Below are positions 1 to 64,000 of a DNA stretch of 64,000 nt, piece after piece. How positions within the stretch are numbered: position 1 is the first letter of the stretch; every line of letters begins with the position of its first letter. Both the position numbers and the translations under genes were made by a program. The notes beneath the pieces were generated by a model. It had not been told where the DNA came from and ran no database searches. It saw only the letters and a list, made by a program, of their open reading frames with translations. The DNA is taken from positions 1 through 64,000 of IMG/VR virus record IMGVR_UViG_3300045972_000138; one strand, written 5' to 3'.

Positions 1-20
1 AAAGCGTTAGTAAACACCGT

Positions 21-96
21 GGGGGTGTAGCTCAGCTGGGAGAGCGGCTGCTTTGCAAGCAGTAGGTAGCGGGTTCGAGTCCTGTCACCTCCACCA
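21..96 (+). tRNA. tRNA-Ala(TGC)
   Basis: Full cloverleaf; anticodon loop TT-TGC-AA; G3:U70 Ala identity pair; encoded CCA. Confidence 0.97.
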
Positions 97-104
97 CAGA
101 ATAT

Positions 105-180
105 TCTCCGATAGCTCAGTTGGTAGAGCAAGTGACTGTTAATCACTAGGTCCGTGGTTCGAGCCCACGTCGGGGAGCCA
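105..180 (+). tRNA. tRNA-Asn(GTT)
   Basis: Acceptor TCTCCGA/TCGGGGA, loop CT-GTT-AA, TTCGA T-loop, G73, CCA. Confidence 0.97.
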
Positions 181-202
181 ATTTTTATAAAGCGTAGTAC
201 AA

Positions 203-418
203 ATGCCGAAAGTCTTAACACCTGTAGAAAAGGCGGAGCAAGATGCAATTCGTGCAGTAAAGAAGGCCGAAGTCTTAGCACGACGCGCCGCAAAGAAAGT
301 AGAAGTTACCAAAGTAAAACAGTTTAAACACCGAATGGAAATAATCCGCACATTATGTGCTATTTTCGCAGTTGTATTAAACCTTTTCGTATTGACACAT
401 ATATTAGGATTTTGGTAA
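203..418 (+). CDS. Hypothetical protein with C-terminal TM helix
   Basis: 71 aa ORF, basic N-terminus, hydrophobic C-terminus; stop overlaps next ATG (TAATG). Confidence 0.7.
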   Translation: MPKVLTPVEKAEQDAIRAVKKAEVLARRAAKKVEVTKVKQFKHRMEIIRTLCAIFAVVLNLFVLTHILGFW

Positions 419-708
419 TGATAGATATTATAAAAGGCATTTATGCATACGCTGTTGCAGACTTCAAAGATAACCCACCTCGATTTACATTAGAAATACT
501 TGCTTGGTTGACTAGTATTATATGCAGTGTTACAATGGCACTTACAATTCCGCATCCACCATTTATGATATTGTATCCAATGTTTATATCGCAATGTTGT
601 GTATTTGGTTGGTCTGCGTGGACAAGAAAAAGTTTTGGTATGGTAGGTAATTATGTGTTATTGGTAAGTATTGATAGCGTTGCACTTACTAGATTATTTT
701 TAGGATAG
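418..708 (+). CDS. Small multi-pass membrane protein
   Basis: Start moved from 355 to the ATG at 418, coupled to the upstream TAA; about 3 hydrophobic segments. Confidence 0.7.
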   Translation: MIDIIKGIYAYAVADFKDNPPRFTLEILAWLTSIICSVTMALTIPHPPFMILYPMFISQCCVFGWSAWTRKSFGMVGNYVLLVSIDSVALTRLFLG

Positions 709-710
709 AT

Positions 711-1070
711 ATGCGAATAACTTACGAAGACGAATACGGTAATATATTGCTTGATCGAGATATGGATTATGTTGCATCTATCGGCGATTCGGTTGTATTG
801 GATGGCGAAGTGTATCGTGTAAAGGCACGTGAATTTGAGCCAGAAGAAAATAAAATTGCCGTCATTGTTACGCAAGGTTCTATAAAACAACCGGTTACAG
901 AAAGTAAAGATGCAGGTAGACACATACAGTTACACAATGCTATAATAGAACTTAATAAACGCCAAGATTTATCAGAAAAGAATCATCGTACATTAACCGA
1001 TAGTCTTAGTTCTATTAAACAAAGCGTAAATAGACAATTCAAAGAAATTAAACAACCTAAGAAAGAATAA
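711..1070 (+). CDS. Hypothetical protein (C-terminal coiled coil)
   Basis: 119 aa ORF tightly packed in operon. Confidence 0.7.
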   Translation: MRITYEDEYGNILLDRDMDYVASIGDSVVLDGEVYRVKAREFEPEENKIAVIVTQGSIKQPVTESKDAGRHIQLHNAIIELNKRQDLSEKNHRTLTDSLSSIKQSVNRQFKEIKQPKKE

Positions 1071-1071
1071 T

Positions 1072-1257
1072 ATGATTAAGCCAGATAAGAATTATAGAAT
1101 GTCTAAGTCTGCAAAGACAAAAATTGCATTGATGTGCAAGAATGCGTCTGAACGCAGTCATCTGAAGTCGTTGCTAATTCAAAGCGAATTGGCAGAAGTT
1201 GCTGCTCGCAAGCAGGCATTGAAGTCTAAAGGTGCCAAGGGTAAAGACGGAGAGTGA
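1072..1257 (+). CDS. Small basic hypothetical protein
   Basis: 61 aa, operon-packed, Lys-rich. Confidence 0.65.
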   Translation: MIKPDKNYRMSKSAKTKIALMCKNASERSHLKSLLIQSELAEVAARKQALKSKGAKGKDGE

Positions 1258-1268
1258 TAAATAAATAA

Positions 1269-1352
1269 CTTGCAATATGTAACCACCAAATTGGTATGCG
1301 CCGATCGTGGACCAGAGTATAGATGTAAATAATCATCCTACCCTATTGCAAG
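1269..1352 (+). ncRNA. Candidate small structured RNA in tRNA cluster
   Basis: Perfect 9-bp terminal stem CTTGCAATA/TATTGCAAG just after GATAAATA (1256-1263); internal hairpins ACCA/TGGT and GATG/CATC; no ORF. Confidence 0.4.
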
Positions 1353-1357
1353 GATTA

Positions 1358-1431
1358 GCCCCCATAAGCTAGTGGTAAACTAAATCATTGGTAATGATTA
1401 ATCCCGAGTTCGATTCTCGGTAGGGGCACCA
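1358..1431 (+). tRNA. tRNA-Thr(GGT)
   Basis: Stem AATCA/TGATT, loop TT-GGT-AA, T arm, CCA; one acceptor mismatch. Confidence 0.93.
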
Positions 1432-1437
1432 GGATAA

Positions 1438-1515
1438 CGCAGGATGGAGCAGTTTGGTAGCTCGCTAGGCTCATAACCTAGAGGTCGTTGGTTCAAATCC
1501 AACTCTCTGCAACCA
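1438..1515 (+). tRNA. tRNA-Met(CAT), probably initiator
   Basis: Loop CT-CAT-AA; C1:A72 mismatch and GGAGCAG..TGGTAGCTC D arm typical of fMet; acceptor stem slightly irregular. Confidence 0.88.
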
Positions 1516-1568
1516 GTATCTCGCCGAGGAAGATGTCGGTCACCTAATATGTGTGTAACTATTAAAAT

Positions 1569-1645
1569 GCCCTGGTGATGAAATTGGTAAACATAGCGGT
1601 CTAAGAAGCCGTAAGCTGCGAGTTCGAGTCTCGCTCAGGGCACCA
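1569..1645 (+). tRNA. tRNA-Leu(AAG), short variable loop
   Basis: Acceptor GCCCTGG/TCAGGGC, loop CT-AAG-AA, Leu-type D loop and A73, 5-nt variable loop, CCA. Confidence 0.85.
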
Positions 1646-1656
1646 ATATAATATTC

Positions 1657-1685
1657 TTGACATATATTCCCTGTTGCATTATACT
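1657..1685 (+). promoter_or_regulatory. sigma70-type promoter (early/middle)
   Basis: TTGACA-17 bp-TATACT; predicted +1 at or near ATG 1693. Confidence 0.8.
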
Positions 1686-1692
1686 GCTTTCT

Positions 1693-1956
1693 ATGGCACA
1701 TAAAATTGCATCAAGTATAGAGTGGACTAGTATAGAAACTATTTTGGTAAATAGTACATCGCACCTAATGTTTAGGAAAGATGTAGTTACGATGATACGG
1801 AATATACGGCCACGTATTAATGAGCTGTCTAAAGCCGAAGTCAACAAAAGACGCGGACTTTCTAATAATGTGGATGAATTACTAATTAGTATTAATAATG
1901 ATATTGATTTAGTTGAAGGTTATATTTTAGTTGCCGCATTAATCGGCAAGGCTTAA
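1693..1956 (+). CDS. Hypothetical protein, probably leaderless
   Basis: The track's start at 1657 is the -35 box; ATG 1693 lies 8 nt after the -10 box, no SD. Confidence 0.6.
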   Translation: MAHKIASSIEWTSIETILVNSTSHLMFRKDVVTMIRNIRPRINELSKAEVNKRRGLSNNVDELLISINNDIDLVEGYILVAALIGKA

Positions 1957-1959
1957 CCA

Positions 1960-3186
1960 GTGTACGAAGCTATGTTTTTTACCACCATAATTGCTATTGC
2001 GACACCTAGCGTAGTTTTGCTTACGAATGTACTTGTGATAACAGGTATAATGTTTGCACTCAATTGGTTGGTATTACTTACGCAGACCAACACTTCTCAC
2101 ATAGTTTATGCACAATTCATATTGATGAATGCGTGCTTTGTTATAGCAGCATTCGCATCCGTATATCTTCCAGGAGTTCAAAACCTACCATCTGTATTTG
2201 TCGGCTGGCAGTCATTTGTACCCATTATCTCAGATTTCTTTGCTGTATTAGGCGTTATGGTAACGCGGCACGCAAAACAAACACTAAGAGGAAAGCATCA
2301 CCGATACTGGCAAAAAACAATATTCATAATAGCATTCCTTATAATTAAGATTGCACTTGCACTAGCAGGTATTTCTTCAAGTTTTGTACACGTTATATTA
2401 TTTTCATCTGCAATGATTATATCGTCTGCAATGGCAGTATGGGATATAACAATGGATAAGAATAATACTCTAACTCAGGAAATAATTCAAGGATCGGCAT
2501 TTTATGTTATAATTGTTGCGATGGCTGTTAGAATATTTCAGGAATTCTACGGGATACAAACCGACCTAGGAGCAGAGGGTGACCTACCATTTGTATGGAG
2601 TTATTTCTTTTCGTTAATGATTATAAACATCACATTAATCTCTCAGGTAGCACAGGTTAAAATATTAGAAATAGTTAATCTAGCACAAATAGATAATCTA
2701 ACAGGTACTTGGTTAAGGAAATCAATGATTTCCAAAATCGAAGCAGAACATGCAAGATTTATACGCGATAATAAACCGTATTCTATTATATTATTTGATA
2801 TTGACCACTTTAAAAAGTTTAATGATACATTAGGTCACGCCGCCGGCGACGAGGCACTAAAATTTGTAGTAAATCAAGTCAGATCTAGTATACGGAAGAT
2901 TGATTCATTTGGTCGATGGGGTGGCGAAGAATTTGTTATCTTATTGCCACTAACAACAATTAACGATGCAATGCACGTTGCTGAAAAATTAAAGGTTAAA
3001 CTAGAATCTAGTTATTTTGAGTGGCACGATAAAAGCACAACCGTTACGTGTAGTTTTGGCGTAGCCGAATCAACCACAATGCATACAGTTGATGGTATAA
3101 TAACAGACGCAGATTCGGCCATGTATGCTGCAAAGAAAGCTGGTCGTAGTAGAGTAAAAGCATATTCGATTGACTCTGCGTTCTAA
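1960..3186 (+). CDS. Membrane-anchored GGDEF diguanylate cyclase
   Basis: Multiple N-terminal TM helices; DIDHFKKFND..GHAAGDEAL, RKID I-site (RxxD), GRWGGEEF active site, ADSAMYAAKKAGR. Confidence 0.95.
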   Translation: MYEAMFFTTIIAIATPSVVLLTNVLVITGIMFALNWLVLLTQTNTSHIVYAQFILMNACFVIAAFASVYLPGVQNLPSVFVGWQSFVPIISDFFAVLGVMVTRHAKQTLRGKHHRYWQKTIFIIAFLIIKIALALAGISSSFVHVILFSSAMIISSAMAVWDITMDKNNTLTQEIIQGSAFYVIIVAMAVRIFQEFYGIQTDLGAEGDLPFVWSYFFSLMIINITLISQVAQVKILEIVNLAQIDNLTGTWLRKSMISKIEAEHARFIRDNKPYSIILFDIDHFKKFNDTLGHAAGDEALKFVVNQVRSSIRKIDSFGRWGGEEFVILLPLTTINDAMHVAEKLKVKLESSYFEWHDKSTTVTCSFGVAESTTMHTVDGIITDADSAMYAAKKAGRSRVKAYSIDSAF

Positions 3187-3218
3187 TTCCTATATAATAG
3201 TAGCTCTAGGGGATTACT

Positions 3219-3614
3219 ATGCAAGATATTACAAGGAATGTTATGAACGCTATTAAAATGAACCGCCTCGAACTTTTAGAAATTGTTCGAGCAAACAAAC
3301 TTACTCACATTGCTGAATACAACGAAGCAGTTGAAGATTACAAAACTGTTGTTTTGGATATTGCTACAGCAAATGTCAAGGTAGCCAAGACTGCCAAACT
3401 GGAAGAATTTAAGAAGATTAAACGCACGCCCGATGCACCTGTTTCGTATGAATTAAGTTATGCTCGCGCTATTCGTATGCTCGAACTGTCTGTAGAAGAA
3501 ATTATCGAAGTCGAAGAAGATGTATTTAATCAATTAGTGCTCGACGAATGGCACTGGAAGCGTAGCTTCACAATGAGCAACTCGACATACAAAATCGGTG
3601 CATCTGCATATTAA
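3219..3614 (+). CDS. Conserved-looking phage hypothetical protein
   Basis: 131 aa, SD GGGG upstream. Confidence 0.75.
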   Translation: MQDITRNVMNAIKMNRLELLEIVRANKLTHIAEYNEAVEDYKTVVLDIATANVKVAKTAKLEEFKKIKRTPDAPVSYELSYARAIRMLELSVEEIIEVEEDVFNQLVLDEWHWKRSFTMSNSTYKIGASAY

Positions 3615-3636
3615 TTTTTAACTCTGAAAGAAAACT

Positions 3637-4149
3637 ATGGAATTTTTATTAGGTTTAGCTACTGGTTATTTGCTCACTTGGCCTGGCTTAATTGCCCTGC
3701 TTGTGTTGGGTACAATCTTTGAAGCAAATGAAGCTCACAGCTGGGCAACATTCACTGGAATTGTATCTATTGCTGTAGCATACTTCTTCTTTAGTATTCC
3801 ACTTATTACTCTTGCATATTACGCAGTAGGATATTTTGCTGTAGGATTTGTTTGGAGTTTCTGGCGTTACAAGCGTCATAAAGATAAAATCGTTGAAGAA
3901 TACAAAGATCAAAGTGAATCGGCTCGTCGTAGTGCATTGATGTACCTAGATCCGCGCCGTATGCTCAGTCAGCTCACAACTTGGGTGTTTATCTGGCCAT
4001 TTAGCATGGTTGAGAATGTATTGGGCGATATTATCAAACTAGTACAAACTGCAATCACTAAATTCTTCAAGGGTATTTACACACGTATCTATCTTGATGC
4101 AGTTAAGCAGTTGATGCCAGAAGTTGTGGAAGAAACAAGTGGAACCTAA
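3637..4149 (+). CDS. Membrane protein
   Basis: 170 aa with 3-4 hydrophobic segments. Confidence 0.75.
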   Translation: MEFLLGLATGYLLTWPGLIALLVLGTIFEANEAHSWATFTGIVSIAVAYFFFSIPLITLAYYAVGYFAVGFVWSFWRYKRHKDKIVEEYKDQSESARRSALMYLDPRRMLSQLTTWVFIWPFSMVENVLGDIIKLVQTAITKFFKGIYTRIYLDAVKQLMPEVVEETSGT

Positions 4150-4531
4150 ACAAGTAATTGTTATGCGTAAGTTTCCTAGTCTACGGACTGGGAAATATTG
4201 TGCCCAGGCTGCACACGCTAGTATGGCAGCAATACTTAGCGTTGCAAAAGTAGACGAATACGGCGATAAACTTATTATCAACTTATACAACCAAGATTTA
4301 AAAACTTGGTTGGTAACTGGTAGGTTTAAGAAAGTAACAGTATACGTAGAAACTGAACAGGAACTAATTGATCTATACGATACGGCACGGAAGGCAGGTT
4401 TACCTTCTGCAATTATTAAAGATGCTGGCTTGACCGAGTTCAATGGTGTACCTACTATTACTGCCGTAGGAATTGGTCCAGGTAGCGTAGAAGAAATTGA
4501 TGCAATTACTGGAAATTTAAAACTGTTTTAA
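4139..4531 (+). CDS. pth2: Peptidyl-tRNA hydrolase, Pth2 family
   Basis: KQVIVMR..GKYCAQAAHAS, KKVTVYV, DAGLTE, TAVGIGP motifs; GTG start at 4139 preferred over 4124. Confidence 0.93.
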   Translation: MEPKQVIVMRKFPSLRTGKYCAQAAHASMAAILSVAKVDEYGDKLIINLYNQDLKTWLVTGRFKKVTVYVETEQELIDLYDTARKAGLPSAIIKDAGLTEFNGVPTITAVGIGPGSVEEIDAITGNLKLF

Positions 4532-4556
4532 GTTTCTCTATTCTAAATTACACCGC

Positions 4557-4586
4557 TTGCAATATAGCGGTGTCTTCTTTTATAAT
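4557..4586 (+). promoter_or_regulatory. sigma70-type promoter overlapping an 8-bp inverted repeat
   Basis: TTGCAA-18 bp-TATAAT; ACACCGCT/AGCGGTGT (4550-4573) may also terminate upstream transcription. Confidence 0.6.
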
Positions 4587-4591
4587 GCAAT

Positions 4592-5020
4592 ATGGGAAAA
4601 TTATTAAGCAAGACTGAAGTCACTGAACACGCAGATTGGTATTTCGATGATGCATATTATTCCAGTAGTGGTGGAACAAATGCAAAGTGGGTGTATCCTT
4701 GGCCCAACAAACAATTTCCAAATCACGTAGCAATACATAATGACGAGATAGATAAAGTAGCAATTCGCAAATGGATCGATAACAATGATATCGGCACCGT
4801 AATTTACGAATATGTAAGTAAGTCTTACCGTGTATGGTGGAGTGAAGATCTAAAGAAGCGAGAATGGGACCATACAAGTGAAATACATAATTGTTGGTTC
4901 TGCTTCTATTTCGAGGATAGCGAAGCGGCCTTGGCATTTAATCTAAATTTTGTGCATCTTGTTAGACCTTTAACTGAGGATCATCCAACACGACATCACG
5001 GAGAAAGGTACCATAGGTAA
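4592..5020 (+). CDS. Hypothetical protein, probably leaderless
   Basis: ATG 6 nt after TATAAT, no SD. Confidence 0.7.
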   Translation: MGKLLSKTEVTEHADWYFDDAYYSSSGGTNAKWVYPWPNKQFPNHVAIHNDEIDKVAIRKWIDNNDIGTVIYEYVSKSYRVWWSEDLKKREWDHTSEIHNCWFCFYFEDSEAALAFNLNFVHLVRPLTEDHPTRHHGERYHR

Positions 5021-5448
5021 TGTTTATTTTTTACAAAGAGTTAAGTTTGGAAGAAGGATTCGAAGTACTAGAGGACCCTCGACCAAAACAAAAGGTTGAT
5101 GGAGCTCGTGTCTCTTCTCCTAGCGGTGTTGCGTTGTGGAAATCGTTCTGGCAGCAAGGTAAGCGTATTAAGTGTTGGCATTGCGGGGTTGAAGCAGACA
5201 GATTTATTGTAAAGCACCACCCTAAAGATATGCAAAAACCGCCTGTTTTAGAGTTATACGCGCATACGGGGCACTCGCTTACAATGATGACACGTGATCA
5301 CATTATTCCGGCAAGTTTAGGTGGTGTAAATGATGTTGAGAACTTGCGCCCTGGTTGCGAAAAATGCAATAACAACCGTAAGAATAAAATGGATAAAGAA
5401 GATCAAGAATTTATGGATTCAAATCCACATTTAGTAAAGAAGGTGTAA
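5020..5448 (+). CDS. HNH endonuclease family protein
   Basis: CWHC ... TRDHIIPASLGGVNDVENLRPGCEKCNNNR. Confidence 0.88.
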   Translation: MFIFYKELSLEEGFEVLEDPRPKQKVDGARVSSPSGVALWKSFWQQGKRIKCWHCGVEADRFIVKHHPKDMQKPPVLELYAHTGHSLTMMTRDHIIPASLGGVNDVENLRPGCEKCNNNRKNKMDKEDQEFMDSNPHLVKKV

Positions 5449-5631
5449 ATGGCGACAGGTAATGCAGGAATGCTTACACCGTACGAGCAAGGCGTTGATC
5501 ACGCCCGCAGCGGATATGACTGGCAGCAAATTTATGATCAACCCGGAGAAGAAATTGAAGCCCAGGATTATAGAAATGGATATTTTAGAACAGTAGAACA
5601 GTTACTTAAAACTGGTAAGGAAATAAAATGA
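5449..5631 (+). CDS. Hypothetical protein
   Basis: 60 aa, coupled to both neighbours. Confidence 0.6.
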   Translation: MATGNAGMLTPYEQGVDHARSGYDWQQIYDQPGEEIEAQDYRNGYFRTVEQLLKTGKEIK

Positions 5632-6674
5632 GAAAATTAGCAACAATTAGAAAAATTAGCGATATACTTCCTATCGAAGGTGCTGACCTTATTGTACGGG
5701 TTAAAGTCGACGATTGGTATTGCGTTGCGTTGAAGACAGAATTCAATGTTGGCGACTTGTGCGTCTATTTTGAAATTGATAGCTTCATCCCTATTATCCC
5801 ACAAGTGGAACACCTTCGCGCCCGTGCATACAAGAAAATGGGCGACAAAGAAGGTATCCGTATTAAGACTATTAAACTGAAGGGTCAGATTAGCCAAGGT
5901 CTTGCATTACCGGTGTCTGTTTTAACAATGATAGAATCTGAGTTATTTGAGGGACTAGATGTATCATTCCCACTAGGTGTAGAAAAGTACGAACAACCTA
6001 TTCCGCAAGAACTTAATGGCCAAGTAAAAGGCAACTTCCCTACATTCATTAAAAAGACTGATCAGGAACGTTGCCAAAATATTGGTTACCAAATCTTTAC
6101 CGAAAATAAGGATGCCACATACGAAGTTACAATGAAGCTCGATGGTACTTCGTATACTGGTTTTCAAAATAACGGCGAAGATGGTGTATGCGGTCGTAAC
6201 TGGCAATTACAGCTCGACGAATGGAATGCAAGTAATGCACTTGTAAGAATGTTCATTGATAGCAAAATGCAATCCGCATTGCAAGCATACGGTAAGAACA
6301 TTGCTGTGCAAGGCGAATTTATGGGTCCAAAAATCCAAGCAAATCGCGAAGGTTTAACTACCTACACATTGTTTGTATTTGATATCTATGATATTGATAA
6401 TCAGTGTCAACTTAGCCCGGATAATCGTAGAGTTGCATTGCAGGCCTTATACGACCTTGGTATGAACAAAGATATGGTTCAGCACGTTCCTATTTTAGCA
6501 TATAATGTGACACTTGCAGATTTAGGTATATCAGATGTAGCTGGATTATTGAAAGCTGCAGAAGGACCTAGTATCAACCATGTAATTCGCGAAGGCGAAG
6601 TCTACAAGCGCATGGATGGCCTGTTTAGCTTTAAGGCTATTTCTAACGCATTCTTGCTGAAAGAAAAAGACTGA
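5628..6674 (+). CDS. ATP-dependent RNA ligase, DRB0094-like family
   Basis: N-terminal MRKLATIRKI..EGAD..GDLCVYFEIDS module; motif I KLDGTS, QGE, FVFDI, EGEV, FKAISN. Confidence 0.9.
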   Translation: MRKLATIRKISDILPIEGADLIVRVKVDDWYCVALKTEFNVGDLCVYFEIDSFIPIIPQVEHLRARAYKKMGDKEGIRIKTIKLKGQISQGLALPVSVLTMIESELFEGLDVSFPLGVEKYEQPIPQELNGQVKGNFPTFIKKTDQERCQNIGYQIFTENKDATYEVTMKLDGTSYTGFQNNGEDGVCGRNWQLQLDEWNASNALVRMFIDSKMQSALQAYGKNIAVQGEFMGPKIQANREGLTTYTLFVFDIYDIDNQCQLSPDNRRVALQALYDLGMNKDMVQHVPILAYNVTLADLGISDVAGLLKAAEGPSINHVIREGEVYKRMDGLFSFKAISNAFLLKEKD

Positions 6675-6716
6675 TACCTTGATAAATAGTACGAACAATT
6701 TATACAGGGGGTTAAT

Positions 6717-6788
6717 ATGGGCAATAGAGACAGACCAGGCAAAGAACCGAAGAAACCAAAGAAACCAGTAGTTCCTCCTAAAAAGTAA
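6717..6788 (+). CDS. 23-aa basic peptide MGNRDRPGKEPKKPKKPVVPPKK
   Basis: Below the track's cutoff; SD AGGGGG and late box GATAAATA at 6681. Confidence 0.55.
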   Translation: MGNRDRPGKEPKKPKKPVVPPKK

Positions 6789-6799
6789 TTAGGAGAGTT

Positions 6800-7489
6800 A
6801 TGCGGTTACAAGAACTCTTCGAGTCCTCCGAAGAAGACAGAGCATTAATTTCTCTGTCTTCCGCCATTTACTCTACTATCAAAACACACGATGGCGATCT
6901 TGGTACAATCGGCGATTTATACGATACATCTATTCCGGTATTAAACAATGTAAGCATATCGGTTAAAAGCGGTAACGAATTTTTAGAATATGCTACCGGC
7001 GCCAATAATATACAAGATCACAGTGGCAAGAAAGTTTATTCTGTATGGGATGCTGACACAAATTCTATTGTATTCAACAAAGACCTAATGCACGAGGATA
7101 GAATGAAAACTTCTGTAACTCACGAATTACGCCACGCATTAGATGAGATTAAATCGGGATCATATAAAGGCGGTGGCCTTGGTTATTTCACGCCAAAGAA
7201 AAAAGAACACAGGGACGACGAGACAACAAAATATAGGGCACAACCTGCGGAAATAAATGCACGATTTTCTGAGATCTTACATAAGCTAACTGATATTATT
7301 CCTAAACGTAAACAAGCGGTAGAACCTGCTGAACTTAAGAATAGGCTTATGCATGACCTCAACCATTTATTGGTCAAATATGAGATTGCAGATTTATTTC
7401 CAGAAAAGACGCAATCACGCGATTATAAGCGATTAATCAACCGAGCCTATGATTTTATAAACAAAGAAACAGCTATGTTGGGTTTATAA
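6800..7489 (+). CDS. Putative head-packaged protein with HExxH zincin-like motif
   Basis: N-terminal MRLQELFE; THELRHALDE; EINARF. Confidence 0.7.
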   Translation: MRLQELFESSEEDRALISLSSAIYSTIKTHDGDLGTIGDLYDTSIPVLNNVSISVKSGNEFLEYATGANNIQDHSGKKVYSVWDADTNSIVFNKDLMHEDRMKTSVTHELRHALDEIKSGSYKGGGLGYFTPKKKEHRDDETTKYRAQPAEINARFSEILHKLTDIIPKRKQAVEPAELKNRLMHDLNHLLVKYEIADLFPEKTQSRDYKRLINRAYDFINKETAMLGL

Positions 7490-7549
7490 CATACGTTATT
7501 TAAATATGTACATTTTGAATAAATATGTAGTAACTTATTGGGTGTAACA

Positions 7550-8020
7550 GTGGCAGAAGAAAATAAAGAGTTTAGTGATTCAGAGATTCGTGAGATGAGA
7601 GAAGCTCGCGAGGCTCGTGAAGCTCGCGAAGCAAGAAGTTTTGGTCGTCGTGCAGCCGATCTCGACGATATGGTAAGCACTAAGACTCGCGTGGCCGTTT
7701 TAGAAAAAATTGCAGAGAATCACGAAAACCGAATTAGTGATATGGAAGATTTTCATAGGTCTGTTGTTGAACGTCTTGACCAAAAAATACAAATGGATGC
7801 TACAAACCAAATCATCATTGAGCGCACATTGACAAAGGCTGTAACATCAATCGATACGTTATCTGAAAATCTTAAGGCTGCTGTGAAAAGTGCAAGCAAG
7901 GCAGAAGAGCTTGCATCAAAGCACGAAACAATTGGGGCGACCGTTATTAAATTAAGCGGATGGATTTTTGTTGCAATTGGCGGCATATGGGCAATAGTTA
8001 AATTTTTCTTAGGTGTGTGA
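7550..8020 (+). CDS. Coiled-coil protein with C-terminal TM helix
   Basis: GTG start at 7550; short REAREAREAR repeat; hydrophobic C-terminus. Confidence 0.65.
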   Translation: MAEENKEFSDSEIREMREAREAREAREARSFGRRAADLDDMVSTKTRVAVLEKIAENHENRISDMEDFHRSVVERLDQKIQMDATNQIIIERTLTKAVTSIDTLSENLKAAVKSASKAEELASKHETIGATVIKLSGWIFVAIGGIWAIVKFFLGV

Positions 8021-8448
8021 TGCTTATACAACTACTTTACATATCTAAACACAATGGTACTACTATTAATAATTTAGATAATTTTATGGCCGCTAATAGG
8101 ACACGAAATAAAGCTAACAATCTAACAAGCATATTGCTTTCTACAGACAAGTATTATTTACATTTGCTCGAAGGTACCCGCATTAGTGTGAATGCACTTT
8201 ACAACAGAATAAGCAGAGATGAGAAGCATTACGACTGCACAATACTTCGCTACATAGAAATAAAATCACGCGAGTTTGACCAATGGAGTGCCGAGCACGT
8301 TAGCATGAATGACTTTATATCCGACGGGTTTAACCTTTTATTCCCTAGGGGCGAAATACACATAGATACGCTTTCTGCTACTCAAGCAGTAACAATTATA
8401 CGAAGAATCCATGCACATTTGCTTGTAAAAGCAGAAATCTCAAGATAA
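8017..8448 (+). CDS. BLUF-domain protein (degenerate flavin site)
   Basis: QLLYIS, RNKANNLTSILL, YLHLLEG, LYNRISRDEKH, REFDQWSA align to the BLUF consensus; Gln->His and Met->Ala. Confidence 0.85.
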   Translation: MMLIQLLYISKHNGTTINNLDNFMAANRTRNKANNLTSILLSTDKYYLHLLEGTRISVNALYNRISRDEKHYDCTILRYIEIKSREFDQWSAEHVSMNDFISDGFNLLFPRGEIHIDTLSATQAVTIIRRIHAHLLVKAEISR

Positions 8449-8487
8449 TAGCGGTTTTAACCCTATTTTAGACACCTTTTTTTCCGG

Positions 8488-8517
8488 TTGACATAAATAC
8501 ATCTATAGTTATATACT
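8488..8517 (+). promoter_or_regulatory. sigma70-type promoter for ncRNA unit 0
   Basis: TTGACA-18 bp-TATACT; +1 near 8524, just before the unit stem at 8528. Confidence 0.7.
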
Positions 8518-8527
8518 ATGTTTATCG

Positions 8528-8753
8528 AGAGTGGGTTCAGCAAACCAAATTATGCCGCAAGGCACTATGGCTAGTTGGGACTTGTGTTTATAAGCAGGAG
8601 CCGAAAGGTGTTGATAGCGTCACTAAACATGCGAAAGCAAACAATCCTAACAAACTACACGGGCAGTAGTTAACACGTCCAAAACGGTGGTAAGGCCCCG
8701 TAGTAATATTATATACCCGCAAGGATTATAATATTATCCCTTACACCACTCTG
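8528..8753 (+). ncRNA. Array unit 0 (226 nt structured RNA)
   Basis: AGAGTGG-GT-TCAGCAA ... CCACTCT-G; four GNRA-capped hairpins and a potential pseudoknot. Confidence 0.75.
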
Positions 8754-8759
8754 TTTTAT

Positions 8760-8788
8760 TTGACAATGTATTGCTTTTGCAATATAAT
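8760..8788 (+). promoter_or_regulatory. Consensus sigma70 promoter for units 1-3
   Basis: TTGACA-17 bp-TATAAT; +1 near 8795. Confidence 0.9.
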
Positions 8789-8802
8789 ACGTAAGAGGTT
8801 AA

Positions 8803-8951
8803 AGGATAGGTTCTGCAACAATCATTAACAATGATCTGATGTAAACTGCGTTAATAAATTCGAAAGGATTTATAAACTAACTGAAAAAGTAAGCGGTTAT
8901 ATCGCCTAGGATTTGTAGCCCTGGTTAAAATAGCTGCTAAAAACTATCCTG
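8803..8951 (+). ncRNA. Array unit 1 (149 nt)
   Basis: AGGATAG-GT-TCTGCAA ... CTATCCT-G; internal GAAA-capped hairpin 8854-8873. Confidence 0.72.
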
Positions 8952-8963
8952 TTTTGAATTTGA

Positions 8964-9059
8964 AGATTAGGTACAGCAAAAAATTAAATTAGCAATATTA
9001 GAGCTTGCTCTAAGATCCTTTCTGGAGGGGAAAGCAAAAACTCGCCAAAACCTAATCTG
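8964..9059 (+). ncRNA. Array unit 2 (96 nt)
   Basis: AGATTAG-GT-ACAGCAA ... CTAATCT-G (stem extends to 9 bp); G-CUUG-C hairpin 8998-9013. Confidence 0.72.
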
Positions 9060-9070
9060 TACTTTATAAG

Positions 9071-9308
9071 TGGATGATTTCAGCATACTTAATACAGCTA
9101 ATGCTATAGAATGCGGCCGGTAGGCTTTATGTAATAGAAATATTACACGTAGACATAATAGATAGACTCGGAGAATCCGAGATATGCATCCGACAGCAGA
9201 CACAAGAATCGGATAGGTAACGTGAACGTTGATAGGGTTGTGAAACTTGAACCAGCATACAGGGGATAGGGCAACCAGAATAATAAAATACCAGTTTCGA
9301 TCATCCTG
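9071..9308 (+). ncRNA. Array unit 3 (238 nt)
   Basis: TGGATGA-TT-TCAGCAT ... TCATCCT-G; hairpins 9130-9147 (GAAA), 9167-9181, 9188-9214. Confidence 0.68.
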
Positions 9309-9330
9309 TTTTATTCTTATGCTTAGAGAA

Positions 9331-9609
9331 ATGAAAATTCGACGTCCTGTTCTTACAGAAGAGGAACAACAAGAAATTCGCAAAAAGTGGCTCGAAGAGC
9401 TTAACGAAAGTAGGATAGGTACAAGTCCTGTAAGGGATTTAGACCACCTAATATATCTGATTGAAGAAAATGCAGGCGCAATACACGATGTAATGCAGGA
9501 TAAAGATGTCAACGGACATTATTCTCCATCGTTGCAGGCATCATTCGACGATACAATGGACATACTAGATTATTTGAGGAAGTTACGTAATCCAGTAGAC
9601 ACACAGTAA
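9331..9609 (+). CDS. Hypothetical protein inside the array
   Basis: The track's start at 9247 lies within unit 3; ATG 9331 (or 9319) gives a hydrophilic ~92-aa protein. Confidence 0.6.
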   Translation: MKIRRPVLTEEEQQEIRKKWLEELNESRIGTSPVRDLDHLIYLIEENAGAIHDVMQDKDVNGHYSPSLQASFDDTMDILDYLRKLRNPVDTQ

Positions 9610-9641
9610 AAAGTAACTTACAATTGACACTTGCTTAATAA

Positions 9642-9675
9642 AGATTTATAACAGCAAATTTTTAAATTAAATCTG
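9642..9675 (+). promoter_or_regulatory. Minimal array unit 4 / putative translational operator of the DUF2828 gene
   Basis: AGATTTA-TA-ACAGCAA-ATTTTTAAAT-TAAATCT-G followed directly by AAAGG SD and ATG 9689; overlaps a TTGACA-17-TATAAC match (9624-9652). Confidence 0.6.
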
Positions 9676-9688
9676 AAAGGAAAACAAA

Positions 9689-11116
9689 ATGACAACATTA
9701 TTTACAGCAGTAAACGCATCGGCTACAACAGCTAACGGTGCAGTAACAAACGCTTCTTCGTTAAACAAGAACGTTGACCTTTTCTTCTTGGCAGGCGCAA
9801 GCCGTAACAAGGATATTACACCTACTTTCGCTGGTGCGTTGGTAGAAGACTCGGAAGTAGCAGTTCGTGTATTACAGTGGGCGCGTGACGCTCGTGGTGG
9901 TGCAGGTGAACGTGACACATTCCGTAAGTTGTTTGGCTATTTGGTTCGTACTGAACCCGCAATGGCTACTCGTGTATTGGCAAATGTGCCAGAGATTGGT
10001 CGTTGGGATGACTTGTTCATTGCTTTCGGATCTACTTTGGAACGCGATGCTTTGCGTATGATCGCTTCTGCGTTGAAGGACGCGAAGAATGGTTTGTGCG
10101 CTAAGTGGATGCCACGTCAGGGTAAGGAAGCCGGTAAGATCCGTGCTTACATGCAGCTTACACCTAAGCAGTACCGTAAGTTACTGGTAGGTCTGTCCAA
10201 CACTGTTGAACAGAAGATGTGTGCTAACGACTGGACAGGAATTGTGTACCCACACGTTCCATCGGTTGCGGCAGGTCGTTACCAGAAGGCTTTTAAGAAG
10301 CACGATGCGGTAGGTTACGAAGCGTACAAGACAAAGTTGGTTGCTGGTGAAACAAAGATCAATGCATCGGTTGCTTTCCCTTACGATGTGATTCGTTCTA
10401 TGCGTAATGGTGATGAAGTTGTGTCCAATGAACAGTGGAAGGCATTGCCTAACTACTTGGAAGGATCCAATGAAAACATCATGCCGTTGGTTGACGTTTC
10501 GGGTTCTATGGATGGCGTAAGTGTTTCCGGTAGCGTAACTGCTCTGGACGTTGCGATCTCCCTTGGTTTGTATGTTTCCGAACGTGCAGGCGGTGTGTTT
10601 AAGGATCAGTTCATCACATTCTCTGGTTCGCCAGAAATGTTGAAGGTATCTGGTTCGTTGAAGCAACGTTACGACCAAATGGAACGTTCGAACTGGGCAG
10701 GTAACACCAACGTGCAGGCAGCTTTTGAGTTAATTCTTAAGGCGGCTGTAACACATAAGGTGCCAGAGGCAGAAATGCCTACTAAGTTGCTGATCCTTTC
10801 GGATATGGAATTTGACTCCTGCGTAACAGTAGGCGGAACTTCTACAAACCGTTGGGGTGGTGGTGCACAGGTATCCGTAAGTGCAATGGATATGATCCGT
10901 GACAAGTTTGCTAACGCAGGTTACAAGCTTCCACAAATCGTGTTCTGGAACTTGAACGGTCGTGCTGGCAACAGCCCTGTTACATACAACGAAGCTGGTA
11001 CTGCGTTGGTATCTGGATTCAGCCCAAGCATTGTTAAGTCAGTGTTAGGTGGTGAAGAATTGACACCAATCAGCATTATGCTTAAGACCGTAATGGTACA
11101 GCGTTACGACTTCTAA
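9689..11116 (+). CDS. DUF2828-family TROVE(Ro60)-like protein with C-terminal vWA domain
   Basis: WARDARGGAGER, GRWDDL, AKWMPR helical region; MIDAS DVSGSM, NTNVQAAF, ILSDMEFD, IVFWNL, LVSGFS. Confidence 0.88.
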   Translation: MTTLFTAVNASATTANGAVTNASSLNKNVDLFFLAGASRNKDITPTFAGALVEDSEVAVRVLQWARDARGGAGERDTFRKLFGYLVRTEPAMATRVLANVPEIGRWDDLFIAFGSTLERDALRMIASALKDAKNGLCAKWMPRQGKEAGKIRAYMQLTPKQYRKLLVGLSNTVEQKMCANDWTGIVYPHVPSVAAGRYQKAFKKHDAVGYEAYKTKLVAGETKINASVAFPYDVIRSMRNGDEVVSNEQWKALPNYLEGSNENIMPLVDVSGSMDGVSVSGSVTALDVAISLGLYVSERAGGVFKDQFITFSGSPEMLKVSGSLKQRYDQMERSNWAGNTNVQAAFELILKAAVTHKVPEAEMPTKLLILSDMEFDSCVTVGGTSTNRWGGGAQVSVSAMDMIRDKFANAGYKLPQIVFWNLNGRAGNSPVTYNEAGTALVSGFSPSIVKSVLGGEELTPISIMLKTVMVQRYDF

Positions 11117-11131
11117 GGAAGTATAGCGATA

Positions 11132-11156
11132 AAATAGGGGCGTATGCCCCTATTTT
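11132..11156 (+). terminator. Intrinsic terminator after the DUF2828 gene
   Basis: AAATAGGGG-CGTATG-CCCCTATTT followed by T. Confidence 0.75.
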
Positions 11157-11258
11157 GCTAAATAAGTATACGCTCCGGGTTTGTTTATCCCGAGGAGTAC
11201 ACGGCTATTGAATGGGGTTAAATTCTCAGGAGACGAGGGAGCCTAACATAAACAGTAT

Positions 11259-11332
11259 GCGGGATTAGTTTAATGGTAAAACGGAACCTTGCCAAGGTTC
11301 ATACAGGAGTTCGATTCTCCTATCCCGCTCCA
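11259..11332 (+). tRNA. tRNA-Gly(GCC)
   Basis: GCGGGAT/ATCCCGC, loop TT-GCC-AA, U73, CCA. Confidence 0.97.
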
Positions 11333-11355
11333 AATTTTACTGGAGATATCTTATT

Positions 11356-12003
11356 ATGATTACACATCTTGTTCCTGTATGCTTTTTAGGTGGGTCTGGC
11401 GGCAACTTTCTATCTACATGGATTGCACAGGCTGATGATTCTTCTACTCCGTTAACTGAATTTAGTAAACACGGTAATGCTCACCTTTACAAGAGTAGGC
11501 CTGCTAAGTATTTATTTAATATGTTTTCCGATCAATCTGCTGCTATAGAAAGCCTTAAGTTATATGATAGCGAATTGACTAAACGAACCTTTTCCGATTG
11601 TCACTTAGTTAACGACGCGCAGATATTAGAAAACTTTAATACTTGCATTAAAGTATATTTTGACGTCGACGATATTCCAGATATCGCATATTCGTTTGTT
11701 GGCAAATATTGTATTGACGAAGCAGGTGGCGCAGAAGATTCTGTTACTCTTACTAAGCAGTTTCAAGATCGTTTACTTGTTATAAACGATAAATTTCCTG
11801 GGTTCACTAAACCATTGCCTTCACAGGAAGGGACGCTATCGGTATCCTGGAAAGAGTTAGTGTACCTAGACGCTAATGCGTTAGTTGCTAAGTTATCAAC
11901 ATTCTTATCAATTGACACAGTGAAATTTGATGTTGCTGCTTTATTGAAATGGCGAGAGATTACACTTGCTAGTATTATATCACTTAAATCCGTAATTGTT
12001 TAA
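11356..12003 (+). CDS. Hypothetical protein (GGSGGNFL motif) inserted at the tRNA-Gly 3' end
   Basis: 215 aa with SD GGAG; flanked by a 27-bp direct repeat. Confidence 0.75.
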   Translation: MITHLVPVCFLGGSGGNFLSTWIAQADDSSTPLTEFSKHGNAHLYKSRPAKYLFNMFSDQSAAIESLKLYDSELTKRTFSDCHLVNDAQILENFNTCIKVYFDVDDIPDIAYSFVGKYCIDEAGGAEDSVTLTKQFQDRLLVINDKFPGFTKPLPSQEGTLSVSWKELVYLDANALVAKLSTFLSIDTVKFDVAALLKWREITLASIISLKSVIV

Positions 12004-12006
12004 ACT

Positions 12007-12033
12007 GATTCTCCTATCCCGCTCCAAATTTTA
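12007..12033 (+). repeat. 27-bp exact copy of the tRNA-Gly(GCC) 3' end
   Basis: GATTCTCCTATCCCGCTCCAAATTTTA at 11313-11339 and 12007-12033. Confidence 0.95.
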
Positions 12034-12044
12034 TAAATGGTACT

Positions 12045-12332
12045 ATGAAGGCATTATTACTAGCACTTTCATTAGTGCCGCCCTTGGCATTTGCTGATGC
12101 ATTTAACGCACAGAAACCAGTTATTTGCGATGATGTAAATACAACAATGATAACTTTTGAAAACAAATATGGAGAAAAACCAACACTTGTTTTCAAAGGT
12201 AAAGAGACACTACTTATTATTACTATGAATGCAAAAACAGGTTCCTGGACCGCCTTAGAGACCCAAAATGATGGTATCGTTTGTTTGTTAGCAGCTGGTG
12301 AAGGTTTTAGTACTTTGAAAGGTAAAGAATGA
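12045..12332 (+). CDS. Secreted hypothetical protein
   Basis: Signal peptide MKALLLALSLVPPLAFA; Cys pair. Confidence 0.75.
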   Translation: MKALLLALSLVPPLAFADAFNAQKPVICDDVNTTMITFENKYGEKPTLVFKGKETLLIITMNAKTGSWTALETQNDGIVCLLAAGEGFSTLKGKE

Positions 12333-12793
12333 AAAAAAGTTTATTGGTATTGGCGTTAGTTGCATCAACTGCATTTGCCGGCGATTTGCCAGATCCGGTA
12401 GCACACCCTGGTGCAATAAATCCAGATGTAACACAGGCAACTATTAATCAAACTATATGCGTTAGTGGATGGACTAAGACAATTCGTCCAACTGTGTCCT
12501 ATACAAATAAACTAAAGAAACAGCAAATGGTGGAACTGGGTCTAACAGGTAATCCATCTGACTACGAAGAAGATCATATTATCAGTTTAGAACTTGGTGG
12601 TCATCCAAAAGATCCTAAGAATCTTTGGCCAGAGTTGTGGAATGGTGATTGGGGTGCTCACAAGAAAGATGTAATCGAAACTCGTTTAAAAACAATGGTT
12701 TGCAAAGGCCAGATTACACTAGCTGAAGCACAGCACGCTATCGCTACAGATTGGATTGGAGCGTATCAGAAATATGTCCCTTCTAAGAAGTAA
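12329..12793 (+). CDS. Secreted HNH-like nuclease
   Basis: Signal peptide; YEEDHIISLELGGHPKDPKNLWPE, KDVIE..L..MVC. Confidence 0.75.
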   Translation: MKKSLLVLALVASTAFAGDLPDPVAHPGAINPDVTQATINQTICVSGWTKTIRPTVSYTNKLKKQQMVELGLTGNPSDYEEDHIISLELGGHPKDPKNLWPELWNGDWGAHKKDVIETRLKTMVCKGQITLAEAQHAIATDWIGAYQKYVPSKK

Positions 12794-12851
12794 TTGATCA
12801 ATTAAACTGCTTATTATATAATAAAGACATAAATAAACAGTAACAAAACAA

Positions 12852-12934
12852 GCTGAAGTCGCATAGCGGCTATTGCAACGCTCTTGTAAGGCGTCGGGAA
12901 ACCACCGTGAGTTCGAGTCTCACCTTCAGCACCA
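12852..12934 (+). tRNA. tRNA-Thr(TGT) with long variable arm
   Basis: GCTGAAG/CTTCAGC, loop CT-TGT-AA, 12-nt variable region with GG-GAAA-CC, CCA. Confidence 0.88.
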
Positions 12935-12938
12935 TATA

Positions 12939-13358
12939 ATGAATAAAGTCTATAACTGCTTATTTTGTAATAAAGAAAATGCGTATGACTTGCACCATAA
13001 AACAAATAAATATTGTGATGCAAAATGCCAATCTGATTTTCAGAACTTGCAAAGACTAAATAATTGGAAAGCAACCGGAAATACTGCCAGGGTTGCCGGT
13101 ACACCTGGGTGGTTAAAGAAATATATTTTAGAAAAGCAGAACGGTAAATGTACTGAATGCGGAATAAGTGAATGGAATAGCAAACCTATTGTATTTGATT
13201 TAGAGCATAAAGATGGTGATAGTAGTAACAATTTAGAAGAAAACTTGTGTTGTATGTGCCCAAATTGTCATAGTCAGACATCGACTTATAAGGGCAAGAA
13301 TAAAGGTAATGGCAGGCATAGTCGTCGAGAACGATATGCTGCCGGTAAAAGTTTTTAA
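12939..13358 (+). CDS. Free-standing HNH (homing-type) endonuclease
   Basis: Start moved to ATG 12939 (the track's start lies inside the tRNA); CLFC..YCDAKC, CTECG, EHKDG..NN..NL..CPNCHSQT. Confidence 0.9.
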   Translation: MNKVYNCLFCNKENAYDLHHKTNKYCDAKCQSDFQNLQRLNNWKATGNTARVAGTPGWLKKYILEKQNGKCTECGISEWNSKPIVFDLEHKDGDSSNNLEENLCCMCPNCHSQTSTYKGKNKGNGRHSRRERYAAGKSF

Positions 13359-13359
13359 T

Positions 13360-13433
13360 GCGGGGTTCGTATAGTGGTAATACCTTAGCCTTCCAAGCTA
13401 AAGCGAGGAGTTCGATTCTCCTACCCCGCTCCA
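13360..13433 (+). tRNA. tRNA-Gly(TCC)
   Basis: GCGGGGT/ACCCCGC, loop CT-TCC-AA, CCA. Confidence 0.97.
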
Positions 13434-13535
13434 TCTAATCAAAAACTAGAATAAAAAGCCGCATAGTAAGGGCTAGAGATAAATATTGCAGTGCAATAAA
13501 ATACTACTGCACAATTAACTACCCCCGGAAATTAT

Positions 13536-13784
13536 ATGCAAAAAGAAAAAGATAATGTTAAAGCTTTGGCTAAAGAAAACGACCATAAAGAAAAAGAATA
13601 TAAGACATTCGATGATTATTCAAAGAAAGATATAGAAGGTACAACTTCACATATTGGTTTTGAAAAAACAGAATACGAACATTTTACATCACCAGTACCA
13701 GAACCAACTTCTGTTGCAATGTTCATTGCTGGTATTGCGCTATTTGCGACCATCATTAAAGTACGTACTAATAAAAATAGATAA
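13536..13784 (+). CDS. PEP-CTERM sorting-signal protein
   Basis: C-terminal SPVPEPTSVAMFIAGIALFATIIKVRTNKNR = VPEP + TM + basic tail; no N-terminal signal peptide. Confidence 0.85.
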   Translation: MQKEKDNVKALAKENDHKEKEYKTFDDYSKKDIEGTTSHIGFEKTEYEHFTSPVPEPTSVAMFIAGIALFATIIKVRTNKNR

Positions 13785-13793
13785 ATAACATAT

Positions 13794-13885
13794 GCGAGCG
13801 AGACTTGGCAGTCAGGGAGAGCTTATACCTCTCTTAGCCCCAGATTAGGGTTCTCGAGAGAGTTCGATCCTCTCCGCTCGTACCA
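13794..13885 (+). tRNA. tRNA-Ile(TAT) with long variable arm
   Basis: GCGAGCG/CGCTCGT, GAGAG-CTTATAC-CTCTC anticodon arm, ~20-nt variable arm, 3-bp D stem, CCA. Confidence 0.85.
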
Positions 13886-13890
13886 AATTA

Positions 13891-13982
13891 GGAAACTTGG
13901 CAGAGTCCGGTTTATTGCAACAGTCTTGAAAACTGTCGGGGTTTAAAAGCCCCCGTGAGTTCGAATCTCACAGTTTCCGCCA
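13891..13982 (+). tRNA. tRNA-Ser(TGA)
   Basis: GGAAACT/AGTTTCC, loop CT-TGA-AA, long variable arm, G73, CCA. Confidence 0.96.
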
Positions 13983-14036
13983 AAAAAGAGAATAAATGAC
14001 GATACCGATAAAAATACAGTTAGATGACAATAAAGT

Positions 14037-14063
14037 AAAAAAGGACCATAACGGTCCTTTTTT
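14037..14063. terminator. Bidirectional intrinsic terminator
   Basis: AAAAAAGGACC-ATAAC-GGTCCTTTTTT. Confidence 0.85.
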
Positions 14064-14171
14064 CTTATGTGTGCTAGCCAACATTATAGTAGTACTTCAA
14101 TGTTAATACTAATGCTTATCAGCTTTTACAGATATACTACTTAAATAATACATAAATCACTGGAGATACAA

Positions 14172-14414
14172 ATGACACCTACAGATACATTATCAGAAAA
14201 TGGTATTCACTATACTACTTTTTCTTTGACTCCACGACAGATGCAGGTATTATTACTTGTATGTAATAGGGGTTTGCCAAATAAGAAAATAGCCTCTTCT
14301 TTAGGTATATCCGAGAGCACAGTTAAGATACATGTTAGTGCAATATTAAAGGCATACGGTGTCGTAAATAGAACGCAACTTGCATTAGTTTCGAGAGTAT
14401 CCTTAACTGCATAG
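14172..14414 (+). CDS. Stand-alone LuxR/GerE-type HTH regulator
   Basis: LTPRQMQVL..GLPNKKIA..LGISESTVKIHVSAILK. Confidence 0.92.
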   Translation: MTPTDTLSENGIHYTTFSLTPRQMQVLLLVCNRGLPNKKIASSLGISESTVKIHVSAILKAYGVVNRTQLALVSRVSLTA

Positions 14415-14532
14415 TACTGACGCATATCGTATGCTCAAGTAGTATAAAAATACGGTATTTTCTATGTAAGTAATATTGGATAACAGGAAAAAGGATTCTG
14501 TCATCTGATAAAACTTTTAAAAGGAAATTAAA

Positions 14533-15300
14533 ATGGCAGACATCGTAACAGGCACCACAACGGGCCAATTAGACTTAACAGCAGTATTGCAAGATCACGC
14601 AGACATTCGTCGTGAAGCAGCATTAAACACAGCAGACATTCGTCGTGAACAAGAACAAATTGGTTCCGACATTCGTCGTGAAACAGCTAAAGAAGCAAGC
14701 GACGTAATTGACGCAACAAAGACAGCAGCATGGGCAAATTCTGACCGCACAGGTACAGAAGCTGACCGCGTAGTTGCTCAAGACACAGCATATTTCATTG
14801 CAGCTCAGTCGCAAAACTTCTCTAATGCAACAGCATTGGCAGCATTAACAGCATCTAACAATGCTAACTTCAACCAAACTCTTGCAGCTATTCAATTAGC
14901 AGGTCAGCAATCGACAGCAGCAGCAGCACTTGAAGGTGCTAAGAATGCAGCAGCAACAGCACTTGAAGGTGCTAAAGCAGCCGCAGCAGCAGCGTTAGGT
15001 CAGGCAATGATTGGCACTGCAATTGTTGCTGACGGTAATTCTACTCGTGCGTTGATCAATACATTGAAGATGGAAGAATTGAATCGTGTCTTAACTGAAC
15101 GTCAAGCTGAAATCATTGAACAACGTGGTGATGCACGTTACTACAAAGATGGTATGAACAATGTACAGACAAATGCATTATCTTCGCAGATCAATGCGTT
15201 GCATAGTCAGTTTCAAGCGGCAACACAGGGTACCGTTAACTTCGGTACAATGAGCGGCAGTGCTGGAACTAATACTTCAACAAACAACACTGTTCGTTAA
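14533..15300 (+). CDS. Ala/Thr/Gln-rich coiled-coil protein with internal repeats
   Basis: SD AAGGA; ADIRRE-like x3 and AALEGAK x2; host-like codon usage. Confidence 0.8.
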   Translation: MADIVTGTTTGQLDLTAVLQDHADIRREAALNTADIRREQEQIGSDIRRETAKEASDVIDATKTAAWANSDRTGTEADRVVAQDTAYFIAAQSQNFSNATALAALTASNNANFNQTLAAIQLAGQQSTAAAALEGAKNAAATALEGAKAAAAAALGQAMIGTAIVADGNSTRALINTLKMEELNRVLTERQAEIIEQRGDARYYKDGMNNVQTNALSSQINALHSQFQAATQGTVNFGTMSGSAGTNTSTNNTVR

Positions 15301-15324
15301 ACTTATCGTTAATTGATAGAATAT

Positions 15325-15362
15325 AAGACCGGCTATCTTACAAAGATTGTCGGTCTTTTTTT
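15325..15362 (+). terminator. Intrinsic terminator
   Basis: AAGACCG..ATCTT-ACA-AAGAT..CGGTCTT followed by a T run. Confidence 0.7.
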
Positions 15363-15375
15363 AAGGAGAGATTTT

Positions 15376-15609
15376 ATGTATTATAATGAATATTATCGTC
15401 ATGGCGAATATCGCTATCACAGCGAATACCGTCGCAATGACCACCACTGTTGCAATCACAATAGAGGATTTAATGATATGCTATTATTTCAATTAATTTC
15501 TCGCCGTAGTTGCTCACCTACACCACAATATATTCCGTATCCTGTAATGATGCCAGCAGTATATTCTGCACCGGCTTATTACGCTGGATATCCTTATCGC
15601 TTAATGTAA
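15376..15609 (+). CDS. Tyr/His/Pro-rich small protein
   Basis: Start moved to ATG 15376 (SD AAGGAGAG); the track's upstream part overlaps the terminator. Confidence 0.6.
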   Translation: MYYNEYYRHGEYRYHSEYRRNDHHCCNHNRGFNDMLLFQLISRRSCSPTPQYIPYPVMMPAVYSAPAYYAGYPYRLM

Positions 15610-15621
15610 GGAAAGTTTGAA

Positions 15622-15984
15622 ATGGACGAAACAAGAATACAGCATAAGTTTGAATTATTAAAAATAGCAAGAGAGATGCTGAATGAAGAATATTTAAATA
15701 AGCGTGCAGAAGATCACAATAGATGGATAGCAGCAAATGATCTAGCAAAATTACAAAATAGGTTACGAGTACCTTATCCGCCTTTTGTTCCATTTCCTAC
15801 AGAGGCAGATATATTGTATAAGGCTCGTGCTCTATATGCATTTGTGTACGACGAGACAGAAGAAGAAACTGTTGAGTCTATCCCGACAACCGATGTTGTT
15901 GTAGAAGAATACGCTGAAAAGATTATAGCGAAACCACACGGTGTATTGCCCGGCTGGATAAGACGATCGCGTAATGAGCAATAA
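15622..15984 (+). CDS. Phage hypothetical protein
   Basis: SD AAGGA; KFELLKIAREML...ILYKARALYAFV. Confidence 0.75.
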   Translation: MDETRIQHKFELLKIAREMLNEEYLNKRAEDHNRWIAANDLAKLQNRLRVPYPPFVPFPTEADILYKARALYAFVYDETEEETVESIPTTDVVVEEYAEKIIAKPHGVLPGWIRRSRNEQ

Positions 15985-16138
15985 TGAATTAGAACTATTA
16001 AGAATATTAAAACCACTATCTGCATTAGAACATAAAGATGTATTAATATCAATTTCTTGGATGGTATTGCAAATATTGCTGGAGCATAAAAGAAGTAAAC
16101 CAAATTTGACAGACACTAAGATAAATAGTAAACTATGA
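15974..16138 (+). CDS. Possible 54-aa hypothetical protein
   Basis: Below the track's cutoff; overlaps both neighbours (ATGA coupling at 16135). Confidence 0.35.
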   Translation: MSNNELELLRILKPLSALEHKDVLISISWMVLQILLEHKRSKPNLTDTKINSKL

Positions 16139-16365
16139 GAATTATAGAACTATTATTAGAAAAGCCAGTACAGTCATCTTGGATTGTCGACATCTCCCAC
16201 AATAGGCCTAATAAAACGATAACAATGCGTCTATCGAATGGCAGATCTTATTCTATACCCGGTATTACACGAACAACGTTTGAGCAATGGACACGGGCGC
16301 CGTCTAAAGGTAGATTCTTCCATAGATACATTGCTGGAAAATTTAAAGCAACCAGAATAAAATAG
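16135..16365 (+). CDS. KTSC-domain protein
   Basis: VQSSWIVDI...GRSYSI..W..APSKGRFFHRYI; late box at 16120. Confidence 0.85.
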   Translation: MRIIELLLEKPVQSSWIVDISHNRPNKTITMRLSNGRSYSIPGITRTTFEQWTRAPSKGRFFHRYIAGKFKATRIK

Positions 16366-16835
16366 TGAACGATACTAAATTCCAAGAAAAACTCGCAATA
16401 GGCACAGCAGGCGAAGATCTTGTATATCCGTGGCTTAAGGCAAATAATGGTTTTGTGCAAGATATGCGGTATCAAAAACACGAAAAAGGTAGCGGCCCGC
16501 GCCTAGAAGGTACAGAGGCTACAGTTGTACTACCCGACTTCGCAGTGTGGAATAAAAGTCCGAATAAAGGCAATTTTTTAGTCGATGTAAAGGTAAAAGA
16601 CTCTGTATACCCTGTTAACGGTAAGATGTGCTTTACAGTAGATAAGAAATTTGAAGATTATAAGAGATGCGTACAAATAATGAATATGGGATTCCTGAAG
16701 ATTATATTCATTTACGAAAACAGATTCTATGTATATAAAGATTCAGAAGTAACCTGTACAACAGTATATAACAACAAATATAGTAAAGGTACCGTATATT
16801 GTTTCGAACGCAATATAAAGAAGATTGAATATTAG
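16365..16835 (+). CDS. PD-(D/E)xK nuclease-like protein
   Basis: E..V...LPDFAV...LVDVKVK. Confidence 0.6.
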   Translation: MNDTKFQEKLAIGTAGEDLVYPWLKANNGFVQDMRYQKHEKGSGPRLEGTEATVVLPDFAVWNKSPNKGNFLVDVKVKDSVYPVNGKMCFTVDKKFEDYKRCVQIMNMGFLKIIFIYENRFYVYKDSEVTCTTVYNNKYSKGTVYCFERNIKKIEY

Positions 16836-16836
16836 T

Positions 16837-17109
16837 ATGGGTGATGGTAATTTTGCATTAGGCCCGCGTGGGTACAAAGATTCGTTCTTTGATAAAATGA
16901 AAAAGAAGCCAGCCGTACAGGCCGTATTAGATAATCTAAATGATTATACGGTTGAAGAGATTTCGAATTTACAAGGCTCACATTTTCCGCAATGGATAAG
17001 AGATGCACTTGTAAGAAAGAAAGAAGGAATGACTAAAGGTGATATTTTAGCTCGTGCAGAAAGCATAGCTGAAAAAATGAACGAGTATCACAGGTTAAAT
17101 AATAAATAA
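16837..17109 (+). CDS. Hypothetical protein
   Basis: ATG 16837 just after the upstream stop. Confidence 0.65.
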   Translation: MGDGNFALGPRGYKDSFFDKMKKKPAVQAVLDNLNDYTVEEISNLQGSHFPQWIRDALVRKKEGMTKGDILARAESIAEKMNEYHRLNNK

Positions 17110-17115
17110 GTATAT

Positions 17116-17189
17116 GCTGGTTTAGTATAGTGGTATTATGCTGCCCTCGTAACGCAGTGACATTGGTTCAATTCCAATAACCAGCACCA
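17116..17189 (+). tRNA. tRNA-Thr(CGT)
   Basis: GCTGGTT/AACCAGC, loop CT-CGT-AA, CCA; one anticodon-stem mismatch. Confidence 0.9.
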
Positions 17190-17192
17190 CCG

Positions 17193-17267
17193 GTCCCTAT
17201 AGTTCAACGGATAGAATGTGAGATTCCGAATCTCATGATACAGGTTCGATTCCTGTTAGGGGCACCA
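17193..17267 (+). tRNA. tRNA-Arg(CCG)
   Basis: TGAGA-TTCCGAA-TCTCA, A20 in D loop, CCA. Confidence 0.93.
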
Positions 17268-17286
17268 ATCTCAACAAGAAGGCTTA

Positions 17287-17493
17287 ATGGCATCGTATTA
17301 TAAAGAAGGTAGCAAGATTCAATTCGAAGGCTACAAAGGTGAAGTTACAAAGATAACAGAAACCTATAGAAAAAATGTGTTAGTGGTCAAGGTAACATCG
17401 TTTCCCAGAACCAAAGGTATAAATAGTTCATCATCGTTAGGGTTATTTGAATACCCGGACGGTAAATTAGAATTTATGGCATTCATAGATTGA
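17287..17493 (+). CDS. Hypothetical protein
   Basis: 68 aa with SD GAAGG. Confidence 0.6.
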   Translation: MASYYKEGSKIQFEGYKGEVTKITETYRKNVLVVKVTSFPRTKGINSSSSLGLFEYPDGKLEFMAFID

Positions 17494-17504
17494 TAAATAT
17501 AAAA

Positions 17505-17579
17505 CTCGGCATAGTTCAATGGATAGAACGGGGCACTCCTAACGCTCAAGTGTAAGTTCGATTCTTACTGTCGGGACCA
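17505..17579 (+). tRNA. tRNA-Arg(CCT)
   Basis: Loop CT-CCT-AA, A20, T arm, CCA; several G:U pairs and one mismatch. Confidence 0.88.
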
Positions 17580-17622
17580 TAATACACCTGTATTAGATAA
17601 ATACTAAACAGGATATAGTATT

Positions 17623-18093
17623 ATGGCACAAATAACTCCACCACAAACTGACGAAATGCTAGACAGGCATAGATTCTATGCCACTGTCGCTACGAGTTTG
17701 AGTTACGATAAAGATGCCGATGAAGCTGCTGTATTAACTCGGAACAGGTTGCACGCTCGTGTAGACGAGGTTGCCAATGTATCTAAACAATCGGCTGATG
17801 CATTATCCGAAATAAAAACCCAAGCAAGAACATTAGCAAGTATAGCAAGCGTTGTGTGGCTTATTCTTGGCGGCGGCGTCTCTTGGTATTTGGATAAAAC
17901 AATTACCAAGCTAGACAACTATATAGGCATTATTGAAAAAGATCAGCGCAAAATAGAAGATCTAGAAAAAGAAGTGGCAACATTGCAATCGCAAAAAGAG
18001 AGTATAGATGCTCTCAAGCGAGTTACTGGTACATTACAAACAGAAATTGACGAATTAAATACAAAGCGTAATCCATTAACGGGACCTCGTTAA
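17623..18093 (+). CDS. Single-TM coiled-coil protein
   Basis: Central hydrophobic helix, heptad C-terminus; late box at 17596. Confidence 0.7.
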   Translation: MAQITPPQTDEMLDRHRFYATVATSLSYDKDADEAAVLTRNRLHARVDEVANVSKQSADALSEIKTQARTLASIASVVWLILGGGVSWYLDKTITKLDNYIGIIEKDQRKIEDLEKEVATLQSQKESIDALKRVTGTLQTEIDELNTKRNPLTGPR

Positions 18094-18527
18094 TGAATCG
18101 TATTAAGGTATTTCTTGCTGCATTATTGTTGTCTGCATCTCTGCACGCAACTGAACCAATGGTTAGCATCGGAAACGTACCTTCAGGTGATAATATAACA
18201 AGACAAGAGGTGGTATGGTTTTATACACTGAAATATAAGACTTGGCCCGATGGCTCTTTAGTAAAGATTGTCTTGTTAAGTGACGATTCTCCAGATCACG
18301 CCGAATTTGTACGTAATGTACTAGGATTGACAGTTAACCAATATCGTAGGCAACTTGATTTATCTATAAACAGCGGCGCAGGTGTAAATTTAATTAGAGT
18401 AAGAACACCTGCAGAAATGATTAAGATTGTAGAAACAACGCCATATTCTTTAGGATATATTTCTAAAGATTACTTAATTTTACGTGGAGCAGATAAGAAT
18501 GTTAAAGTTCTTCGTATTGTTGATTAG
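18093..18527 (+). CDS. Small periplasmic-binding-protein-like secreted protein
   Basis: Signal peptide; ITRQEV..Y..K..TWPDGS, F...VLG...QYRR, EMIKIVETTPYSLGYIS resemble proteobacterial 'phosphate ABC substrate-binding-like' proteins. Confidence 0.7.
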   Translation: MNRIKVFLAALLLSASLHATEPMVSIGNVPSGDNITRQEVVWFYTLKYKTWPDGSLVKIVLLSDDSPDHAEFVRNVLGLTVNQYRRQLDLSINSGAGVNLIRVRTPAEMIKIVETTPYSLGYISKDYLILRGADKNVKVLRIVD

Positions 18528-19548
18528 TATTCTGTGTGTGTTTTCGGCACACAGCGAAGTTACATTGTCGGGCTATGCAACGGCAACGTATTTTAGTGAG
18601 CCCGATTATTCATTGCCTATTGGAAGAATAAATGCTCGAGCATATATACCATTGACAAATGAATTAACAATTTCTGCGGCAGTCACTACATTAGGTGATC
18701 CACTAGATGAATTATTCTTAAATTGGCAAATACCGACACCACCGCATTGGAAAGATGGAGACTTTACATACGCATTAAACATTGGTAGATACGGACGTAT
18801 AAGTTCCTTATACAATAGTGTCTTTGACAGTCCTGCAACGCACGGGTTAGCTATGCTACCTCCTGGGATTTATACATTGCGATTATTAAAGGCTGATTTA
18901 GATATGGCTGATGGTGTACAATTAATTGCACGTAAAAAAATAAATCACGAAGACTTGATTACTGTTAGAGCAGCAATTGGGACTGGTATAAAAAGCGTAA
19001 AAGAATATACAGACAAAGAATTACTAAATACCACCTTAGCTAAGGTTTATTCAGTTACCCCTGTAAATAATGGTGCCATAGATTTATCGATTGAATATAG
19101 TGATGATAATTCTAAATTTTATATATCGCACAACGAATTTCCGTATACATCGAACGTCCCCGGTATACCTAAACTGCAACAATCATTTGATAGAATCGGT
19201 GTATCATACGATTTAGGTTATATATTAGTCGAGGCCGAAATGGCACATACAATTGCATTGTATTTAAATAATGCAGGAACCACAGTTAATGATGAAACAT
19301 TTGATGGTGCAAGTATTGTAATACGCCATCCAATAAACGATGAATACACGATTTATACATCTGCGTCAAATATGAAGAATGTTAAGAATTATACTATGAG
19401 AACAAATAGTGTAGGAATAACATACACTAAAAATTCATACACGATTTCTGCAGAAATAATGGACGGGTCTGGAACAATGCACCCAAATCAGGATAATACC
19501 GGAACACAATGGTCTTCGTTTATCCTAACTTTCACTAAAACATTCTAA
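18499..19548 (+). CDS. Outer-membrane beta-barrel/porin-like protein
   Basis: Signal peptide from ATG 18499; alternating amphipathic strands; C-terminal Phe (TFTKTF). Confidence 0.7.
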   Translation: MLKFFVLLISILCVFSAHSEVTLSGYATATYFSEPDYSLPIGRINARAYIPLTNELTISAAVTTLGDPLDELFLNWQIPTPPHWKDGDFTYALNIGRYGRISSLYNSVFDSPATHGLAMLPPGIYTLRLLKADLDMADGVQLIARKKINHEDLITVRAAIGTGIKSVKEYTDKELLNTTLAKVYSVTPVNNGAIDLSIEYSDDNSKFYISHNEFPYTSNVPGIPKLQQSFDRIGVSYDLGYILVEAEMAHTIALYLNNAGTTVNDETFDGASIVIRHPINDEYTIYTSASNMKNVKNYTMRTNSVGITYTKNSYTISAEIMDGSGTMHPNQDNTGTQWSSFILTFTKTF

Positions 19549-19551
19549 AAG

Positions 19552-19576
19552 AAAAAAGGCACCTAGGTGCCTTTTT
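19552..19576. terminator. Bidirectional terminator between convergent genes
   Basis: AAAAAAGGCAC-CTAG-GTGCCTTTTT. Confidence 0.88.
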
Positions 19577-19593
19577 GTTTGATTAAATCCTAA

Positions 19594-20019
19594 TTAAAGA
19601 ATTAAATCTGCCTGACCTGCTGTAGTAGCAGGTTGCGTTGACCAACTATAGCTTGTTACAGCGATATTGATTGGTGCACCGACTTCTGCAGGTGTTGTTT
19701 TTGCAACGTTGAAAATATCAACGCGGAATTGTGCAATCTTAGCGCAAGGTAATGCAGAACCACCAAACGGTGTTGCAAGAACAAAACACTGACCTGGAAG
19801 TAATCCAGATAATGCACTTGCATTTACCATAAACACTGTCTCTGGTGCATGTACCAATGCAGCATCTTGCACTACATAGGCGTTAGAACCCGTTTGCTTA
19901 ATAATGTAAGCACCTGTTGCTGTTGTACCATCGGCGAATTTAACACCGTTAACTTTGATGTGACCAGAACCTGCTGTTACTGGCAATCCGAACCATTTCT
20001 TTTGAATTGGGCGACCCAT
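19594..20019 (-). CDS. Putative virion structural protein
   Basis: SD AGGAG and late box GATAAATA (20101-20108, - strand); small-residue-rich, MGRPIQKKWFG. Confidence 0.75.
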   Translation of the reverse strand: MGRPIQKKWFGLPVTAGSGHIKVNGVKFADGTTATGAYIIKQTGSNAYVVQDAALVHAPETVFMVNASALSGLLPGQCFVLATPFGGSALPCAKIAQFRVDIFNVAKTTPAEVGAPINIAVTSYSWSTQPATTAGQADLIL

Positions 20020-20121
20020 AATATACTCCTTAATGAATAGTTACTCCGCACATAGCGGGATCTACTTTATCCAACAAGGACCTATTTCCTCATTGTCTGC
20101 TATTTATCAAAATTAAACCAG

Positions 20122-20150
20122 TTGACACATCTTTACACCTATAGCATAAT
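20122..20150 (+). promoter_or_regulatory. sigma70-type promoter of rII operon
   Basis: TTGACA-17 bp-CATAAT. Confidence 0.75.
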
Positions 20151-20183
20151 TGAGGCTAGTAACAAACACAGAAAGACCACACA

Positions 20184-22310
20184 ATGAAGATAGAAGCAGA
20201 TGTTAACGAAGTCGTGCTATCTAATGTAGGCACCGTAGGCGAATTCCGCATTCGCAATAGTGCTAAAGCATTCTCCATCCTGTCTAGCGGATTGTATAGT
20301 AACAAGATCCGTGCAATCGTCCGTGAACTTAGTTGCAACGCAATTGATAGTCACGTTGCCGCAGGTAAACAAGATGTACCGTTTGAAGTGCATCTTCCTA
20401 CTGCGCTCGAACCTTGGTTCTCCGTTCGTGACTTTGGTATTGGTTTAGACAACAACCAAGTAACAAACATTTACACAACCTATTTTGAATCTACAAAGAC
20501 AGATTCCAATGATTACATTGGTGCGCTAGGTCTTGGATCAAAATCTCCGTTTAGCTACACAGAAAATTTTACTGTTACTGCTATTAAGAACGGTACGAAG
20601 CGTATTTATAGCGCATTCATTAACGAAATGGGTGTTCCAAGTATTGCAGAAATGAGTCAGGAACTAACTGACGAAGGTAATGGTGTTGAAGTTAAATTCA
20701 GTGTTACCGAGAAATACGATTACAATAGTTTCGTGCATGAATCACAGTCAGTATTTAAGTGGTTTAAAAATAAACCAATTATTACCGGTGTTCGATTCGA
20801 ACACGAAGTAATAACTTACAAAGAAGAAAATATTGTTCCCGGAATTCACGTTTCTGCGTCAGGTTATGCATCTATGGCACTAATGGGTAACATTGCATAC
20901 CCGTTGAACAAGGTATCTGAACCTCAAAAACATTTTGGTGATCTTGCTCCATTGCTCGAGTGTGGATTAGTAATGGAATTTGGCATTGGTGATCTGGATT
21001 TTGCTGCATCACGTGAAGAACTTAGTTTTGTTCCAATTACGATTAGAAGCATCAAGCGTAAGTTAGAAGAACTCAATGAAAATCTAACAAAGCACTTTAC
21101 AGAAAAGGCCGATGCTATTGTGCATCCGTGGGCTCGTGCAGAATATCTGTATGAAGAATCGCGCTCTAAACTGTATTCTGCAGCAGTAACTAAGTATTGT
21201 GCCAACACAAAATTTGCGTTATATGACCCTACATCGTACCAGGGCAAGAAAACATTTAAATTCCCTATTAAAGATTTAGCCGATCGTGGCCTAGATGTTA
21301 CAGCATTTCATGTATACAGTGGTCGTAATCGCGGTAAAACAGGCAAGGGCAGCGAATATGTAAATGGTGGCTATGTTGAATCGTTATCAGTTCCTGTCGA
21401 TACTTCTGTTGTCATCGTACTGAACGACTTGAAAACAGGTTGTGTAGCTCGCGCATCTTATCATTACGTCAATCACTTTAGCGGAACAGCACTTGTTTAT
21501 TGCGTATCGCACAAAGATGAAGATCTTGCTACACGCCAACTCGAATATGATAAATTCACGGCAGAATTACACAACCCGCCAACAATTGTTAAGGCGAGTA
21601 CGTTGCAAAAACGTCCAGTGGCTAAGCGCGAACCATTATCAAATATAGGCATCGCTACACTGGTCAAGAAAGTAAATACAAGTAGATATGGACAAGATTC
21701 TTATAAGTGGGAGCCATATCAAAGTACTCTCGATGATTCAACAAATTACTATTTTGTATGTCTGAGTAACTACGAATCCGAAACATTAGACGGTAAGCCA
21801 TTCAATACCGAATTGCTGCGTCGCAGAATGTCAAATTGTGGTATCGACGATATTAAAAATATTATGATAATGGGTGTGCGTAAGACACGTATTAAAGAAC
21901 TTAAGGATCGCCCAAATTGGATTTGGGTAGAAGAGAAACTTAAAGAAGAAACGGCAAAGGTATCGGACGCACACGTTAAGGCAATGGTAGCCGCCGGTAT
22001 ACTTGACCATTGGGAAACAAGACCGTATACTAACGATAGTATAGCAAAAAGAGTTGGCAAAGGGTCTGATTATGCTAAGTTTGCAACTGAATGCAATGCC
22101 ATTAAGCGTGCATCAGGTGATGTAACAGATCTTGTAGAACTTTGCAAGACATATGGTAAATCTGTAAAGGTTGCTGAAGTGTCGCAGGCTCTCGAAGATG
22201 CTAAGAAGTTAGTTAAGGCAAAGTATCCGTTGATTAAGCACCTTGGTGGTGCAACGGAAAAAGAAATTGCAGATTATGTAATGCTGATTGATCAGCAAAA
22301 AACGATTTAA
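20184..22310 (+). CDS. rIIA: RIIA-like protein
   Basis: N-terminal GHKL ATPase (LYSNKIRAIVRELSCNAIDSH, VRDFGIGL, GALGLGSKSPF); paired with rIIB. Confidence 0.92.
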   Translation: MKIEADVNEVVLSNVGTVGEFRIRNSAKAFSILSSGLYSNKIRAIVRELSCNAIDSHVAAGKQDVPFEVHLPTALEPWFSVRDFGIGLDNNQVTNIYTTYFESTKTDSNDYIGALGLGSKSPFSYTENFTVTAIKNGTKRIYSAFINEMGVPSIAEMSQELTDEGNGVEVKFSVTEKYDYNSFVHESQSVFKWFKNKPIITGVRFEHEVITYKEENIVPGIHVSASGYASMALMGNIAYPLNKVSEPQKHFGDLAPLLECGLVMEFGIGDLDFAASREELSFVPITIRSIKRKLEELNENLTKHFTEKADAIVHPWARAEYLYEESRSKLYSAAVTKYCANTKFALYDPTSYQGKKTFKFPIKDLADRGLDVTAFHVYSGRNRGKTGKGSEYVNGGYVESLSVPVDTSVVIVLNDLKTGCVARASYHYVNHFSGTALVYCVSHKDEDLATRQLEYDKFTAELHNPPTIVKASTLQKRPVAKREPLSNIGIATLVKKVNTSRYGQDSYKWEPYQSTLDDSTNYYFVCLSNYESETLDGKPFNTELLRRRMSNCGIDDIKNIMIMGVRKTRIKELKDRPNWIWVEEKLKEETAKVSDAHVKAMVAAGILDHWETRPYTNDSIAKRVGKGSDYAKFATECNAIKRASGDVTDLVELCKTYGKSVKVAEVSQALEDAKKLVKAKYPLIKHLGGATEKEIADYVMLIDQQKTI

Positions 22311-22328
22311 CACAGAAGGAAACACAAA

Positions 22329-23408
22329 ATGAGTAAACCAGTTCCATATTTGCTTCAAGGCAAAAACATTATTTTGGTCATTGATGGCCAAAGTCACACA
22401 GTAAGCAAAGACACCCATATGAACTATGGCAAGATTGTCGATGCACTAAAGGCAAAGGACTGGGATGTTCTTGCCGACCTAGTTGAACCAAAGAAGGCAA
22501 TTGTTAATTTTGGTAAGGGCTATGTTACTATTGACAATGGTGTCGTATACTGGAAAGGCACTGTGTTTAACAACGCACTGGCCGGCCGTATGATTGAAAT
22601 GTACCAAGACGGTTTTCCAATTGACCCAATGATTGCATTTATGGAAAACTTGATGGCAAATCCATCTAAGCGTTCTGTAGAACAAGTATACGGTTTCTTG
22701 GAAAAGAACAGTCTGCCAATCACCGAAGATGGGCACTTCCTTGCATACAAGAAAGTACGTAAGGACATGAAGGATATCCATAGCGGTACTATCGATAACA
22801 GTATCGGCCAAGTGATTGAAATGGATCGCAACTTAGTTGACGACAATCCTGATTCACATTGCTCCACTGGTTTGCATTTCTGCAGTATTAGCTATCTGGG
22901 CGGTTTTGGAAGTCACGATGACCCCATTATGATCCTTAAGATCAATCCAGCAGATGTGGTAAGTATCCCAACTGACTACAATGGTGCTAAAGGTCGTTGT
23001 ATGAAGTACGAAGTGGTAGCTCAAGTTAACGGCGATCCAGCAGACGCATTTGCATCTGTAGTCGACAAGACACATGGAAAAGTTGTTAAAAAGACCGTTG
23101 CGGCAGTTAAGGCAGTACCTGCCGCTAAAGCACTTACACCACAAAGTGCCTGGCCCTTCCCTGTAACAGGTATGGCAGCAGCAACAGCAGCAGTACCACA
23201 GAAGGTATGGCCACCGGTTGCAGCAACACCTGCACCTAAGTCGGTAAACGGTTCGGTTGGACAATACGATGTGAAACGTAAGTCAACTGGCGATACAATT
23301 GCATCTGGTATTAGCTTGCACGAAGCTCGTACAATGGTAGCAAAGGCAGTAGCCCAGAAGAAGGCTGTGTTGCAAGTTGTTGATAGCAACGGAATTGTTA
23401 TTAAGTAA
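22329..23408 (+). CDS. rIIB: RIIB-like protein
   Basis: LPITEDGHFLAYKKVR, CSTGLHFC, KINPADVVSIPTDY..KGRC..YEVV; Ala/Pro-rich tail. Confidence 0.93.
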   Translation: MSKPVPYLLQGKNIILVIDGQSHTVSKDTHMNYGKIVDALKAKDWDVLADLVEPKKAIVNFGKGYVTIDNGVVYWKGTVFNNALAGRMIEMYQDGFPIDPMIAFMENLMANPSKRSVEQVYGFLEKNSLPITEDGHFLAYKKVRKDMKDIHSGTIDNSIGQVIEMDRNLVDDNPDSHCSTGLHFCSISYLGGFGSHDDPIMILKINPADVVSIPTDYNGAKGRCMKYEVVAQVNGDPADAFASVVDKTHGKVVKKTVAAVKAVPAAKALTPQSAWPFPVTGMAAATAAVPQKVWPPVAATPAPKSVNGSVGQYDVKRKSTGDTIASGISLHEARTMVAKAVAQKKAVLQVVDSNGIVIK

Positions 23409-23410
23409 TA

Positions 23411-23599
23411 AATGTGTGGTGTGGTAGCACTGGACGCGCACCTGCAGCTGGTAATCAGAGCCTATGTGAAAAATGCCGTGCATGGCATACATGCTTCTGA
23501 GATAAGCGGAGCAGCACTTCTCCCTACTAAGGAGAATGTAACTGCGGAGGCCCCTTAATGCAGGATGGGGAATTTAGGTGGGGTGCCTAAATACACGTT
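23411..23599 (+). ncRNA. Candidate ~190-nt structured RNA
   Basis: GC-richer intergenic stretch closed by AATGTGT/ACACGTT; at least 5 hairpins, potential H-type pseudoknot; followed by a terminator. Confidence 0.5.
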
Positions 23600-23600
23600 T

Positions 23601-23633
23601 AGTGGCAGTTGTTAATTCGGCTGCCACTTTTTT
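23601..23633 (+). terminator. Intrinsic terminator
   Basis: AGTGGCAG..CTGCCACT followed by TTTTT. Confidence 0.85.
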
Positions 23634-23649
23634 ATGAGGTAAATATGTT

Positions 23650-24462
23650 ATGCTAGATTCTGTGGGTTATATAGGTTACGGGTTTGTTGGAAAAGCATGC
23701 CACGAAGCATTTAAACATAATGCTAGTGCAATTATTGTAGATCCAAAATATTCTACAACAACAATTAAAGATTTAATAAGAGAACAACCAAGATTAACAT
23801 TTGTTTCCATAAACGCACCAACACTTGAGAATGGCAAGGTAGATGCAAGTGTAATTTATAATATCTTCCGTGAATTAGCAGATTTTACCCATAAGGGTAT
23901 TGTTGTATTAAAGAGTACGCTAACACCGGATATAGTAGAAGATTTAAATCAAGAATTTGGTAAAAAAATAAGATATGTCTATTCTCCGGAATTTTTAAGG
24001 GAAGCACATTGGGCGCAAGATGCAGTTACGCCACCTATGGTGATTATGGCAGGAGACTTTGCTGATTGTAAAGAATTAGAAGAAATATATGACAATCATT
24101 CTCATATAAAACTAACGCGGTTTGTTATGTTAGACTATAAAGAAGCAGCATTGGTTAAATACACTATAAATTCTTATCTTGCCGCTAAAGTAGTGTTTAT
24201 GAATCAGATATATCAACTATATACTGATATGTATAGTGCAGTACCAATGGCAATATCGTGGGATGAGTTTACAGAGGTATTATCATTAGATTCGAGAGTT
24301 GGCGCAAGCCATCTTAAGGTACCGGGTAATGGTGGCACATTTGGATATGGTGGAAGTTGTTTTCCTAAAGATGTGAAAGCATTGTTGGAATTCGACAAGA
24401 ATAAAAGATTATCTGTTTTAGCAGAAGCAGAACAAGCAAACACAAAATTACGTATTTCGTAG
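23650..24462 (+). CDS. ugd: UDP-glucose/GDP-mannose dehydrogenase family protein (short form)
   Basis: GYGFVG Rossmann motif, SPEFLRE, KY..NSYLA.KV.F.N, GYGGSCFPKD; only 270 aa. Confidence 0.88.
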   Translation: MLDSVGYIGYGFVGKACHEAFKHNASAIIVDPKYSTTTIKDLIREQPRLTFVSINAPTLENGKVDASVIYNIFRELADFTHKGIVVLKSTLTPDIVEDLNQEFGKKIRYVYSPEFLREAHWAQDAVTPPMVIMAGDFADCKELEEIYDNHSHIKLTRFVMLDYKEAALVKYTINSYLAAKVVFMNQIYQLYTDMYSAVPMAISWDEFTEVLSLDSRVGASHLKVPGNGGTFGYGGSCFPKDVKALLEFDKNKRLSVLAEAEQANTKLRIS

Positions 24463-24471
24463 GAGATTATT

Positions 24472-24624
24472 ATGTCAGCAGGAATTTTAAGAAGCAAGTA
24501 TATGTCTAGATTAAATAACGCAAAATATCCGTTTGAATATTTTTCTGTATTCAATGAATATGTTATGTACGAACTTGACATTTTTATGTATAATGTAAAA
24601 GAAATCATAAAACACAAGAATTGA
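24472..24624 (+). CDS. 50-aa hypothetical protein
   Basis: Below the track's cutoff; SD AGGAG. Confidence 0.55.
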   Translation: MSAGILRSKYMSRLNNAKYPFEYFSVFNEYVMYELDIFMYNVKEIIKHKN

Positions 24625-24730
24625 TAAATACTATTAACAACTACCTTTAGGACCGTTGTGGCTACTGCCGAAATGCAGGCGTCTGGGGCAAACAATTCGC
24701 TACTGTTTGCCCCTTTATTATGGAAAGCAT

Positions 24731-24910
24731 ATGAGACTATTTGAACTATTTGAAGCTAAAGAAATTAAGAAGGTTGAGCAATCAAAACCTCGTAACTTTG
24801 TGGCCAAAAATTCAAAAATGGCAGGTAAAGCAGGCGCACACAATCCCAAGGAATATTCTCGTAAAGAGAAACATCCTAACAAAAATAAGCCCGATCCAAG
24901 CGGCATTTAA
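24731..24910 (+). CDS. Small basic protein with MRLFELFE N-terminus
   Basis: ATG 24731; PRNFVAKN..GKAGAH..KEKH. Confidence 0.7.
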   Translation: MRLFELFEAKEIKKVEQSKPRNFVAKNSKMAGKAGAHNPKEYSRKEKHPNKNKPDPSGI

Positions 24911-25009
24911 CACCCATTACATAAATATCCTCTGGTAACTGATCAGAATTAGTTGCTATTCTATATTGGCTCAGGCTAAAATAGTCTAAGATACCAAAAG
25001 GATAATAAA

Positions 25010-26176
25010 ATGGCAGAAAAGAAATTGTCGGCAGTGTATGTAAGTTGGCCAAAACCTGATTTCGAACTCACTGTAAAAACAAACAAACACTTTAGAAGAA
25101 ATTTCTACGGAGCAATGCAATATGCTCACTATGAGTTATCTGCCGTTGAATTAAAACGCGAAGTCCTAAAGTATCTTAAAGCTCTAGATGCACAGCATCC
25201 ATTTCTTGCGCGTATTAAAGATATGCACGAGAATAGATTTATTACGGTAGGTAAATATATGTATCTGTTGAATAGCGGATGCGATATTCCAGACGACTTC
25301 TTTACAAGTCTAATGCCTACGTTGGAGAAAGTAATAAATGAGGAAGAAGCCAGGATTGCGTCAATTGCCAAAACGTCGAACGAAGCACAGCAAGAGAAAG
25401 ATAAAAACGGTGGAAACACTAGTCAGCCTATTAAGACGGTTATCTCAATTCAAGATCGTCTCCGCGAGAAAGCACGTGAAGCGGCTGGTGAAGTGGAGGG
25501 GTGGATAGATGAGTTTATGTGCAACAAGAAGCAATCACCAAAGACAGTTGAAGATTTTATAAATCTGTTCAATACATTCGAATTGAAGTCAGCGCATATG
25601 CGTCATATGCAAGATATATTTGAAAGACGTGCAGAAGAAATTGCAGCAGCAGCAAGCGGCGAAGATAAGTCGTTAGCTGAAGGCTATAGTAATTTTTCTA
25701 GAATGGAATTAAAGAAGTTTGATATATTCCATCGTAATCTGCTAAAGGCCTGCAATATGACAATGGAAGTTGCTAGGGTAGAACGTGCTCCGCGTAAGAA
25801 GAAGCCAGTATCAGTTGATAAACTTATATCTAAATTAAAATATAAGAAAGAAGATAAGACGTTGGGCATTGTTAGTATGAGCCCATCTAACATATTGGGT
25901 TCTAAAGAAGTTTGGTTGTATAACACAAAAACTCGCAAGTTAGCGCAGTATAAAGCAGCAGACAATGGCGGGCTTAGTGTTAAAGGCGCAAGCTTATTGA
26001 ATTTTAGTGCAGATTCAGCAGAAAAAACGCTACGTAAACCCGCCGAGGCGTTAGCAGACTTTAAAAAGGCCACTAAGGTTAAACTTCGCACCTTTTTAAA
26101 GGATTTAAGCACAGTTGATATTCCGTGCAATGGTAAGCTAAACGAACACCATATTATTTTAAGGATTGATAAGTGA
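25010..26176 (+). CDS. Conserved T4-like-phage hypothetical protein
   Basis: 388 aa, SD AAGGA; C-terminal YNTKTRKL..Y.A..GLSVKGASL.NF..S..KTLRKP. Confidence 0.8.
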   Translation: MAEKKLSAVYVSWPKPDFELTVKTNKHFRRNFYGAMQYAHYELSAVELKREVLKYLKALDAQHPFLARIKDMHENRFITVGKYMYLLNSGCDIPDDFFTSLMPTLEKVINEEEARIASIAKTSNEAQQEKDKNGGNTSQPIKTVISIQDRLREKAREAAGEVEGWIDEFMCNKKQSPKTVEDFINLFNTFELKSAHMRHMQDIFERRAEEIAAAASGEDKSLAEGYSNFSRMELKKFDIFHRNLLKACNMTMEVARVERAPRKKKPVSVDKLISKLKYKKEDKTLGIVSMSPSNILGSKEVWLYNTKTRKLAQYKAADNGGLSVKGASLLNFSADSAEKTLRKPAEALADFKKATKVKLRTFLKDLSTVDIPCNGKLNEHHIILRIDK

Positions 26177-26631
26177 GATTATTCTTAGATACAGAATTTA
26201 CAAAGTTAGACCCTAGTGCAAAACTTATTAGCGTTGCATTAGTTGACGAAGATGAAAATTTCTTCTACGCCGAACTAACAGACACGTACACGCTGGCTGA
26301 TTGCAGCGATTTTGTAAAATCAGAAGTGTTACCGCTCTTGCGTGGCAACAAATATAGAATGACAGAATATGAATGCAAATTAGCAATGTGCAAATGGATA
26401 GAAGAAAGAAATGTTGCTTGCGTAATCTGTACTGACGCACCAAGTTGGGATTTACCTTTATTCCTGCCACTGCTTCAGCCGTGTATTCCAGAGAACATTA
26501 ATATAACAGAACATGTTTTAGTACGTGTACCATCTAATATAGAACAAGACCTTATTCTCAAATTTAATTACGATCCACACAATGCGCTAGATGACGCATT
26601 AGTGATGAAGAAGGCAATACTCGGATATTGA
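26173..26631 (+). CDS. DEDDh 3'-5' exo(ribo)nuclease
   Basis: LFLDTEFT, WDLPLF, HNALDDA. Confidence 0.85.
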   Translation: MRLFLDTEFTKLDPSAKLISVALVDEDENFFYAELTDTYTLADCSDFVKSEVLPLLRGNKYRMTEYECKLAMCKWIEERNVACVICTDAPSWDLPLFLPLLQPCIPENINITEHVLVRVPSNIEQDLILKFNYDPHNALDDALVMKKAILGY

Positions 26632-26663
26632 TAAATAACATATCACTGGAGAGTTGATACGTT

Positions 26664-27416
26664 ATGTCCGCACAGATTACACCGAAAGTATTATTGAAAA
26701 AGCAAATCGAGCTTCTGCTTGGTTCGCAAATGGTCGATGTTGAATTAGATTCTGAGCACATTAATCTTGCAATTGGATTGGGGCTATTGAAGTTGCGTCA
26801 GCAATCAGATGGTTCGCTATTAGAGAAAGACATTTTTTTACACTTAACAAGAGACATAACAGAATATACCCTCCCTGAGGAAGTGCAAGAAGTGCGTAGG
26901 CTATACCGCCGTGGGGTTGGTGCATACACTAATGGCGGGGTAAATTTCGATCCGGTCGATGCTGCATTTTATAATATCTATTTGTTACAACCAAATAGAT
27001 CTGGTGGACTAGCAACCTGGGATATGTATAATGGATATCTTGAGACAGTTGAGCGTGTTTTTGCCAGCCAACTTAATTTTACGTGGGACGTAAATCAGCA
27101 CAAACTAACAATCATCCGTCGTCCGACAGCTGACGAAGAAGTAGGTGTTAGAGTTTACGTTAGGAAATCAGAAGACGATATGATAAATGATCCATATACA
27201 GGTCCCTGGTTGATAGCATATTCTACTGCCAAGGCAAAATATATGCTTGGCGAAGCAAGAGATAAATTTCCAGGAGGTTTCCCTGGACCGAGTGGTACTG
27301 TTACACTAAACGGTGCAACATTGAAGCAAGAAGCACAAATTGAGATAGATAAGTTAGAGAAAGAGTTGTTGAATATGATAACAAGTGGTGACGGATATAG
27401 CTTCATTATTGGCTAA
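26664..27416 (+). CDS. gp13: Neck protein (T4 gp13-like)
   Basis: LLLGSQMVDVELD..., AKAKYMLGEARDKF..GPSG..TLNG..LK.EA; late box at 26630. Confidence 0.85.
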   Translation: MSAQITPKVLLKKQIELLLGSQMVDVELDSEHINLAIGLGLLKLRQQSDGSLLEKDIFLHLTRDITEYTLPEEVQEVRRLYRRGVGAYTNGGVNFDPVDAAFYNIYLLQPNRSGGLATWDMYNGYLETVERVFASQLNFTWDVNQHKLTIIRRPTADEEVGVRVYVRKSEDDMINDPYTGPWLIAYSTAKAKYMLGEARDKFPGGFPGPSGTVTLNGATLKQEAQIEIDKLEKELLNMITSGDGYSFIIG

Positions 27417-27486
27417 GTTGCGTAACAAAATCTTAAGCCCTTAGTACAGTTTTTGTATAACTACACAGACTGACTAAGGGGTTTTT

Positions 27487-28140
27487 ATGATTATTGGCAT
27501 TAGCGGATTCATCGGTAGCGGCAAAGGCACCGTAGCAACAACATTAACAGAACAATACGGATTTAAGAAAGATAGTTTCGCTGCCAGTTTAAAAGATGCG
27601 TGTGCTTCTATTTTCGATTGGCCACGTGATATGCTAGAAGGCGAAACAAAGGAATCAAGAGAATGGCGAGAACAGGTAGATGTATGGTGGTCTGAAAAGT
27701 TAAGTATGCCTAACCTTACACCACGCCTTGCATTACAATTAATGGGCACAGATGTAATGCGTAATCACTTCAACGAAAGCATTTGGTTCTTAACAATGGA
27801 AAACCGTATCCGTAAGAACCCGCATCAAAATGTTGTTATAAGTGATGTAAGATTCCCGAACGAAATTAAATTTATACAAGATATTGGTGGTACAATGGTT
27901 CGTGTAAATCGCGGAGCAACACCAGTATGGTATGAAACAGCCATTCTTGCCAACAAAGGAAATTCGTTAGCTAAGAGCGCAATGGGATCGATGTATTCGG
28001 ATGCACACTTTAGTGAATGGGCATGGGTGGGCGTCGACTTCAACTACGAGATAAATAACGATAGTACATTTGAGAATATTAATTCTCAAATTAAAGGTAT
28101 TATCGATGACATTTCCAGACAGCACAAAGAAAGCACCTAA
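27487..28140 (+). CDS. gp1: Deoxynucleoside monophosphate kinase
   Basis: IIGISGFIGSGKGT, SFAASLKD, TPRLALQLMGT, VISDVRFPNE. Confidence 0.93.
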   Translation: MIIGISGFIGSGKGTVATTLTEQYGFKKDSFAASLKDACASIFDWPRDMLEGETKESREWREQVDVWWSEKLSMPNLTPRLALQLMGTDVMRNHFNESIWFLTMENRIRKNPHQNVVISDVRFPNEIKFIQDIGGTMVRVNRGATPVWYETAILANKGNSLAKSAMGSMYSDAHFSEWAWVGVDFNYEINNDSTFENINSQIKGIIDDISRQHKEST

Positions 28141-28657
28141 CGTATTTTTTGACACAATCGATGGTACAGGTGGGCCTGCGGGTACCGGTTCTGTTCTATC
28201 TAATGGCATTAAGGTTATTAATTCGCTGCCTCATCCTGTAATGAATGGCGAATATGTAACAAGTACAATATATCCATTCTTAACCGTTGACAATGCTCAA
28301 GTAAGTGCAATAACAGTAACAAACGGATACGAATTAAGTGCTATAACCGATAGTGCAGTAGTTGGTCAAATTGGTATAACAACAGGATCACTAGTTGATA
28401 CGTTAGTGTTTGTTGTCTACAATAATGCTGCTATGGAAAATCTAGCAGTAAGTCCAATTAATATAACAGGTGGATCACTAGTTGATACGTTAGTGTTTGT
28501 TGTCTACAATAATGCTGCTATGGAAAATCTAGCAGTAAGTCCAATTAATATAACAGGTGGATCACTAGTTGAGTCGCTTATATACATAGTTTATAATACT
28601 GCTATGGAAAACCTAGCAGTAAGTCCAATTACAATAGTTAACGGGAGTTTAGTATGA
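28106..28657 (+). CDS. Tail module protein A (29-aa repeats)
   Basis: ATG 28106 by homology to the 29656 paralog; late box 28050 inside the kinase gene. Confidence 0.75.
   Translation: MTFPDSTKKAPNVFFDTIDGTGGPAGTGSVLSNGIKVINSLPHPVMNGEYVTSTIYPFLTVDNAQVSAITVTNGYELSAITDSAVVGQIGITTGSLVDTLVFVVYNNAAMENLAVSPINITGGSLVDTLVFVVYNNAAMENLAVSPINITGGSLVESLIYIVYNTAMENLAVSPITIVNGSLV
28385..28640 (+). repeat. 87-bp tandem repeat, about 3 copies
   Basis: Copies start at 28385, 28472 (identical) and 28559 (diverged). Confidence 0.92.
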
Positions 28658-29598
28658 TTAGTCTTGAATCAAAGATAGCGGGTGAATACAATATTGTTAT
28701 AAAGAAGCCTGATGGCACAACAAAAGAGACCGGATGGTTCCATAATCTTATTCTAAATAGTGGCTTAGACAGAATGGCGATTGACGACCCCTTTAATCCT
28801 ATCATAGATTGTGTTAGGGTAGGCACAGGTAATAGCACCCCGATTCCAACACAAACACAACTAGATGCAGAGATTGCACATATTAGCGGTGGACCAAATT
28901 TTCACGCACAATCTGTTGTGAATGCTGATACACCGACATATGCTACTACCTGGCAATACGGATGGGCTTTCGCCCAAGGTGCAGTAATTGGCAATATTCA
29001 AGAAGTAGGAATCGGCGGTGACACCGGTCCATTGTTTAGTCGTTCTCTAATCTTAGATCCTTCAGGAAATCCTACCACAATTACACTCATAGCGATAGAC
29101 CAGTTAATTGTTTATTATAGACTTACTATGTCACCACCGGTTACTGACGGTGCCGGTACAGTAACATTAGGGTCAACTAATTATCCATTTCAGACACGAA
29201 TATTCCATTCAACAAATATGTATATGGATACATACTTCTTTGCAAATAGCAATGGATTCGCAACGCCAGGTATCACTGCTACTTTTGCACCACCTGCTGC
29301 ATTAGTGCCATTAGGTACATATGCATATATGGGCCCTAACACGGTACCAAGTCCCGGATACTGGGATATTCAAGGTGCAGGTGGCCGCGTACCTTATATC
29401 CCCGGTACATATTATCAAGACTGGACATTCCCGTATGGTCCTACATTTGGAAATGATCCAAATGGCGTAGGCATACAGGGAATTATATTTGGTGGTGGTC
29501 AGTATAATCTATACCAGGTATTATTTCCGACACCCATTCCTAAAACAAATACTCGAACATTATCGTTAACATTTAGATTTTCGTGGAATAGAGCCTGA
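28654..29598 (+). CDS. Tail fibre/tail-tip protein B
   Basis: WFHNLILNSGLDR..GTGNSTP.PTQTQL, FAQGAV.GNI.EVG, LFSR.LI.D, IPKTNT..L.L.F..SW.R. Confidence 0.7.
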   Translation: MISLESKIAGEYNIVIKKPDGTTKETGWFHNLILNSGLDRMAIDDPFNPIIDCVRVGTGNSTPIPTQTQLDAEIAHISGGPNFHAQSVVNADTPTYATTWQYGWAFAQGAVIGNIQEVGIGGDTGPLFSRSLILDPSGNPTTITLIAIDQLIVYYRLTMSPPVTDGAGTVTLGSTNYPFQTRIFHSTNMYMDTYFFANSNGFATPGITATFAPPAALVPLGTYAYMGPNTVPSPGYWDIQGAGGRVPYIPGTYYQDWTFPYGPTFGNDPNGVGIQGIIFGGGQYNLYQVLFPTPIPKTNTRTLSLTFRFSWNRA

Positions 29599-29655
29599 TA
29601 TTGGGTTAAGTCATTATGTGATAAATAATGGCATAATACTTGGATATAATTAACA

Positions 29656-30198
29656 ATGACATGGCCCGATAGCAGAAAAAAAGCGCCGAATGTATTTTTT
29701 GATATAGATGACAGAACCGGTGCACCATCGGGATCCGGTTCTGTACCGTCATCCGGCGTTAAAATTATTAATTCGCCACCACATCCTGTAATGCATAACG
29801 AATATGTTACTAGCACTCTGTATCCTTTTCTAGTCGAGGATAGTTTACAGTTAGGATTAATTAACCCAACAGCAGGTGTATTATGGGATAATCCACACGA
29901 TAATGTATTGTTAGGTAACTTATCTATACCGAGTGGATCGCTCATAGAAACTATTGTGTACAAATCATACACAGGACAAAATGACGAGATGTCGTTAGGT
30001 AACTTATCTATAACAGCCGGTGCACTTATAGAAACTATTGTGTACAAGTCGTACACTGGGCAAGATGACAATGTGTCATTAGGTAACTTATCTATAACAG
30101 GCGGAACACTTATAGAAACTATTGTGTACATATCGCACACCGCTAACGACATCATGTCGTTAGGTAACTTACAAATTACTGGAGGAACTCTTATATGA
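29656..30198 (+). CDS. Tail module protein A' (paralog of 28106; 28-aa repeats)
   Basis: N-terminal ~60 aa homologous to A; LGNLSI repeats at 29911, 29995, 30079, 30160. Confidence 0.8.
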   Translation: MTWPDSRKKAPNVFFDIDDRTGAPSGSGSVPSSGVKIINSPPHPVMHNEYVTSTLYPFLVEDSLQLGLINPTAGVLWDNPHDNVLLGNLSIPSGSLIETIVYKSYTGQNDEMSLGNLSITAGALIETIVYKSYTGQDDNVSLGNLSITGGTLIETIVYISHTANDIMSLGNLQITGGTLI

Positions 30199-31121
30199 GT
30201 TTAGGATTTAAAACAACATTAGAGGGCGAATATTGCTTAACAATAACTAAGCCCGACGGAACGCAGGTAACAACAGGGTGGTTTAAGAACTTAATTTTAA
30301 ACCAAGGCCTCGATAGATTAGGGACAACTATCTACGATAACCTCGGCGTAGTTAGATGTTGTAGATTGGGAACAGGAACAAGTACCCCGACTCCTGCGCA
30401 AACACAACTCGATAGCCAGCTTGCAAGCGTGATAGGTAGCAAAGACGGGCAATCTGCAGTAGGGCAAGGCTCTCCCGACTATTCAACTATAGTGACATGG
30501 GGATATGGATTTCCGCAGGGGTCTGTAGTTGGAAATATTACAGAAGTAGGTACCGGCTGGAACGAAACAGGTGATACATTGTTTAGTAGGGCGCTGATTA
30601 CAGACAGCGGTGGTGCACCAATAGCAATTACCGTCACCGCAATCGACCAGCTTAGTGTATATTACCGAATAAGATTTTATCCAAGTCTTACAGATTCAAC
30701 TGGATCCGTAACACTCGGAAGTACACTATATAATTATACTGCAAGAGTTGCTAATGTAGATAGTCCGTTACCTGCATATATCCTCGAAACAGCTGGTGAT
30801 GGATTTAGTTTACTAGCCCTCGACGGAGAGTCATTTGGAACAGGCGCAACATTGGGGCCTATAACCGGTACTATGACTGGTAGCAATCGTACGTATGGTC
30901 AAGATTTCATTAAATCGCCGGGACCATATGCACCCGGGACCTATTATAGGGATACCACGCTAACTTGGCCAGTTGGTGCTGGCATCGTGTCCGGTGGAAT
31001 TTATGGTATTACTCTTCATATTTCATACGGAAATCAATTTCAGATTCTGTTTGATGCCTCAATCCCTAAAACAAACACAAATCAGCTAACACTTACATTT
31101 AGATATTCGTGGAGTAGATAA
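30195..31121 (+). CDS. Tail fibre/tail-tip protein B' (paralog of 28654)
   Basis: Shared N- and C-terminal motifs, divergent middle. Confidence 0.7.
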   Translation: MSLGFKTTLEGEYCLTITKPDGTQVTTGWFKNLILNQGLDRLGTTIYDNLGVVRCCRLGTGTSTPTPAQTQLDSQLASVIGSKDGQSAVGQGSPDYSTIVTWGYGFPQGSVVGNITEVGTGWNETGDTLFSRALITDSGGAPIAITVTAIDQLSVYYRIRFYPSLTDSTGSVTLGSTLYNYTARVANVDSPLPAYILETAGDGFSLLALDGESFGTGATLGPITGTMTGSNRTYGQDFIKSPGPYAPGTYYRDTTLTWPVGAGIVSGGIYGITLHISYGNQFQILFDASIPKTNTNQLTLTFRYSWSR

Positions 31122-31687
31122 TGATTCCTGGTAATACATTTACACCTACACCTATTGTAGGAACTTTTTTGTATCTTCAATCTCTGCCGTATAATCCTTT
31201 ATCTCAAACAGTAATGGGAGGAGTAGCATTACAAGATGGATCTCAGGGTAGATTAGTTAAACCGTGGACAGTGTTTTATTTAAACGGGCTGATACAGGTA
31301 CGGCCAGAAAATAACGCAGTAGTGTTTACTCTTCCTGCAACTGATGTTCAGACTGTTTCTCTTGCATTTGATGCAAATATGTCTCTTGTTATTGCTTGGC
31401 AAACATCTACTGACGCAAATATTTATTATTATGATACAATAACTGCATCATACATTACTCGCAATTTTCCCGGAGTCATAAGTTGTAGAGTATGTGTTGA
31501 TGATCCACTTGAGTTTTATACAGCACAATCTGATGTTATATTCGGGTATACATTAAGCGGGAATCTTAATTACAGACAACAGCGTGACAGGTACGATATA
31601 GAATATTTAATCAAGCCTACTTCGAAATATTTAATAAAAATGGGCCCATCGTCGGTTAATCGACTACAATTCGAATTATTTGGATAG
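31121..31687 (+). CDS. Putative tail-associated protein
   Basis: Follows module B'; GGVALQDGSQG..VKPW, LAFDANM, DD...AQSDVI..Y. Confidence 0.6.
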   Translation: MIPGNTFTPTPIVGTFLYLQSLPYNPLSQTVMGGVALQDGSQGRLVKPWTVFYLNGLIQVRPENNAVVFTLPATDVQTVSLAFDANMSLVIAWQTSTDANIYYYDTITASYITRNFPGVISCRVCVDDPLEFYTAQSDVIFGYTLSGNLNYRQQRDRYDIEYLIKPTSKYLIKMGPSSVNRLQFELFG

Positions 31688-31726
31688 ATGTAGCTGCTTG
31701 TTTGCAGCACCTTTAAAGCTATTGTT

Positions 31727-31734
31727 GATAAATA
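31727..31734 (+). promoter_or_regulatory. T4-like late promoter box GATAAATA (representative site)
   Basis: Same octamer at 1256, 6681, 13478, 13780, 16120, 17492, 17596, 24623, 26630, 28050, 29620, 34420, 37796, 40872, 42776, 50859, 54302, 55880, 56591, 57192, 59010 and on the - strand at 20101; mostly just upstream of genes; T4 consensus is TATAAATA. Confidence 0.85.
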
Positions 31735-31773
31735 CTACTAACAGAAGCAAACCTTCATAGGAGTTAAACAACG

Positions 31774-34353
31774 ATGGCAACATTAGTATCACCGGGCGTA
31801 AGTATTTCAGTTATTGATCAATCGATTAATTCTGGAGCAGGCCCAGGCACAGTACCTTTAATCTTTATTGCTACACAGCAAGATAAAATCGATCCAACAA
31901 GTGGAACAGCAATTGCACCAGGCACAACAGCAGCGAATGCTGGCAAGGTATGGTCAATCACGTCACAGCGCGAACTAATTTCTACATTTGGTGACCCAAC
32001 ATTCTATAGCGTAAGTGGTACATCACTTAATGGTTATCCATTAAACGAATACGGTCTTTTAGCAGCTTACTCCTATTTAGGTATTTCTAATTTGGCTAGA
32101 GTTGTTAGAGCAGATGTAAATACAGCACAATTAGAAGCAACACCTATTGCACCAACTAGTCCAGCAAATGTCGGAGTCTATTGGTTAGATGAATCCGCAG
32201 CAGGTTCTGTGTGGGGATTGTTTACACGTTCTGGCTCTTATCCAGATGAAGTGTGGGTAAATGTAAAGCCTGCATACGTTATTAATTACTTAACAGGTAC
32301 TGGTAATTCGCCAGATAACGGATTAGGAACATCCGGTGATATCGCAATTATCTGGGAAACAGAGTCGGCACAATTGTCGTACTGGTGGAATTCGGGCGAA
32401 GGTTGGACACAATTAGGTACAAATGGTGATCAAACAAGCATGGTAATCAGTTCTGTATGGCCAGACCTTACAGTTAATGCTACCAGACCAATGTGGTGGC
32501 TTAAAACTACTCCACCTGCACAGGGCTCTGATCTTGTATTGCGTAAAATGGATGCTACGACAAGTTCCTTTATTAGAGTTGAATCTCCTATATTATCCGA
32601 TGATGGCGCAGCAGATGTGTTCTACAGCACACGCTCGTTGGGTTCTACAGGTCAAGTGTATGTTGAACCTGTAATATCCGGTTACGGTGTAAGTAGTCCT
32701 AACATTTTAGAGTTTAGATATTCTAATGCAAATTCGGGATCGTGGAGCCCGTTGACAGTAATTATTGGTTCTGCTACAGCACCAACAAACGGCCCGCTAA
32801 ATGGTCAACTATGGTTTAATTCTTTAGTTGGATTAAATAGCGATGGTGCGTCCACAGTTGATATTCTTGTCAACGACGGACAAGACCACTGGGAAAATTG
32901 CCAATTACCTGGTTTCAGTAACCCAGGTGCTGGTTCTAATCCAACAGTGTATCCACAGTCACAAGACCCACAGAGCAATATTCCTGCTCCAAATTTAAAT
33001 CAAGGCGACGTTTGGATTCAAACTGACGCTGCACCATATCCGGTAATATTCCGTTGGGACGGAAATAACGGTGTATGGGTATTAGTGGATAATACAAATC
33101 AAACATCACCATCGGGTATTATATTCCAGGATGCACGTCCTAACCCAGATTATACACTTGGTGGTTCTGTTGGTACAGGCGATAACAATGGCGGCGGCAA
33201 TTATCCAGACTTAGATCCAGATGCTCCACAGGCAGCGTTATACCCTAAAGGATTCCTATTATGGAATACTCGTTACTCTACAAATGATGTTAAGTCTTGG
33301 CATGCTCCGTATGTGTTTGATGGTATAACAGCACAACCTGATAATACAAACAACGGATCAACAGGTCGTTGGGTAAACACTTCGGGTAATACACCAGAAG
33401 GCGTACCTTTTATGGGTGCAGCAGCACAACGTCAAATTATTGTTAAAGCAATTCAGGCTACTATTGTTTCTAACGAAGATATCCGCGCAGAAGATTTGTA
33501 CTATAACTTAATTGCTGCACCAGGTTTTGTCGAAGCTATCGATGAAATGCTTGCACTAAATGATGATCGTAAAGATACAGCGTTCATTGTCGGTGATACA
33601 CCGTTTACGCTAACATCCACTGGCACAGCATTGCAAAATTGGGCAACCAACACTGCAAATACATATGGTAACAATTCAGTAGGATTAATTTCTTCTAGCA
33701 AGTACTTTGGTGTTTACTACCCAAGCGGCTTAGGCACAAATACAGATGGTACAGATGTTGTTGTTCCTCCGTCGCATATGGCACTTCGTACTATTGCATA
33801 TAGTGATCAAGTTTCGTATCCTTGGTTTGCACCAGCTGGTTTACAGCGTGGCGTAGTTAACAATGCAGCATCTGTTGGATATGTTAACAGCGCAGGCCAA
33901 TATGTTCCTGTTAAGTTAAACGAAGGTCAACGCGATATTCTTTATGTTAACGGTATTAATCCAATCCGTACAATGCCTACAGGCGGTATTGTTGTATTTG
34001 GTCAAAAGACACGCCAGAACTATTCTAGCGCAACAGACCGTATCAATGTAGTTCGTTTAGAAAACTATCTACGTTATCAGTTGAACCAATTGGCATTACC
34101 ATTCTTGTTTGAGCCAAATGATACAACAACAAGAAATGCTGTATTGAATGCATTTAACCGCTTCTTAGCCGAACTTATTACATTGCGTGCATTGTATGAC
34201 TTCTTGGTTGTTTGCGACTTGAGCAACAATACACCAGCTCGTATTGATAGAAATGAATTATGGATCGATATTGCTATTCAGCCAGTTAAGGCAATCGAAT
34301 ACATTTACATTCCGATTCGTATACAAAACACTGGTACTTCATTATCAGCATAA
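31774..34353 (+). CDS. gp18: Tail sheath protein
   Basis: MATLVSPGVSISVID; C-terminal YPWFAPAG..RG, NGINPI..G..VFGQKT, DRINVVRL, FLFEPND..TR, IQPVKAIEYIYIP. Confidence 0.96.
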   Translation: MATLVSPGVSISVIDQSINSGAGPGTVPLIFIATQQDKIDPTSGTAIAPGTTAANAGKVWSITSQRELISTFGDPTFYSVSGTSLNGYPLNEYGLLAAYSYLGISNLARVVRADVNTAQLEATPIAPTSPANVGVYWLDESAAGSVWGLFTRSGSYPDEVWVNVKPAYVINYLTGTGNSPDNGLGTSGDIAIIWETESAQLSYWWNSGEGWTQLGTNGDQTSMVISSVWPDLTVNATRPMWWLKTTPPAQGSDLVLRKMDATTSSFIRVESPILSDDGAADVFYSTRSLGSTGQVYVEPVISGYGVSSPNILEFRYSNANSGSWSPLTVIIGSATAPTNGPLNGQLWFNSLVGLNSDGASTVDILVNDGQDHWENCQLPGFSNPGAGSNPTVYPQSQDPQSNIPAPNLNQGDVWIQTDAAPYPVIFRWDGNNGVWVLVDNTNQTSPSGIIFQDARPNPDYTLGGSVGTGDNNGGGNYPDLDPDAPQAALYPKGFLLWNTRYSTNDVKSWHAPYVFDGITAQPDNTNNGSTGRWVNTSGNTPEGVPFMGAAAQRQIIVKAIQATIVSNEDIRAEDLYYNLIAAPGFVEAIDEMLALNDDRKDTAFIVGDTPFTLTSTGTALQNWATNTANTYGNNSVGLISSSKYFGVYYPSGLGTNTDGTDVVVPPSHMALRTIAYSDQVSYPWFAPAGLQRGVVNNAASVGYVNSAGQYVPVKLNEGQRDILYVNGINPIRTMPTGGIVVFGQKTRQNYSSATDRINVVRLENYLRYQLNQLALPFLFEPNDTTTRNAVLNAFNRFLAELITLRALYDFLVVCDLSNNTPARIDRNELWIDIAIQPVKAIEYIYIPIRIQNTGTSLSA

Positions 34354-34356
34354 TAT

Positions 34357-34382
34357 AAAAAGCTACCTTAGGGTAGCTTTTT
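34357..34382 (+). terminator. Intrinsic terminator
   Basis: AAAAAGCTACC-TTAG-GGTAGCTTTTT. Confidence 0.88.
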
Positions 34383-34458
34383 AATTTGTCTCCACTGATA
34401 AAAAAATTTCAACGATTTTGATAAATAGTATTAGCAGCTAATATAGCAGGAGAAACAG

Positions 34459-35073
34459 ATGGCAAATTTATCAAAATTCGGTATTCCATTAGACGGAAAC
34501 AAGCTTGGTATTCTACACCCGAAGCAAAAATACCGTTTTAGAGTGGTATGGCAAAACTTTGGCGAGAATAATGGTTTACGTGAAATGACACAGAACGTAA
34601 TGACTTGCACACGTCCAAAGATTACATACGAAGAAGTTAAATTAGATTCATACAATTCCGTTGCGTGGATTGCCGGCAAACACTCGTTTGAAACAATCGA
34701 AATTAAATTACGTGACGATATTACTAATGCTGTCATTTCGTCAGTAGGTGCACAAGTTCAGAAACAAATGAATCACTTTGAACAGACAAGTGCTGTAGCA
34801 GGTATTAACTACAAATTCTCAATGGAAATCCACTCGTTAGATGGTACAGATAATGAGCAATTAGAGTCGTGGGTTTTAGATGGATGCTGGATTACAAATG
34901 CAGCATACGACGAAGGTGATTATTCGAGTGGCGAACAGCAAACAGTAACTTTGACGGTACGTTATGATAACGCTACAAATGTTTCTGGTCCAAATACAAA
35001 CGATGGCACAACTGTTGGTGGAAACCCATATCCAAATATTGCATCGCCAACTGGTGGTACAACATTCGCTTAA
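34459..35073 (+). CDS. gp19: Tail tube protein
   Basis: After sheath; PKQKYRFRV, RPKITYEE, AGKHSFE.I.I.LRDD, W.L.GCWI....Y, YDNA. Confidence 0.88.
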   Translation: MANLSKFGIPLDGNKLGILHPKQKYRFRVVWQNFGENNGLREMTQNVMTCTRPKITYEEVKLDSYNSVAWIAGKHSFETIEIKLRDDITNAVISSVGAQVQKQMNHFEQTSAVAGINYKFSMEIHSLDGTDNEQLESWVLDGCWITNAAYDEGDYSSGEQQTVTLTVRYDNATNVSGPNTNDGTTVGGNPYPNIASPTGGTTFA

Positions 35074-35094
35074 TAGCGGTTTTGGAGGCTATTA

Positions 35095-36378
35095 ATGCCT
35101 AGTTTCTCCGGATTCATGACACAGCTGACGGACTTCGGCCTCTACTACGAGAAGTCGAGTCGTCACGCTTCATATAACTTTGGCCAAGAAAGTAGATCAC
35201 TGTACAGAAACCAACCTAGGTTTCCATTCGAGTATTACATTGCTATAAATCTTAATCAGGTAGGCACAGCAAAGCAATATATCGACGGCGTATTCAATTC
35301 GACAACATTACAACAGATACCACCATTGGTAAAGTCTGTAGAAATGCCGGCAATGAAGATAGAAACAACACCGCTTAATCAATACAACAGGAAGCGTCTA
35401 AGCCAAACTAAGGTTACATTTGAACCAGTTAAAGTTGTATTTCACGATGTTGCAGATGGCAAGACATTGAAGTTTTGGGAAATGTACTATAGGTATTATT
35501 TTGCCGATGGTACAGAACCGGGGATAAATGAGGCACAGCAGGTGCAACAAAAGAATTCACCTATGTCGGCCGAAACGTTGTTGCACAATATAACACCCGC
35601 ATTAAATCCTAGTTTAGCAAATTTACCATCTAGCATAAAAGATTTGTTCCAGGGTAAAACAGCCACAGGTGCAAACGCAGCAACCAATACAAATGGTAGC
35701 AAGCAAGATATGACCAACATTGTGTCTGATACATTGGATAATCACAACTTTGGTTTTAATTTACCACAGGTTCAGAATGTGCGTAATTTAATACAGAGTA
35801 TAGAAATATATCAAGTACATGGTGGTAAATTTAATAGAGTAACATTAGTAAATCCGAGAATAGCAGCATTTACGCACGATACTTTAAATTATGCCACCGG
35901 CGATAAGACTCTTGAGTTAACATTTTCGTTTGAATATGAATATGCGTATTATACAATACAGAATTTAGCGTTAGGTGGTACTGAGCCACAAAATGGATCA
36001 ACTATAGAGCAATTCGAACACGGCGAGTTCCTTGAATTACCGGCACTTGCGTTCAATGCTAAACTAATGGACTTCGTAGAATCTAATAATCCTTTACTAA
36101 ATTCCGATAATCCCGTATTACAACGAATTGGTAAGAATGTACAGTCGACTATTGGTGCTACAACCGGCGCATTTGCCTCAAACACTACACGTCGCGTAAG
36201 CGCAAGCGTGTTAAATGGTTTAGCAAATATATCGCCTACACCGTATCATCCTACCTCTACTGCACAACCTACGGCAAGATCTTTCAAATCATCGGCTACA
36301 CTGACAAGTACGCAGTATAGAGATATGAATAGAACAGGTGGTAACGGTGGCACAACAGGCGGTACTCCGGGTGGCTAA
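35095..36378 (+). CDS. Baseplate-tail tube initiator/cap (gp48/gp54-like)
   Basis: Tube-fold motifs LVKSVEMP..ET..LNQYNRKR..QTKV.FEPV...FHD, F.YE. Confidence 0.65.
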   Translation: MPSFSGFMTQLTDFGLYYEKSSRHASYNFGQESRSLYRNQPRFPFEYYIAINLNQVGTAKQYIDGVFNSTTLQQIPPLVKSVEMPAMKIETTPLNQYNRKRLSQTKVTFEPVKVVFHDVADGKTLKFWEMYYRYYFADGTEPGINEAQQVQQKNSPMSAETLLHNITPALNPSLANLPSSIKDLFQGKTATGANAATNTNGSKQDMTNIVSDTLDNHNFGFNLPQVQNVRNLIQSIEIYQVHGGKFNRVTLVNPRIAAFTHDTLNYATGDKTLELTFSFEYEYAYYTIQNLALGGTEPQNGSTIEQFEHGEFLELPALAFNAKLMDFVESNNPLLNSDNPVLQRIGKNVQSTIGATTGAFASNTTRRVSASVLNGLANISPTPYHPTSTAQPTARSFKSSATLTSTQYRDMNRTGGNGGTTGGTPGG

Positions 36379-36844
36379 ATCTAATATAGCATCTATCGGT
36401 CGTTTTAGTTCTCAAATGCTTACCTATTTAGGTACGCAGAAAACAGTTAAGAATGTCGGTGGTACATATCAAAATACATTTAAATATGCAACAGGACCTA
36501 CATCATTTATAGATGCAGGATCATTGTTGCAATCTATGTACGGAGAAGGAGTAGTAGGTAACTTCTCCCCTAGTGCGTACGATACAACGAAATGTTATTT
36601 TATATCTCGTGGTGCAAGCGTTGTATATGCAGAAACAATGACTGCATTAGTAATTGATATGGCCGCTACATTAGGCGTTTCGCCACAGACATTGTTAGAA
36701 CAATCCGAAGTATTAAGAAAATTAACATTCTCTCCTAATGTGTACAGAATGTTTAACGAATTGCGAGATCCTACACACCAGGTAGGTACGGTAACAACCG
36801 TTTCAAACAAATCTAGCCTTCAGGCTCGCCAAATAAGGTCTTAA
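36371..36844 (+). CDS. Hypothetical virion-associated protein
   Basis: GTG 36371 overlaps the upstream stop. Confidence 0.65.
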   Translation: MAKSNIASIGRFSSQMLTYLGTQKTVKNVGGTYQNTFKYATGPTSFIDAGSLLQSMYGEGVVGNFSPSAYDTTKCYFISRGASVVYAETMTALVIDMAATLGVSPQTLLEQSEVLRKLTFSPNVYRMFNELRDPTHQVGTVTTVSNKSSLQARQIRS

Positions 36845-36845
36845 A

Positions 36846-37283
36846 ATGCCATCCTATGTCCAGGGACAGTATAAACCTGTCAATCCAAGTAAATATGTAG
36901 GGACTTATCCGATATATTTTCGCTCATCGTGGGAACATAAAGTAATGGTTATGTTTGATACAAATCCTAATATTACAAGCTGGGCAAGCGAGTCCCTTAA
37001 AATTCCCTATGTAAATCCTTTTACTAATAAATATACTGTCTATATACCGGATTTCGTTGTAACATATACAGATGCGAATGGAACAAAGAAGGCAGAAATT
37101 ATAGAAGTTAAGCCTGCAAAAGAAACATTTTTAGAACAAGCAAAGTCTGAACGTGCTAAATTAGCAGTTGCATTGAATTCCTGTAAGTGGGCCGCAGCTC
37201 AAGCATTTGCTAAAGGCCACGGTATGACATTTAGAGTAATGAATGAAGGCAATATTTTTAATAATCCGAAAAGGAAAGCATAG
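36846..37283 (+). CDS. gp4: Head completion nuclease (T4 gp4/TnsA-like)
   Basis: RSSWE..M..FD.NP.I..WASE...IPY, YIPDF, IEVKP. Confidence 0.9.
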   Translation: MPSYVQGQYKPVNPSKYVGTYPIYFRSSWEHKVMVMFDTNPNITSWASESLKIPYVNPFTNKYTVYIPDFVVTYTDANGTKKAEIIEVKPAKETFLEQAKSERAKLAVALNSCKWAAAQAFAKGHGMTFRVMNEGNIFNNPKRKA

Positions 37284-37804
37284 TGACCAAAAAATTAGAG
37301 GACTTCTTTAACTTAGCACCTTCAGTAGATGAAGATGACGAAGAGGATTTATTTCCTATTAAGACTACGGAAGAGTTGATGGTTAATGCTATGCAAATTT
37401 CATCGGCATTGTCTACAGCAGAAAAGGTAGACTTTGCGTTACCTACTGTTATTGGATTAGAAGTACACGACAACGAAATGGATAGTATTGCCAAGAAGGC
37501 AGTAGATACATTTAACGATTTAATATCCCTTGGCGCAAATGTTCCCGATATGCACGCAGGTAAGATATATGAAGTAGCGGGCCAGATGTTGAAAACTGCA
37601 TTAGATGCCAAAAACTCTAAGGCAGATAAAAAACTTAAGATGATTGAGCTTCAATTAAAGAAGGTACGTGCAGAGCAGATTGACGCCGAAATGGGAAATG
37701 GTGGACAAAAAAGCTCATCTGGTGGCGAATTTGACAGAAATGAACTATTAAAGTACATTGTAAGTTCTAAGAAATCCGAAAATGCCAACGACTCTGATAA
37801 ATAG
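37283..37804 (+). CDS. Putative terminase small subunit
   Basis: Helical protein two genes upstream of TerL; EVAGQMLKTALDAK..K..KKLKMIELQLKK. Confidence 0.6.
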   Translation: MTKKLEDFFNLAPSVDEDDEEDLFPIKTTEELMVNAMQISSALSTAEKVDFALPTVIGLEVHDNEMDSIAKKAVDTFNDLISLGANVPDMHAGKIYEVAGQMLKTALDAKNSKADKKLKMIELQLKKVRAEQIDAEMGNGGQKSSSGGEFDRNELLKYIVSSKKSENANDSDK

Positions 37805-37824
37805 CATATCAACGGAGTCACCAT

Positions 37825-38490
37825 ATGGCAGAAGAAAAGAAATCATTTGTTAGTTATGTAGCAGAAACAAAGACAGAATATAATTATGTCTTGAAATTTG
37901 CCGTACACGATATGACAGATAAAATGGTAGATTGTTTAGAGTCGTGCCTTAAGAAATACGATTTAAAAACAGCATCAGCATTTACAAAATCACCAATACA
38001 GGAAAGTCCTTTAGACTTTCCTAATGTAAGAAACACAGCAGTTTTTATAACAAGAATTAGTATGGGTTATCCTGCTTCTCTGGATTTTATTAAAACATAC
38101 GTGTGTAATGCATTAAGCATTTCGCCTGCGTTGCTTGCAGTGTATTCGGAAAACGATCCAAGACAAATCGAAACAGATTTATTCCTAGATAGATCGTCAG
38201 CAGAATATAAAGAGAAATATAAGACAAGGTTAGGTAGCGATTACGAAGAAACTGGTCATCCTGCATACGGTGCAGAATACAACATTGGTTTCTTGCAGGA
38301 ACTAGAAAAAGTTCGCAAAGAACGCGAAGTAACTATTGTGGATAACGCATTAAGTCCAAAAGAAACAACTGATCATTCAACCTTACCTAAGGATTATGAC
38401 AGTTTCAACGATGCGAAGAATTTAAAGAAAGATGATGTAGGCCTGTTCGGTAGAGTTAAGAAGGCTAACATAACAGGAGCCATAAAATGA
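37825..38490 (+). CDS. Hypothetical late protein
   Basis: SD GGAG, late box at 37796. Confidence 0.75.
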   Translation: MAEEKKSFVSYVAETKTEYNYVLKFAVHDMTDKMVDCLESCLKKYDLKTASAFTKSPIQESPLDFPNVRNTAVFITRISMGYPASLDFIKTYVCNALSISPALLAVYSENDPRQIETDLFLDRSSAEYKEKYKTRLGSDYEETGHPAYGAEYNIGFLQELEKVRKEREVTIVDNALSPKETTDHSTLPKDYDSFNDAKNLKKDDVGLFGRVKKANITGAIK

Positions 38491-39281
38491 GCGATTTAAA
38501 CAGAATTAGACACTTGGCCGGTTTACTAACTGAAAGTATAGTATCTGTACCAGGTATGGGCAAACAAGAGCAACCAAACGAAGTAGATGGAATGTTCGAT
38601 AATAACGGTGCTACACAAGGTATGGAAGAAGCGGTCGTTGATGAGGGATCTTTTAAGGAAGTAATTCAACAGAAGATTCAGCGAGCAAGAGAGTTGCAAG
38701 GTTCAATGGTTGAGCCAGAAGAAGTATCCGATATGATTGCTGCAGAATTGGAACAAGAGGGTTTTGAATCACAGGACGTTCTTAATATACTCGATGCAAT
38801 TTCGCAAGAACTAACAGGTGACGACGAAGATGATCACGACGACACTTGCCCTACCTGCACAGGTACTGGTATTGGACAGCATGGCGATCCCGATACAAGT
38901 AGATGCAGCGATTGCGGTGGGTCTGGCGTATTGCGTGGCGAAAGTGATTATGACGAGGACCCTCCAGAGCGCGAATACGACACTGCAGATGATATCTATG
39001 AAGATCAAACAAATGACGAAATTATCGATGATGACTCGGAATTAAATGAAGATGAGTTAGAAGAAGCATACGACTTAAACAACGGTTACGAAGATGTAAA
39101 GTATGCTAAAGGTAGCGATTATTTCCCAACTGGTGCAGATAGTCCTGTAACATCGCACACTGGCCCATCTGGCGCACGTCAAGGTGACAATCCGGAACAA
39201 AAACGTATGGAAGTGGCTGAAGCACATAAAGAACTTGTTTATAACTATAGAAAGTTCCTAAAGGAATCAGTTAAGAACTAA
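38487..39281 (+). CDS. Acidic hypothetical protein with CxxCxGxG zinc-finger pair
   Basis: CPTCTGTG...CSDCGGSG in an Asp/Glu-rich region. Confidence 0.72.
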   Translation: MSDLNRIRHLAGLLTESIVSVPGMGKQEQPNEVDGMFDNNGATQGMEEAVVDEGSFKEVIQQKIQRARELQGSMVEPEEVSDMIAAELEQEGFESQDVLNILDAISQELTGDDEDDHDDTCPTCTGTGIGQHGDPDTSRCSDCGGSGVLRGESDYDEDPPEREYDTADDIYEDQTNDEIIDDDSELNEDELEEAYDLNNGYEDVKYAKGSDYFPTGADSPVTSHTGPSGARQGDNPEQKRMEVAEAHKELVYNYRKFLKESVKN

Positions 39282-39282
39282 G

Positions 39283-40857
39283 ATGGCAATTTATCAAGAC
39301 GATAAACTTGTAAAACGTGCCTACACAAAGGTTTCGTATTCTAAAGAGCAAATCGACGAATTAAAGGCATGTATGGACCCGGAGACGGGTCCATTATACT
39401 TTATATCTAACTTTATGTATGTTCAGCACCCTACAAAGGGTAAGCAGAAACTCGAACTATATGATTATCAGATTGCATTATTAGAAAATTATACAAAATT
39501 TCGAAAATCAGTAAACATGTTAGGTCGCCAGTTAGGTAAGACCACTGTTGCCTCTGGTTACTTACTTTGGTATGCAATGTTTGTTGAAGATTCAACAATA
39601 CTCATTGCATCCAACAAATACGATGGTGCACAAGAAATTATGCACCGCGTTAGGTATGCGTATGAATGTGTACCAGACCACATCCGTGCAGGTGTAACTG
39701 CATACAATAAACGTTCTATCGACTTTGATAATAAGTCACGTATTGTTGCAACAACTACTACAGAAAATACAGGTCGAGGTATGTCGTTATCATTAGTTTA
39801 CCTGGACGAGTTTGCGTTCGTGGAACCTAATATTGCTAAAGAATTCTGGACTTCGTTATCACCGACCTTATCCACTGGTGGTAAATGTATTATTACATCT
39901 ACGCCTAATACCGATGAAGATCAATTTGCTGACATCTGGTTCGGCGCAAATAGACAGGTGGATGCAAACGGTAATGAAACTGTACTAGGTGCAAATGGAT
40001 TCAAGCCATTTATAACCATATGGGACGCTCATCCTGATAGAAATCAAGCCTGGGCAGATTCCGAAATGGCTGCATTAGGCGAAGATAGATTCTTGCGCGA
40101 ACATGCTTGCCAGTTCATTACGTTCGAAGAAACACTTATTAATCCTATTAGGTTATCGCAGTTAACATCGATCCAGCCTATAAGGAAGACAGGACAAGTC
40201 CGTTGGTATGCGCCGTTGCATAGAGAATGTACCTATGTTGTTGGTTTAGACCCATCAATGGGAACCGGTGGCGACAATGCTGCTATTCAGGTTATTGAAT
40301 TGCCGTCGTTAATTCAGGTAGCAGAATGGAGTAGTAATAAGACTCCGATTGAAGAACAAGTAAGAACACTTAAAAAGATATTAGCCGAAATACGAGATGA
40401 AGTAAACCCAGAACTTTATTGGTCGGTTGAAAGTAATACATTAGGTGAAGCGGCATTAGTTGTTATTAGAGATACGGGCGAAGAAAACTTTGCAGGTACA
40501 ATGCTGCACGATCCTAAAAATAGACTACAAGGTAAAACAGGACGCCGTGCAGGATTTGTAACAACAAACAAATCTAAATTAGAATGCTGTGCCAAGTTAA
40601 AGTTCTTAATCGAATCGAACAAAATGAGGCTGAATTCTAAAGGTATTTTATCCGAGTTAAAGGTGTTTGTGTCGCGTGGTAATACATACGAAGCACGTAT
40701 TGGACAAACAGACGACTTAATTATGGCAATGATACTTGTTGTCCGTATGTTAGATTATATTTCCACGTGGGACGATAAATCGCATTCTGCCATTAGTGGT
40801 AATGTGTCGGACGAATACGACAACCTTCAAGATGCCCCAATGCCAATCTGTATTTAA
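39283..40857 (+). CDS. gp17: Terminase large subunit
   Basis: GRQLGKTT Walker A, LVYLDEFAF Walker B, TSTPN, GLDPSMG, DDLIMA. Confidence 0.97.
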   Translation: MAIYQDDKLVKRAYTKVSYSKEQIDELKACMDPETGPLYFISNFMYVQHPTKGKQKLELYDYQIALLENYTKFRKSVNMLGRQLGKTTVASGYLLWYAMFVEDSTILIASNKYDGAQEIMHRVRYAYECVPDHIRAGVTAYNKRSIDFDNKSRIVATTTTENTGRGMSLSLVYLDEFAFVEPNIAKEFWTSLSPTLSTGGKCIITSTPNTDEDQFADIWFGANRQVDANGNETVLGANGFKPFITIWDAHPDRNQAWADSEMAALGEDRFLREHACQFITFEETLINPIRLSQLTSIQPIRKTGQVRWYAPLHRECTYVVGLDPSMGTGGDNAAIQVIELPSLIQVAEWSSNKTPIEEQVRTLKKILAEIRDEVNPELYWSVESNTLGEAALVVIRDTGEENFAGTMLHDPKNRLQGKTGRRAGFVTTNKSKLECCAKLKFLIESNKMRLNSKGILSELKVFVSRGNTYEARIGQTDDLIMAMILVVRMLDYISTWDDKSHSAISGNVSDEYDNLQDAPMPICI

Positions 40858-40899
40858 TCTACCATATAATTGATAAATAAGAGAACAAGGATTAACTAT

Positions 40900-42669
40900 A
40901 TGGCAAGTATGAACGGAGTAGCAAAGAAAGTATTATCTTTATTGCAAGGTAATGGTTTTGAAATTCAAATGTTTGATGCTGACGGTAACGCTACAGTCGT
41001 TGATGGCGAAGCGCGCCGTTTTTTCGTAATGAAGCCAAATATTATAGTGACTGTAAATGATCCTGTAATAGATGATGAAGGCAAGACTATACCAGCCAAT
41101 ATTGAATTTAATATAGGTAAAGACAGTGCAAGCGATAAGAGTGTAAGCAATGTGGCAGATAAGATTAAAAATGTCATTGCTGGCCCAGCGCAGATAAATT
41201 TTACACGAGATATTATAGGTAAAACAATTCAACCTAAAGATTATGCTTACCAAGCAAAGACAAAAAAGGAACCAGCAATGATGGAAAACGCAAATGTAAA
41301 TGTAAACAGCCAGTTAATGGGGCAAATCGAACACCTATTAACAAAGACAGGAACAGGCGCAACTGTATCGGCACTAACACGTGAGATACGTGGGTCTAAT
41401 TTAAAAGACGTCCAACGTGCTGCAAACAAATTAGTACAAGATGGTAAGTTATCTGTACAAGGTACAAATGCAGCAGACGGTTCTCCTATATATGTTATTT
41501 CCATGGAAGAAGCAATTATGGAAGTTTCCAATGAATTGCTTGGTAGATACAAAAAAGGTGCGGCAGCAGATGCGGGCGCATCTGATAAGAAAGGTGATTA
41601 TAAGCACGCAGACAAGCGTTTTAGCGGTATCATCAAGGCAACAAAGAAACAATTCAAGAATGACGATGTAGCATATAAGGCAAAGGAAGCAGGTAAGGCT
41701 TCTGCAGATTACAAAAAGAAACACGCACCGGTTGCAGAAACAGTTAAAGAGAGTTTCAGCAAGATGTTTGGTTCCGCACGTACATCGCAACAGACATTAG
41801 AAAACGTTGTAATCAAAGTTCGCCACAAAACTCCTGTAAATGAAGAGTCACGTGGTGCAAGAACACGTCACATTGCTGCAATTTTCTTGGAATGCAACGA
41901 CGAACGTTTTAGATTCCCATACAATTCGTTAAGCGGCGCTCGTGCAATGGCTCAACATATGGCCCACGGTGGCTTAATGAACGACAAGGTTGGCGCATAT
42001 ATTGCAGAAAGCACAGGCAATTTGTTAAAACTTCAATCATTCAACCGTTATGTAACAACAAACAAGCTAATCAATGAAGATAGTTCCGGTATCGTTGACA
42101 CAGTTAAAGAAAATATCGAAACAATTCGTACCGATCTTAAGAAACTTACTGGTGTAAAGACATACGAAACAGTAAAGGCACGTATTGAGACATTCGAACG
42201 TGAGCAATTGGCCGAAGATGATGTCTCTCAATTGAAGGATTTGTTCACAATTCGTCGCTTTGATGAGAAATTTGAAGAAGTATTGCCAATTGTTAAGCAA
42301 CTTGTTCAAGAAAAAGACACTTTCCACAAAAGAATCGAAGAAGCAGCAGGAAATTCCATTGTTTTACGCCGTGAAGTTATTGGCGCAACACCAATGTTTG
42401 AATTTGCAAGCGAAAATGCACGCTTAGGATTCAAAATTAGCGAATTAGCATTGCGTATTACAGAAAACGACGAACTTGCAGGATTTATTGGCAAGATTGG
42501 TACTAAGTTATGCAAAGAAGGCGTAGTAAACGACTTCGAAAAAGCAGTTCTCTCTCAAGTGTTTGAGAATGCCAAAATTGAAGAAAAGAAAGAGAAAGAA
42601 AAGAAAGAAATTAAAGAATCTTACTATTTAGAAGCATTCTTTGACAAATTCGAATACACAACAATGTAA
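40900..42669 (+). CDS. Large hypothetical head-associated protein
   Basis: ATG 40900 after late box 40872; many xxE motifs (MME, IME, VKES, LINE). Confidence 0.7.
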   Translation: MASMNGVAKKVLSLLQGNGFEIQMFDADGNATVVDGEARRFFVMKPNIIVTVNDPVIDDEGKTIPANIEFNIGKDSASDKSVSNVADKIKNVIAGPAQINFTRDIIGKTIQPKDYAYQAKTKKEPAMMENANVNVNSQLMGQIEHLLTKTGTGATVSALTREIRGSNLKDVQRAANKLVQDGKLSVQGTNAADGSPIYVISMEEAIMEVSNELLGRYKKGAAADAGASDKKGDYKHADKRFSGIIKATKKQFKNDDVAYKAKEAGKASADYKKKHAPVAETVKESFSKMFGSARTSQQTLENVVIKVRHKTPVNEESRGARTRHIAAIFLECNDERFRFPYNSLSGARAMAQHMAHGGLMNDKVGAYIAESTGNLLKLQSFNRYVTTNKLINEDSSGIVDTVKENIETIRTDLKKLTGVKTYETVKARIETFEREQLAEDDVSQLKDLFTIRRFDEKFEEVLPIVKQLVQEKDTFHKRIEEAAGNSIVLRREVIGATPMFEFASENARLGFKISELALRITENDELAGFIGKIGTKLCKEGVVNDFEKAVLSQVFENAKIEEKKEKEKKEIKESYYLEAFFDKFEYTTM

Positions 42670-42678
42670 TCGAAGTTA

Positions 42679-42707
42679 TTGACATTAGGCACAGGTTTTC
42701 GTATACT
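42679..42707 (+). promoter_or_regulatory. sigma70-type promoter of the gp32-uvsX operon
   Basis: TTGACA-17 bp-TATACT. Confidence 0.82.
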
Positions 42708-42867
42708 AGCAACTAGCTAGACGAAAACCTGTTCTGCTTTTTGTATCAATAAAATGCATAGAGCAACGTAAAACGGATAAATAAGTTTGTTAGTTAGAAA
42801 GTAACGCATTTTAACTAAAGTAAAAGAAGTAAAACCGCGTTTAATATAAAATTTAAGGAAATATATC

Positions 42868-43917
42868 ATGTCGAAAACCCTAGACGAAATCAGAAAGAAA
42901 CTCCAATCTATGGAGCGCAAAGGCGGCCAGCAAGGCGGTTACAGTAACGATAAGCTAACTTACGCACACTGGAACATCGCAGAAGGTACACAAGCAATTC
43001 TCAGAGCACTCCCAGACGGCGACGAAGAAAATACTTTTTTCTGGGCCGAACGTCAAATGATCAAACTCCCATTCCCCGGCATTCTTGGCCACGATGAAAA
43101 CAAGCCAGTTACTGTGCAAGTTCCATGCGTCGAAATGTGGGAAGGAAAAATGTCTTGCCCTATTCTTAATGAAGTTCGCCCAATGTGGAAAGATAAGTCT
43201 TTAGAAGAAACAGCACGTAAGTACTGGGTTAAGAAGACCTATTATATGCACGGATTTGTTAAAGCAGATCCAATGAACGAAAGTGACACACCAGAAAATC
43301 CAATTCGCAAGTTTATCATGGGCCCACAGATCTTTAAGATCATCCAGGCTGCATTGATGGACCCAGATATGGAAAACAACCCGGTTGACTATATCAACGG
43401 TACTGACTTTATTGTTGCAAAGACAAGCAAAGGTGGTTTCGCTGATTACGGTACATCCAAGTGGGCACGTAAGGAATCTAGCCTTACACCAGACCAGTTA
43501 GAAGCTATTGAAAAGTTTGGTTTACCAAAGTTGAGCGACTATCTTCCAAAGCGTCCAACAGACGAACAAAAAGCAGCAATGTTTGAAATGTTCACAGCAA
43601 GTTTAGATGGCGAACTTTATGATCCAGCACGCTGGAGCAAGTTCTACAAGCCGTTTGGATTTGATTCTGCTGAAGGCGACGACGGCGATGGTGGCGAAGG
43701 CGCACGCGCAAAGCCTTCTTATAGCGCACCAAAGCCAGTTACAACAGTTGCTCCAAAGGCAACAACAGTAGTTGTACCTGTTGCAGAAGATGATGTTGAA
43801 GTTGCAGAAGAATCTTTTAAAGAACCTGTAACAGAAACAGTTGGATCGACATCTGCACCAGCAGGCAAGTCTCCGCAAGAAATCTTAGCTATGCTAAGAA
43901 ATCGTAACAAGCAGTAA
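42868..43917 (+). CDS. gp32: Single-stranded DNA-binding protein
   Basis: LRALPDG, PCVEMW..SCP, RKYWVKK.Y, RKFIMGPQIF.II, G.DF...K..KGG.ADY..SKW; acidic C-terminal tail. Confidence 0.9.
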   Translation: MSKTLDEIRKKLQSMERKGGQQGGYSNDKLTYAHWNIAEGTQAILRALPDGDEENTFFWAERQMIKLPFPGILGHDENKPVTVQVPCVEMWEGKMSCPILNEVRPMWKDKSLEETARKYWVKKTYYMHGFVKADPMNESDTPENPIRKFIMGPQIFKIIQAALMDPDMENNPVDYINGTDFIVAKTSKGGFADYGTSKWARKESSLTPDQLEAIEKFGLPKLSDYLPKRPTDEQKAAMFEMFTASLDGELYDPARWSKFYKPFGFDSAEGDDGDGGEGARAKPSYSAPKPVTTVAPKATTVVVPVAEDDVEVAEESFKEPVTETVGSTSAPAGKSPQEILAMLRNRNKQ

Positions 43918-43968
43918 GTGACTTAGGGGCAGGGTAAATACCTGCCCCACTAACTAGAAGGAGAACCT

Positions 43969-45036
43969 ATGGCTAAGCCTATAGACATTTCAAAATTTCG
44001 AAAATCAATTACAAAAAGTATTGCAGGTATTAGTGCCGGTTTCCATGATCCAGATACATGGATTAGTACAGGTAACTATGCACTCAATTATTTAATTAGT
44101 GGTGATTTCCAACGCGGTATTCCGCTAGGTAAAGTATCAATGTTTTCTGGGCAATCTGGCGCAGGAAAGAGTTATATCGTATCTGGTAATATTGTTAAGA
44201 ACGCACAAGAACAAGGCATTTATTGCATTGTTATGGACACAGAAAACGCCCTTGACGAGGCATGGTTACACGCATTAGGTGTTGACACGTCTGAAGATAA
44301 GTTGTTGAAGCTTAATGTATCGCAGATCAATGATGCGGCACAAATTATTAATGACTTTGTTAAGGAATATAAGACACAATTGCCTGAAGATAGACAAAAG
44401 ATTTTGTTTGTTATTGACTCTATTGGTATGATGTCATCTGCAATTGGAGCAGCACAGTTTGAGAAGAACGAAATGAAGGGTGACTTTGGTTCAAAGCCGA
44501 AGGAACTTATGGCATTGGTTCGTAACTGTCTGAATATGTTTGGCGATTTGAACATTGGGTTGGTATGTACCAATCACTCGTATAGTTCGCAAGATCCATA
44601 TTCTCCCGATGATAAGATTAGCGGCGGCAGTGGTCCTGTGTACGCATCTTCTATTGTTATTGCTATGAAGCAATTAAAACTAAAAGAAGATGAAGATGGT
44701 CAAAAGACTAAGGAAGTTGCAGGTATTCGTGCAGGTTGCAAAGTAATGAAAACACGCTTTAACAAGCCGTTCGAAGATATTGAATTGCAGATTCCATACG
44801 ATACAGGTATGTCGCCATATACTGGATTCTTTGACTTAATTGAAAAGAAAGATTTTGTTGTTAAAGAAGGTAACAGATATGTTTACACAGACCTTAATGG
44901 CGAATTACACAAGTATTTCAGAAAGCAATGGAATAAAAACGAAGATGGCATTATGGATTTAGTAATGAAAGAATTTAACGAGAAAGTTAAAGCGGCCGAT
45001 ACTAAATTAGAGGCATTAGAGGCAGAAGGAGAGTAA
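43969..45036 (+). CDS. uvsX: RecA-like recombinase
   Basis: STGNYALNYLISG, GQSGAGKS, DTENA, IDSIG, SGGSGPVYASS, KTRF.KPF. Confidence 0.96.
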   Translation: MAKPIDISKFRKSITKSIAGISAGFHDPDTWISTGNYALNYLISGDFQRGIPLGKVSMFSGQSGAGKSYIVSGNIVKNAQEQGIYCIVMDTENALDEAWLHALGVDTSEDKLLKLNVSQINDAAQIINDFVKEYKTQLPEDRQKILFVIDSIGMMSSAIGAAQFEKNEMKGDFGSKPKELMALVRNCLNMFGDLNIGLVCTNHSYSSQDPYSPDDKISGGSGPVYASSIVIAMKQLKLKEDEDGQKTKEVAGIRAGCKVMKTRFNKPFEDIELQIPYDTGMSPYTGFFDLIEKKDFVVKEGNRYVYTDLNGELHKYFRKQWNKNEDGIMDLVMKEFNEKVKAADTKLEALEAEGE

Positions 45037-45037
45037 T

Positions 45038-45274
45038 ATGGTAAGCGAAAACAATGAATTAGTTATTGAATTGTGGTCTAGAATTAAATCACATATTCCG
45101 CCAAAGGAACGACTGGAAGTTGCAGACATTTTAGTTGTTGTATTTGACGAATTTGGAAAAATTGACGACGATCTAATGGACGAAGACCTAGATAAAGAAC
45201 TTCGTGCAGCAGTAAGGAGTCATATTGGCGATCCATTAGATGAACCCGATGACGAGGATTACAATGACGAATGA
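45038..45274 (+). CDS. Acidic hypothetical protein
   Basis: 78 aa, SD GGAGAG. Confidence 0.7.
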   Translation: MVSENNELVIELWSRIKSHIPPKERLEVADILVVVFDEFGKIDDDLMDEDLDKELRAAVRSHIGDPLDEPDDEDYNDE

Positions 45275-45563
45275 TACGGGAACATTGTTGCTCGAAACAA
45301 TCAAAAGTAAGGATGCTCAGCAAGCCCTAACGCAAGTCCAGCTGTTTAAAGAAAAAATGAGAGATACAACAGTGGGTGCCGACTACGTGATGTGGATTAC
45401 TGAACCAGTAAACCTGACCAGTGTACATAAGGCACTGGCAGAAGACCTAAGTGTCCCTCCACGCTTACTTGCGATTAGACGTTCGTTAATGAACAGAACA
45501 CAGAAGGCAGTATTACTAGTTCAAGCAATTGAGCTGGCACTGAAACGAGTACACAGTTTATGA
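45264..45563 (+). CDS. Hypothetical protein
   Basis: ATG 45264 overlapping the upstream stop. Confidence 0.65.
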   Translation: MTNDTGTLLLETIKSKDAQQALTQVQLFKEKMRDTTVGADYVMWITEPVNLTSVHKALAEDLSVPPRLLAIRRSLMNRTQKAVLLVQAIELALKRVHSL

Positions 45564-46021
45564 GCCAATGGTATTACAGGGTCACAAAAGATCTTAGCGT
45601 AATACCCAATTTTATAGATTTTTTCGAAAGCGAGTTGGAGACAGCTCGTCTCGAATTATCTTTGAAGGGTAAGAGCTTAGAGAGACACGCAGCAGAATTA
45701 CCCGGAATAGTAGAGACACGATTTTCTCAATTGCAGGAAATTGAAGCTATATTAGAGTACCTCAATGTTCAATTGCGTAAAGATAGGTCTTTAGAATTTA
45801 AGAAGTTCCTAGAGGCGTATAACAAAGCACTTACATCAAGAGATGCAGAAAAGTATGTTGATGGTGTGCAGAGTATTGTGGATTCTACATTACTCATAAA
45901 TGAAGTTGCATTATTACGAAACAAATTCTTGTCTATTAGTAAGGCACTCGAAACTAAGAACTTCATGACAGGTCATATTATCAAATTACGGGCAGCAGGT
46001 CTCGACGACGCGAGCATTTAA
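45560..46021 (+). CDS. uvsY: Recombination mediator UvsY
   Basis: Between uvsX and uvsW; Y.E.Y.KALTSRDAEKYVDG, KNFM.GHIIKLR.AGLDD. Confidence 0.85.
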   Translation: MSQWYYRVTKDLSVIPNFIDFFESELETARLELSLKGKSLERHAAELPGIVETRFSQLQEIEAILEYLNVQLRKDRSLEFKKFLEAYNKALTSRDAEKYVDGVQSIVDSTLLINEVALLRNKFLSISKALETKNFMTGHIIKLRAAGLDDASI

Positions 46022-47484
46022 TGGCAAAAGCAACATTACACATATTAGACGAAGTTAATATCAAATTCAGTGACTTAGATCCAGGTTGCAGACGCAAAAT
46101 GGTTCAAGCACTAGAATTTGAATTACCTTATGCACGGCATACACCTGCATTTAAGTTAGGAAGATGGAATGGCAAGATGTCATTCTGTGACGTAGGTTCA
46201 CGATCGTATCTTAACTTACTTGATATACTTCTTCCTATTGTACAAACACACGGTTATGAAGTTGAAATTGATGATCGTAGGCAAGAAACTGAAGAGTTTG
46301 TGTTTGAACTTGTTGATGAAGATAGTTATAGCCATATTATGTGGCCAAAAGGCCATCCTATTGCAGGACAACCTATTAAGATTAAAGATCACCAACTAGG
46401 TGTTATTAACTCTTACTTAGAGAACATTACGGGCATTAATATTGCGCCTACAGGCTCGGGAAAGACCCTAATTACGGCGATTTTAAGCCATAAAGTACAG
46501 CCCTACGGTCGCAGCATTGTTATTGTGCCTACAAAGGATTTAGTTACTCAAACTGAAGAAGATTATATCAACTTAGGGTTAGATGTAGGTGTATTCTTCG
46601 GTGATAGAAAGGAGTATGGTAAAACCCATACTATATGCACATGGCAAAGCTTGGAAAGCCTATCGAAGCGTTCAAAAGAACAAGAACTCGAAGTGAGTAT
46701 AAGCGATTTCTTCGACGGGGTGGTCTGCGTTATCGTGGACGAGGTGCACAAAGCAAAAGCCGATGTATTGAGAAAGCTATTATCGACCAATTTAGCAAAC
46801 GCCCCAATAAGGTGGGGACTTACGGGAACAATGCCCGAAGAAGAAGCCGATAAGGTAGGTGTGCGTGCGTGCATTGGTCCTATGTTAGGTCAAATCAATA
46901 CAAAGGAACTGCAAGAGAAGGGTATTCTTGCAAAGTTGCATGTAAATGTATGGCAATTGCAAGATGTTGGTAAAGCAGCAAGCGGAAACTACCAAACTGA
47001 ACTAAAGTGGCTCACTACAAATGAAAAGCGGTTAAAATATCTTGCAGACGAAGCTATAAAGATATCTGTCAATGGAAATACGCTTATCCTTGTTGATCGC
47101 GTAGAGACAGGCGAGATGTTACAATCAATGATACCAGATTCTATTTTTGTTTCTGGTAAAATGAAGTCAAAGGACCGAAAAGAAGAATATGCCGAAGTGC
47201 AAGAAGTTGATGGTAAAGTTATTATCGCAACATACGGCGTTGCTTCTACTGGTATTAATATTGTTCGTATTTTTAACTTGATTTTGTTTGAAGCAGGAAA
47301 GAGTTTTGTTAGAGTTATTCAAAGTATTGGCCGTGGTATTCGTGTTGCGCCGGATAAGGACTTTGTAAACGTGTATGACGTATGTTCTAACTGCAAATAT
47401 AGTAAGAGCCACTTAACAAAGCGAAAGAAATTTTACAAAGAAGCGGAATATCCGTTTACTATTAAAAAAATAGACTACGTATGA
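46021..47484 (+). CDS. uvsW: SF2 helicase UvsW
   Basis: APTGSGKT, VDEVH, GLTGT, STGINI, QSIGRGIR. Confidence 0.93.
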   Translation: MAKATLHILDEVNIKFSDLDPGCRRKMVQALEFELPYARHTPAFKLGRWNGKMSFCDVGSRSYLNLLDILLPIVQTHGYEVEIDDRRQETEEFVFELVDEDSYSHIMWPKGHPIAGQPIKIKDHQLGVINSYLENITGINIAPTGSGKTLITAILSHKVQPYGRSIVIVPTKDLVTQTEEDYINLGLDVGVFFGDRKEYGKTHTICTWQSLESLSKRSKEQELEVSISDFFDGVVCVIVDEVHKAKADVLRKLLSTNLANAPIRWGLTGTMPEEEADKVGVRACIGPMLGQINTKELQEKGILAKLHVNVWQLQDVGKAASGNYQTELKWLTTNEKRLKYLADEAIKISVNGNTLILVDRVETGEMLQSMIPDSIFVSGKMKSKDRKEEYAEVQEVDGKVIIATYGVASTGINIVRIFNLILFEAGKSFVRVIQSIGRGIRVAPDKDFVNVYDVCSNCKYSKSHLTKRKKFYKEAEYPFTIKKIDYV

Positions 47485-47810
47485 CAACTGTTAGAACTGC
47501 TATTTCGGGCGGATATAGAGAATTAATCAAAACATTCTTTGATGCCAACGGATTAGACGTCAAAATATTAGAATCAGATAATATGCATAATCATCTTATG
47601 CTAATATACGAGGATGGATCTGATACAGCATATCAAATAACATTTATGTCTGTAAAACATCTTGGTTTTGAAAATATGTTATGCGATTATCTAATACGTT
47701 GTGGCGTGAATGCCGAACGTATTAGTCTTGGCAGAGTAGAAGCAAAACGCGATATGAAAGAACTTGACGAGATGTGGGAAAAACATCGCAGAAATATAGG
47801 TCTTGCATAA
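47481..47810 (+). CDS. Hypothetical protein
   Basis: Coupled ORF, 109 aa. Confidence 0.65.
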   Translation: MTTVRTAISGGYRELIKTFFDANGLDVKILESDNMHNHLMLIYEDGSDTAYQITFMSVKHLGFENMLCDYLIRCGVNAERISLGRVEAKRDMKELDEMWEKHRRNIGLA

Positions 47811-48100
47811 TGAAATCTATTCGTACACCATTATCAGCGGGCGATGCTGAAGTATTTAGATCATTTTTGGGTGTTGTTGGATTAACAGACATTTTTATTG
47901 GCAACTACGAGCATATATCCGAACGGTGGTATAGGCAAGATTGCCTATGCTATGCTTATAATGAGAAAGACGAAGAAGTGGTTGCATTAATGACATACAT
48001 TTCGTTAAAATACGGTAGCCTATACAGTGCTTTTTGCAGGTATATGATTGATATACAAACCTCATCGGTCAATGACCCATATTTTAACTGGACACTATAA
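47810..48100 (+). CDS. Hypothetical protein
   Basis: ATG 47810 coupled (TAATG). Confidence 0.6.
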   Translation: MKSIRTPLSAGDAEVFRSFLGVVGLTDIFIGNYEHISERWYRQDCLCYAYNEKDEEVVALMTYISLKYGSLYSAFCRYMIDIQTSSVNDPYFNWTL

Positions 48101-48603
48101 TGAGAATTTTAACAAACGATAATGTAGCATACGAACTGGATAAAGTTCCTAACGAAATTGAGGATATCAGATACTGTGTTCTGGATTACTCAGATCCTAA
48201 AAATCCAGACTATTTCTTTATTCCACTTATCTTCTTAGAGAGTTTTTATGCACCAGCCGTTGTGTTGCAAATTGACAAATATAAAATTCAGATGCCATTA
48301 GATTGGTCTATTCTTGTTTGTGATAACGATTATAGTGATTTAGAAATTATGCCACTTACAAGTTTGAATGATCGTGGATTTCACACAATGGTTTATAATC
48401 CGCTAAGGCACATGGTTCCGCGTCCAAAAGAAGTAATGATTACAAACGTGTATGCAGAGGTAAAATGGTTCTTTCCAAAATTGAAACACGGAAATATTTT
48501 AGTTGTGCCGTTAGATGACAGCCCTCATCCTAATTGTGCATTGTTTGTAAAAGATTCTAATAAATTACCCGATGTAATCGATATTGGAGCACTGTTCGAA
48601 TGA
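48100..48603 (+). CDS. Conserved phage hypothetical protein
   Basis: 167 aa; PLIFLESF.APA, W.FPKLK.G. Confidence 0.75.
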   Translation: MRILTNDNVAYELDKVPNEIEDIRYCVLDYSDPKNPDYFFIPLIFLESFYAPAVVLQIDKYKIQMPLDWSILVCDNDYSDLEIMPLTSLNDRGFHTMVYNPLRHMVPRPKEVMITNVYAEVKWFFPKLKHGNILVVPLDDSPHPNCALFVKDSNKLPDVIDIGALFE

Positions 48604-49157
48604 CAGATAGCGTAGCAGATTGGTTAAGCGGTTTCCGTGAACTTAATCCGGATGCCGCCATTGTTGAAGATGAAAAAGCTACTAAGAAAGAAAGCACTCT
48701 TACATTAGCAATGGAATTACCGGCAATGGATTACCGTAATAGGGATTTCTATATAAATCTTTCGGAAGAACATAAGAAAGAAATAAGCCTATGGTTACTA
48801 ATGAGGTATATGAGTTCATCGCAAGGAGATGCTGTGGATCATTTATTATTAGTAAACAACGTAGTTAATAAACACTTCTCATCGTTATCAAAACATCCAG
48901 AATTACAATGGAAGTTGCTTACAGTATGTGGTACAAATAAAAAACAATACCACCCCTGGATTGCACCGGGCAGAAAAGCAAAGAAAAACAGATTAGAAGA
49001 AACATTATTAACTTATTTTCCGTTAATGAAAGATTCTGATTTAGAAATGTTGCAGACAATAAACACGAAAGAAGATTTTGAGCAATTCTTTAAAGCAAAT
49101 GCAGTCGACGACAAAACCATTAAAGAACTCCTTAAAGGCGAAGCAAAAGGAAAGTAG
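48600..49157 (+). CDS. Putative clamp-loader small subunit (gp62-like)
   Basis: WLLMRYMSS..VN...N, LQW.LL..CG..KKQYHPW pattern; replication-module context. Confidence 0.5.
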   Translation: MTDSVADWLSGFRELNPDAAIVEDEKATKKESTLTLAMELPAMDYRNRDFYINLSEEHKKEISLWLLMRYMSSSQGDAVDHLLLVNNVVNKHFSSLSKHPELQWKLLTVCGTNKKQYHPWIAPGRKAKKNRLEETLLTYFPLMKDSDLEMLQTINTKEDFEQFFKANAVDDKTIKELLKGEAKGK

Positions 49158-49164
49158 TAAAGCT

Positions 49165-49845
49165 GTGATCCAAGACTTTGAATGTAAGTATTGTAAGAAA
49201 AAGTTCCATAAAGAAACTACGCTCATTACGCATATGTGTGTAAAGAAGCGTAGATATATGGAAATAGATACACCTGCGACGAGATTTGGGTTTAGAACAT
49301 TTCAAAAGTTCTTTGAAATATCAATGGCGTCTAAAAAGCCCAAGGCCATTCAAGAATTTATCGAAAGTGATTATTACATAGACTTTGTTAAGTTTGGCAA
49401 CCATTTAGCCAGCCTTAAACCTGTGTACCCAGACAAGTTTATTGAATTTGTAATCAGAAACGGCGTAAATCTAAAAGATTGGACCAAGGATTTTGTGTAC
49501 GATACATACATCGAAGACTTGGTAAAGAAAGAACCGGCAGAAGCAGCAGTAGACAGAACTATTACTGAAATCGTAGAGTGGTCAACTACTAATAACACGC
49601 AATTTAACGAGTTTTTTAGCCATATTTCGGCCAATGAAGCAGCATACCTTATTAAGACAGGCAAGATTAGTCCCTGGGTGTTATACCTTAGCGAATCTGG
49701 CGGTTTATTGACTAATGCATTCAACGATGACCACGCTAAAGTAGTTGGAACGATTATTGAGCCAGGATTCTGGATGAAAAAGTTTAAAAAGCAAGACGAT
49801 GATGTAGAGTACATTAGATCTGTCTTGGAACAGGCCGGACTATAA
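49165..49845 (+). CDS. Hypothetical protein with N-terminal C2H2-like zinc finger
   Basis: FECKYCKKKF....L.THMC; GTG 49165 follows the upstream stop. Confidence 0.7.
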   Translation: MIQDFECKYCKKKFHKETTLITHMCVKKRRYMEIDTPATRFGFRTFQKFFEISMASKKPKAIQEFIESDYYIDFVKFGNHLASLKPVYPDKFIEFVIRNGVNLKDWTKDFVYDTYIEDLVKKEPAEAAVDRTITEIVEWSTTNNTQFNEFFSHISANEAAYLIKTGKISPWVLYLSESGGLLTNAFNDDHAKVVGTIIEPGFWMKKFKKQDDDVEYIRSVLEQAGL

Positions 49846-50435
49846 TGCGTACTGTTGATACTGATGTCGATATAGATGTTTTTGGTAGAGATAACATCCT
49901 AGAAGGATTAGAATGCGTCTTTGGTCGCATAGATAGGTCCGAAACTAAGTTCGAGAAACACCCTACAGGTGTTTACTTTCAAAATATACCAAGAGACCCA
50001 TCATCTAATATTTCTACAATAGATTATAGGATAGCAAACGACTACGGCTATTTTAAAATTGACTTCTTGAATGTGAATATGTACGAAGGTGTTAAAAGCG
50101 AAGAACACCTTGTAGAATTGCTCAATAAAGAGCCAGAGTGGGAATATTTTCAGTATTCAGAAATTACTGACAAGTTATTCCACCTAAGTGGGCATGGGCA
50201 TCTTACACAAAAGTTTAAACCAACGTCTGTTGAAGATTTAGCAATGATATTGGCAATGATACGCCCTGCCAAAGCATATTTGCAGTCAGCAACATGGAGC
50301 AAGGTACGTAAAGAAATATGGGATAAGAGTTTAGATAGAACCGACTACCATTTTAAGCGTAGTCACTCTATCTCTTATGCGCTGGCTGTTATTGTTAACT
50401 TAAATTTACTAATCGAGCAAATATCTAGTACCTAA
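49845..50435 (+). CDS. Stand-alone DNA polymerase III alpha (DnaE)-like fragment
   Basis: TDVDID, KHPTGV, GYFKIDFL, LAMIRP, FKRSHSISY correspond to DnaE palm/fingers motifs; only 196 aa. Confidence 0.8.
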   Translation: MRTVDTDVDIDVFGRDNILEGLECVFGRIDRSETKFEKHPTGVYFQNIPRDPSSNISTIDYRIANDYGYFKIDFLNVNMYEGVKSEEHLVELLNKEPEWEYFQYSEITDKLFHLSGHGHLTQKFKPTSVEDLAMILAMIRPAKAYLQSATWSKVRKEIWDKSLDRTDYHFKRSHSISYALAVIVNLNLLIEQISST

Positions 50436-50803
50436 TCCGCCTTGCGGATGAGTTGTATTTGTCTTTTCTTGATTCTCTTCTTCATAATATTGTTTAGGCT
50501 CGTAACTGATCCAAACATAATATCGACATCTTTGTTTATTATTGTTTTTAAACAATATCTAAACTCAACCATCTGTCCTTGCAGGAAAATATTAATGGGC
50601 AACAGTCTATTACTTTCCCACCACCATATTTCGCCTAGCGTAAGAAACTGCTTTTTCTCTTCTGCAGTCCTTAACGACTCGTAATCGTAGAAACTAATAA
50701 TTTTATCATCAGAATTCTGTATAATGCCGATATATTCGACGGTTGAGCAGCGCAAACCACTCAGGAATGGGAATTTTTTATTAATTTCTTCTAAGTTTAT
50801 CAT
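50432..50803 (-). CDS. Conserved phage hypothetical protein
   Basis: TATAAATA on the - strand at 50811-50818; YIGIIQN.D, WWWESNR..PINIF. Confidence 0.75.
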   Translation of the reverse strand: MINLEEINKKFPFLSGLRCSTVEYIGIIQNSDDKIISFYDYESLRTAEEKKQFLTLGEIWWWESNRLLPINIFLQGQMVEFRYCLKTIINKDVDIMFGSVTSLNNIMKKRIKKRQIQLIRKAD

Positions 50804-50885
50804 ATTGAGTTATTTATACGATTTTTTTGGGCACAGAAATTTTTTTGACGTTGCATATGATAAATATGTAAAAAGGTGAGGATAA

Positions 50886-51755
50886 ATGGACATTACTTTC
50901 CACAAATTATATCTATATGATAATATAAGGCAGCTTCTAGTAGTGGGAGACACCTTTTGCCCAATGAAGGACAACGGCCCAATGAATAAAAACCCAATCA
51001 AAGCACACAAAGGCATAGACAACAAGATTATCTTTAGAGCACTAGGCCCTGATAGAGTTTGCGTTGATATCGCGTGCGGACAACAGGTGTATGCTCGTAT
51101 TATTGACCCAGATAATAGAAAAGTAGTATTAGAAAAGCTGTGCAGACTAGGTCCAGCAAAAGGTGTTGTTACATTAGAATTAGATAGTGGCGATATTGCG
51201 TTGATTGCACCAGGTTTATATACGATGGCTATGATTCGTACTGAAGATTTTATCGATAAGGTAGCCGATTACTATATAGAGAAGCCAATGTATAGCGATT
51301 ACAATAACAATGTTGAGATGGAGATTGTAATTACCGAACAAGCGTTCAAAGCACCATTACCTAGCATTACATATACTCCAAAAGATTGGACACCAGACAT
51401 TACTATAGCTACGTTCGGACCTGTTACACCTTCTTTCTATACAGGACGTATACCAGGTGGTAGAGTATTGAACCATATTAATTCTGTGCACTCGTTCTCA
51501 ACATATACAAAGCACTTTACGGGTATATTGCAGATCTGGGGAAGCCTTGAAGAAACACCAGACGCATATCAATCAGAATCACGTTGGTTTAAAATATACC
51601 CAACATCGATGTCGCAAGATATTGAGTTCATAGGCTACACAGGTACGCAGGCCTGGACATTTAGTGCAAACTTTATGTGGTTAAAGTTTAGATACATACC
51701 AAGTACCGCAGTATTGGACCCGGGTATATTACAGAAACTCATTGTCCGTACTTGA
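50886..51755 (+). CDS. Hypothetical late/virion protein
   Basis: SD GAGG, late box at 50859. Confidence 0.7.
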   Translation: MDITFHKLYLYDNIRQLLVVGDTFCPMKDNGPMNKNPIKAHKGIDNKIIFRALGPDRVCVDIACGQQVYARIIDPDNRKVVLEKLCRLGPAKGVVTLELDSGDIALIAPGLYTMAMIRTEDFIDKVADYYIEKPMYSDYNNNVEMEIVITEQAFKAPLPSITYTPKDWTPDITIATFGPVTPSFYTGRIPGGRVLNHINSVHSFSTYTKHFTGILQIWGSLEETPDAYQSESRWFKIYPTSMSQDIEFIGYTGTQAWTFSANFMWLKFRYIPSTAVLDPGILQKLIVRT

Positions 51756-51780
51756 TTTTCGTATAACGCTATGCTATACT
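51752..51780 (+). promoter_or_regulatory. sigma70-type promoter of primase (leaderless)
   Basis: TTGATT-17 bp-TATACT; ATG 7 nt downstream. Confidence 0.7.
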
Positions 51781-51786
51781 GTGTAG

Positions 51787-52848
51787 ATGATTATCGATGT
51801 ACTCAAGGATGCCATACTTACAAACATAGGACCGTTAAAAGCGGCTCCTAAGGGGTGGCACAAAAGAAATTGCCCACTTTGTCATACGCAAGGGCACGGT
51901 CGCGATACACGCCATCGATTCGGAATTCAATTCAACCCAAACTCTATTGTAGCTAATTGTTTCAACTGTGGATTCAGTGCAAGCTATACCGAGGGTAAGG
52001 ACTTACCACGAACATTTAGATTTCTGTTACTACAATTAGGACTAGATGAAAAGTTTGTAAAGAAGATAGAGTTTGAAATCTTCAGAACTAAGAACGACAT
52101 AGGATCTATTCGCGATGGCGAAATGGTTGTCGACTTAGAAACAAAATTTAAGACGTTATTCAGTAAATGGAAGCCCGTTGATTTACCAACAGATGCCCTA
52201 TCTATTAAGGATTGGTTGGATGCCGGGCTGGACGATCCAGAATTTTTAAGAGTTGTTGAATATACCAGGAAAAGGAAGATCACTGATTTAGACGATTTCT
52301 ACTGGTCACCACTAACTACACACAATCTTAATCAACGATTGATTATTCCCTACTATTACAGGCGTAAAATCGTAGGATTTACTGCTAGACTGTCGTATGA
52401 TTTGCCCGACAAGGAAATACCCAAATACTACCAGCAGTCGCCAACGGACTTTGTCTATAATCTTGACCCACAGGACGACTGGTCGCGTAAATACGTCGTA
52501 GTTAACGAAGGTGTTGTTGACGCCTGGGCAACAGACGGTGTTGGTATCCTAGGCGAGACAAATCAGTCAAAAATTGACATCATAAATAGACTGCAAAAAC
52601 ACGTTGTTGTCTGCCCCGACAGAGATAAGAAAGGTTGGGACCTAGTTAAAGCAGCAATCGACAACGAATGGTCAGTTTCTTTCCCAAAATGGGAACCAGG
52701 AATAAAGGATGCAGCACAAGCCGCCGTAAAGTACGGAAGGTTACTCACAACATACTCAATTATTAAATCTGCGGTATCTGGTAAAGAAAAGATAGAATTA
52801 AAGTGGAAAATCAGCCAAGCGGAACGCGAACGTAGCCGTAAATATTAA
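51787..52848 (+). CDS. gp61: DNA primase
   Basis: CPLC..CFNC zinc ribbon, RLIIPY, GFTAR, TOPRIM EGVVDA and DRD. Confidence 0.9.
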   Translation: MIIDVLKDAILTNIGPLKAAPKGWHKRNCPLCHTQGHGRDTRHRFGIQFNPNSIVANCFNCGFSASYTEGKDLPRTFRFLLLQLGLDEKFVKKIEFEIFRTKNDIGSIRDGEMVVDLETKFKTLFSKWKPVDLPTDALSIKDWLDAGLDDPEFLRVVEYTRKRKITDLDDFYWSPLTTHNLNQRLIIPYYYRRKIVGFTARLSYDLPDKEIPKYYQQSPTDFVYNLDPQDDWSRKYVVVNEGVVDAWATDGVGILGETNQSKIDIINRLQKHVVVCPDRDKKGWDLVKAAIDNEWSVSFPKWEPGIKDAAQAAVKYGRLLTTYSIIKSAVSGKEKIELKWKISQAERERSRKY

Positions 52849-52862
52849 GGAAAAAGATATCA

Positions 52863-54296
52863 ATGGAAAGCGAAATTAAAGAATACGATGCAGATGTAGA
52901 AACGTTGTTCATTCAATTTATGATGAGCAATCACGAGTTGTTTATTAGATCGGCTGGCATTTTAAAAGACACATTTTTTGATAATAAGCAGAATAAAGAT
53001 GCTGTAGGCATCATTATGTCGCACTTTGTGGAATACTCTACAATCCCGACAGTGGAACAGATTAAAGCACTTACTGGCAAGAGCATCGAGCTAATACCGG
53101 AAGTGGCTGCAAAGGAAGATAGATGGTTCTTGAAAGAAATTGAACTATTTTGCAGATATAAGGCATTACGTGATGCTATTTTAGCATCACCGGAACTCTT
53201 AGATGAAGGACGGTATGGCGAAGTCGAAACAACTATCAAATCGGCGGTGCAAATCGCGCTTGTTAAGGACCTTGGAACAGATTACTACCTTAACCCGAAG
53301 GAACGCCTTGAAGCAATTCGGGAAGGTAAGGGTCAATGTTCGACAGGGTGGAAAACAGTTGATGAAAAATTATACGGTGGACTCAACAAAGGTGAAATAA
53401 CAATCTTTGCTGGACAGTCTGGTGCAGGCAAGTCATTATTCTTGCAGAACCTTGCAGTAAATTGGGCAACAGCAGGATTAAACGTAGTTTATCTGTCACT
53501 AGAACTTAGTGAGAAGTTAAGTTCGATGCGTCTAGATGCAATGCACACTGGATATGAAACACGCGAAGTTATGCGTAGCATTGATGATGTTCACATGAAG
53601 GTTCGCGCATCACAAATGAAGAGTCGTGGTAACCTGCAAGTAAAACAGTTACCAAATGGCTGTACATCAAATGATATTCGAGCATATGTTAAAGAATACG
53701 AAATTAATAAAGGTGTAAAGGTAGATGCAATCTTAGTTGACTACTTAGACCTTATGATGCCAATGAGTAAGAAAATTAGTGCAGAAAACTTGTTCGTTAA
53801 GGACAAATATGTAACAGAAGAATTGCGTAACTTAGCAGTTGAATTAAATATTGTCACAGTATCTGCATCACAGTTAAATCGTGGCTCATATGAAGAAATT
53901 GAATTTGATCCAAGCCACATCGCAGGCGGTATTTCTAAAGTTAATACTGCAGATAATGTTATTGGTATCTTTACAAGTGCTGCAATGAAAGAAGGCGGAC
54001 GTTATCAAATTCAATTTATGAAAACACGTTCAAGTTCTGGTGTTGGATCTAAGGTTGACCTGGCATTTAATAATAAGAGTCTACGTATTAGTGATTTAGA
54101 AGAAGGCGATGCAGATGCAGTGACAGCAACGTCCAATAATATTTACGAACAGTTGAAGAAAAAGAGTATTGTTAGATCCGGAGAAAAGGTAGAACCAACT
54201 ACTGGAGAAATAACAAGCATGACACCGCGTCCACAACCGCAGTCAAATACACTTGCAGGTGCTAACGCTGTTCGCGCTTTCCTCAAGAAACGTTAA
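52863..54296 (+). CDS. gp41: Replicative DnaB-like helicase
   Basis: GQSGAGKS, SLEL.E, VDYLDLM, SASQLNR, KTRSS.G.G. Confidence 0.95.
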   Translation: MESEIKEYDADVETLFIQFMMSNHELFIRSAGILKDTFFDNKQNKDAVGIIMSHFVEYSTIPTVEQIKALTGKSIELIPEVAAKEDRWFLKEIELFCRYKALRDAILASPELLDEGRYGEVETTIKSAVQIALVKDLGTDYYLNPKERLEAIREGKGQCSTGWKTVDEKLYGGLNKGEITIFAGQSGAGKSLFLQNLAVNWATAGLNVVYLSLELSEKLSSMRLDAMHTGYETREVMRSIDDVHMKVRASQMKSRGNLQVKQLPNGCTSNDIRAYVKEYEINKGVKVDAILVDYLDLMMPMSKKISAENLFVKDKYVTEELRNLAVELNIVTVSASQLNRGSYEEIEFDPSHIAGGISKVNTADNVIGIFTSAAMKEGGRYQIQFMKTRSSSGVGSKVDLAFNNKSLRISDLEEGDADAVTATSNNIYEQLKKKSIVRSGEKVEPTTGEITSMTPRPQPQSNTLAGANAVRAFLKKR

Positions 54297-54333
54297 TACT
54301 TGATAAATAGTTGAACAAACTGGAGATACTACA

Positions 54334-54606
54334 TTGTCTATAAATCGTAAGAGCAGATCTATTCTAGAGGAAATTAGTACATATGTACCTCAAAAGAATA
54401 AAGAAGATCTCATTGAGGCTCGCGCACAGCATATTATAGTTTCTGCCATAAACTTATTAGAGTCGATTGATGAACACTTCTCGGCCGAGGATGCAGAATC
54501 ATTAAAGAAACGTTTTGTCTCTAGCATACGTGGTTCGGATCCTAATAGATTCACACGTATGGTAAAGCGTATCAAATTTGGTGAGTCAATTGAGAGTGAT
54601 GAATAA
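54334..54606 (+). CDS. Hypothetical late protein
   Basis: TTG start with SD GGAG; late box at 54302. Confidence 0.7.
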   Translation: MSINRKSRSILEEISTYVPQKNKEDLIEARAQHIIVSAINLLESIDEHFSAEDAESLKKRFVSSIRGSDPNRFTRMVKRIKFGESIESDE

Positions 54607-55859
54607 TGTCACCAAAAGAGTTAACAGCACAATGGATCGAATATCTTAAAAGTAGCGGTATTGCAAACAAGCAATCTGCACCAGATGGTAGATTAAACTA
54701 TTTAAGAAAAGTAACAGTCCCTGATCTTTCAAAATTCTTAGAAATTCACGGTGATTTTAATCCAGTAGTGATAAAGAAAGCAATTAGTTCAGTATTAGCA
54801 AATAAGAAGCCGGGTACAGCCGTTGCTACACAGCAACAACCACAACAAGGTGCTGGAAATCAACAGCAACCTACTAATAATCCTGCTATACAAGGTCCTG
54901 CTGCACAACCTACACCTGCACCGAAGAAATTTAATACTGATGATGCAGAAGATATAGAGCCACACGAACCTACACAACAGCAACAACCACAAAAACCGAG
55001 GGTGAAACCTGTAGGTAGAGATGCTAGTGGTAAAATGAGATATAAACCAGTAAACGAAGACATTCGTGACGTAGGCCAACCAGACTTAGATGAAGATGAT
55101 GTTGAAAATGTCTTTAAATTATTGTTGAATCCACCTAAGCAACAACCAAAGCCTAAACAGGGGTCTAAATATCCTTTCAAGAATGCAAAGACTCCTGCAG
55201 TCAGCGGCGATGAAGCAAAGGCACAGGAACTAGAACAACTAAAAGAGTTTATAAGCAAGAAAATGAATTCTACACAACGAAAGATGCTGTGGGATTTATT
55301 GCAGCCATCGACGGTTGCAGAAGCATTTGCTAGTTCAGATGATGCATCGAAAATATTTGCCGCTATAAGTAAAATGCATAGCAATACAGGTAATTTAGAT
55401 ATTGAAGATTTAAAACGTGCCTGGCAAAAAGCACATAGTCCAGATACAGTGGCAGAAATAAAACAGTTATTGCAGCATCTTGGCTACGATGATAAAAGTA
55501 TAGATCAGGCAATATATAGTTCAGTGGGTCCGCAATCCGACGACGATGAAGAGGAAGATGATTCGGGTCAGAACCAAGTAGACGAAGCCGTAAAGAAAAT
55601 TGCCGACTATATAAAGCAGGCAGGCATAACAAACGAAGTTGTTGAGTTTATGCAGAAGCATTTTGCTGAAGATATCTCACCAAAGCCCGGTATGTTCCAA
55701 AAGATGAAAAACTTTGGCAATAAAATGTTTGGCCGTAAAGCAACTACAGAAGAAATTAAACGTATATTTGTCAATATACTTAAAGAAGATAGAAAGTGTC
55801 TTCCGGAAATACAGAGATTAGTAGAAGCATCAAACTTGGGTCGTAGTAGAAAGAAGTAA
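54606..55859 (+). CDS. Hypothetical protein with Gln/Pro-rich linker
   Basis: 417 aa coupled ORF. Confidence 0.75.
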   Translation: MSPKELTAQWIEYLKSSGIANKQSAPDGRLNYLRKVTVPDLSKFLEIHGDFNPVVIKKAISSVLANKKPGTAVATQQQPQQGAGNQQQPTNNPAIQGPAAQPTPAPKKFNTDDAEDIEPHEPTQQQQPQKPRVKPVGRDASGKMRYKPVNEDIRDVGQPDLDEDDVENVFKLLLNPPKQQPKPKQGSKYPFKNAKTPAVSGDEAKAQELEQLKEFISKKMNSTQRKMLWDLLQPSTVAEAFASSDDASKIFAAISKMHSNTGNLDIEDLKRAWQKAHSPDTVAEIKQLLQHLGYDDKSIDQAIYSSVGPQSDDDEEEDDSGQNQVDEAVKKIADYIKQAGITNEVVEFMQKHFAEDISPKPGMFQKMKNFGNKMFGRKATTEEIKRIFVNILKEDRKCLPEIQRLVEASNLGRSRKK

Positions 55860-55933
55860 GCCGGTTTTTATTCCAAGATGATAAATAAAGTTATGAATAG
55901 GACAATCCTATCACAAATTAAGGAGTTATTAAA

Positions 55934-56524
55934 ATGACACAAAAAGTAAATGGCGCAGCATATCCTGGTATCTGGGTTGAAAAGCGCGTTGCATTCGTTA
56001 AGTTAACATTCAGTGCTGATATCTCTGCTCTTCCAGCAGCAGACCTTACAGTACTTGGTACAGCTACAGCAGCTGGTGCAGGTACAGTTGCTGATTCCAC
56101 ATTCGCAGTCGTAGAAAGCGCAATTGTTCAAGCTCTTAAGACACTTGAAACAAAGGCTACAGTTCTTGGCGTTTCCACATACGACGTCGCTTCCCAAAGC
56201 GTTGACGTTATGCTTGGTTGCTCTGAAGGCTGGTTCTCTGACGCAGCAGGTGCTATCGCTACTGGTCTTCCAGTATTTGGCGCACAAGCTATCGTTACAA
56301 CAGCAGGTGCAGCACCTACGGCTACAGTTGGCGCTCTTGTAAGCGTTACAGGCGTTGCAGTTACATTCAATATGAGCTTTGCAGCATTCAACGGTACAAT
56401 GGCTATCGGTACAGCAGCAAACGGTGCTATCGAGCTTGGAATTGGTGCTACAAACGCAGCATACCCAAACAACCCATCCACTGGTACACCTGGTTACTAC
56501 CCAGCATTGCTTCAAACAGCTTAA
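55934..56524 (+). CDS. Ala/Thr-rich virion structural protein
   Basis: Late box 55880, SD AAGGAG, biased codon usage, terminator downstream. Confidence 0.75.
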   Translation: MTQKVNGAAYPGIWVEKRVAFVKLTFSADISALPAADLTVLGTATAAGAGTVADSTFAVVESAIVQALKTLETKATVLGVSTYDVASQSVDVMLGCSEGWFSDAAGAIATGLPVFGAQAIVTTAGAAPTATVGALVSVTGVAVTFNMSFAAFNGTMAIGTAANGAIELGIGATNAAYPNNPSTGTPGYYPALLQTA

Positions 56525-56544
56525 TTGTTGTTATGAACATAAAG

Positions 56545-56567
56545 AAAGCACCTTCGGGTGCTTTTTT
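56545..56567 (+). terminator. Intrinsic terminator
   Basis: AAAGCACC-TTCG-GGTGCTTT followed by a T run. Confidence 0.88.
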
Positions 56568-56623
56568 GTTGACTAAAAATTCTGTATTGTGATAAATAAG
56601 TACAATTGTAGGAGATTACAAAA

Positions 56624-57130
56624 ATGACAATAAAAGTTAATGGCGGTATCATCAATAATCAAACATTGACAGGTAGCCTTAGGTATTTTAAAATGACTGG
56701 TCCGTTTGCGTGGACAGTGTCCGATGGGTCAGTGAACTTACCAGTAGCAGTATCTGGTGGTAAAATTACAGCAACAACATATTTTGTTGTTGGTAACGAT
56801 ATGCCTGTCCCAAATAGTGCGGCAGAATTAGCATTGCGTGAAATTTCCAAGCAATGCGATATTACTATTATTTCTTGCCAGCCAGCATTGTATGGTGGTA
56901 CAACACAAATTCACTTTGCTTGTTCGGCATCTGCGTTTGGTTGGGGTTCAAACACTATTCCTGAAGATCCTGCAGCAGCAGCACCACAAATGCAAGCAGC
57001 AGTACAGGCATTAGGCAATCAGCCTGTGTATGTTTCGGTTGGTGCACCTAATCAGTCGACACCTCCTGTTATAGCAATAGCAAATCTAGGCACAGCAACT
57101 ATTGTTGAAACGCCATTCAAATTAGCGTAA
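56624..57130 (+). CDS. Putative virion structural protein
   Basis: Late box 56591, SD AGGAG; MTIKVNG N-terminus resembles MTQKVNG (55934) and MVMKIHG (57243). Confidence 0.72.
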   Translation: MTIKVNGGIINNQTLTGSLRYFKMTGPFAWTVSDGSVNLPVAVSGGKITATTYFVVGNDMPVPNSAAELALREISKQCDITIISCQPALYGGTTQIHFACSASAFGWGSNTIPEDPAAAAPQMQAAVQALGNQPVYVSVGAPNQSTPPVIAIANLGTATIVETPFKLA

Positions 57131-57147
57131 CATATTCAGTATAAGTT

Positions 57148-57170
57148 AGCGCCCTTGGGCGCTTTCTTTT
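57148..57170 (+). terminator. Intrinsic terminator
   Basis: AGCGCCC-TTG-GGCGCT followed by TTCTTTT. Confidence 0.7.
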
Positions 57171-57242
57171 TGGCCGTACGACTCGAATCTTGATAAATAC
57201 AGATAATGTAGCGTACAGCTAAATAGAACACAAGGATTAATA

Positions 57243-57743
57243 ATGGTAATGAAAATTCACGGTGCCGCATCGGCAATGCAGAACTTAACTGCCGATTTAC
57301 AGGCATATGTTTGCTATGCGTCCTCTCCTGGAGCATTTACTGATCCAAACCCTAACCCACCACCTTCGCAAGAGCTTGCACGTTTACTAAACATTCAGGT
57401 TACAGGAAATCCGCTCGACGAAAGTCAGAAAAACTTTGAAGTTTTGCTAATGAGTATCGGCTTAAGAGCAATGCCTGTTATTTTAGCAGACCCAACTCCA
57501 GTTTTCCAGTTGCAAGATTACACACTAGAGCTAAATGGTGAAGGATTTATATGGAAATTTGCTGTAGAGCGTGGTGTGCAATTCTTTAATTTCACACCGT
57601 ACGGTACACCAGGTCCAGTCGGATTACTTGTCGACGATTTAGACGGAGTAATTATCCCCAGCGGAGTAAGAGTTACAACGGTTCAGGGTAGTCCTACCGG
57701 TTGGGGCCGTAATATTTCGTTTAATAAAATGGAGTCTTTTTAA
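57243..57743 (+). CDS. Putative virion structural protein
   Basis: Late box 57192, SD AAGGA. Confidence 0.72.
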   Translation: MVMKIHGAASAMQNLTADLQAYVCYASSPGAFTDPNPNPPPSQELARLLNIQVTGNPLDESQKNFEVLLMSIGLRAMPVILADPTPVFQLQDYTLELNGEGFIWKFAVERGVQFFNFTPYGTPGPVGLLVDDLDGVIIPSGVRVTTVQGSPTGWGRNISFNKMESF

Positions 57744-58549
57744 TGTTATCAAACCACCCACATATTACTGATCTTTTATACGAAACAGCCGTTGAAAGAC
57801 TCGCTAACAAACGAAATATTTCTTTAGAGGAAGCAACAACCGCAATGTCATCATTATCATTCACAGAATATGTAAAATTATTAGAAGCCGGTACAAGCAT
57901 TCCGTCACCTTCTGGACAAGTCATTGGACCAAACGGTGCTGCGGCAATGAATGCTAACCCACAGCAGGCACCTGCACAAAATACACAACAACCTGCACAA
58001 AATGCACCAGCAAAAGCACAGGTAATGTACACAGGCAAAGGTGGCCCAATTGAGCAAGGAATGACAGTGGGCCTTAAAGGACCAAATGGTATGCCGGTTG
58101 CAGGTGAAATTACTCAAGTCGATGCTGGTCGTAAAGGCGTTGCAGTGAAGAACCCAACAACAGGTCAAGAAGAGTGGCACGGCAACGATGAATTAGAGCC
58201 GTTTGTTGGTGGATCAACTACACCTGGTGCAACAAACCAAGCAGCAGGTTTGCAACAGCAACAAATGGCAGAAGATATTGCAAGAATGAAGCATCTTGCA
58301 GGCATTGCAGAAGATTGCAGTGGTGGCGCTACAGGTGCTGGTGCTATAGCTATTGCTCCGGTATCAATGGGCGAAACAAAACGCAGAAAAAAGACAACAG
58401 AAAATGCTATGGATGAGTATACACCTACTGTAGCAAAGACAGTTGTCGGTGATACAAAACCTAATCAAGATTCAGGTAAATTATCTGCTAGATTAGCCAA
58501 GTCAGGTAAGCCTACCGCTACAAGAAATAACAACGGATTTAAGAAATAA
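57743..58549 (+). CDS. Hypothetical late protein
   Basis: Coupled ORF; Q/P/A-rich linkers; RMKHLAGI.E motif like RIRHLAGLLTE in the 38487 ORF. Confidence 0.72.
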   Translation: MLSNHPHITDLLYETAVERLANKRNISLEEATTAMSSLSFTEYVKLLEAGTSIPSPSGQVIGPNGAAAMNANPQQAPAQNTQQPAQNAPAKAQVMYTGKGGPIEQGMTVGLKGPNGMPVAGEITQVDAGRKGVAVKNPTTGQEEWHGNDELEPFVGGSTTPGATNQAAGLQQQQMAEDIARMKHLAGIAEDCSGGATGAGAIAIAPVSMGETKRRKKTTENAMDEYTPTVAKTVVGDTKPNQDSGKLSARLAKSGKPTATRNNNGFKK

Positions 58550-58998
58550 TGGATAGAAGTAAACTCATAGATAATTTAGATAAGGCTACCGATAAGGCAG
58601 CATCTAATGCTATCGAGAGCGGCTTTCCTATCCATAACACTACATCTAGTGCATGGGTCGGAAAAACATTTATTAAGAAAAATCGTAATGGATTTTATGA
58701 CATATTTTCTTTAGATAAGAAGGTGTTGTTCAAGGATATAACTGTATTCGATGTTGCTACAATTATAGCACAAAGATATACTTCCGGTGAACTAAGAACT
58801 GTAGAGAGAGTAGTTAAATTAGAGAGTGAATACTCAACATATAGAACAAATATGATGCATTACCTACATTGCATACAAGGTGCCAAGTCTCGCAAGGATT
58901 ACGATACTATGGCAATACTAGAAGATAAGTTTCAGATGGCGGAAATACGTGCTAAACGGATCAGAAATGACATTGCTATTTTTAAAAGACTTAAATAG
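58549..58998 (+). CDS. Hypothetical protein
   Basis: Coupled ORF, 149 aa. Confidence 0.7.
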   Translation: MDRSKLIDNLDKATDKAASNAIESGFPIHNTTSSAWVGKTFIKKNRNGFYDIFSLDKKVLFKDITVFDVATIIAQRYTSGELRTVERVVKLESEYSTYRTNMMHYLHCIQGAKSRKDYDTMAILEDKFQMAEIRAKRIRNDIAIFKRLK

Positions 58999-59047
58999 AT
59001 AATGATAATGATAAATACTAAAAACAAAGTTTAATAGGGATATTTAT

Positions 59048-59554
59048 ATGCTTTTGAATGATATAGGATGCGCTCCGACAACAACACTTAAGAAGATTAA
59101 TCAATATCTTAAGTCTAATTACGGATTTAATATTGTCGAAAGTACAAGCATCAAGGATATGTCCATTATAATGGAAAACATCCAAGACGAGATTGTAGAT
59201 TTGAAGTTACGAGGCGACGATGCTAAAGCATCTCCCGAAATTTCAAAGAGATTACTTGTACTTGAAGGTATTAAGGTATTGCGCGAATATGCAATAACAC
59301 AATTTCAATCACCAAAGCTAGAACCGCTGGTTAAAATGCTAACAGGTGTTATTGTTAAAGAATTTCACCACAGAGGTACGAGCATAGCAGACTTTGACGA
59401 AGCAGTCAATGGTGTTATGAAAGCTTATAGATCGAGCGAGTTTGATTTTCCGAATGATTATATCGAAAACAGAGTTCGCAATGCAGCAATGGCAGCTATC
59501 AATGGTGAATCACACCAGGCCGAAATGGCGCCAATGATGGAAACAACAGAATAA
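59048..59554 (+). CDS. Hypothetical late protein
   Basis: Late box at 59010. Confidence 0.7.
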   Translation: MLLNDIGCAPTTTLKKINQYLKSNYGFNIVESTSIKDMSIIMENIQDEIVDLKLRGDDAKASPEISKRLLVLEGIKVLREYAITQFQSPKLEPLVKMLTGVIVKEFHHRGTSIADFDEAVNGVMKAYRSSEFDFPNDYIENRVRNAAMAAINGESHQAEMAPMMETTE

Positions 59555-59576
59555 ATACGTCAAACAAGGAACCGCA

Positions 59577-60167
59577 ATGAGAGAACATAAAAATTTAGTA
59601 AAAAATCTTCGTCGCTTACTAGAAACAGAAGTAAGCCAAGCCGAAGTTATGATGGCGGCAAAGAAGTTTGCCGAAGAATTACAAGAAATGGTTGAAAAGA
59701 TTGGTCGTTTACAAAACGAAGATCTTCCTCCAGTAACAGACCAAATGCGCGAAACATACGGTATGGAATCTGCTTCTGCATTCCAGACACAAATCTATAG
59801 TGCATTCCAAGGTGTTATGGATGCACTTTATACTGCTAAAAACAAGGTAGATGATGCTGTAAGCAACATGGCGCAAACAGGTCAAGTCGGTGCAGCAACA
59901 GATATGGATGCAAACATGGGTATGGATCCAGAAATGGGTGGCGATCCAGGTATGGAAGGCGATATCGAGGGTGAAATCGAACCTGAATTGGATTTAGATA
60001 ACATCGGCGACGAGTTAGGTGGAGAAGATGACCTAGCAGGTGCCGAAGATATGAGCGGTGAAGAACCACTTGGCCGTGCTATGAAAGAATCTACTTTACA
60101 ACGTAAAGTTATGGAAATGCAAAGACTTGTTGCAAAGGCCCGCAAATTAAAAGAATCAAGAAAGTAA
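59577..60167 (+). CDS. Putative prohead core/scaffold-like protein
   Basis: Helical N-terminus, acidic Gly/Met-rich middle, EEPLGRAMKES. Confidence 0.55.
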   Translation: MREHKNLVKNLRRLLETEVSQAEVMMAAKKFAEELQEMVEKIGRLQNEDLPPVTDQMRETYGMESASAFQTQIYSAFQGVMDALYTAKNKVDDAVSNMAQTGQVGAATDMDANMGMDPEMGGDPGMEGDIEGEIEPELDLDNIGDELGGEDDLAGAEDMSGEEPLGRAMKESTLQRKVMEMQRLVAKARKLKESRK

Positions 60168-60170
60168 TTT

Positions 60171-60485
60171 ATGAGAGCAAAAGAGTTCCTCTTAGAGGAT
60201 TATAATCAACGATTAGACTCGGACCTCACAAACTTACTCATTGGTGCTAAGGGTAATGGCGCAACAGATATAAGTACGCAGGACCTAGTGGCCCAGATGC
60301 AACAAATGGGCTATTCTGTGAATGTGAATAGCATTATGACTCCATTACAGAATAACCCAAATGTAACAAATGTGACACCAGATAGTATCACATTGAACAG
60401 CGGCCAAGATGGTTCTGGCGGCGAAGAACAAGATAGCGCATCACACGTACAAGATATGGCAATGGATGCTGGAGATTTAGGATAA
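60171..60485 (+). CDS. Hypothetical protein (MRAKEFLLE N-terminus)
   Basis: 104 aa in late operon. Confidence 0.7.
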   Translation: MRAKEFLLEDYNQRLDSDLTNLLIGAKGNGATDISTQDLVAQMQQMGYSVNVNSIMTPLQNNPNVTNVTPDSITLNSGQDGSGGEEQDSASHVQDMAMDAGDLG

Positions 60486-60489
60486 TATA

Positions 60490-61659
60490 ATGTCTGATTG
60501 CTGCACACCCGGTACTGGCTTCCCTAATGCTGCTTTGATGGAGCAGATGGCTACAAATAACCCCATAATTTGGGAAGAAATTTGCGATATACAGCAGGCT
60601 ATCCTTGCTGCATCAAGCCAATGCCAGGTAGGTGGTGGTCAGATGTGTACTACAATTGGTGGAAATACACCAATGACGTTTGTTACAGGTGTTACTACCG
60701 TAACAGTTACTTCTCCGGGTGCAGGATATGTTACAGATTCGCCAGCGGTGTCATTTATTCCGCCTATTGGTAGTGCAGGTGCTGGTGCAACAGCAACTTT
60801 AACAACGAACGGTGGTAATATTCAGTATATTAACATCGTTAATCCTGGTTCAGGCTATCAACCTATATCTGCTACACTTTCTATATCGTCGTTAGCAGGT
60901 GTTGGTGCATCATTAATGCCATTAGTGAATGCTCAAGGTCAAATAGTTTCGGTTAATATTGTTAGTGCAGGTGTAGGATATACAACATCCGACTCTGTTA
61001 CAGCAACAAGAGCAGTAGCACCCAACGTAGCATATACTGATGCAGTATTCAGAGTTACATCAGTAAGTGTTACAGGTGAAATTCTTGCTGTCATTGTTAT
61101 GAATCCTGGTTCGGGTTATCAAGATAGTGTTACAACAATCCAGATAGTATCTACACTTAATCCATTGCTTCCTTATCCTCAAGGAACAGGGTTTATGGCG
61201 GATGTATTAACAAATTCAACAGGTACTATTACTGGTGCAGTTATTACAAATACAGGTTGGGGATATGCTTCAATGAATCCATATCTTGTTATTAGTGATC
61301 CAGGTACTGGTGCAACAACTCAAGTTAATATTACAGCTGGTGGTGTCAGCTCTGTTACTGTTAAAACACCTGGAACAAATTATACACAATCTGCAACAGG
61401 CACAGTGTTCAATCCGGTTACTGCTGGCACACCCAATCCGCCTGCAACACCGGCAGTTGTTGTAATAAATGTATCTAACAATACATTTGGAACTAACCCG
61501 CAATTATATTGGCAAACTTGGGCCGGTACAACAACCAACAAGCCTATATCTATTCAGATAAATGCTGTATTATCCTATTTTAAAGGATTAGGATATACTA
61601 TTTCTATTCAATCTAACCCTGCAACAGGGAATACGATTCAGTGGAAGGTTTGTTGGTAA
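60490..61659 (+). CDS. Virion structural protein with PGxGY beta-repeats (baseplate/tail-associated)
   Basis: Thr/Gly-rich with repeated V.NPGSGY units. Confidence 0.7.
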   Translation: MSDCCTPGTGFPNAALMEQMATNNPIIWEEICDIQQAILAASSQCQVGGGQMCTTIGGNTPMTFVTGVTTVTVTSPGAGYVTDSPAVSFIPPIGSAGAGATATLTTNGGNIQYINIVNPGSGYQPISATLSISSLAGVGASLMPLVNAQGQIVSVNIVSAGVGYTTSDSVTATRAVAPNVAYTDAVFRVTSVSVTGEILAVIVMNPGSGYQDSVTTIQIVSTLNPLLPYPQGTGFMADVLTNSTGTITGAVITNTGWGYASMNPYLVISDPGTGATTQVNITAGGVSSVTVKTPGTNYTQSATGTVFNPVTAGTPNPPATPAVVVINVSNNTFGTNPQLYWQTWAGTTTNKPISIQINAVLSYFKGLGYTISIQSNPATGNTIQWKVCW

Positions 61660-61663
61660 AATA

Positions 61664-61692
61664 TTGACAAAAAAGTTTCGTTACATTATACT
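61664..61692 (+). promoter_or_regulatory. sigma70-type promoter (leaderless)
   Basis: TTGACA-17 bp-TATACT; ATG 7 nt downstream; GTTACA/TGTAAC palindrome flanks the -10 box. Confidence 0.82.
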
Positions 61693-61698
61693 GTAACA

Positions 61699-62364
61699 AT
61701 GCTTATAAATCCCGTCTACACTTATAAACCCTTATCAAGGGTTGATCATCCATCTGGCCGAAAATATATTGTCGGAGAAGGTCGTCCGTTACCGTCTGTA
61801 ACAACTATTCTATCTAAAACAAAAGATATGTCATTCCTTAACGAATGGAAAGAGAATGTAGGGGCAGAAGAAGCAAAGCGTATCGTTACAGAAGCTTCAA
61901 GCATAGGTAACGGGATGCATAAATTACTTGAAAATTACATTCTAGGGTTAGAAATGAAAGGTCAAATAATGACCAAAATTCTAGCCAAGCTTGTTATCGA
62001 CAAAGGCCTATGTAATGTAAGTGAAGTATGGGGTACAGAAGTTATGTTGTACTCTAAAGAACTATATGCAGGAACAACTGACTTAGTCGGACTACATAAC
62101 GGTGTACCTGCGATTATGGACTTTAAAAATAGCCTAAAAGAGAAGAAAAAAGAGTGGATCGAGGACTATTTTATGCAGCTGGCAGCATACGCATTATCAC
62201 ACAACGAAATGTATGGCACACATATACAGAAGGGTGTAATTATGATGGCCTGCCGTACTGGTAAATATCTTGAATTTGTTATCGAAGGTGATGAGTTTAC
62301 TCATTACGAAACTATGTGGGCAAATAAGGTCTGCGAATATTATAATAAATTTGGCCTAGAATAA
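61699..62364 (+). CDS. PD-(D/E)xK Cas4-like exonuclease
   Basis: LPSVTTIL, G.GMH..LE, YAGTTDLVG, IMDFKNS, YFMQLAAY. Confidence 0.88.
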   Translation: MLINPVYTYKPLSRVDHPSGRKYIVGEGRPLPSVTTILSKTKDMSFLNEWKENVGAEEAKRIVTEASSIGNGMHKLLENYILGLEMKGQIMTKILAKLVIDKGLCNVSEVWGTEVMLYSKELYAGTTDLVGLHNGVPAIMDFKNSLKEKKKEWIEDYFMQLAAYALSHNEMYGTHIQKGVIMMACRTGKYLEFVIEGDEFTHYETMWANKVCEYYNKFGLE

Positions 62365-62378
62365 TTAGAGAGGTAATT

Positions 62379-62816
62379 ATGAGTTGGAACAACACACCCG
62401 ACCACGAGCGTCTTGCTATGTGGAAAAAATTAAGAAAAGACATATCTGACTTGCCGCTAAATGAGAAATTAGAAACAGTGGCAAAGTTTTTCTCAGTCAT
62501 GCCATTTGGTTCTCGTACACTCGATTACTATACACCCGAAAATTGGCCAACACCCTGGGAAATTATATTCCACGGCCATCTATGCAAGAGTTCTATTAGC
62601 CTATTAATTTTCCAAACATTCAGTCTGTTGCATACCGACGATGTGCTTGAATTAATACTCATTGACGACGGCGAAGATGAATATTTATTACCGGTGGTTT
62701 CTAATACGTTTGTACTAAACTATGAACTAGGCAAGGTAAATAACTTGCAAGACATAACAGCTGAATTGCAGATTTTAAACACGTACACACAGAAAGATAT
62801 AAAGGCAATCTCGTAA
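62379..62816 (+). CDS. Hypothetical protein
   Basis: SD GAGG; WPTPWEII. Confidence 0.72.
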   Translation: MSWNNTPDHERLAMWKKLRKDISDLPLNEKLETVAKFFSVMPFGSRTLDYYTPENWPTPWEIIFHGHLCKSSISLLIFQTFSLLHTDDVLELILIDDGEDEYLLPVVSNTFVLNYELGKVNNLQDITAELQILNTYTQKDIKAIS

Positions 62817-62909
62817 TTTACACCACGTTATGAAAACTACAACCACCTTCAAAATATTTGACATTCGTTAAATATCCCATTCAACTACTATTAGGTAAAC
62901 TATACACAT

Positions 62910-64000
62910 ATGAATAATAACATCTATGAAACATTTATAGCCAAATCGCGCTATGCTCGATACATTGATTCCGAGAAAAGGCGCGAAAATTGGGGCGAAA
63001 CTGTTTCGCGCTATTTTGATTTTATGGCAAAACACCTGCAGACAAAGCAAAATTACACACTATCTGCTGATTTACGTAAAGAATTGCAAGATGCAATAAC
63101 AAATTTTGAAGTAATGCCATCGATGCGTGCGTTAATGACTGCAGGCAAGGCATTAGATCGCGATAATACAGCAGGTTACAACTGTTCATATCTTCCAGTT
63201 GATGATCCTAAGTGTTTCGATGAAGCAATGTTCATTTTACTTAATGGTACAGGTGTTGGATTTTCTGTTGAGCGTCAATATATTGTTAAATTACCAGATG
63301 TGCCTGAAAAGATTTTTGACAGTGAGTCAACAATTGTAGTATCTGATAGCAAGGAAGGATGGTCCAAGGCTGTTAGACAGGTTATCGCAATGTTATATTC
63401 TGGTGAAGCACCTAAGTGGGATGTAAGCAAGGTTCGTCCAGCTGGCGCACGCCTTAAAGTATTTGGCGGCCGAGCATCTGGACCAGCACCGCTTGTTGAT
63501 TTGTTTAAGTTTCTTGTTAAGTTATTCAAGAATGCTCAAGGTCGCAAATTAAACAGTATCGAATGTCACGATATTATGTGTAAAATTGGTGAAGTTGTAG
63601 TTGTTGGTGGTGTTCGCCGTTCTGCTATGATCTCCTTGTCAAACCTGTCTGATGATCGTATGCGTCACGCTAAATCCGGTGCTTGGTGGGAAACACAAGG
63701 ACAACGTGCATTAGCAAATAATAGCGCCTGCTATACAGAGCGTCCAGACGTTGGTATCTTTATGCAAGAATGGCAATCGCTATACGAATCTAAATCTGGC
63801 GAACGCGGCATCTTTAATCGTGAAGCAGCGAAGAACATTGTTAAGCTAAACGGTCGTCGTAATCCAGAATTCGAATTTGGTACTAATCCTTGCTCCGAAA
63901 TTATTCTAAGACCGTTCCAGTTCTGTAATTTGACAGAAATTATTGTCCGTGCAGAAGATACAATTGAAGATATTCAGCGTAAGGCTCGTATTGCATCTAT
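62910..64000 (+). CDS. nrdJ: Class II (B12-dependent) ribonucleotide reductase, 5' part
   Basis: Translated by hand, open to the window end: FIAKSRYAR..RRENW.ETV.RY, VMPSMRALMTAG, YNCSY, GTGVGFSVE, GGRASGP, VVVGGVRRSAMISL, GTNPCSE. Confidence 0.93.
   Translation, partial: MNNNIYETFIAKSRYARYIDSEKRRENWGETVSRYFDFMAKHLQTKQNYTLSADLRKELQDAITNFEVMPSMRALMTAGKALDRDNTAGYNCSYLPVDDPKCFDEAMFILLNGTGVGFSVERQYIVKLPDVPEKIFDSESTIVVSDSKEGWSKAVRQVIAMLYSGEAPKWDVSKVRPAGARLKVFGGRASGPAPLVDLFKFLVKLFKNAQGRKLNSIECHDIMCKIGEVVVVGGVRRSAMISLSNLSDDRMRHAKSGAWWETQGQRALANNSACYTERPDVGIFMQEWQSLYESKSGERGIFNREAAKNIVKLNGRRNPEFEFGTNPCSEIILRPFQFCNLTEIIVRAEDTIEDIQRKARIAS

What the first reader, a model, noticed from the sequence alone, without database searches (positions are those of the whole stretch)
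8488..11156. Array of five non-coding RNA units sharing a terminal stem + WCWGCA motif, upstream of a Ro60/TROVE-like (DUF2828-vWA) gene: candidate multi-cargo RNP system
Seen in the sequence: five segments of 226, 149, 96, 238 and 34 nt have unrelated interiors but the same frame, 7-nt arm + 2 nt + WCWGCAW ... complementary 7-nt arm + G. U0 is AGAGTGG-GT-TCAGCAA...CCACTCT-G (8528-8753). U1 is AGGATAG-GT-TCTGCAA...CTATCCT-G (8803-8951). U2 is AGATTAG-GT-ACAGCAA...CTAATCT-G (8964-9059). U3 is TGGATGA-TT-TCAGCAT...TCATCCT-G (9071-9308, 6 bp). U4 is AGATTTA-TA-ACAGCAA...TAAATCT-G (9642-9675). The stems differ in sequence but keep pairing, which amounts to covariation within one genome. U0, U1 and U3 are followed by TTTT. 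Two sigma70 promoters start just before U0 and U1, and U1-U2-U3 are only 11-12 nt apart, like a processed polycistron. Established: Ro60/Rsr (TROVE + vWA) binds the terminal stem of Y RNAs, whose other domain tethers effectors such as PNPase, and in bacteria it is often linked to RNA repair. Inference: the DUF2828 protein recognises the stem + CAGCA handle and loads several different RNAs as adaptors, decoys or tRNA mimics; a 7-bp stem plus one unpaired base resembles an acceptor stem. I know of no description of this motif.
Basis: partly seen in the sequence, partly recalled or inferred. Interest (0 to 1): 0.93.

Follow-up and report, generated by a model that had tools for sequence, protein, structure and literature searches.

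The report
RNA partners of phage Ro-like protein
A jumbo phage carries a row of small structured RNAs that all wear the same short "handle", next to a gene for a Ro60-like ring protein; the same pairing recurs in hundreds of phages, so it looks like an undescribed branch of the Ro/Y-RNA system, and its handle also resembles the enigmatic Class I RNAs of Dictyostelium.

Summary
All five units lie at the stated coordinates. U3 has a 6-bp stem, and U4 is a 34-nt hairpin in the 5' UTR of the downstream gene. The gene product (Pfam DUF2828 + DUF7788/vWA) models as a Ro60-like ring: the top six PDB fold matches are all Ro60.

The frame is a 7-bp terminal stem, N-U, WCAGCAA, a variable interior, an A-rich stretch, the 3' arm and a final G. 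A covariance model built only from other phages finds U2 and U4 and nothing else significant in the 64-kb window. It gives 69 hits in viral loci and 46 hits in independent genome loci. Every hit is on the gene strand and next to a DUF2828 gene, down to about 31-35% protein identity. This includes cultured Felix O1-like, Listeria A511, Campylobacter, Staphylococcus and mycobacterial phages.

Relatives attach the handle to tRNA-like modules in both circular permutations, as in YrlA. In all 19 loci of the close clade the last handle ends 10-16 nt before the start codon, which suggests autoregulation.

No Rfam family reaches threshold. The handle repeatedly gives sub-threshold, full-length matches to Dictyostelium Class I RNA (RF01414).

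Best reading: these are cognate Y-RNA-like partners of a Ro60-like phage protein, with a different handle. Binding is inferred, not shown.

The parts
5628..6674 (+). RNA ligase gene (context). It is syntenic with the RNA array in most close relatives.
   Evidence: PHROG 968 'RNA ligase' at E 2.6e-83. Pfam RNA_ligase PF09414 plus the PHA02142 OB domain. Homologs lie upstream of the array in at least 15 related loci.
6800..7489 (+). ORF229, a conserved HExxH protein of unknown function (context). It lies between the ligase and the RNA array.
   Evidence: H108-E109-x-x-H112 is invariant in 14 homologs. Pfam hits to metallopeptidase families are only weak. The model has pLDDT 81 but no significant PDB fold match.
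8488..8517 (+). Sigma-70-type promoter-like site in front of U0
   Evidence: TTGACA-18-TATACT, 11 of 12 matches.
8528..8753 (+). U0: a 226-nt structured RNA with the handle (7-bp P1, GU, UCAGCAA), followed by UUUU
   Evidence: Sequence. The fold forms P1. A family of 12 homologs has hairpins with compensatory changes, and a conserved loop GGUAAGGC is complementary to CCCUUACA just 5' of the 3' arm.
8760..8788 (+). Consensus sigma-70-type promoter-like site in front of U1
   Evidence: TTGACA-17-TATAAT, 12 of 12 matches.
8803..8951 (+). U1: a 149-nt structured RNA with the handle (GU, UCUGCAA), followed by UUUU
   Evidence: Sequence. The fold has z = -4.6 and P1 forms. L021 and L006 have the same arms but a different interior.
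8964..9059 (+). U2: a 96-nt RNA with the handle (GU, ACAGCAA). P1 is extended by an 8th covarying pair, and the 3' block is highly conserved.
   Evidence: Model R1, built from other phages, scores it 29.6 bits, E 9e-6 over the whole window. In the family of 11, pair 8 is G-C in 6 and U-G in 5. The 3' half is 92-97% identical across phages whose proteins are about 75-80% identical.
9071..9308 (+). U3: a 238-nt structured RNA with a weaker handle (6-bp P1, UU, UCAGCAU), followed by UUUU
   Evidence: Sequence and fold. The homolog at L021 3160-3396 has the same arms, compensatory changes in inner hairpins and an invariant loop ACAGCAGACACAAGAA.
9331..9609 (+). Small ORF (92 aa) between U3 and U4. 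It is probably a real gene of unknown function and is not a constant part of the system.
   Evidence: It has no Pfam, PHROG or NCBIfam hit. Its only homolog is in L021, at 35% identity.
9596..9624 (+). Weaker promoter-like site in front of the DUF2828 mRNA
   Evidence: TAGACA-17-TACAAT, 10 of 12 matches.
9642..9675 (+). U4: a 34-nt minimal handle hairpin in the 5' UTR of the DUF2828 gene. The SD (AAGGA, 9677-9681) starts 2 nt after its terminal G. It is the proposed translational operator.
   Evidence: R1 scores it 26.1 bits, E 1e-4. All 19 close-clade loci show the same arrangement, with ...UCUG, then the SD, then the ATG 10-16 nt on. The hairpin alone is thermodynamically weak.
9689..11116 (+). 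Gene for a Ro60-like ring protein of 475 aa (DUF2828 helical-repeat part plus DUF7788/vWA with a MIDAS motif)
   Evidence: Pfam DUF7788 at 2.9e-49 and DUF2828 at 1.7e-25. PHROG 850 'RNA-binding protein' at 2e-153. D269-x-S271-x-S273, T340 and D372 are invariant. The AF2 model has pLDDT 80 and pTM 0.77. The Foldseek top six are all Ro60 (2nvo, 9l5y, 2i91, 1yvp, 1yvr), E 3e-8 to 1e-5.
11123..11147 (+). Terminator-like G+C-rich hairpin with a U run after the gene. tRNA-Gly follows at 11259-11332.
   Evidence: Read directly from the sequence. It was not listed by the simple scan.

Best explanation
The array encodes the cognate non-coding RNAs of a phage Ro60-like protein. It is a Y-RNA-like ribonucleoprotein system that uses its own handle.

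Each RNA pairs its 5' and 3' ends into a short stem (consensus A-G-G-N-U-N-N). The stem is followed on the 5' strand by an unpaired N-U-W-C-A-G-C-A-A, and on the 3' strand it is preceded by an A-rich stretch and ends in C-U-G. I propose that the ring protein (DUF2828 helical repeats + vWA) binds this stem-plus-CAGCAA handle, as Ro60 binds the terminal stem of Y RNAs. The variable interior of each RNA would be a module that brings something else to the protein. In many relatives that module is a tRNA mimic. In this phage there are four other structured modules whose partners are unknown.

U0 and U1 have strong promoters of their own. U1-U2-U3 are probably cut out of one transcript. A minimal copy of the handle (U4) sits in the protein's own mRNA directly against the Shine-Dalgarno sequence. 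Excess free protein would therefore repress its own translation, and the free RNAs would titrate it.

The conserved neighbourhood (RNA ligase, tRNA genes; RtcB in Listeria phage A511) points to RNA repair, quality control or tRNA-directed conflict with the host as the field of action.

What is shown:
- the RNAs and the handle are real and conserved;
- the handle is strictly linked, by strand and position, to this protein family;
- the protein has a Ro60-like fold;
- relatives carry tRNA-like modules;
- the last handle lies next to the SD.

What is inferred:
- physical binding;
- autoregulation;
- adaptor function;
- the biological process.
For: 1. Protein. Pfam gives DUF2828 + DUF7788/vWA. The MIDAS residues are invariant. 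The full-length fold matches only Ro60 proteins at E <= 1e-5.

2. Specificity of the RNA frame.
- Model R1, trained on other phages, finds only U2 and U4 in 64 kb on both strands.
- It gives 69 hits in 67 viral loci and 46 hits in 68 independent genome loci. All are on the gene strand and beside the gene.
- Strict frames number 144 on the + strand against 16 on the - strand.
- Their density is 0.64/kb near the gene against 0.04/kb elsewhere.
- The whole 87-kb genome of E. coli phage AYO145A has only 3 hits with E < 0.01, all within 1 kb downstream of the gene.

3. Depth of the association. Units lie next to DUF2828 genes of Listeria A511, Campylobacter F368, Staphylococcus S-CoN_Ph4 and Mycobacterium phage Jubie, at 31-40% identity. 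DUF2828 is the only constant neighbour.

4. The stem covaries while C11, G13, C14, A15 and the 3' G are invariant.

5. The architecture is Y-RNA-like. The handle encloses a T-arm, an acceptor hairpin and a D-arm in Felix-like, S13, Jubie and close relatives. In S13 the same handle, capped and circularly permuted, replaces the anticodon arm of two tRNA-shaped RNAs.

6. Operator. The last handle ends 10-16 nt before the ATG in 19 of 19 close-clade loci, and 15-34 nt before it in the Clostridia-associated clade, A511 and Campylobacter. In Vibrio phage D525 the stem appears to enclose the SD and the AUG.

7. Context. There is an RNA ligase upstream, RtcB near the A511 gene, and tRNA arrays nearby.

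8. [quoted passage not shown] This fits a need for RNA partners or feedback.
Against: - No binding, expression or end-mapping data exist for any of these RNAs. Everything rests on co-occurrence and analogy.
- By sequence the protein is not TROVE. There is no Pfam TROVE hit at E <= 0.01, and the PDB profile search gives only E 0.04 to the phage Ro60 vWA.
- The canonical Ro-binding motif of bacterial Y RNAs (GNCGAAN0-1G; PMC4201824) is absent from the handle. The analogy cannot be carried over residue by residue.
- The window's long units (U0, U1, U3) are out of reach of the covariance model and rest on the regex frame plus homologs.
- Pairing percentages in alignments selected for pairing are partly circular.
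- The U4 hairpin is thermodynamically marginal on its own.
- A few loci show only variant frames, with a 6-bp stem or a longer spacer.
- The window's cargo modules have no recognisable partner, so 'adaptor' is a guess for them.
Confidence: 0.75

Rival explanations
1. The frame is a processing and stability cassette. It would be recognised by a host or phage RNase, or by end-protecting factors, and would mark RNAs to be cut out of polycistronic tRNA-type transcripts. Its nearness to DUF2828 would only reflect a shared 'RNA island'.
For: - Units are packed 0-12 nt apart like tRNA precursors.
- In Felix-like phages they lie between tRNA genes.
- The flanks are A-rich on the 5' side and U-rich on the 3' side.
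- A terminal stem plus an unpaired base plus a U tract resembles RNase Z/ELAC1-type substrates (bioRxiv 10.64898/2026.10.07.757187).
Against: - Other tRNA clusters in the window (1-1645, 12852-13982, 17116-17579) carry no units.
- The whole Felix-like genome has units only beside the gene.
- Units occur next to DUF2828 genes that have no tRNA array, as in Staphylococcus phage and Jubie.
- A processing signal does not explain the conserved copy set against the SD of the DUF2828 mRNA.
- Processing and protein binding are not exclusive.
Confidence: 0.1
2. The handle is bound by some other conserved factor, such as the RNA ligase, a host RNA chaperone or an RRM-type protein. The DUF2828 protein would act in the same pathway without touching the handle.
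For: - An RNA ligase is syntenic in the close clade.
- In Dictyostelium the only proven direct binder of a Class I RNA is the RRM protein Rnp1A (PMC7919456).
Against: - The ligase and ORF229 are absent from the neighbourhood in Felix-like, Campylobacter, Staphylococcus and mycobacterial phages, while the handle persists.
- Hosts span five phyla, so a single host factor is unlikely.
- The Ro60-like fold has a precedent for binding terminal stems.
Confidence: 0.1
3. The units are purely cis-acting leader or attenuator elements of the DUF2828 operon, not stable trans-acting RNAs.
For: - The arrays lie upstream of the gene in the close clade.
- The last unit abuts the SD.
- U runs follow several units.
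Against: - In the clade at about 50% identity, and in Felix-like, Staphylococcus and Jubie phages, the units lie downstream of the gene.
- U0 and U1 have their own near-consensus promoters.
- The interiors are large, conserved, independently folding RNAs, including tRNA mimics.
Confidence: 0.04
4. The frames are chance inverted repeats in A+T-rich intergenic DNA, or DNA-level repeats.
For: - Perfect 7-nt arms around a WCWGCA word do occur by chance: 8 other such frames in the window.
Against: - The frames are clustered and limited to one strand, and shuffles give far fewer.
- An independent covariance model detects them.
- The stems contain G-U pairs and compensatory changes.
- The frame is conserved across phyla of hosts.
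Confidence: 0.01

Closest known systems
Ro60 (Rsr) with Y RNAs, especially bacterial and phage YrlA-type Y RNAs (Chen et al. 2014, PMC4201824; Thermus phage phiLo Ro60-Yrl1/2, PMC12135203)
   Same: - A ring protein of helical repeats plus a vWA/MIDAS domain.
- Several different ncRNAs encoded within about 1 kb on the same strand.
- The 5' and 3' ends pair into the presumed protein-binding stem.
- The other end is a variable module, and in many members it is a tRNA mimic with a T-arm, a capped acceptor stem and a D-arm.
- Linkage to RNA ligase / RtcB and tRNA genes.
   Different: - The protein belongs to Pfam DUF2828/DUF7788, not TROVE, and is recognisable as Ro60-like only by fold.
- The handle is stem + N-U-WCAGCAA ... 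CUG, not the GNCGAAN0-1G / bulged-helix motif.
- No Rfam Y RNA model matches.
- Arrays hold up to four or five cargos.
- One handle copy sits in the protein's own 5' UTR.
- In phage S13 the handle is also grafted, circularly permuted, into tRNA-shaped RNAs.
Dictyostelium Class I RNAs (Rfam RF01414; Kjellin et al. 2021, PMC7919456)
   Same: [quoted passage not shown]
- There is a conserved G-C closing pair.
- The unpaired motif next to the 5' arm ends in UUACAGCAA. The Rfam consensus is GaUcuC-CUUACAGCAA ... GagAuC-UG.
- The interior is A/U-rich and variable.
- The 3' end is CUG(U).
- The length is about 55-60 nt in many phage units.
- Genes are clustered, with many different copies.
- Full-length model matches fall exactly on the phage units.
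   Different: - Phage units score 24.9-29.5 bits, below the gathering score of 41.5. The window's own U2 and U4 do not appear even at E <= 10.
- The phage stem has one extra A-U pair, and the spacer is 1 nt shorter.
- Phage units can carry interiors of 100-350 nt.
- Class I RNAs are eukaryotic, driven by DUSE promoters, reported as unique to Dictyostelia, and bound by the RRM protein Rnp1A.
- No link to a DUF2828 protein is known or could be tested here.
Autogenous translational operators that mimic the protein's main RNA ligand (ribosomal-protein leaders, phage coat-protein and RegA-type operators; from general knowledge)
   Same: A minimal copy of the RNA ligand is placed on or next to the SD or AUG of the protein's own mRNA. 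This is conserved in all close relatives.
   Different: Repression has not been tested. The operator hairpin is very A+U-rich and weak without protein.
Other TROVE-module RNPs (vault/TEP1 with vault RNA; from general knowledge)
   Same: A helical-repeat ring plus vWA protein is paired with small RNAs whose ends form a stem.
   Different: There is no sequence or genomic relation. They are eukaryotic particles.

Membership tests
Ro60/TROVE protein family | Match to the TROVE domain model (Pfam PF05731) | tested here: not met
   Pfam lists only DUF7788, DUF2828 and weak VWA_2 at E <= 0.01, for the window protein and for five cultured-phage homologs. The PDB profile search reaches phage Ro60 only at E 0.04, over the vWA start.
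Ro60/TROVE protein family | Fold: a ring of helical repeats closed by a vWA domain | tested here: met
   AF2 model with pLDDT 80 and pTM 0.77. The Foldseek top six are all Ro60 structures, with full-length alignments, E 3e-8 to 1e-5 and TM 0.45-0.59. The next hits are isolated vWA domains at E > 4e-3.
Ro60/TROVE protein family | vWA domain with a MIDAS motif (DxSxS ... T ... D) | tested here: met
   D269, S271, S273, T340 and D372 are invariant in 31 homologs.
Y RNA / YrlA | Encoded within a few kb of the ring-protein gene, on the same strand | tested here: met
   All 69 + 46 model hits lie on the gene strand and beside the gene. The whole-genome check agrees.
Y RNA / YrlA | 5' and 3' ends pair into a terminal stem | tested here: met
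   Stems, folds, covariation. The real RNA ends are not mapped.
Y RNA / YrlA | Conserved Ro-binding motif in the stem region (GNCGAAN0-1G; GGUCCGA in animals) | tested here: not met
   The only GNCGAA in the units is a GAAA tetraloop hairpin inside U0, at 8600. The conserved element is N-U-WCAGCAA.
Y RNA / YrlA | At least one RNA per locus with a tRNA-like domain | tested here: not met
   None is found in the window. It is met in relatives: L003, L005, L021, Felix-like, S13 and Jubie.
Y RNA / YrlA | Match to a curated Rfam Y RNA model | tested here: not met
   No Y RNA family appears at E <= 10 in window 8300-11400, or at E <= 1 in seven related loci.
Y RNA / YrlA | Bound and stabilised by the ring protein | not testable with these tools
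   This needs RIP/CLIP, EMSA, or RNA levels in a gene deletion.
Dictyostelium Class I RNA (RF01414) | Score at or above the Rfam gathering score (41.5 bits) | tested here: not met
   The window gives no hit at E <= 10. Relatives give 24.9-29.5 bits with full-length alignments at 7 of 8 loci that hold short UU-ACAGCAA units.
Dictyostelium Class I RNA (RF01414) | A short terminal stem with a conserved G-C closing pair, and an 11-nt motif ending in ACAGCAA next to the 5' arm | tested here: inconclusive
   The consensus is A-G-G-N-U-N-N / N-U / W-C-A-G-C-A-A ... C-C-U-G. Four of the five universally conserved Dictyostelium positions (C6, C9, A10, A11; PMC7919456) coincide with phage invariants. 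The spacer differs by 1 nt, and the window units read GU-/UA-ACAGCAA.
Dictyostelium Class I RNA (RF01414) | Length 42-65 nt; DUSE promoter; dictyostelid genome | tested here: not met
   The window units are 34-238 nt, are phage-encoded and have sigma-70-type promoters. Many relatives are 53-63 nt.

The most novel reading that the evidence does not exclude
The stem + UUACAGCAA ... CUG handle may be the recognition element of an ancient RNP shared by phages and eukaryotes. DUF2828-vWA proteins are also found in eukaryotes (my recollection of the Pfam family's distribution and of five plant and animal papers; not tested here). They would be the missing partners of the Dictyostelium Class I RNAs, which have been considered unique to dictyostelids and are of unknown mechanism. 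On this reading the phage RNAs and the Class I RNAs are one RNA class.
Probability: 0.3. Interest if true: 0.92.

Novelty: new variant of a known kind. Interest (0 to 1): 0.85.

Why it matters
DUF2828/'RNA-binding protein' genes occur in at least 710 cultured phage genomes. These include Felix O1-like coliphages and Salmonella phages, Listeria A511-type phages, Campylobacter, Staphylococcus, Enterococcus and mycobacterial phages, and jumbo phages. Thousands more occur in metagenomes. No RNA partner or function has been reported for them in the literature I could search.

The finding supplies four things:
- a sharply defined RNA handle that predicts those partners genome-wide;
- many tractable model systems, such as E. 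coli K-12 phages and M. smegmatis phages;
- a natural series of 'cargo' modules, including tRNA mimics in two topologies;
- a ready-made autoregulation hypothesis.

It would extend the Ro60/Y-RNA principle (one ring protein, several adaptor RNAs) to a second protein family with a different code. It would also correct mis-annotated small ORFs and odd 'tRNAs' in phage genomes.

The resemblance to Dictyostelium Class I RNAs turns a long-standing question, what those RNAs bind and do, into a directly testable one.

Tried and rejected
- Rfam at gathering score on the window, and at E <= 10 on 8300-11400, gave nothing but tRNAs.
- A tRNA-acceptor reading of the stem was rejected. In tRNA-like relatives the handle takes the anticodon-stem position.
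- I looked for a tRNA-like unit in the window by blastn with relatives' units and by a T-loop/D-loop pattern. None was found; the hits were tandem tRNA genes.
- I looked for a circularly permuted, capped handle elsewhere. It is real only in S13-type phages; otherwise there are 26 hits on the + strand against 29 on the - strand, which is noise.
- The minus-strand 181-aa ORF across U2/U3 was rejected as a gene. The region is conserved as RNA, with stem covariation and a nearly invariant 3' block.
- Internal AGCAA repeats are enriched (15 against 1.3 expected), but mostly within one related subfamily. I kept this only as a remark.
- A sequence search of the PDB with the protein and with its profile was uninformative.
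- For ORF229, the fold search gave no significant match.
- Literature:
  - 'DUF2828' returns five unrelated plant and animal papers.
  - 'UCP015417' returns two.
  - Avesson 2011 and Aspegren 2004 are not held.
  - The supplements of Chen 2014 are not held. I therefore could not check whether any of their 22 phages carry a DUF2828-type 'Ro'.
  - A Felixounavirus transcriptome search was useless.
- I could not test whether Dictyostelia encode DUF2828, because no eukaryotic collection is available here.
- The covariance model cannot span interiors longer than about 110 nt. U0, U1 and U3 therefore rest on the regex frame plus homolog alignments.

Full report
**1. What is in the window**

The window is part of a 237.6-kb IMG/VR jumbo-phage contig. 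It has 13 tRNA genes.

Between a BLUF-domain gene that ends at 8448 and a small ORF that starts at 9331 lies about 880 nt without a plausible coding frame.
- U0 (8528-8753), U1 (8803-8951) and U2 (8964-9059) have perfect 7-bp arms.
- U3 (9071-9308) has 6 bp; its first pair is T.T.
- U4 (9642-9675) is a 34-nt hairpin.

Each unit has two bases and then WCWGCA after the 5' arm, and a G after the 3' arm. U0, U1 and U3 are followed by TTTT. The gaps U1-U2 and U2-U3 are 12 and 11 nt. Near-consensus sigma-70-type promoter sites (11/12 and 12/12 matches) precede U0 and U1. In the minimum-free-energy folds of U0-U3 the terminal stem forms every time, and U1 folds far better than shuffles (z = -4.6).

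**2. Is it more than chance?**

Perfect 7-nt arms around a WCWGCA word do occur by chance: there are eight other cases in the window. The full frame is a different matter.
- Frame tested: second spacer base T, G after the 3' arm, at most one G-U pair.
- Shuffles give 1.2 per strand per 64 kb.
- Three of the four + strand hits lie within 530 nt here.

The stronger test uses other genomes. I collected 80 viral loci that encode relatives of the downstream protein. I then built a covariance model (R1) from 21 short units of phages other than this one.
- In the window, R1 finds U2 (29.6 bits, E 9e-6) and U4 (26.1 bits, E 1e-4), and nothing else below E = 1 on either strand.
- In 67 viral loci it gives 69 hits at E < 0.1.
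- In 68 further loci from bacterial and archaeal genome assemblies, none used for training and with 34-52% protein identity, it gives 46 hits.
- All 115 hits are on the strand of the gene and lie just upstream or downstream of it.
- The regex frame occurs 144 times on the gene strand and 16 times on the other strand.
- Its density is 0.64/kb within 1.5 kb upstream or 1 kb downstream of the gene, against 0.04/kb elsewhere.

**3. The protein**

The ORF 9689-11116 matches Pfam DUF7788 (E 2.9e-49) and DUF2828 (E 1.7e-25), and PHROG 850 'RNA-binding protein'. It does not match TROVE.

An AlphaFold2 model built from 31 homologs has pLDDT 80 and pTM 0.77. Its six best PDB matches are all Ro60:
- D. 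radiodurans Rsr;
- Thermus phage phiLo Ro60;
- Xenopus Ro60, with and without RNA.

These alignments are full length, with E 3e-8 to 1e-5. Everything below them is an isolated vWA domain. The MIDAS residues DxSxS...T...D are invariant. Membership in the TROVE sequence family is not met.

**4. The handle**

Forty-three model-aligned units from very different phages give this consensus:
- 5' arm: A-G-G-N-U-N-N;
- spacer: N-U;
- motif: W-C-A-G-C-A-A;
- variable interior;
- A-rich stretch;
- 3' arm: N-N-A-N-C-C-U;
- final G.

C11, G13, C14, A15 and the final G are invariant. U9, A12 and A16 are nearly so. All seven stem pairs change on both sides in some sequences, while 98% of cells stay paired. 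These alignments were selected for pairing, so the percentage paired is partly circular. The independent evidence is the strand and position specificity described above.

**5. How far the association reaches**

tblastn finds the protein family in 710 cultured phage records. I examined five more of them.

| Phage | Units | Position relative to the gene |
|---|---|---|
| E. coli Felixounavirus AYO145A | four | among the tRNA genes just downstream |
| Listeria A511 | three | tandem, upstream; an RtcB ligase lies 1.3 kb downstream |
| Campylobacter F368 | two | upstream |
| Staphylococcus S-CoN_Ph4 | three | downstream |
| Mycobacterium phage Jubie | three | downstream |

All five proteins are DUF2828 + DUF7788. 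A search of the complete 87-kb AYO145A genome gives only three hits with E < 0.01, all within 1 kb of the gene. Across these phages the DUF2828 gene is the only constant neighbour of the units. The RNA ligase and the HExxH protein ORF229 are syntenic only in the close clade.

**6. What the interiors are**

- U0 belongs to a family of 12 alignable RNAs of 207-268 nt. They have GNRA-capped hairpins, compensatory changes, and a conserved hairpin loop GGUAAGGC that is complementary to CCCUUACA just before the 3' arm.
- U2 belongs to a family of 11. It has an 8th covarying pair, a variable hairpin, and a 3' block that is 92-97% identical in phages whose proteins are only about 75-80% identical.
- U3 has a homolog in the closest relative, with the same arms, compensatory changes and an invariant loop.
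- U1's relatives keep the frame but have a different interior.
- None of these modules matches an Rfam family, and none is tRNA-like.

Relatives add a revealing module. Units of about 115-130 nt in L003, L005, L021, the Felix-like phage, S13 and Jubie enclose a T-arm, a capped acceptor-like hairpin and a D-arm. This is the architecture of YrlA-type bacterial Y RNAs (PMC4201824).

In Cronobacter phage S13, two further RNAs have the ordinary tRNA topology: acceptor stem with CCA, D-arm and T-arm. Their anticodon arm is replaced by the same handle, capped by a GAYA loop and therefore circularly permuted. Both topologies give the same object: a tRNA-shaped body joined to the handle. This is strong, independent support for the handle being a functional module in its own right. 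It also shows that the handle stem corresponds to the anticodon stem, not the acceptor stem.

**7. The copy in the mRNA**

U4 ends 13 nt before the ATG, and the Shine-Dalgarno sequence starts 2 nt after its last G. In all 19 loci of the close clade the last handle ends 10-16 nt before the start codon, whether it is a 33-45-nt mini-hairpin or a full tRNA-like unit. Its ending reads ...UCUG, followed directly by AGGA or GGAG.

Other clades show similar spacing:
- the Clostridia-associated clade, 15-30 nt;
- Listeria A511, 34 nt;
- the Campylobacter phage, 20 nt.

In Vibrio phage D525 the presumed stem encloses the SD, and its 3' arm contains the AUG; this model hit is weak. The hairpin is too weak to matter on its own. 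That fits an operator that needs the protein. I therefore read U4 as an autoregulatory site. This is an inference.

**8. Comparison with what is known**

*Ro60/Y-RNA system.* The system works like Ro60 with Y RNAs. It has a ring protein, several adjacent same-strand RNAs whose ends form the presumed binding stem, tRNA mimicry, and linkage to RNA ligases. Phage Ro60-Y RNA pairs are themselves known (PMC4201824; PMC12135203; PMC7824862). It is not a member by the defining sequence features:
- there is no TROVE match;
- there is no GNCGAAN0-1G motif;
- there is no Rfam Y RNA hit.

*Dictyostelium Class I RNAs.* The unexpected resemblance is to these RNAs. Rfam RF01414 aligns over its full length, exactly on the short phage units, in 7 of 8 loci tested. 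Scores are 24.9-29.5 bits against a gathering score of 41.5. E is 0.17-2.7 per search of about 60 kb against all families, and 9e-4 in a 301-nt search.

The Rfam consensus is GaUcuC-CUUACAGCAA ... GagAuC-UG. The published description (PMC7919456) lists these features:
- 42-65 nt;
- a stem joining the ends, with compensatory changes;
- an invariant 5' G paired to the C of the 3' CUGU;
- an 11-nt motif;
- clustered genes.

All of these match the phage frame point by point, apart from a 1-nt shift in the spacer. Those authors found no Class I RNAs outside Dictyostelia.

The phage units are related to one another, so the repeated hits are not independent. The window's own units do not hit RF01414 at all. 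I regard the link as a serious lead (about 0.3), not a result. I could not test whether dictyostelids have a DUF2828 protein.

**9. Verdict**

The most likely account is a Ro60-like phage RNP in which one protein recognises a stem + CAGCAA handle carried by several different RNAs and by its own mRNA.

Confidence by claim:
- the RNA class and its linkage to the protein family: about 0.95;
- direct binding: about 0.75;
- autoregulation: about 0.5;
- a role in RNA repair, quality control or tRNA-centred conflict: about 0.4.

One published observation fits a need for feedback or partners. [quoted passage not shown] I verified the DUF2828 identity only for the similarly annotated Jubie protein.

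I found no description of this RNA-protein pairing in the searchable literature. The supplementary phage list of Chen et al. 2014 could not be checked.

Noticed in passing
window 8017-8448 (+): A BLUF (blue-light FAD sensor) domain protein is encoded by the phage directly upstream of the RNA array (Pfam PF04940, E 6e-22). A 58%-identical homolog sits at the same place in L021.
   Followed up: partly
L007 1652-3687: The DUF2828 gene match spans 2036 nt instead of about 1425. This suggests an insertion of about 600 nt (intron, intein or homing endonuclease) in the gene.
   Followed up: no
L049 7722-8213: A phage-encoded tmRNA (Rfam 87 bits) lies 2.3 kb downstream of a DUF2828 gene and its handle units.
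   Followed up: no
L053 5937-5991; L027 5923-5982: There is a near-threshold match to the cyanobacterial sRNA NsiR1 (38.6 bits against a gathering score of 39) directly after the long handle unit. It may simply be the operon terminator.
   Followed up: no
window 8975, 8991, 9033 (U2); 9081, 9194, 9253 (U3); short units of L036, L037, L047, L057, L079: Extra internal copies of AGCAA/CAGCA occur inside units: 15 against 1.3 expected in 21 short units, mostly from one related subfamily. In U3 one copy sits in an invariant hairpin loop. They could be additional binding sites.
   Followed up: partly
L081 5705-5962 (minus-strand CDS gp131); L155 3977-4066 and 4196-4324; L082 5179-5421: Small annotated 'hypothetical protein' CDSs, and oddly long 'tRNA-Ser / tRNA-OTHER' features in cultured phage records, overlap the handle RNAs. 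They are probably mis-annotations.
   Followed up: partly
window 6800-7489 (+): ORF229 has an invariant HExxH motif and is always found between the RNA ligase and the RNA array in the close clade. A confident model (pLDDT 81) has no significant PDB match.
   Followed up: yes
window 13794-13885: ARAGORN calls a 92-nt tRNA-Ile(tat) that Rfam's tRNA model does not report at gathering score.
   Followed up: no
L083 3443-3484 (Vibrio phage D525): The 5' UTR carries AGACATT-AT-ACAGCAA right after a -10 box. The complementary arm overlaps the start codon, so the SD and AUG would lie inside the handle.
   Followed up: partly

What the first reader, a model, noticed from the sequence alone, without database searches (positions are those of the whole stretch)
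8528..8753. Unit 0 is itself a complex folded RNA (GNRA hairpins, multibranch, pseudoknot)
Seen by eye: TGCC-GCAA-GGCA (8553-8564), GCC-GAAA-GGT (8600-8609), TGC-GAAA-GCA (8630-8639), enclosing helix GTTGGGA/TCCTAAC (8574-8580/8645-8651), AACTAC/GTAGTT (8653-8671) whose loop ACGGG can pair with CCCGT (8697-8701), and a long hairpin 8704-8736 capped CC-GCAA-GG. Four GNRA loops in an AT-rich genome suggest tertiary folding typical of ribozymes and large ncRNAs. It has its own promoter. Function is unknown.
Basis: partly seen in the sequence, partly recalled or inferred. Interest (0 to 1): 0.6.

Follow-up and report, generated by a model that had tools for sequence, protein, structure and literature searches.

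The report
Phage Y-like RNA beside Ro60-like gene
Unit 0 is a real, conserved and apparently expressed 226-nt folded RNA of a freshwater jumbo phage; it is most likely one of four 'Y-RNA-like' partners of the Ro60-like protein encoded next to it, and its end module matches the enigmatic Class I RNAs of Dictyostelium.

Summary
Folding energy alone is marginal (z = -2.0). Twenty-six distinct homologues from related freshwater phage contigs give strong covariation. The proposed pseudoknot is not the best supported. A different one is: loop GUAAGG 8690-8695 with CCUUAC 8739-8744, paired in 26/26. The GNRA-rich P2-P3 domain is absent from one natural homologue.

U0 is the first of four tandem units (U0-U3, 8528-9308) sharing only the end module. 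They lie upstream of a DUF2828/vWA gene (9689-11116) whose predicted fold matches only Ro60/TROVE proteins. The module recurs on the same strand in 49 of 55 sources with this gene, including Listeria phage A511, Felix O1-like coliphages and mycobacteriophages, where one unit is a YrlA-type Y RNA. Metatranscriptome contigs of about 200 nt coincide with U0.

Short units match Rfam's Dictyostelium Class I RNA model below threshold but full length. Best reading: a new, large Y-RNA-like partner of a phage Ro60-like protein. There is no evidence for a ribozyme.

The parts
8488..8517 (+). Sigma-70-like promoter of U0 (TTGACA-18-TATACT)
   Evidence: 11 of 12 match. A promoter in the equivalent place in 12 of 14 homologues.
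8528..8753 (+). U0 RNA, 226 nt: terminal helix, motif, variable domain, core with pseudoknot, and 3' G
   Evidence: RNA-library contigs cover 8531-8728, 8548-8744 and 8570-8766.
8528..8534 (+). P1 5' strand (AGAGUGG); pairs with 8746-8752 (CCACUCU)
   Evidence: 100% paired in 26 sequences, with 3 covarying pairs.
8535..8543 (+). Conserved single-stranded motif GUUCAGCAA (family consensus N-U-N-CAGCAA), the proposed protein-binding element
   Evidence: T9, C11, G13 and C14 are invariant in A7. The same motif occurs in all units and in Rfam RF01414.
8545..8651 (+). Variable expansion domain. It holds the P2 GNRA hairpin (8553-8564), P3 (8574-8580/8645-8651), P3a (8600-8609) and P3b (8630-8639).
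   Evidence: Covariation for P2, P3 and P3a. P3b is not conserved. The whole domain is absent from L007.
8653..8671 (+). P4 hairpin, with a 7-nt loop containing a conserved GG
   Evidence: The inner pairs are 100% paired with AU/UA/CG exchanges.
8677..8683 (+). Conserved joining segment G-U-Y-C-R-A-A, T-loop-like in sequence only
   Evidence: Alignments A4 and A7. A pairing with the P4 loop could not be told apart from chance.
8684..8701 (+). P5 hairpin (ACGG/CCGU); its loop carries GGUAAGG
   Evidence: The three core pairs are 100% paired with 3-4 pair types.
8690..8695 (+). Pseudoknot 5' strand GUAAGG; pairs with CCUUAC at 8739-8744, one base before the P1 3' strand
   Evidence: Paired in 26 of 26 sequences. 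Double changes occur in L020 (U-A to C-G) and in L005, L007 and L113 (A-U to U-G).
8704..8736 (+). P6 variable hairpin, capped by GCAA
   Evidence: A hairpin occupies this place in all 14 homologues, with different sequences and often GNRA or UUCG caps.
8754..8760 (+). U-run after the terminal helix plus G; a probable 3' end or terminator
   Evidence: GUUUU follows the unit in most homologues. This is an inference.
8760..8788 (+). Second promoter (TTGACA-17-TATAAT), for U1-U3
   Evidence: 12 of 12. A 536-nt RNA-library contig starts at 8778 and ends at 9292.
8803..8951 (+). U1: AGGAUAG-GU-UCUGCAA ... CUAUCCU-G
   Evidence: Homologues in L021 and L006.
8964..9059 (+). U2: AGAUUAG-GU-ACAGCAA ... 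CUAAUCU-G, with its own H-type pseudoknot (the loop of CUUUC/GAAAG pairs with CUCGCC)
   Evidence: Alignment A2 of 14 homologues, with compensating changes in L002, L009 and L015. Model R1 scores 25.4 bits.
9071..9308 (+). U3: (U)GGAUGAU-UU-CAGCAU ... AUCAUCC-UG
   Evidence: homologue in L021.
9642..9675 (+). 34-nt mini-unit AGAUUUA-UA-ACAGCAA...UAAAUCU-G, directly before the ribosome-binding site of the Ro60-like gene
   Evidence: R1 scores 25.1 bits. It sits in the same place in L002, L006, L008-L010, L012, L013, L021 and L023.
9689..11116 (+). DUF2828 + DUF7788/vWA protein, Ro60/TROVE-like; the proposed protein partner
   Evidence: Pfam and PHROG hits. The AF2 model has pLDDT 80, and its top 13 PDB matches are all Ro60/TROVE.
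5628..6674 (+). RNA ligase (PHA02142 OB domain + PF09414); RNA-repair context

Best explanation
U0 is a stable non-coding RNA of a freshwater jumbo phage. It is the first and largest of four tandem Y-RNA-like RNAs (U0-U3).

Each unit has two parts. The first is a constant end module: the 5' and 3' ends pair in a 7-bp helix that starts A-G and ends C-U. This is followed on the 5' side by single-stranded N-U-N-CAGCAA and on the 3' side by G and a U-run. The second part is a unit-specific body.

I propose that the end module is the docking site for the Ro60-like ring protein (TROVE-type helical repeats plus a vWA domain) encoded about 0.9 kb downstream. U0's body would then act as the adaptor or gate. 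The body consists of the P4 hairpin, a conserved joining segment, the P5 hairpin whose loop forms a pseudoknot stacking on the terminal helix, the P6 hairpin and a dispensable GNRA-capped expansion domain. Y RNAs use their body to tether a nuclease or control access to the Ro60 cavity. The context here is phage RNA surveillance or repair, alongside an RNA ligase and many tRNAs.

Shown: the fold (by covariation), the conservation, the linkage to the gene, the Ro60-like fold of the protein, and presence in RNA libraries.

Inferred: binding of the module to the protein, the RNA's exact ends, and the role of the body.
For: 1. Structure. P1, P2, P3, P3a, P4, P5 and the pseudoknot covary in 14-26 distinct homologues. 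Overall, 92% of cells are paired against 33-56% with slid partners, and 0 of 500 shuffles reach the observed covariation.

2. Shared module. The four units in the gap 8449-9330 share only the end module.

3. The protein. The 9689-11116 product is DUF2828 + DUF7788/vWA and belongs to PHROG 850, 'RNA-binding protein'. The top 13 PDB matches of its model are all Ro60/TROVE, over the full length (E 1e-10 to 1e-5). The best match is the Thermus phage phiLo Ro60.

4. Linkage. A covariance model of the module (R1) finds units in 49 of 55 sources that carry this gene. Of 70 hits, 69 are on the gene's strand, mostly within about 0.5 kb of it.

5. Cultured phages.
- Listeria phage A511 has three units directly upstream of the gene.
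- Felix O1-like phage garuso has units between the tRNAs just downstream of it.
- Mycobacteriophage Jubie has three tandem units after its 'Ro-like RNA binding protein' gene. All carry ACAGCAA, and the middle one matches Rfam YrlA (39.3 bits, E 2e-5).

6. Precedent. Bacterial and phage Ro60 genes have Y RNAs within 4 kb on the same strand (PMC4201824). The phiLo Ro60 binds two Y-like RNAs encoded upstream of it and joins host PNPase (PMC12135203).

7. Expression. In three freshwater metatranscriptome runs, contigs of 197-211 nt cover 8531-8728, 8548-8744 and 8570-8766, and a 536-nt contig covers U1-U3. No RNA-library contig lies on the flanking coding DNA at 8440-8525 or 9300-9600.
Against: - No binding data exist.
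- U0 lacks the canonical Ro-binding motifs (GGUCCGA, GNCGAAN0-1G, CGAA). It matches neither the Rfam Y_RNA nor the YrlA model at E <= 10.
- Short units also occur tens of kb from the gene within tRNA clusters, so adjacency is not strict.
- The loci were chosen for having the gene, so the association lacks a gene-free control set.
- The RNA evidence comes from assembled contigs of close relatives (93-97% identity). Such contigs cannot prove transcript ends or exclude DNA carry-over.
- The function of U0's own body is unknown.
Confidence: 0.65

Rival explanations
1. The units are stable RNAs that act independently of the Ro60-like protein. They could be decoys or sponges for host RNases, anticodon nucleases or another RNA-binding protein, or processing spacers of tRNA operons. 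Linkage to the gene would then reflect a shared 'RNA module' of the genome only.
For: - Short units lie inside tRNA clusters far from the gene. Examples are G000:178973-179026, 4 nt before a tRNA, and several in G003.
- In L025 the module replaces the anticodon loop of two tRNA-like RNAs.
- The one direct binder reported for the Dictyostelium Class I RNAs, which have the same module, is an RRM protein, Rnp1A (PMC7919456).
Against: - Same-strand adjacency to the gene holds across clades that share only 31-52% protein identity, even though the units have moved from upstream to downstream of the gene.
- A mini-unit sits in the gene's own leader.
- One unit type is a YrlA-class Y RNA.
Confidence: 0.17
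2. U0 is a ribozyme, either self-cleaving or otherwise catalytic. Its GNRA loops and pseudoknot would build an active site.
For: - The fold is multibranched, with four GNRA loops and a pseudoknot.
- The units are tandem and have precisely conserved ends (AG ... CUG) that could be processing sites.
Against: - No known ribozyme or large-RNA family matches, even at E <= 10.
- The domain with three of the four GNRA loops is dispensable in L007.
- Units as short as 52 nt, with unstructured bodies, share the same ends, so the ends do not depend on U0's fold.
- U0 has its own promoter placed at its 5' end.
Confidence: 0.04
3. U0 is a cis-acting leader or riboswitch that controls the downstream genes.
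For: It lies upstream of genes on the same strand, and it is highly structured.
Against: - U0 is followed by a U-run and a second perfect promoter.
- RNA-library contigs of about 200 nt match the unit alone.
- Homologous modules lie downstream of the gene or between tRNAs in other phages.
- No riboswitch family matches.
Confidence: 0.04

Closest known systems
Bacterial and phage Y RNAs (YrlA/YrlB, Yrn1; Yrl1/Yrl2 of Thermus phage phiLo), bound by Ro60/Rsr
   Same: - They are encoded in small arrays within a few kb of a Ro60-type TROVE+vWA gene, on the same strand.
- The 5' and 3' ends pair in a terminal stem, with a conserved single-stranded or bulged motif on the 5' strand.
- The design is modular: a constant protein-binding end plus a variable effector body. 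Several different Y RNAs occur per genome.
- In mycobacteriophage Jubie, a unit with this very module scores as YrlA (PMC4201824; PMC12135203).
   Different: - The motif is N-U-N-CAGCAA, not GGUCCGA, GNCGAAN0-1G or CGAA.
- The protein is the DUF2828 branch. It has no sequence match to solved Ro60 structures, only a fold match.
- U0's body is not tRNA-like. It is a 200-nt multibranch with an H-type pseudoknot stacked on the terminal helix.
- U0 is about twice the size of typical Y RNAs.
Dictyostelium Class I RNAs (Rfam RF01414)
   Same: - The 5' G is conserved, and a short covarying stem joins the ends.
- (C)UUACAGCAA lies directly after the 5' strand. The 3' end is C-U-G and is followed by a T-run. 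The body is variable, and there are many copies per genome.
- Short phage units match the whole model at 24.9-31.9 bits, exactly at independently defined unit borders. One of them is in this same genome.
   Different: - All scores lie below the gathering score of 41.5.
- The linker between the stem and CAGCAA is one base shorter in the phage units.
- U0 itself is 226 nt and structured, against 42-65 nt, and is not found by the model.
- The promoter is bacterial rather than DUSE.
- Class I RNAs are reported as unique to Dictyostelia and bound by the RRM protein Rnp1A (PMC7919456). A link to a DUF2828 protein in amoebae has not been tested.
Small stable RNAs embedded in phage tRNA clusters (from my own knowledge, e.g. 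T4 species 1 and 2 RNAs)
   Same: They are non-tRNA stable RNAs, co-located and probably co-processed with phage tRNAs.
   Different: No sequence or structural comparison was made here. This is a recalled resemblance only.

Membership tests
Y RNA / YrlA (Rfam RF00019, RF02553) | Encoded within about 4 kb of a Ro60/TROVE-vWA gene, on the same strand | tested here: met
   U0 ends 936 nt upstream of the 9689-11116 gene, on the same strand. The protein model matches only Ro60/TROVE structures at the top of the list. The linkage holds in 49 of 55 sources.
Y RNA / YrlA (Rfam RF00019, RF02553) | The 5' and 3' ends pair in a terminal stem | tested here: met
   P1 (8528-8534/8746-8752) is 100% paired in 26 sequences, with 3 covarying pairs.
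Y RNA / YrlA (Rfam RF00019, RF02553) | A conserved Ro-binding motif (GGUCCGA, GNCGAAN0-1G or CGAA) in the 5' strand region | tested here: not met
   U0 has GUUCAGCAA at that position. The motif definitions come from PMC4201824 and PMC12135203.
Y RNA / YrlA (Rfam RF00019, RF02553) | A tRNA-like domain with T and D arms (YrlA subclass) | tested here: not met
   Neither the tRNA nor the YrlA model matches U0 at E <= 10. Such a domain is present in sister units elsewhere: L025:6154-6288, L013:6941-7052 and Jubie L102:4570-4678.
Y RNA / YrlA (Rfam RF00019, RF02553) | Score at or above the Rfam gathering threshold | tested here: not met
Y RNA / YrlA (Rfam RF00019, RF02553) | Physical binding to the Ro60 orthologue | not testable with these tools
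   This needs EMSA, RIP or a structure.
Dictyostelium Class I RNA (RF01414) | A conserved 5' G and a short covarying stem joining the ends | tested here: met
   G8529 is invariant, and P1 covaries.
Dictyostelium Class I RNA (RF01414) | The 11-nt motif CCUUACAGCAA next to the 5' strand (U3, C6, C9, A10 and A11 near-invariant) | tested here: inconclusive
   U0 has GGGUUCAGCAA. C6, C9, A10 and A11 are present, but the U is shifted by one position. Short sister units have the exact UUACAGCAA or CUUACAGCAA.
Dictyostelium Class I RNA (RF01414) | A conserved 3' end, C-U-G | tested here: met
   8751-8753 is CUG, invariant in 26 sequences. The Rfam consensus ends in CUG.
Dictyostelium Class I RNA (RF01414) | Length of about 42-65 nt with a variable, largely unstructured body | tested here: not met
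   U0 is 226 nt with a conserved multibranch body.
Dictyostelium Class I RNA (RF01414) | Score at or above the gathering threshold (41.5 bits) | tested here: not met
   U0 gives no hit. Short sister units score 24.9-31.9 bits.
Known ribozymes and large structured RNAs in Rfam (twister, hammerhead, HDV-like, pistol, hatchet, GOLLD, ROOL, OLE, raiA and others) | A match to the family's covariance model | tested here: not met
   Between 8300 and 9400, only two noise hits to snoRNA models appear at E <= 10.

The most novel reading that the evidence does not exclude
The module 'terminal stem + (C)UUACAGCAA + 3' CUG' is the recognition element of DUF2828-type Ro60-like proteins wherever that protein family occurs. 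If so, the Class I RNAs of Dictyostelium would be Y RNAs of an amoebal DUF2828 protein, related to the phage RNAs described here. Their molecular function is still unknown, and they are thought to be unique to social amoebae. U0 would then show that the same module can carry a large pseudoknotted cargo domain.
Probability: 0.3. Interest if true: 0.85.

Novelty: new variant of a known kind. Interest (0 to 1): 0.72.

Why it matters
It turns an anonymous 'folded RNA' into a testable ribonucleoprotein hypothesis with cultured model systems: Listeria phage A511, Felix O1-like coliphages, Vibrio nt-1-like phages and mycobacteriophages.

The Ro60-like DUF2828 protein is very common. It occurs in at least 710 cultured phage records and about 8000 metagenomic protein clusters. 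Outside mycobacteriophages, I found no description of RNA partners for it.

The units reveal a simple, searchable RNA module that is not in Rfam as a phage family. They also show that Y-like RNAs can carry very different bodies:
- none, in units of 52 nt;
- tRNA mimics;
- tRNAs with the module in place of the anticodon loop;
- U0's 200-nt pseudoknotted fold.

The match to Dictyostelium Class I RNAs, if it reflects a shared protein partner, would give the first mechanistic lead for those RNAs.

Tried and rejected
- **Rfam.** With gathering thresholds on the whole window, only 12 tRNAs matched. At E <= 10 on 8300-9400, only noise appeared.
- **blastn.** The gap 8400-9400 against 50,697 phage records gave no match.
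- **Folding energy.** It is marginal as the only criterion.
It is 75% paired and competes with a better-supported local hairpin. It is kept only as a possible alternative conformer.
- **A 4-bp contact between the P4 loop (GGGC) and the joining segment (GUCC).** The pairs hold, but purine/pyrimidine columns pair by chance, so this is inconclusive.
- **A tRNA-like reading of U0's core.** There is a D-like hairpin and a T-loop-like UYCRA, but no model support.
- **Model R1.** It cannot span U0 (7.2 bits) because of the 200-nt insert.
- **Sequence search of the protein against PDB chains.** Nothing was found; only the fold search worked.
- **Word search with the protein alignment.** It returned about 8000 near-identical-length phage-type clusters and no information on eukaryotes. 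The Atlas search was equally uninformative.
- **Literature.** DUF2828 and UCP015417 searches found only plant and tardigrade mentions. Avesson 2011 and Burroughs & Aravind 2016 are not held.
- **Exact pattern scan of viral contigs for U0's 3' end.** Eight of 19 hits were chance matches in coding DNA and were discarded.

Full report
**Setting.** The window is the first 64 kb of a 237.6-kb IMG/VR virus record. It has about 39% G+C and 13 tRNA genes, and its nearest DNA relatives come from pond and lake metagenomes. The finding lies in an 880-nt gap without ORFs (8449-9330). On one side is a BLUF-domain gene (8017-8448). On the other are a small ORF (9331-9609) and then a 475-aa gene (9689-11116). 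An RNA ligase gene lies at 5628-6674.

**Checking the observation.** The promoter is real as a consensus match (TTGACA-18-TATACT, 8488-8517). The minimum free energy is only marginally better than shuffles: z = -2.0, with 7 of 200 shuffles as good, and -1.5 on the other strand.

**Relatives.** I fetched 80 viral contigs that encode a relative of the downstream protein. The closest ones (72-83% protein identity) carry U0 homologues of 206-268 nt. One natural 120-nt version (L007) lacks everything between the 5' motif and the P4 hairpin. A scan of metagenome contigs with a conserved core word added 13 more distinct homologues.

**Covariation in 26 distinct sequences** (P6):

| Helix | Result |
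|---|---|
| P1, terminal helix (8528-8534/8746-8752) | 100% paired, three covarying pairs |
| P2, GNRA hairpin (8553-8564) | covaries; 94% paired in the 14-sequence alignment A4, 77-85% in the 26-sequence A7 |
| P3 (8574-8580/8645-8651) | covaries |
| P3a (8600-8609) | covaries |
| P4 (8653-8671) | inner pairs always paired, with AU/UA/CG exchanges |
| P5 (8684-8687/8698-8701) | three pairs 100% paired, with 3-4 pair types |
| P6 (8704-8736) | a hairpin in every homologue, with a different sequence |
| TGC-GAAA-GCA (8630-8639) | not conserved |

Overall, 92% of cells are paired against 33-56% when partners are slid. None of 500 shuffles reaches the observed covariation.

**The pseudoknot.** This is 75% paired but uses the same 3' strand as the better-supported P5. 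A different pseudoknot is strongly supported. The P5 loop GUAAGG (8690-8695) pairs with CCUUAC (8739-8744), one base before the P1 3' strand. It is paired in 26 of 26 sequences, with double changes in L020 and in L005, L007 and L113.

**What it belongs to.** The gap holds four units: U0 (8528-8753), U1 (8803-8951), U2 (8964-9059) and U3 (9071-9308). They share only an end module:
- a 7-bp helix joining the ends, starting A-G and ending C-U;
- then N-U-N-CAGCAA on the 5' side;
- then G and usually a U-run on the 3' side.

In the whole 237-kb genome, a strict version of this signature clusters only here, apart from 4 scattered hits. Shuffled genomes give about 0.45. U2 has its own covarying H-type pseudoknot next to the terminal helix.

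In more distant contigs (about 51% protein identity) the same module occurs just downstream of the gene. The stems there are completely different and the bodies are as short as about 25 nt, giving units of 52-62 nt. A covariance model built from nine short units (R1) finds units in 49 of 55 sources. Of 70 hits, 69 are on the strand of the gene.

**The neighbouring protein.** It is DUF2828 + DUF7788/vWA and belongs to PHROG 850, 'RNA-binding protein'. It has no sequence match to solved structures. Its AlphaFold model has pLDDT 80 and pTM 0.76. The 13 best PDB matches of that model are all Ro60/TROVE proteins over the full length. The best is the Ro60 of Thermus phage phiLo.

Ro60 proteins bind Y RNAs. 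These are encoded within a few kb on the same strand, have paired ends with a conserved 5'-strand motif, and have variable bodies, often a tRNA mimic (PMC4201824). The phiLo protein binds two such RNAs encoded upstream of it and assembles with host PNPase (PMC12135203).

**Cultured phages.** Homologues of the protein occur in 710 cultured phage records.
- In Listeria phage A511, three units lie directly upstream of the gene.
- In the Felix O1-like coliphage garuso, units sit between the tRNAs just after it.
- In mycobacteriophage Jubie, three tandem units follow the 'Ro-like RNA binding protein' gene. All three carry ACAGCAA after the 5' strand, and the middle one matches Rfam YrlA (39.3 bits, E 2e-5).
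- In contig L025, two RNAs score as tRNA (56.9 and 40.9 bits). Their anticodon loop is replaced by the same module, with its helix closed by a tetraloop. This is a circular permutation, which shows that the helix-plus-motif is the conserved element.

**Expression.** Three freshwater metatranscriptome runs from two studies hold contigs of close relatives.
- Contigs of 197, 206 and 211 nt lie on 8531-8728, 8548-8744 (preceded by CAGCAAACC) and 8570-8766.
- One 536-nt contig runs from 8778, at the second promoter, to 9292, and so covers U1-U3.
- No RNA-library contig lies on the flanking coding DNA within the stretch searched.

This fits U0 as a separate ~225-nt RNA and U1-U3 as one precursor. 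Contigs cannot prove ends or exclude DNA carry-over.

**An unexpected resemblance.** Rfam's model of Dictyostelium Class I RNAs (RF01414) matches the short phage units over its whole length and exactly at their borders. It does so in eight places at 24.9-31.9 bits (gathering score 41.5). One of these is G000:178974-179026 in this same genome. It produced no other hit in about 120 kb.

The model's consensus is a 5' G, a 6-bp stem, CUUACAGCAA, a variable body and a 3' C-U-G. That is the phage module, with a linker one base longer. Class I RNAs are described as unique to Dictyostelia and of unknown molecular function (PMC7919456). I could not test whether dictyostelids encode a DUF2828 protein.

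**Conclusion.** U0 is a genuine structured RNA. It is best explained as a new, large member of a family of Y-RNA-like partners of a phage Ro60-like protein. Binding, and the role of U0's body, are inferred rather than shown. Nothing supports a ribozyme.

Noticed in passing
window 9642-9675: A 34-nt mini-unit (AGAUUUA-UA-ACAGCAA...UAAAUCU-G) sits directly before the ribosome-binding site and ATG of the Ro60-like gene. It overlaps a TTGACA-17-TATAAC promoter-like site. It is found in the same place in at least nine relatives, and could be an autoregulatory operator that mimics the RNA partners.
   Followed up: partly
window 8017-8448: This jumbo phage encodes a BLUF (blue-light sensor using FAD) domain protein, immediately upstream of the RNA array (Pfam E 6e-22).
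   Followed up: no
G000:C1:178973-179026 (outside the window; locus L104:474-527): A 54-nt unit with the exact CUUACAGCAA motif lies 4 nt before a tRNA gene, about 170 kb from the Ro60-like gene. Related jumbo genomes (G001-G003) also have dispersed short units.
   Followed up: partly
L025:5895-6137: Two tandem tRNA-like RNAs have perfect acceptor, D and T arms. Their anticodon loop is replaced by about 55 nt that contains the module as a capped hairpin (GCAAACU-GAYA-AGUUUGU-AUUCAGCA). A third unit (6154-6288) is a YrlA-style permuted tRNA mimic.
   Followed up: partly
L101 (Listeria phage A511, NC_009811.2) 1465-2016 and 5809-7020: A ROOL RNA match (87.5 bits, just under the gathering score of 99.1) and an RtcB-type 'tRNA splicing ligase' gene flank the three units and the Ro60-like gene of A511.
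   Followed up: no
L100 (Escherichia phage garuso) 4755-4821, 4921-4980, 5377-5445: In a Felix O1-like coliphage, units with the stem AGACC.../...GGUCU are interleaved with the genes of the tRNA array. None is annotated in the record.
   Followed up: partly
L049:7722-8213: A phage contig encodes a tmRNA (Rfam 87.3 bits) about 2 kb from its Ro60-like gene.
   Followed up: no
window 12852-13358: An HNH-endonuclease-like ORF (12873-13358, as listed from a TTG start) overlaps tRNA-Thr(UGU) at 12852-12934. The real start is probably later. Several tRNAs here are unusually long (83-92 nt).
   Followed up: no
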